NCBI GenBank assembly: GCA_965612865.1
Contig: CBFDTJ010000025.1
Location: 1 to 18,399 of the forward strand
DNA length: 18,399 bases
Source of the DNA: an uncultured bacterium
GTDB taxonomy: Bacteria > Caldisericota > Caldisericia > B22-G15
Reading direction: 5' to 3'
Shown: positions 1 to 18,399 of the stretch, one piece after another
Layout: the number at the start of each line of letters is the position of its first letter
Numbering within the stretch: position 1 is the first letter of the stretch
Program-made: the position numbers and the translations under genes
The notes under the pieces: model-generated
Told to the model about the DNA's origin: nothing
The model's input: only the letters and a program-made list of their open reading frames with translations
The model's database searches: none

Positions 1-34
1 GTCTCGTGGGCTCGGAGATGTGTATAAGAGACAG
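1..34 (+). other. Illumina Nextera read-2 adapter with Tn5 mosaic end (library artefact)
   Basis: Exact match to GTCTCGTGGGCTCGG-AGATGTGTATAAGAGACAG at the very start of the window. Confidence 0.99.
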
Positions 35-36
35 CT

Positions 37-165
37 AAATGGGGTGCATTAAAATGGTTAATTAATCGAGATTACTCAAACGAGGAAATAAATTTGTTCT
101 TTAAAATACTGAAAGAAATTATTCTTAAAATAAAGAAAGCAGGGATTAGGAACTCCGAAGTCTGA
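37..165 (+). CDS. 3' fragment of an unknown protein, truncated by the contig end
   Basis: Open frame KWGALKWLINRDYSNEEINLFFKILKEIILKIKKAGIRNSEV* with TGA at 163-165. It converges on the guaA stop with a 7-nt gap. No family recognised. Confidence 0.5.
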   Translation, partial: KWGALKWLINRDYSNEEINLFFKILKEIILKIKKAGIRNSEV

Positions 166-172
166 TTAAATC

Positions 173-1705
173 TTATTCCCACTCGATGGTTGAAGGGGGT
201 TTGGAGCTTAGGTCATAAACTACTCTGTTTACTCCTTCTACCTCATTTATAATTCTTGATGCAACTTTCTTTAAGAAAGAGAGAGGAAGGTTGGAAGAGT
301 CTGCAGTCATTCCGTCCCTACTCTCCACAGCTCTTAACACGACAGTGTATTCATAAGTTCTCCTGTCTCCCATAACTCCAACAGTTTTGACAGGTAAGAG
401 AACACAGAATGCTTGCCATACTTTATGATAAAAACCTTCCCTTTTTAACTCCTGGATAAAGATGTAATCAGCTTCTCTTAATATTTTAAGCTTTTCCTCT
501 GTTATCTCTCCTATGATTCTTATGGAGAGTCCTGGGCCAGGGAAGGGATGCCTCATAAGTATTTCATCAGGCACTCCAAGTTTTCTTGCTAAAACTCTAA
601 CCTCGTCTTTAAAAAGGTCTCTTAAGGGTTCAATTATTTTAAAACCTATATCTTTAGGAATTCCTCCCACATTGTGATGTGTTTTTATTGTTTTTGATGG
701 TCCTTTTGATACCCCTGATTCAATTACATCTGGATACAATGTTCCCTGGGCAAGGTATTTAACTTTATATTTCTTTCCTATTTCCTCAAATACTCTTATA
801 AACTCTTCTCCTATAATTTTCCTCTTCTCCTCTGGATCAACAATCCCTTTTAATCTATTTAAAAATCTTTCTTTTGCATCCACAGAAATTAAATCAATGT
901 TTAATTTTTCCTTGAAAAACTTTATTATTTCTTCCTTTTCATTTTTTCTTAATAGCCCTGTGTCAACAAAGACTGGAATCAAATTTTTTCCTATACCTTT
1001 CTTTAAAAGTATTGCAACTACTGTAGAGTCAACACCTCCGCTGACACCAACAATAACCTTCTCATTCCCGACAATTTTCTTTATCTCTTCTATTTTTTCT
1101 TCAATGATATCTTTTTCTACCCAGCCTCTTTTACATTTACAGATGTTAAGAAAGTTATCAAGAATTTTCTCTCCATACTCTGTATGGTTTACTTCAGGAT
1201 GAAACTGAAGTCCAAATAAGTTATCTTTCTCAATGGATGCTATTATGTTATTTTCACTGACAGATGTTGTATGAAACCCATCTGGTGGAATTTCAACTGA
1301 ATCTCCATGACTCATCCAGACAGTTATTTTCTCTGGTATACCTTTGAATAACTTTGATTCCTTTAAAAATATTTTGTTTCTTCCATACTCTCTGTTTTTA
1401 CTTCTCTTTATTCTTCCTCCAAAAAGAAAAGCTATAAGTTGAAGTCCATAGCATATTCCAAGCACAGGAATATTTAAGCTAAATATAGCCCTGTCTATTT
1501 TTGGTGAGTCCGGTTCATACACGCTTTCAGGTCCACCTGAAAGTATTATTCCTTTAGGAGAAAGGGACAAAATTTCTTCCATGGATATATCTGGTGGGAC
1601 AATTATTGAGTGAACTTTTAATTCTCTCAATCTTCTCTTAATAAGATGGGTGTATTGAGAGCCAAAGTCTATTATCAGGATAGTATCTTTATAATTCTTT
1701 AACAT
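173..1705 (-). CDS. guaA: GMP synthase (glutamine-hydrolysing)
   Basis: GATase motifs DFGSQY, SGGP, GICYGLQ and QFHPEV; ATP-PPase motif SGGVDS; IKTHHNVGG; HPFPGPGL; C-terminal KPPSTIEWE. Confidence 0.98.
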   Translation of the reverse strand: MLKNYKDTILIIDFGSQYTHLIKRRLRELKVHSIIVPPDISMEEILSLSPKGIILSGGPESVYEPDSPKIDRAIFSLNIPVLGICYGLQLIAFLFGGRIKRSKNREYGRNKIFLKESKLFKGIPEKITVWMSHGDSVEIPPDGFHTTSVSENNIIASIEKDNLFGLQFHPEVNHTEYGEKILDNFLNICKCKRGWVEKDIIEEKIEEIKKIVGNEKVIVGVSGGVDSTVVAILLKKGIGKNLIPVFVDTGLLRKNEKEEIIKFFKEKLNIDLISVDAKERFLNRLKGIVDPEEKRKIIGEEFIRVFEEIGKKYKVKYLAQGTLYPDVIESGVSKGPSKTIKTHHNVGGIPKDIGFKIIEPLRDLFKDEVRVLARKLGVPDEILMRHPFPGPGLSIRIIGEITEEKLKILREADYIFIQELKREGFYHKVWQAFCVLLPVKTVGVMGDRRTYEYTVVLRAVESRDGMTADSSNLPLSFLKKVASRIINEVEGVNRVVYDLSSKPPSTIEWE

Positions 1706-2771
1706 CGTGTACTTTACCTTCTGTAAGACCCATATTTGTTATTCGATAGAATTTTGCCTTTTTCTTTAATTCCTCTATTGTTTTTGCTCCCACATATCCC
1801 ATGCCCGATCTAAGACCCGATACCAGTTCAAATAGAACATCTTTGACTTTACCTCTGTATGGAGCTAAAGATTCCACCCCTTCAGGGACCATCTTTACTC
1901 TTCCGTCTTCACCATATCTGTCGGCACTTCCCTTTTTCATGGCAGGTAATGAACCCATGCCTCTATAATATTTGTATTTCTTCCCCTCTCTTTCTATCAG
2001 CTCAGTAGGGCTTTCATCACATCCAGCAAGAAGACTTCCAATCATGACAGAATCAGCGCCTCCACCTATTGCTTTTACTATATCTCCAGAACTTCTTATT
2101 CCTCCATCTGAAATAACCGGCACATTATACTCCTTTGCCACTTCATACACATTAACAATTGCAGTAAATTGGGGAACCCCGACTCCTGTAACAATTCTTG
2201 TTGTGCATATGGAACCAACACCTATACCTACCTTTATTGCATCGCTTCCAGCTTCAAGAAGTGTCATCGCTCCATCTCCTGTAACCACATTTCCAGAAAT
2301 GATAGGGGTATCTGGAAACTTATCCTTTACTCTTTTTAGAAAATCAATAACTCTTTTTGAATGGCCATGGGAAGTATCAATTACTATGAAATCTACATGA
2401 GAATCAATTAGTTTTTTAACTCTTTCAAAAGATTCTTCCCCTACGCCAACTGCTGCTCCAACAAGAAGCCCACCATCCTTTCCTTTTGAACTTTTAGAAT
2501 CAGGTTCTACCTCTTTTACTTTTCCTACCTCCCTTACTTGATCTTTAATATCCATGTTTCTGTGTATTACTCCCACACCTCCATTTTTTGCCATCTCTAT
2601 AGCCATAAGGGATTCAGTGACAGTATCCATTGGAGAAGAGATTATAGGTATTTTTATTGTTATGTTTTTTGTTAACTTTGTTTCTGTGTTTGTCTCCTTA
2701 GGAAGAACATCTGAATAGTTTGGTATTAATAAAACATCATCAAAAGATAAAGCAAGAGGAATCTCCTTCAT
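1689..2771 (-). CDS. guaB: IMP dehydrogenase, short form without CBS domains
   Basis: LSFDDVLL, SPMDTVTE, IHRNM, catalytic loop GSICTTR, DGGI, YRGMGS and PEGVE. ATG at 2771 follows GAGGTG; the ORF-track GTG at 2777 lies inside this RBS. Overlaps guaA by 17 nt. Confidence 0.96.
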   Translation of the reverse strand: MKEIPLALSFDDVLLIPNYSDVLPKETNTETKLTKNITIKIPIISSPMDTVTESLMAIEMAKNGGVGVIHRNMDIKDQVREVGKVKEVEPDSKSSKGKDGGLLVGAAVGVGEESFERVKKLIDSHVDFIVIDTSHGHSKRVIDFLKRVKDKFPDTPIISGNVVTGDGAMTLLEAGSDAIKVGIGVGSICTTRIVTGVGVPQFTAIVNVYEVAKEYNVPVISDGGIRSSGDIVKAIGGGADSVMIGSLLAGCDESPTELIEREGKKYKYYRGMGSLPAMKKGSADRYGEDGRVKMVPEGVESLAPYRGKVKDVLFELVSGLRSGMGYVGAKTIEELKKKAKFYRITNMGLTEGKVHDVKEL

Positions 2772-2798
2772 ACTCACCTCAAATCCAAGTTTTAATTA

Positions 2799-2827
2799 AA
2801 TTTATATTGAATTTAGCCTTGTGTCAA
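2799..2827 (-). promoter_or_regulatory. Putative sigma70-type promoter for guaBA
   Basis: Minus strand reads TTGACA (2827-2822), a 17-nt spacer, then TAAATT (2804-2799), just upstream of the guaB RBS. Confidence 0.6.
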
Positions 2828-2834
2828 GGGAAGA

Positions 2835-2871
2835 TAATAAAATAAAAATGGCTGGCATTTGCCAGCCATTT
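2835..2871 (-). terminator. Intrinsic terminator of the cohesin/SLH operon
   Basis: Perfect 11-bp inverted repeat AAATGGCTGGC (2846-2856), loop ATTT, GCCAGCCATTT (2861-2871). On the minus strand it runs into a T-rich tract and starts 21 nt after the SLH gene stop. Confidence 0.85.
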
Positions 2872-2892
2872 GAAAGAAATATACTTAAAAAC

Positions 2893-3915
2893 CTAGAATC
2901 CTCCAAGCATCCTTGCGACAAACACACAGAGTTCAGCTCTTGTTGCAGGAGTTTCAGGGTAAAATCTTGAATTTATAACTATTGGATAGTCTGGTTTCCT
3001 GATAATATTATTCTGGAATGCAGTTTCTATAAAGGGATAGTACCATTCATTGGCAGGAACATCAAAGAATGAGGGGGTCTTCGGTTTGATAATAGGCCAT
3101 TTCTTCGCATTCACAATAACAGTTATAGCTTCCGCTTTTAATACATTTCTGTTGGGTTTAAATGTTCCATCTGGATATCCTTTTACAAGTCCCTCTTTTA
3201 CACTTCTTTCAATAAAGCCATAAGCCCAGTGAGATTTCGGAACATCAGGAAAAGTTGGTTTCTCAGGAAAATATGCTTCTAAATTAAGACTTTTTACCAT
3301 TATTGTAACAAACTCTGCTCTTGTAACGTTATTATCAGGTCTGATAGTTTTATCGGGATAACCTTTTATTATCCCAAGATCAATAAGATATTCAATTTCT
3401 TCTTGAGCCCAATGATTCTCTATATCCTTAAACTCATATTCCTTTTTTACCACTATACTTCCATCTATTCCATGAGCTTCAATACTCTGATTCTGAGAAT
3501 CTCTTAGATCTATCAGAACAAATTTTAGATAACTTTCACCTTTCTTTTTTCCCTCAAAAGTAATATAGCAGAGATTCCCCTTTTCTTCTTTTACTGGATC
3601 CCCTAATCTTGCTATGGAGATATCTATTAAACCTTTCTCAGTAGAAAATTTAAAGAAAGTAGAAACATCACCTTCTTTTAAAAACTCGCCCTCTTCTACA
3701 CTCTTAACAGAAAGAATCTCCTCATTGTATCCAATCTTTATATGGACTCCAAGTAAATTAGGTGATAAATTTTCAATTGACAGTGTAATCTTTACAGATT
3801 CTTTTTCTTTTATCTCAGATTTTTCAGGTGTAATTTTTAAAGTTGTTCCTTCAGAGGAGAAGGACAGAGATAGCGGTATTATGAAAAGCAGTAAAAGTAG
3901 AATTATTTTTCTCAT
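2893..3915 (-). CDS. Secreted cohesin-like domain plus S-layer homology (SLH) anchor protein
   Basis: Signal peptide MRKIILLLLLFIIPLSLSFS; cohesin-like segment (GVHIKIGYNEEILSVKSVEEGEFL...GNLCYITF...IDLRD); three SLH repeats (FKDIENHWA..IIKGYPD..TRAEF; FPDVPKSHWA..VKGYPDGTFKPN; FFDVPANEWY..TRAEL). Confidence 0.85.
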   Translation of the reverse strand: MRKIILLLLLFIIPLSLSFSSEGTTLKITPEKSEIKEKESVKITLSIENLSPNLLGVHIKIGYNEEILSVKSVEEGEFLKEGDVSTFFKFSTEKGLIDISIARLGDPVKEEKGNLCYITFEGKKKGESYLKFVLIDLRDSQNQSIEAHGIDGSIVVKKEYEFKDIENHWAQEEIEYLIDLGIIKGYPDKTIRPDNNVTRAEFVTIMVKSLNLEAYFPEKPTFPDVPKSHWAYGFIERSVKEGLVKGYPDGTFKPNRNVLKAEAITVIVNAKKWPIIKPKTPSFFDVPANEWYYPFIETAFQNNIIRKPDYPIVINSRFYPETPATRAELCVFVARMLGGF

Positions 3916-3916
3916 C

Positions 3917-6900
3917 TTATCCTCCCTCTGGTTTGTAGAAATTCCAGTTAATAATAAAGACCATTAGATCGTTAAAATCAACTGCTCCATCTGGTTTCTT
4001 CTGTGTTACTGGTGCTAATCCTGTAGGTGAAGAATCCCATATATCACATCTATTGAAAGGAGATCCGGGGATATTTGATTCCTTTTTATCCCAGCCTTTA
4101 TCTCCTTTCTTATGTCCAAAGGCAAGTGAAAAGATAACCAGATCCTCAAAATCTATCTTTCCGTCTTCATTAAAATCCCCAACAAGTTTGACTTTTTCCA
4201 CAAATTTTACAGTTTCGTTCTCTGTATAATGAGCTATTGGATCTCCAGAGGTGTCTCTAAGATCTGAATATCCAAGTGGTAATTTAACCTCAGTTGTAGT
4301 GGAGATTGAAGCTGAGGGGGTTACACTAAAGTAAATTACTGCAAGTGTTCCAAAACCACTTGCCCCTGTACCACCAAGCCTTGATGTATTGATAACTACT
4401 TTCCCGGTGAAGTTATCAATGGTATATAAGAATACAGTGGAAGCTCCACCCTGTTTCAAGAATCCTCCCTCTATGACCTTTGAGACTTTTATAAGCTTTG
4501 GATCAAATTCCACATAAAATTTTGCTGCCATAAGGTTTGTTATTGGTTCACCAGGTTTACCAATTTCCACAGCTTTTTTGAAAGTATATCCTTCCTTAAC
4601 TTCGACCTCTTCGTATGGAGGATTAAGCCATAAAGGCACTGATTTCTCTACACACCTACACTTAAAATTAACAGTGACGTGAGTTCCAGCTGTTACTGTA
4701 ACCTTCTTTGATTCTGTCTCGCATTTCAACTTCACATATACTTCATAATCACCAGGTATAAGCGTTAAGCAAGTGGAGTATTTACCATTTTCATCTGTTT
4801 TACCATACCAAGCGATTTCTTTACTTGGTAATGGACCCAGTACAACTACTGTAGCGTTCTTACATCCATTTCCTGTGTCAGAATCAATAACAGAGCCTTC
4901 TATTCCTCCCTTCTCTTTACAACAATTACATTCAAATGTTATTTCTTTCTTTTCACAAGCTTTAACCACAACATCTCTAACTTCAGGTGAAATTTTGCAT
5001 GAATCTCTGGGTGATTTAGCAACTACCTTATAGTTTCCTGGTTCAAGGCTCTTACATGTATCAAACTCTCCATTATCGTCAGTTAATCCTTCCCAAACGA
5101 GATTTCCACTTGAGTCAAATATAAGTATTTTTACATCTTTACATCCTACGAATGTAGAGGAATCTTTATAACACACAACTTTTCCTTTAATTCCTCCCTT
5201 TTTACACTCTTCGCACTCACAATCAAATTCAATTCTTGTTTTTTCGCATGGTTTAACTGCTACCCATTGATATTCAGGAATATATTTACAGTTTTCTTTA
5301 AAGGGAACCACCTTATACTTTCCAGGATTTAGATTTTTACATGTATCAAAAACTCCTTCTTGATTCGGTTTTCTGCTCCAGCTACCTGTTACTTCAACTC
5401 CTTTCTCGTCGTAAATTTTAACTTCATCTGGAATGCACTCTTTTTTAAAGATTGCGATGATGCCACCAAGTTGACACTCTCTGCAACAGTCACATTTAAA
5501 TTTGATATATGTTTTGTGACAGGCTTCAATTTCAATTTTCTGTTCACTTGGCGTGAAATTACATTTTTCTGATACAGGTCTTACTGTATAAGTTCCAGGA
5601 AGGATATTATAACATGTATCAAAGACACCCTCGTCATTGGTTTTTGTCTCCCATACAATTTCACCGCTCTCATCGTAAATTAATACAGATACATTTTTGC
5701 AGGGACCATAATCACATCCTATGTATCCTGTTACTCCGCCAAAACAGCTACAGACAAAATAGACCTCTGATTTTTTACCAGAACTTACCATAACTGTTTT
5801 AAGGTCTGGACTGCAGTTTATTCCTGGTTTAACTTTATATATTCCAGGTACAAGGGTATAACATGTATCAAAAACTCCATTTTCATCTGTCTTACCGGTT
5901 ATTACAATAGAGGTGGAAGGTAGAGGCCCGCTTATAGTTATTGGTATGTTTGGACATGGTTTTGTTTTATTTTCTTCATCATGAGAGTCATATATTTTAA
6001 CTATTATTCCACCTGGATTCTTCTTTTCAATCTCCACCATATAATCCTCAACTTCACCGTCTGTTGCAAGACCTGTGGGAGAAAGTCCACCAGTAGTACT
6101 GAATCTAAATCGAGCAAAAGTTTTACCAGCTTTTGCAGATGAAGGAACATTGAAGTTTAAGTTATTTACTCCAGCGGATACCGGAGTACTTATAAATATT
6201 TGCTCATTGGTATCAAGCCAATCACCGTCAATATTGAAGTCTATCCAGGCATCAATGAATCCTCTTGCTGAAGCGATTATTTTTACTCCAGCTACTCCAC
6301 CAGGTATAAGTGAAGTTGTAAAGGTAACTCCGTCTTCATCATTATTTCCGTCAAGCACATCATCTCCAGTTGCATTTGCATTTGGTTGCCCATCATTTTC
6401 AGAATCTATTTTTGTTCCTAAAAGGATGTTTGGAGTTATGATATGCCTTGCTCCGTTATTTTTAAGAAGTGTAGGATATGAGGGATCAGGTGCGTCGCCA
6501 AAGTCCATTGTTTCTGTTACCCCTTGTCCTATCAGTAGAAGATAATCTTCAGTTTCTCCATCCTCAAAAGCTCCGCTACCGTTCCAATCCACAGGTACAG
6601 GCCTTTCGCTGATGGTAAACCTTGCCCATACATATCCTGGTGTAGGACCAATGCTAAATGGCGGAGGATTTAGACCTGATAGAAATCCTGAATATCCCTT
6701 TGGAATTCTGAAGTTTACTAAGACATGCTCAGGGATTGGAGAAATCTGTCCAGGGCATGCTGAATGACCACCCCAGGATCCGTTTTGATTCCAGTCCATA
6801 AGGACATTCACATATCCATCAACAGGCATATTGTTTTTGACAATAATATCAATGTCTTTGCCCCACACAGCGGTTTGGCACACTTTTCCAAGAGGAGTTC

Positions 6901-7579
6901 CATTGGAATTAGGACATGGAACAACCTGTCCACCAATTATTGTGAAGGGCTCAGGATACAAAAGTCCACTATCCCCATCCTTAAAACACTCATCATTATC
7001 GTATGGAGCGAAAATTGGACACAGCCCTCCATTTCCATCATTTTCGCTGTCCCATCCATGTCCAAAACGAGCCCATCCAAGTCCATGTTGTATCCATTTG
7101 CCGGGACCAACTCCCTTACATGTTGGAAAATTACCTATAACCCCTTTAGAAGGATAGGCTAATACACCTTCAGGTGCATCTCCAAAGTCCAATCCTTCCT
7201 CTGGTATTTCCTCACACTCACATGATTCAAAATGAATTTCTACTTTACTCTCTGCCACCACATCAACATCAATATACGGCGGATAGAATGTGCATCCTGT
7301 CTTCGAAGCTGTAACTCTGTATCTTCCAGGTTGTAGAGTATAGCATGTATCATATTTTCCAGAAGCATCTGTTTGACCCTGAGCTATTAAGGCGGTGCCT
7401 GTCTGTATCATAATTGTAGCAGGGGAACAGTTGGGAGGAACATATACAATGATACCCCCCTGGTTTGCTAAGCTGGATGTACTGTAGGTTTTATTATGTC
7501 CAAGCAGGGATATAGATAGGAGAAGTATTAATAGAATAACCAATAACAGTTTAGCTCTCAATCTTGAGATAAAATACAT
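3917..7579 (-). CDS. Large secreted multidomain surface protein: Cys-rich beta-sandwich repeats, two GEVED domains, cohesin-like and dockerin-like modules
   Basis: N-terminal hydrophobic signal; RBS GGAGGTG at 7593-7587; two DFGDAP...GE(T/V)EDY units; six GG...G.TD..G.FDTC..L.PG.Y.V repeats; cohesin-like (FYVEFDPKLIKVSKVIEGGFL...GTLAVIYF); dockerin/EF-hand-like GDFNEDGKIDFEDL and DGAVDFNDL. Confidence 0.85.
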   Translation of the reverse strand: MYFISRLRAKLLLVILLILLLSISLLGHNKTYSTSSLANQGGIIVYVPPNCSPATIMIQTGTALIAQGQTDASGKYDTCYTLQPGRYRVTASKTGCTFYPPYIDVDVVAESKVEIHFESCECEEIPEEGLDFGDAPEGVLAYPSKGVIGNFPTCKGVGPGKWIQHGLGWARFGHGWDSENDGNGGLCPIFAPYDNDECFKDGDSGLLYPEPFTIIGGQVVPCPNSNGTPLGKVCQTAVWGKDIDIIVKNNMPVDGYVNVLMDWNQNGSWGGHSACPGQISPIPEHVLVNFRIPKGYSGFLSGLNPPPFSIGPTPGYVWARFTISERPVPVDWNGSGAFEDGETEDYLLLIGQGVTETMDFGDAPDPSYPTLLKNNGARHIITPNILLGTKIDSENDGQPNANATGDDVLDGNNDEDGVTFTTSLIPGGVAGVKIIASARGFIDAWIDFNIDGDWLDTNEQIFISTPVSAGVNNLNFNVPSSAKAGKTFARFRFSTTGGLSPTGLATDGEVEDYMVEIEKKNPGGIIVKIYDSHDEENKTKPCPNIPITISGPLPSTSIVITGKTDENGVFDTCYTLVPGIYKVKPGINCSPDLKTVMVSSGKKSEVYFVCSCFGGVTGYIGCDYGPCKNVSVLIYDESGEIVWETKTNDEGVFDTCYNILPGTYTVRPVSEKCNFTPSEQKIEIEACHKTYIKFKCDCCRECQLGGIIAIFKKECIPDEVKIYDEKGVEVTGSWSRKPNQEGVFDTCKNLNPGKYKVVPFKENCKYIPEYQWVAVKPCEKTRIEFDCECEECKKGGIKGKVVCYKDSSTFVGCKDVKILIFDSSGNLVWEGLTDDNGEFDTCKSLEPGNYKVVAKSPRDSCKISPEVRDVVVKACEKKEITFECNCCKEKGGIEGSVIDSDTGNGCKNATVVVLGPLPSKEIAWYGKTDENGKYSTCLTLIPGDYEVYVKLKCETESKKVTVTAGTHVTVNFKCRCVEKSVPLWLNPPYEEVEVKEGYTFKKAVEIGKPGEPITNLMAAKFYVEFDPKLIKVSKVIEGGFLKQGGASTVFLYTIDNFTGKVVINTSRLGGTGASGFGTLAVIYFSVTPSASISTTTEVKLPLGYSDLRDTSGDPIAHYTENETVKFVEKVKLVGDFNEDGKIDFEDLVIFSLAFGHKKGDKGWDKKESNIPGSPFNRCDIWDSSPTGLAPVTQKKPDGAVDFNDLMVFIINWNFYKPEGG
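4652..6013 (-). repeat. Five tandem ~85-95 aa Cys-rich repeats; a sixth copy lies at ~7215-7460
   Basis: Protein-level repeat ending in F.C.C. The identical 12-mer ACATGTATCAAA (FDTC on the minus strand) occurs at 5054, 5339, 5612 and 5861. Confidence 0.85.
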
Positions 7580-7606
7580 TTTCCCTCACCTCCATTTGCC
7601 ACCTTC

Positions 7607-7642
7607 ATTATATCATGGAAGATTATAAATTTTTGTTATAAT
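7607..7642. promoter_or_regulatory. Closely spaced extended -10 promoters for the divergent genes
   Basis: Minus-strand TGaTATAAT (7615-7607) points to the surface operon; plus-strand TGtTATAAT (7634-7642) points to tRNA-Gln. Confidence 0.5.
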
Positions 7643-7654
7643 ATAAATAGTGGT

Positions 7655-7728
7655 TGGGGAGTCGTCTAACGGTAGGACAGCGGACTCTGGATCCGTAAGT
7701 CGGGGTTCGAATCCCTGCTCCCCAGCCA
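7655..7728 (+). tRNA. tRNA-Gln (anticodon CTG)
   Basis: Acceptor stem TGGGGAG/CTCCCCA, discriminator G and encoded CCA; D-arm GTC-TAACGGTAG-GAC; anticodon arm GCGGA-CTCTGGA-TCCGT; T-loop GGTTCGAATCC. The U1-A72 pair is typical of bacterial tRNA-Gln. Confidence 0.97.
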
Positions 7729-7754
7729 GTTTTTATTCTAAGAATATTCCCTAT

Positions 7755-7783
7755 TTGAACTAATTCCTTTAATGTGCTATAAT
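7755..7783 (+). promoter_or_regulatory. Sigma70-type promoter for the rpsO operon
   Basis: TTGAAC (7755-7760), a 17-nt spacer ending in TGc, then TATAAT (7778-7783). Confidence 0.8.
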
Positions 7784-7807
7784 TACCTTTGATTAAACTA
7801 ATAAAAA

Positions 7808-7867
7808 AGCCAATGATCCCTGACCTGGAGAAAAATTTACTCTGGGTTAAGGGGTAGGTTAGGAGGT
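7808..7867 (+). promoter_or_regulatory. Structured rpsO leader, candidate S15 autoregulatory element
   Basis: CCCTGACCTGGAG (7818-7830) pairs with CTCTGGGTTAAGGG (7840-7853) via G-U pairs and one bulge, directly upstream of the RBS AGGAGGT (7861-7867). Confidence 0.55.
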
Positions 7868-7871
7868 AAAG

Positions 7872-8138
7872 ATGCTGGAAAAGGAAGAAAAACAGGAAAT
7901 TATTGCAAAGTATCAGATTCACGAAGGTGATACTGGTTCTCCAGAGGTACAGATTGCAATACTTACTGAAAAAATTAAGAGACTTTCAGAACACTTGAAA
8001 GTTCATAAGAAGGACCATTCATCAAGAAGGGGTCTTCTTAAAATGGTTGGTAGAAGAAGGAAACTTTTAAATTATTTAAAAGAGAAGGATTATAATAGGT
8101 ATATTCATTTAATAGAAAGCTTAGGTTTAAGAAAATAA
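7872..8138 (+). CDS. rpsO: 30S ribosomal protein S15
   Basis: [38 protein letters not shown] and C-terminal LGLRK; strong RBS. Confidence 0.99.
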
Positions 8139-10286
8139 ATGGGTCAAGAAATAGAGAAAAAAACGTTAGAAATTGAGGTAGCGGGAAAAAATATAATTTT
8201 TGAAACAGGAGAACTTGCAAAGCAAGCCGGTGGTTCCACTCTTGTTAAACTTGGTGGAACTGTTGTTCTTGCTGTTGCTACTGTTTCTGAAGAACCCCGA
8301 GAGGATATTGATTTTCTTCCCCTTGTTGTAGATTATGAAGAGAAGCTTTATGCTGCAGGAAAAATTCCTGGAGGTTTCTACAAGAGAGAAGGAAGACCAA
8401 CAGAGTCAGAGATATTAAAGTCAAGACTTATTGACAGACCTTTAAGACCACTATTCCCTGAGTTTTTCTATAATGATGTACAGGTGATAGTTACTGTTTT
8501 ATCTCAGGATAAGGAAAATCCTGCTGATATTCTTGGATTAAATGGAGCATCCCTTGCTGTATCTCTTTCAAATGCTCCCTTTGAAGGTCCCATAGGTGCA
8601 GTAAGAATTGGGAAGATAGGAGATAAATTCATAATTAATCCCACTTTTGAAGAGATAGAAAATGGTGAAATGGATATTGTTGTGGCTGGAACAGAAGATA
8701 ATATAATTATGGTTGAAGCAGGAGCAAAAGAGGTTCCAGAGGATGTAATAGTTGATGCCCTTGAAGTTGCTCATGAAGAGATTAGAAAAATTGCAAGAAA
8801 GATAAAAGAATTTGCCTCTATGTATGGAAAGGAGAAGATGGAAGTTACTCCTCTTGAAATAGAAGAATCTATGGTTGAAGAGGCAAGAAAAGAGCTTGAA
8901 CCAAAAATTGAGGAAATTCTCTCAAAAGCTAAGGATAAAAAGGAGAGGGAAGCACTACTTGATGAATTAAAGGAAGAGTTTGTAGGAAAGTTTATTCCTG
9001 AAGACGAAGAGAATAATGAACTTGAGAAAAAGCTAAAATATATATTCAAGAAAGTACTCAAAAAGTATGTCAGAAGAAGAGTATTTGAGAAAAAGATAAG
9101 AGTAGATGGAAGAGGACCAAAGGATGTAAGACCACTTTATATAAAGGTTGGTTTTCTCCCTTACGCTCATGGCTCTGGATTATTTACAAGAGGTCAAACT
9201 CAAGTTCTCTCTGTTACCACCCTTGGAGGGGTTGGTGAAGGTCAATTAATTGAAGGTCTGGAAGAAGAATTTACCAAGAGATATATGCACTACTATAACT
9301 TCCCTCCATTTTCCGTAGGTGAGGTTAAGCCTTTGCGTGCACCATCAAGAAGAGAAATTGGACACGGAGCTCTTGCAGAAAGAGCGTTGCTTCCTGTGCT
9401 TCCTCCTGAAGATGAGTTCCCATACACAATAAGGGTAGTTTCTGAAGTTCTTGAATCAAATGGCTCAACTTCTATGGCTTCTGTTTGCGGTTCCACACTT
9501 TCTCTAATGGATGCAGGTGTTCCTATAAAAAGACCTGTTTCAGGAATAGCCATGGGACTTATAAAGGAAGAAGATGGTTTTGTAGTTCTTACAGACATTC
9601 AGGGAATGGAAGATGCTCTTGGAGATATGGATTTTAAAGTTGCAGGAACTAAAAATGGAGTGACAGCGCTCCAGATGGATATGAAGATAAAGGGTATAGA
9701 TACAGATATTTTAAGGGTGGCCCTATCTCAGGCAAGAGAAGCAAGAATGTACATTTTAGGGGAAATGTTAAAGGTGATTGATAAACCAAGAGATTCTGTA
9801 TCCCCGTATGCTCCAAGAGTTATAGTTATGGATATTACACCTGAAAAAATAAAAGATGTAATTGGTCCTCAGGGAAAATTTATAAAGAAGATTATAGAGG
9901 AAACAGGAGCTAAAATAGATATTGAACCCACAGGAATTCTGTATATTACAGCGCCTGACATGGAATCCGGTAATAAAGCCAAGAAGATGGTTGAAGAGCT
10001 GACCAAAGATGTAGAGGTAGGAAGAGTTTATCTTGGGAAGGTACTCTCTGTTAGAGATTTTGGTCTTATAGTGGAGTTAACTCCAAGTAAAGATGGACTC
10101 TTGCATGTATCCCAGATGCCAGCTTCCACTGCAAAGAATCCCAAACTCTGGCCAAAAGTAGGCGAAGAAATTGTGGTAAAGGTTCAGAGAGTAGATGAAC
10201 TTGGAAGAATAACACTTACTCAGAAAGGGCTCTTTCCTGAGAAAGAAAAAAACACCCATAATAGAAGAGGTAAATGGAGAAAATAA
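8139..10286 (+). CDS. pnp: Polyribonucleotide nucleotidyltransferase (PNPase)
   Basis: ETGELAKQA, GKIPGGFYKREGRP, RLIDRPLRP, FTRGQTQ, RREIGHG, SNGSTSMAS, GDMDFKVAG; KH (VIGPQGK) and S1 domains; follows rpsO. Confidence 0.99.
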   Translation: MGQEIEKKTLEIEVAGKNIIFETGELAKQAGGSTLVKLGGTVVLAVATVSEEPREDIDFLPLVVDYEEKLYAAGKIPGGFYKREGRPTESEILKSRLIDRPLRPLFPEFFYNDVQVIVTVLSQDKENPADILGLNGASLAVSLSNAPFEGPIGAVRIGKIGDKFIINPTFEEIENGEMDIVVAGTEDNIIMVEAGAKEVPEDVIVDALEVAHEEIRKIARKIKEFASMYGKEKMEVTPLEIEESMVEEARKELEPKIEEILSKAKDKKEREALLDELKEEFVGKFIPEDEENNELEKKLKYIFKKVLKKYVRRRVFEKKIRVDGRGPKDVRPLYIKVGFLPYAHGSGLFTRGQTQVLSVTTLGGVGEGQLIEGLEEEFTKRYMHYYNFPPFSVGEVKPLRAPSRREIGHGALAERALLPVLPPEDEFPYTIRVVSEVLESNGSTSMASVCGSTLSLMDAGVPIKRPVSGIAMGLIKEEDGFVVLTDIQGMEDALGDMDFKVAGTKNGVTALQMDMKIKGIDTDILRVALSQAREARMYILGEMLKVIDKPRDSVSPYAPRVIVMDITPEKIKDVIGPQGKFIKKIIEETGAKIDIEPTGILYITAPDMESGNKAKKMVEELTKDVEVGRVYLGKVLSVRDFGLIVELTPSKDGLLHVSQMPASTAKNPKLWPKVGEEIVVKVQRVDELGRITLTQKGLFPEKEKNTHNRRGKWRK

Positions 10287-11527
10287 TAGAAAAGACCCTG
10301 AAATCAGGGTCTAAGTTTATTTTTCAAAAGAATTCAAATTTCCCCTCTTTTTCTCTTTTTGTTTTAGTTCCCTCAGGCTCAATATTTGAAACAGAAGATA
10401 CAAATGGATATTCACACTTTATAGAGCATCTTGTTTTTAAAGGGACTGATAGAAGAAATAGTTTGGATATTCCCAGAGAGATTGAGGGTATTGGTGGAGA
10501 TATGAATGCATTTACTGGAAGTGAGTTTACCGGGTTTTATATAAGAGCAAGGGACAAACATTTTGATAGAGCAAGTGACGTACTCTTTGACATTCTCTTT
10601 AATGCATCATTCCCAGAGGTGGAAATTGAAAGGGAGAAGAATGTTGTTATCCAGGAGATTTTATCCCTTGAGGATTCACCAGATGAACTCTCCATTGTGG
10701 AACTTAAAAAAGCAATGTGGAGTGGTTCTCCTTTCTCATTTGAAGTTATTGGAAAGGATAGTGTTATAAAGAATGCAACAAGAGACAAGCTTATAAACTT
10801 TTACAGGAGTTTCTATACTCCAGAAAAGATTATTATTTCTGTTTATGGAAATCTGGAATTTGACAAGGTTAAAAGCATTCTTGAAGAAAAGATAGATAAA
10901 AAGAGCAAGAACTCCAGGTTCAACTCATCTCCTAAAGCTCCTGAATTTAAAAAAGGTATAAGTGTAAAATGGAAAGATACAAAGCAGGTTCATATCTCAA
11001 TTGGATTTCCATTTCCTTCAGTTGTATCCCCAGATTATTACTCTTCTCTTTTATACACAGTTATACTTGGTGGAGGAATGTCTTCAAGGCTTTACTCTAA
11101 GATAAGAGAGGAGTTAGGACTTGTTTATTCTATATATACCTTTACTCTATCCTATAAGGATACAGGTGCAGGAGTTATATACTTTGCTACATCAAAGGAA
11201 AACGTTGGAAAGGTAGTTAACGAGATAAAAGTGATACTTACAAGGATAACTAAGGAAGGTGTAAAAAAAGATGAAATAGAAAGGGGAAAAGAGTATTTAA
11301 TAGGGAATTCTCTGCTAAAACTTGAGAGTTCTCTCTCAAGAAGTGAAAGAAATGCTGTTTCTTATCATAGGAGGGGCTATGTGGAGGTTTTTGATGAGGT
11401 TATCAAGAAGCTTCAATCTGTCACTTATGATGAAATTATGATGGAAGCAGAGAAGGTAAATTTTGATAATGTAAGTTTTGGTATTTGCGGAGACATAAAT
11501 TATGACGAATTTAAAAGATTATTGTAA
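10274..11527 (+). CDS. M16 (pitrilysin/insulinase) family zinc peptidase
   Basis: Inverted zinc motif HFIEH, NAFT, LGGGMSSRL and IREELGLVYS; this position after pnp is common in Firmicutes-like genomes. Confidence 0.93.
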   Translation: MEKIIEKTLKSGSKFIFQKNSNFPSFSLFVLVPSGSIFETEDTNGYSHFIEHLVFKGTDRRNSLDIPREIEGIGGDMNAFTGSEFTGFYIRARDKHFDRASDVLFDILFNASFPEVEIEREKNVVIQEILSLEDSPDELSIVELKKAMWSGSPFSFEVIGKDSVIKNATRDKLINFYRSFYTPEKIIISVYGNLEFDKVKSILEEKIDKKSKNSRFNSSPKAPEFKKGISVKWKDTKQVHISIGFPFPSVVSPDYYSSLLYTVILGGGMSSRLYSKIREELGLVYSIYTFTLSYKDTGAGVIYFATSKENVGKVVNEIKVILTRITKEGVKKDEIERGKEYLIGNSLLKLESSLSRSERNAVSYHRRGYVEVFDEVIKKLQSVTYDEIMMEAEKVNFDNVSFGICGDINYDEFKRLL

Positions 11528-13169
11528 AGAAAATCCTGTTAAAATTACGTTTCTCGGTGGTCTTGGAGAAATTGGAAAAAACATGACAGTTTTTGAGGAT
11601 AGAGATTCTGCCTTTATTCTTGATGCAGGTTTCAAATTTCCAGAGGCAGAGATGTATGGAGTTGAACAGGTTATCCCGGATATGGGGTATATTGAAACAA
11701 TTAAAGATAAGTTAAAAGGGCTTGTGCTTACACATGCACATCTTGATCATATAGGGGCAATAAAGTTTGTATTTGAAAAGATTAAATTACCTCTTTTTGG
11801 AACAAAACTCACTTTAGGACTTGCTTCAACAGTTATTCCTGGAAGATACAAACCATATGAAGAGCATGAAATAAAGCCTGGCGAAAGATTTAATATAGGA
11901 ACCTTCCAGCTGGAAGGGGTGTATGTTAATCACTCCATCCCAGATGGAATAGGTCTTATTATAAGAAGAAAGGGTTGTGGCACTATATTTCACACAGGTG
12001 ATTTCAAGATAGATGCTACTCCCATTGACGGAAGAGCAATAGATTTGCAGAGGATTGGAATGCTCGGGAGGGAAGGAGTTTTGCTTCTCCTTTCAGATTC
12101 AACTAATGCTACAAGAGATGGTCTTACTGGTTCAGAGAGGATTGTCGGCGACAATCTTGAAAGACTTTTTAGAAAAACAAAGGGAAGAATCATAATAACC
12201 ACCTTTTCAACAAATATTCATAGAATACAGCAGATATTCGATATATCATGGAAGTTAAAAAAGAAGGTCCATGTTGATGGTAAAAGCTTTGTAAACATTA
12301 TAAGTGTTGCAAAAAAGCTGGGATACCTTAATATTCCTGATGGTTTAACTGTTGATATAAATGAGCTTCCTCTTGTTCCTGACGAAAATCTTGTTATCCT
12401 TACAACGGGGAGTCAGGGAGAACCTCTTTCAGGTCTTACAAGGCTTTCATCTTCCACCCACCAGAGATTAAGAATTCTTCCCGGAGATACAGTTATTATT
12501 TCTGCCCATCCTATACCAGGTAATGAAGAGTTTGTTAACAGGACAGTGAACAATCTATTTTCTCTCGGCGCCGATGTTATCTATAGAGAGGAAGAAGGAA
12601 TCCATGTATCAGGCCATGCTTCAGGAGATGAATTGAAGATAATGCTTCAGCTGACAAAACCAAAATTTTTTGTTCCAGTTCATGGAGAGACAAGGCATCT
12701 CTATGCACATAAAAAGATTGCTCTTGATGTTGGTGTTGAGGATAACAATATATTTATTCTCGAAAATGGTGATTCTCTAATTGTGTATGATGATAGAGTG
12801 AGGAGAGGGAAAAAGGAAATTTCTGGAGAGTTGTTTATAGATGGTCTTGGTTTTGAAAAAGAAGAGAGCGAAGTTCTAAAGGACAGGAGATTTCTTGCAA
12901 AGGAGGGGATTGTTGCTGTTGCTCTTATAGTTAAGAAAGGAAGGCTTAAGGATATTAAGTTTGCCTCAAGAGGTTTCTTTGCAGAAGAGGAACTTAAACC
13001 AATTCTTCAGAGTGCCAGGGATAGAATTTTAACTATTTTCTACGAAAATCATAACTATTCAAGGGATATCCTTGAAAGGGATATAAATGGTGCACTTTCT
13101 TCTCTATTTTATAAAAAGACAAGAAGAAGACCCATGATTCTTACCCTCATATTTGAGGAAGAACAATGA
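11502..13169 (+). CDS. rnj: Ribonuclease J
   Basis: LGGLGEIGKNM, metallo-beta-lactamase motif THAHLDHIG, HSIPD, HTGDFK, SDSTNA, TGSQGEP, HVSGHA, PVHGE and TRRRPMI. Confidence 0.96.
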   Translation: MTNLKDYCKENPVKITFLGGLGEIGKNMTVFEDRDSAFILDAGFKFPEAEMYGVEQVIPDMGYIETIKDKLKGLVLTHAHLDHIGAIKFVFEKIKLPLFGTKLTLGLASTVIPGRYKPYEEHEIKPGERFNIGTFQLEGVYVNHSIPDGIGLIIRRKGCGTIFHTGDFKIDATPIDGRAIDLQRIGMLGREGVLLLLSDSTNATRDGLTGSERIVGDNLERLFRKTKGRIIITTFSTNIHRIQQIFDISWKLKKKVHVDGKSFVNIISVAKKLGYLNIPDGLTVDINELPLVPDENLVILTTGSQGEPLSGLTRLSSSTHQRLRILPGDTVIISAHPIPGNEEFVNRTVNNLFSLGADVIYREEEGIHVSGHASGDELKIMLQLTKPKFFVPVHGETRHLYAHKKIALDVGVEDNNIFILENGDSLIVYDDRVRRGKKEISGELFIDGLGFEKEESEVLKDRRFLAKEGIVAVALIVKKGRLKDIKFASRGFFAEEELKPILQSARDRILTIFYENHNYSRDILERDINGALSSLFYKKTRRRPMILTLIFEEEQ

Positions 13170-14650
13170 AAAAGGTTAAATTTGTTGACCTTACTTTAAG
13201 AGATGGGCAGCAGAGTAATGCTGCCACAAGAATGACTACAGAGCAAATTTTAAGAGTTTTAAAACCAATTGTTGATTCTGGTTTTTCTGGCATGGAGGTA
13301 TGGGGAGGGGCGACCCTTGATAGCGCCATGAGATACTTAAAAGAAGACCCATGGGAAAGATTAGAGAAGATAAGAGAAGTTGCATCAAATCTTCTTGATA
13401 TACGAACTCTTATAAGGGGGCAGAATCTTTTTGCATACTCTCCATATCCAGATGACCTTGTGATTTCATTTGTTAAGGAAACAGTTAGAACTGGATCCAA
13501 TCTTATAAGAACTTTTGATGCCTTAAATGACTGGAGGAACTTACAAACATCCATCATGGCCACAAAGACCTATGGAGGAAAAATTGAAGGTGCAATGTCT
13601 TATACAACAGGCCCTGTTTTTAATGAGAAGTATTACCTTGACCTTGCCCTTACCCTTCAAGATGAAGGATGTGATCAGATTGCAATTAAGGATATGGCTG
13701 GAATTCTTGAACCAAAGGTGGCATATAAACTCATAAAGCTTCTAAAAAGTAAGTTGGAAGTTCCCTTAACACTTCATTCTCATACTACAGTTGGGTTTGC
13801 TACTCTCAATGCGATTATAGCAATGCATCTTGGGGTGGATTTTATTGATACAGCATTTGTTCCTTTTGCTGGAGGAGCATCCCATCCTTCCATTGAGGTT
13901 CTCATTGTTTTTGCTGATTTTATGGGAATTGAACATGACATTGATAAGAGCAGGTTCGCATATATAAATAAAGAACTTTTTAAGATATTTGACGAGATTG
14001 GAAAATACTCTCCATACTATGGAAAGTATTACAGAAATTTTGATGTAGAAAAAATTGACATGAAGAAGGTTGAAAAGATAGTAAGAATTGTTACAGACGA
14101 GGATCTTGATAAATTTGACGAAGCCTTAGATCTTACGAGAAAATTACTTTCAGAGCTTGATTTTCCGCCACCAGATGAAAGACAAATCAAGGCTCAGATT
14201 CCAGGGGGAATGCTTACAAATCTGTACAACCAGTTAAAACAGATTGGGAAACTTGATCTTCTTGATAAGATACTTGAGGAGGTTCCACGGGTGAGAAAAG
14301 ATGCTGGATATCCTCCCCTTGTTACCCCCACAAGTCAAATAATTGGCTCTCAGGCTGTCTTTAATGTCCTTTCAGGAGAAAGATATAAACAGGTGAGCAA
14401 GGAATTTAGAATGCTCATAAAAGGTTATTTTGGAAGAACCCCTGTTCCCATTGATAAAGAGTTTATGGAAAAAATACTTGGTAAGGACGAAGAGATTTTA
14501 AATTGCAGGGCAGCATCCTATCTTAAGCCAGCCTTATGTAATATTGGGAAAGTTCCTTCATATGTGAAGACTCATAGAGATTTACTTTTGTATCTTATGC
14601 TTGAAGAAACAGCAGACGAATTCTTAAAATTTAAGTATAGAGAGGCGTAA
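13166..14650 (+). CDS. Pyruvate carboxylase subunit B / oxaloacetate decarboxylase alpha-like carboxyltransferase, without a biotinyl domain
   Basis: DLTLRDGQQS, WGGATLD, EDPWERL, IKDMAG, LHSH, QIPGGM and GYPPLVTPTSQI; no C-terminal AMKM biotin-attachment motif. Confidence 0.88.
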   Translation: MKKVKFVDLTLRDGQQSNAATRMTTEQILRVLKPIVDSGFSGMEVWGGATLDSAMRYLKEDPWERLEKIREVASNLLDIRTLIRGQNLFAYSPYPDDLVISFVKETVRTGSNLIRTFDALNDWRNLQTSIMATKTYGGKIEGAMSYTTGPVFNEKYYLDLALTLQDEGCDQIAIKDMAGILEPKVAYKLIKLLKSKLEVPLTLHSHTTVGFATLNAIIAMHLGVDFIDTAFVPFAGGASHPSIEVLIVFADFMGIEHDIDKSRFAYINKELFKIFDEIGKYSPYYGKYYRNFDVEKIDMKKVEKIVRIVTDEDLDKFDEALDLTRKLLSELDFPPPDERQIKAQIPGGMLTNLYNQLKQIGKLDLLDKILEEVPRVRKDAGYPPLVTPTSQIIGSQAVFNVLSGERYKQVSKEFRMLIKGYFGRTPVPIDKEFMEKILGKDEEILNCRAASYLKPALCNIGKVPSYVKTHRDLLLYLMLEETADEFLKFKYREA

Positions 14651-14651
14651 G

Positions 14652-15749
14652 GTGAGTGTTGTTTATTTTGGTAGCATGAGATCTATATCAGAAGAGAGAT
14701 CATTTTTAAAGAAGATAAGAAAGATAGCAGATATACTCACTGATAATATTGATGAGGGTGATCTTGTAGCCATAAAACTTCATTTTGGTGAGCTTGGGAA
14801 TCATGGTTTTTTAAGACCTATATTTGTGAGGCAGGTTGTTGATGTAATTAAAGAGAAAGGTGGCAAACCATTTCTCACAGATTCCAACACTCTTTACAAA
14901 GGTTCAAGGTCAAATGCAGTGGACCACTTAAACACAGCAGTTTACAATGGATTTTCCTATGCATCTATAGGTTGCCCTGTGATAATCGCTGATGGAATTA
15001 AAGGTCAATATTATCAAGAAATACCTGTAAATTTAAAGTATTTTAGAACTGTTAAAATTGCAGGTGCCATTGTTGATGCCGATTACCTTCTTGTTCTTAC
15101 CCACTTCAAAGGCCATATGATGGCTGGATTTGGAGGAGCTATAAAGAATGTTGCCATGGGGTGTGCTACAAGAGCTGGAAAACAAGTTCAGCATGCAGAT
15201 TTCAAACCACCATTTAATGAAGAGAAATGTATAGGATGTGGAGAGTGTGCGTCACACTGTCCCGAGGATGCTATAAAAATCGTTAATGGAAAATCAGATA
15301 TTGACTATGATAGATGTACAGGATGCGGAGAGTGTGTGACTGTATGTCCCACAGGTGCAATAAGTATTGTATGGGAAGAACCAACTGAGAAACTTGAAGA
15401 AAAAATGGCAGAGTATGCCTTCGGGGTTTTAAAAATTAAAAAGCCAAAGGTATCTTTTATAAATTTTGTTGTAGATGTATCTCCAGACTGCGATTGTCTT
15501 CCATGGCATGATGCAAACATTATTCCTGATGTGGGTGTTTTTGGTTCAAAAGATATATTGTCTGTAGAACAAGCATCTTTTGATGCAATAAAGAATGCAC
15601 CGGCACTTCCTGATACATCAGTTAAAGAAATACCCCTTATTGGAGAAGACAAATTCTATCATATTCACCACCTATCCGGAGAAACTCAACTTAAATATGC
15701 TGAAGAAATAGGTTTAGGAGAGAGGAGTTATAAAATAAAGAGGGTATAA
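14652..15749 (+). CDS. DUF362-domain protein with a 2x[4Fe-4S] ferredoxin insert
   Basis: AIKLHFGE, HFKGH..GFGGAIKN, CIGCGECASHCP, CTGCGECVTVCP and SPDCDC; GTG start 1 nt after the upstream stop. Confidence 0.88.
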   Translation: MSVVYFGSMRSISEERSFLKKIRKIADILTDNIDEGDLVAIKLHFGELGNHGFLRPIFVRQVVDVIKEKGGKPFLTDSNTLYKGSRSNAVDHLNTAVYNGFSYASIGCPVIIADGIKGQYYQEIPVNLKYFRTVKIAGAIVDADYLLVLTHFKGHMMAGFGGAIKNVAMGCATRAGKQVQHADFKPPFNEEKCIGCGECASHCPEDAIKIVNGKSDIDYDRCTGCGECVTVCPTGAISIVWEEPTEKLEEKMAEYAFGVLKIKKPKVSFINFVVDVSPDCDCLPWHDANIIPDVGVFGSKDILSVEQASFDAIKNAPALPDTSVKEIPLIGEDKFYHIHHLSGETQLKYAEEIGLGERSYKIKRV

Positions 15750-15785
15750 TAAGTTATCCCTCAAAAAATTTAAGGAGGTAAAATT

Positions 15786-16184
15786 ATGAGGATCTATCTA
15801 TTTCTGTTTTTCATGGTGGGGGTTTCGATTCTATGGCTCTGGTTTCTATTCTTTATTACAAGAAAACTTACAGGAGCAAAGGTTATTGCAGTTATTATAA
15901 TTGCACTTGTAGGTCTTGTAGTCTTTTTCGGGATTAAATACTATTCCTTTTACCTCTATGATCCCAAAAGTTTTTATATAATCCCTGCACATAAACTAAC
16001 CTATGGAGGTGTAAGACTCTTTGATTTTATCTACTTTAGTTTTGTCACAATAACAACTCTGGGCTATGGAGATATTATCCCCCTCCATACGCTCACAAAG
16101 ATTCTTACAATTCTTGAGGTTTTAATGGGTGTTAGCTTTGTTGGTTTAATTCTTGGAAGAATAGTTATTAAAAGGGAATCATAA
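15786..16184 (+). CDS. Small potassium-channel-family membrane protein (pore-only, Ion_trans_2-like)
   Basis: YFSFVTITTLGYGDI pore helix and filter, two preceding hydrophobic segments and one following; RBS AAGGAGGT. Confidence 0.85.
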   Translation: MRIYLFLFFMVGVSILWLWFLFFITRKLTGAKVIAVIIIALVGLVVFFGIKYYSFYLYDPKSFYIIPAHKLTYGGVRLFDFIYFSFVTITTLGYGDIIPLHTLTKILTILEVLMGVSFVGLILGRIVIKRES

Positions 16185-16826
16185 AGTTTTTCTTGTCACA
16201 AGCAGTCTTATATATCCAAAGGCTAATGGAATTTCTTTTTCTACCTTGAAACCGAAATTTTCTACATATTTTGATAAATCTATTTTTATAAATTCAAAGG
16301 CAAGCGGACATTCAAACTTTTTAAAGAACCATCTTACTATAAAATTTGCCGTATCAATATCAAACTCAGAGTAATCAAGTATGTTAAGTTGCCCTCCATC
16401 CTTTAGACTTTTATAGGCATTCTTTAAAATTTTTTCTCTATCATAATCCTCAAATCCATGAAATACAAAGGACATAAAAACATGGTCAAATTCATTCTCA
16501 AAGGGTAAGTCCTCTTCAATTCTTCCATCAAAAACTTTAAAATTTTTATACTTTTCACTTCTTCTCTTTGCCGCTTCGAGCATCTCTTTTGATATATCAA
16601 CACCCACTATCTCTCCATTAAATTTCATCTTCTTTAGCATCAAAATGGCATTTTTTCCGCTTCCGCACCCAAAGTCAATAACTCTATCCCCCTCCTTTAG
16701 ATCCATCTTATCAATAGCTCCCTTTATAAGCCTTGAATATCCACCAAAGGTCAGTAGACTCATCAATATATCATAATTTTTTGCTACAAATCCAGAAAGT
16801 TCAACCTTGCTTCTATCACCTCCCAT
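16179..16826 (-). CDS. Class I SAM-dependent methyltransferase (UbiE/MenG-like)
   Basis: Motif I VIDFGCGSG, GVDISKEML, LPFENEFD, FVFHG and LKDGG; RBS GGAGG. Confidence 0.9.
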   Translation of the reverse strand: MGGDRSKVELSGFVAKNYDILMSLLTFGGYSRLIKGAIDKMDLKEGDRVIDFGCGSGKNAILMLKKMKFNGEIVGVDISKEMLEAAKRRSEKYKNFKVFDGRIEEDLPFENEFDHVFMSFVFHGFEDYDREKILKNAYKSLKDGGQLNILDYSEFDIDTANFIVRWFFKKFECPLAFEFIKIDLSKYVENFGFKVEKEIPLAFGYIRLLVTRKTL

Positions 16827-16835
16827 AATGCCTCC

Positions 16836-18398
16836 TTAAGGTCTTATAATCTTTATTCTATCACCTTCCTTAATCTCTGTTATATGCACTAAACTCCTTC
16901 CCTTTCCCAGGTAGAAAGATAAATTCCCATTTCTTTTTCCTTTTAGAAAAAAATAGAGATTTAATCTGTCCACCTCTTTTCCATTATAAAACAGAGGAAT
17001 CTCTATATCAAAATCGTCAAATCTTATTTTCGCTTTTTCTTTCTCTAATTTGATTCCCTTTACAGTTAAATATTTTCCTTTAACGTATCTTCTGCCAAAT
17101 CTTATTTTTCCATAGAACTTGGTTATCTCTTCTAAGGAATTTACCTTTTTTAGATCAGAACCATATTTAACTATCCTTGAAATGGTAACAGGTTTATTTA
17201 AGAACAGCTTGAGCGTTATTTCTCTTATATTCATTTTCTTTTTATTCATAAGTGATAACAAAAACTCAGAAAACCTGTTTATTGATGGGGGTCTTATAGG
17301 TGCTAATGTGAGAGAGAGGAATTTCTCTATTTTTTTAATGTTTGCTTTACCTTTGACCACCCTCTTAAGATAATTAATTCTACTTCGGACCTTTCTAAGT
17401 ATTTTTAATTTTAACTTTTCCTCCTCGCTCTTGTTTCCCTTTCTTAAATTTTTAATGTGTTTTCTAAGTCCCTTTTCTCTGATTTTTAATTTTTCAAGTT
17501 CTTTATATCTTCCAAAATCAATTATTTCTTTAACTCCATTTACCATTTCCTCAAAGGTCATCCCTGTATCCTGTGGGGTTTTTACAAGCACTGTGGATAG
17601 AATTTCATCCGGTTTTAATGGATGCGGGTAAATTTTTTCTGTTTTTTTCACAAAGACTTCATTCACTATTTCTCCTTCTATGCTGTGCAATTTAAGAAAG
17701 AGTTTATCAATTCCCTGCCCGATTAGAAAGAAGCTTGTATCTTCTATGGAAAAGATTTCGTTTCCAAAGGCAATCTCTTCTTCAATCCTTCTTTTTTCTT
17801 TTCTCCCTGTTTTTAGAAACTTTAAGTTTACATCAAATATAGTTTCGGGAAAAGGATAACCAAAGTAAAGATAGTCAAAGAGTAATGCCTTGAATATTGA
17901 GCTCACTGCATAGGAGTGGGAAAAGAGGTCTATGTCATTTGCTCCTCTTCTTGTATCTGATATCCCTTCCTTAAGGAAAAGCTTTAAACCCCATATTATC
18001 TTATCTCTCTTTAGTTCCTTAAAGAATAAGTCAACGAATTTCTCAAGTCTTATTCTTAAGTAAGATAATCTAACATAATCCACCCTTTTTTCCTTTAAAA
18101 AGAAGTCCGAAAGGAAGGTTTCATTAAATTCCTGTTTACCTGAATTCGGGGGATTTGATGAATCAAATCTATCAGCTATTTGAAGTAGTTTAATGAAAGG
18201 ATTTTTATCAAATGTTCTGCATTTTTCCTTAAGTTTACATCTTTCACATCCATGATGTGCACAGATAAAATGTATTGGAGCAATACCATCTGAGATTAAA
18301 TCAATTCCGCTAAATTTTTCTTTTAGGGGAGTAAAAAGGAATTTTCTTAGATTTGGTGGAAAAGGGTCCTTGAGTATTAAGACAGCGTGGGAGTCTTT
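16836..18398 (-). CDS. 5'-truncated HD-domain protein resembling a shortened Csx11 (type III-C Cas10-like)
   Basis: The frame stays open 105 codons upstream of the ORF-track GTG at 18083, adding KDSHAVL...FICAHHGCERCKLKEKC...LLQIADRFDSSNPPNSGKQEFNETFLSDFFLKE. Downstream it has SDTRRGANDIDLFSHSYAVSSIFKALL, IEEEIAFGNEIF and LVHITEIKEGDRIKIIRP, which resemble Csx11 motifs as I recall them. Confidence 0.7.
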   Translation of the reverse strand, partial: KDSHAVLILKDPFPPNLRKFLFTPLKEKFSGIDLISDGIAPIHFICAHHGCERCKLKEKCRTFDKNPFIKLLQIADRFDSSNPPNSGKQEFNETFLSDFFLKEKRVDYVRLSYLRIRLEKFVDLFFKELKRDKIIWGLKLFLKEGISDTRRGANDIDLFSHSYAVSSIFKALLFDYLYFGYPFPETIFDVNLKFLKTGRKEKRRIEEEIAFGNEIFSIEDTSFFLIGQGIDKLFLKLHSIEGEIVNEVFVKKTEKIYPHPLKPDEILSTVLVKTPQDTGMTFEEMVNGVKEIIDFGRYKELEKLKIREKGLRKHIKNLRKGNKSEEEKLKLKILRKVRSRINYLKRVVKGKANIKKIEKFLSLTLAPIRPPSINRFSEFLLSLMNKKKMNIREITLKLFLNKPVTISRIVKYGSDLKKVNSLEEITKFYGKIRFGRRYVKGKYLTVKGIKLEKEKAKIRFDDFDIEIPLFYNGKEVDRLNLYFFLKGKRNGNLSFYLGKGRSLVHITEIKEGDRIKIIRP

Positions 18399-18399
18399 T

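Follow-up and report, generated by a model that had tools for sequence, protein, structure and literature searches.

At the edge of an assembled contig, an open frame was found whose motifs recall Csx11, the large subunit of type III-C CRISPR complexes. The question raised by this locus is whether such a subunit can exist as a stand-alone protein and, if so, what it would do. The window (the whole stretch of DNA analysed, 18,399 nucleotides) is the entire contig C25 of genome G000. The frame is 520 aa long, lies on the minus strand, is open at its 5' end, reaches the contig end and stops at 16836 (Table 1).

The open frame and its start

The original prediction held that the frame continues past the window edge and is at least 520 aa long, which agrees with a 520-aa frame open at the 5' end. 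All of the motifs listed there were present in the order given, with the spacing of the terminal motif merely approximate. In G002, a genome of the same genus, the orthologue is 556 aa long and differs from the G000 frame at 5/520 positions. Residue numbering throughout is that of the G002 orthologue, of which the G000 frame covers residues 37-556.

The G002 locus was aligned onto two G000 contigs, C72 (95.8%) and C25 (98.1%), leaving 61 unaligned bases between the two alignments (G002 as reference). Codons 1-15 lie on C72 (1-46, minus strand) and residues 16-36 fall in the assembly gap. Judging by the loci of relatives, the gene most likely continues from C25 onto C72. The G002 protein starts with an HDIGK motif (LFHDIGKLS). 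The HDxGK motif that had been expected upstream was located in this 99% identical relative, but in the G000 copy the positions of H17, D18 and K21 are within the gap of ~61 nt, and an HD dipeptide is presumed there from the relatives.

On C72 the gene begins 6 nt after the tmRNA gene ends. In most genomes of family f1, the start codon was just 6-8 nt past the tmRNA CCA end (G000:C72:46-53; L002-L006), too close for a ribosome-binding site to fit outside the tmRNA. A leaderless message, released when the tmRNA 3' end is processed, may be what is translated, or a site within the tmRNA may be used. Promoter and terminator scans gave results at chance level.

Homology, fold and active site

Csx11 (TIGR02682) was the sole NCBIfam match to the frame (E 2.2e-9, 36 bits against a cut-off of 248.95); the full-length G002 protein scored 48 bits, still under the curated cut-off. 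PADLOC returned a Cas10c match (E 5.8e-17). No Pfam family was matched by the frame, and no significant match was obtained in a PDB sequence search. The nearest ESM Atlas clusters were of Csm1/HD types (0.89-0.92), and no cluster of its own was identified. The 556-aa G002 protein was modelled with AlphaFold2 (pLDDT 87.7, pTM 0.89). The top Foldseek rows for this model were all Csm1 (best E 2e-4). VIA-align superimposed model residues 5-468 on residues 2-619 of the Csm1 chain (Z 18.3, rmsd 3.6, 263 residues aligned); Cmr2 gave Z 11.5-12.4, and lower rows were generic coiled coils. The fold over model 5-468 is shared with Csm1 and Cmr2 (PDB 6mua_A, 6ifk_A, 4w8y_B; Z 18.3 and 11.5), and the eight-residue HD consensus is shared with Csm1; unlike these proteins, the short form has no GGDD palm-2 site and no crRNA complex genes nearby, and identity is 12-16%.

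Profile-profile comparison with eight full-length Csx11 proteins gave a probability of 100% across residues 2-269, the N-terminal half, with a deletion of ~27 residues in the first palm. The degenerate palm-2 hairpin of Csx11 and the helix that follows it were gapped in this protein. For the middle region no significant profile match was obtained, its mapping to the palm-2 insertion and helix having a probability below 8%; the KPVTISR helix probably corresponds to the KNPSPxR palm-2 helix of Csx11 (profile probability 7.6%). The C-terminal parts of 12 longer short forms corresponded to Csx11 residues 706-867 (probability 97.4%). The protein ends at the equivalent of Csx11 residue 867/1009, and the C-terminal helical domain is missing. 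When the C-terminal domain was folded alone, its best Z was 4.5 and no clear structural match was found; this domain is present in families f1 and f7 and absent from f3 and f4. On the NCBIfam, PADLOC and profile-profile matches, the motif match to Csx11 is judged to be more than chance. The proposed assignment to a Csx11/Cas10 III-C derivative was upheld by TIGR02682, Cas10c, the profile comparison and the Csm1 structure matches, as were a central deletion (first palm shortened, palm-2 hairpin and helix gapped) and an early stop. The GGDD motif is absent, as also noted, but this is not distinctive, as the cyclase site is lacking throughout subtype III-C; half of its members keep a recognisable HD domain (PMC11229360). 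The cyclase of III-C Cas10 is described as inactivated (PMC3150331, PMC12669027, PMC8730458).

Table 1. Genes and protein parts located in the window (G002 residue numbering).
Feature	Position	Strand	Remarks
Short Csx11/Cas10-derived gene	16836..18398	-	residues 37-556 of 556
Cas10-type permuted HD domain and helical extension	17847..18398	-	residues 37-220; H40, H84, H85, D112, H197; consensus PMC12700095
Cys cluster C82-x-HH-G-C87-xx-C90-x5-C96, in place of L1 gating loop	18219..18263	-	possible metal site
D112 and D-x-x-D-x-S-N-P...KQ stretch, in place of L2 gating loop	18132..18173	-	
DTRR-x-x-ND-x-x-L-x-x-H motif	17916..17957	-	includes permuted His197
First palm-like domain remnant (GNEI hairpin)	17607..17846	-	internal deletion relative to Csx11
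Basic antiparallel coiled-coil arm	17352..17555	-	residues 318-385; family-invariant H350, N353 near tip
PIRPPS motif and KPVTISR helix	17175..17300	-	
C-terminal beta-rich domain	16839..17120	-	homologous to Csx11 ~706-867
UbiE-like methyltransferase	16179..16826	-	
Small ion-channel-like protein	15786..16184	+	
DUF362 ferredoxin	14652..15749	+	
Carboxylase-like protein	13166..14650	+	
tRNA	7655..7725	+	G001 counterpart is tRNA-Gln
1220-aa surface protein	3917..7579	-	
Cohesin and SLH protein	2893..3915	-	

Short forms were compared in a set of 42 sequences, comprising 31 ORFs taken from genomes and 11 library proteins chosen for being complete or nearly complete; the set excludes fragments and six further carriers, and its members, being kin, are not independent. 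Their frames are intact (449-706 aa). The linker zinc finger (CxxC...CxxC) was seen in 0/42 short forms against 11/13 full-length Csx11. In Csm, the HD consensus is HD..K..H..HH..D..H; loop L1 begins directly after HH, L2 lies across the cavity, and both gate ssDNA entry (PMC12700095). The consensus maps to H17, D18, K21, H40, H84, H85, D112 and H197. The first three were kept in 41/42 short forms (one sequence lacks its start) and the other five in 42/42, whereas the same eight columns were kept in 6 to 13 of 13 full-length Csx11 proteins, a range that is partly alignment-dependent. Seven of the eight HD residues were aligned in all rows of four Csm1 outgroups.

Further positions were invariant specifically in short forms: K30, D38 and H350 (42/42), and N353 and P406 (41/42). 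Four cysteines surround HH at the place of L1 in 34-35/42 sequences, and the eight sequences that lack them form the f7 branch. The net charge of this protein is +39, against -19 to +7 for full-length Csx11, with the strongest basic charge in the coiled-coil arm. Five f4 proteins are neutral to acidic (pI 5.8-8.0).

With Csx11/Cas10c (TIGR02682; PDLC01314, PDLC00918) the short form shares the permuted HD domain with its helical extension, the GNE hairpin, the C-terminal beta domain, the order of these parts and the lack of a cyclase site. It differs in length (449-706 aa against 881-1227 aa); in having neither linker zinc finger nor C-terminal helical domain, nor, in this protein, the two complete cyclase-dead palm domains; in its added Cys cluster, coiled-coil His/Asn and RPP motifs; and in being a lone inherited gene, where Csx11 of III-C sits among RAMP genes. 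III-C systems have an operon with RAMP (Cas7/Cas5) and small-subunit genes, and no such operon was found around the short form. By sequence and gene context, the protein is placed outside both Csx11 and III-C, yet it carries a Cas10 HD domain.

Distribution, neighbourhood and descent

A profile search of 93 genomes of the phylum matched 50. The short form was present in 44, including five with pieces at contig ends, and was nearly always single-copy; six more genomes had only longer Csx11-type frames. By family, carriage was 9/9 (f1), 22/26 (f3), 5/11 (f4) and 8/9 (f7). The gene is regarded as dispensable because it was not found in any of the 23 f2 genomes (0/23) or in two single-contig f4 genomes. 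Source labels of members were Caldisericota/Caldisericia, with Coprothermobacterota for one of the f7-like cluster; Eremiobacterota/Vulcanimicrobiota labels applied to one cluster and to the neighbours of two metagenome loci. No match to the short form was obtained in collections of phages, plasmids and viruses.

A RAMP match was obtained in 16/44 carriers and Cas1 in 23/44, with at least one of the two in 26/44; the carriers are draft genomes, so RAMP was not found, rather than shown to be missing, in 28/44, and the same applies to the 18/44 with neither (12 of these 18 at least 90% complete). No RAMP match was obtained in the single-contig carrier G026, nor any RAMP or Cas1 match in G000 (87.6% complete), G001 and G002. 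RAMP genes on the same contig as the short gene were ~31 kb (G010), ~65 kb (G003) and ~365 kb (G045) away. G004 and G047 contained both the short form and canonical Csx11. A crude search for repeats in G000 picked out contig C89 alone, and no array. The C89 feature (G000:C89:2400-4200, minus strand) is a long, degenerate repeat that seems to encode a beta-helix-like surface protein; it was rejected as a CRISPR array by eye, being of the coding type.

Upstream of the gene, C72 carries tmRNA, phosphopentomutase-like (deoB-like), XerD-like, Nudix and M20 peptidase genes (families assigned from G001 orthologues). A reduced type III module beyond 18399, one option in the original prediction, is contradicted by this run of genes on C72 and in relatives. 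The orphan state also proposed there was confirmed, with no cas operon beside the gene and housekeeping genes upstream. Neighbours were scanned as selected rather than all ORFs: a cas-family match was found for 0/67 beside short forms, whereas 14/21 beside full-length Csx11 were RAMPs. In f6, full-length Csx11-like proteins of 1217-1227 aa (L075:10614-14264; L076:7677-11357) have ~250 extra N-terminal residues, and their genes come after a 252-aa gene within the RAMP operon. By eye, the extra N-terminus and the 252-aa gene resemble an AbiE-type toxin-antitoxin pair fused into III-C.

The context of the short form was stable inside each family and different between families, and no neighbour was common to all. 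Family-specific neighbours were tmRNA (f1), a radical-SAM gene (f3), a CAAX-type protease (f4) and DUF58/DUF4129 (f7). The f3 loci had varied nearby genes, including AbiEii, ParE-like, IS200, resolvase and AAA/DUF4143; toxin-antitoxin or mobile genes were often close by, which argues against a purely housekeeping picture. In two Vulcanimicrobiota-like loci an NrtR regulator gene is the neighbour, directly upstream (L086:4688-5356; L087:7270-7941). A GT-N7-AC stretch at L086:4638-4648 resembles the NrtR box and is a candidate for one.

The tmRNA was considered as a functional partner and rejected. It is adjacent in 9/9 f1 genomes and not in other families (more than 600 kb apart in G026); the adjacency is read as position and not function. 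The downstream methyltransferase is co-oriented in G000 and G002 and absent from this position in G001, and is therefore placed outside the unit. Between RNase J and the short gene lie four genes, encoding the carboxylase-like protein, DUF362 ferredoxin, small ion-channel-like protein and UbiE-like methyltransferase (Table 1); in G001 they do not lie between these two. Elsewhere in the window, the cohesin and SLH protein gene adjoins that of the 1220-aa surface protein, which has GEVED and repeated Cys-rich prealbumin-like domains, a weak cohesin match and, by eye, a dockerin-like C-terminus. The two are possibly a non-cellulosomal anchoring pair.

dN/dS was 0.12 for G000 against G001 (Nei-Gojobori) and 0.14-0.16 in three pairs of the sister genus, compared with 0.04-0.11 for neighbour genes; it was 0.08-0.23 in all four gene regions. 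The short form is under purifying selection and evolves somewhat faster than its neighbours. In a quick tree of 55 HD regions, 42 short forms were split from 13 long forms (SH-aLRT 99), and families and genera were grouped. A careful 37-row tree, with its root placed on four Csm1 sequences, supported the short clade at 97/91; f7, the longest form, branched first (rest 81/76). The Vulcanimicrobiota-like group was placed next to f4 (99/96), suggesting a single transfer. Monophyly of full-length Csx11 had support of 42/54 with a distant outgroup, and the short forms are nested inside it or sister to it. From the graded losses, and from the C-terminal domain held in common with Csx11, we infer that the short forms arose from Csx11 by reduction; they make a deletion series of about 690, 556, 500 and 470 aa. 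A decaying copy, which the original prediction tied to close relatives all being full-length, was rejected, as the relatives are short, conserved and under selection.

Possible functions of the short form

The short form is very probably a CRISPR-independent, selected derivative of Csx11 with a predicted working HD site. That it would act on single-stranded nucleic acid in housekeeping is given about an even chance. The best overall explanation, a domesticated, CRISPR-independent, metal-dependent phosphodiesterase, probably on single-stranded nucleic acid, is likewise evenly balanced between right and wrong. The stand-alone Csx11/Cas10 derivative of the original prediction is seen as a lone gene in one clade with no cas neighbours; an enzyme activity is predicted.

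In the proposed mechanism, the type III-C large subunit Csx11 would have been domesticated into a stand-alone protein, losing the linker zinc finger, a large part of each palm domain and the helical domain at the C-terminus, and keeping the HD residues. The product would be a two-metal HD phosphodiesterase active without a crRNA complex. A lone Cas10 subunit can be active, since Cas10 subunits of type IV-C, when isolated, cut ssDNA and RNA in the presence of metal (PMC13676074). The substrate would most likely be single-stranded nucleic acid (ssDNA, RNA or short oligonucleotides), which the strongly basic character of the protein favours; the f4 proteins lack this character, and a polyanion substrate fits them poorly. 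The role may be a non-essential housekeeping one, for example in turnover or in processing for repair. Because a nuclease without gating would do harm, the pocket is probably gated by the rebuilt loops, L1 (Cys cluster) and L2, in place of activation by target RNA, and the basic coiled-coil arm may hold substrate or partner.

A stand-alone phosphohydrolase of the HD type, acting on a small nucleotide (ADP-ribose or an NAD-related compound, cyclic dinucleotide or oligoadenylate, or a damaged nucleotide), with no nuclease activity, is possible, if on balance unlikely. The new invariants K30 and D38 (42/42) and the rebuilt loops suggest a changed pocket, and the f4 proteins are not basic, but most members are strongly so. 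The gene follows NrtR by 20-40 nt in the two Vulcanimicrobiota-like loci, which are close relatives. The f1 gene is near Nudix and phosphopentomutase genes, but a Nudix-xerD-deoB run is a common housekeeping cluster. The Cas10 HD domains characterised in PMC12700095 and PMC13676074 are nucleases.

A single-gene anti-phage or anti-plasmid nuclease, working without CRISPR and switched by the coiled-coil arm or Cys lid, is distinctly improbable. It would agree with an origin in a defence complex, with the patchy pattern of loss, with the somewhat higher dN/dS and with the variable f3 neighbours (AbiEii, ParE-like, IS200, resolvase, AAA/DUF4143), and mCpol shows that a piece of Cas10 can serve in defence without CRISPR (PMC12657230). 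However, the gene has a fixed position among housekeeping genes within each family and is near-universal and single-copy in f1 (9/9) and f3 (22/26); its tree is grouped by family and genus, and the phage, plasmid and viral collections searched yielded no copy on a mobile element.

Action in trans, as a helper or substitute large subunit of type III complexes encoded elsewhere, is very improbable. RAMP genes do occur in 16/44 carriers, in G010 only ~31 kb from the short gene on the same contig, and G004 and G047 hold both the short form and canonical Csx11, but no RAMP match was found in 28/44 carriers, single-contig G026 among them. The zinc finger and C-terminal helical domain, which make complex contacts in other Cas10 proteins, are also gone. 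A decaying remnant of a lost III-C operon is barely credible: internal deletions do vary in extent between families, but 42 sequences have intact frames of 449-706 aa with an invariant active site, and dN/dS of 0.08-0.23 in all four gene regions refutes decay unless the orthologue sets were misassigned.

The domesticated phosphodiesterase has also been extended into a fuller scenario, which as a whole is unlikely: domestication near the base of Caldisericota, giving a housekeeping nuclease for single strands that has a new cysteine-based, metal- or redox-sensitive HD lid and a coiled-coil sensing arm, possible single-strand processing where RecJ is not found, and later passage to Vulcanimicrobiota. 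RecJ (TIGR00644) was found in 0/41 genomes of the class at E 1e-20 (the control matched in 10/14), and YhaM-like genes in 10/41, seven of them carriers. Replacement of RecJ or YhaM was rejected because no complementary pattern was seen, RecJ being found in 0/41 regardless of carriage.

The short-form family is apparently undescribed in the literature searched. The open literature searched gave no description of it, and no paper with both Cas10 and Caldisericum; it may be listed in papers behind subscription or in the PMC12669027 data files. Type IV-C Cas10IVc is also a Cas10-related HD subunit, and cleaves ssDNA and RNA when isolated, but belongs to a crRNA complex with Cas7 (PMC13676074); it is likened here by description and not by sequence comparison. 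The stand-alone Cas10 relative described in the papers cited here is the polymerase-only mCpol (PMC8730458, PMC12657230). Like the short form, mCpol of Panoptes is a miniature Cas10 relative outside CRISPR loci. It is a cyclase alone, with an effector, in defence, whereas the short form has kept HD and lost the cyclase, has reduced palms and has no conserved partner gene.

The stand-alone Cas10 relatives described in the papers found have retained the cyclase and a role in defence. The short-form family has retained the nuclease site and shed the remainder, and it resembles a housekeeping gene passed on by descent; this suggests that a CRISPR protein was recruited for a different job. Its graded series (about 690, 556, 500 and 470 aa) records the loss of complex-forming parts, and a single-chain Cas10 HD domain with rebuilt gating loops offers a test of how HD is controlled without target RNA. 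If the fuller scenario is true, the family would mirror mCpol, with HD alone kept, and would be one of few instances of a Cas10 leaving defence altogether.
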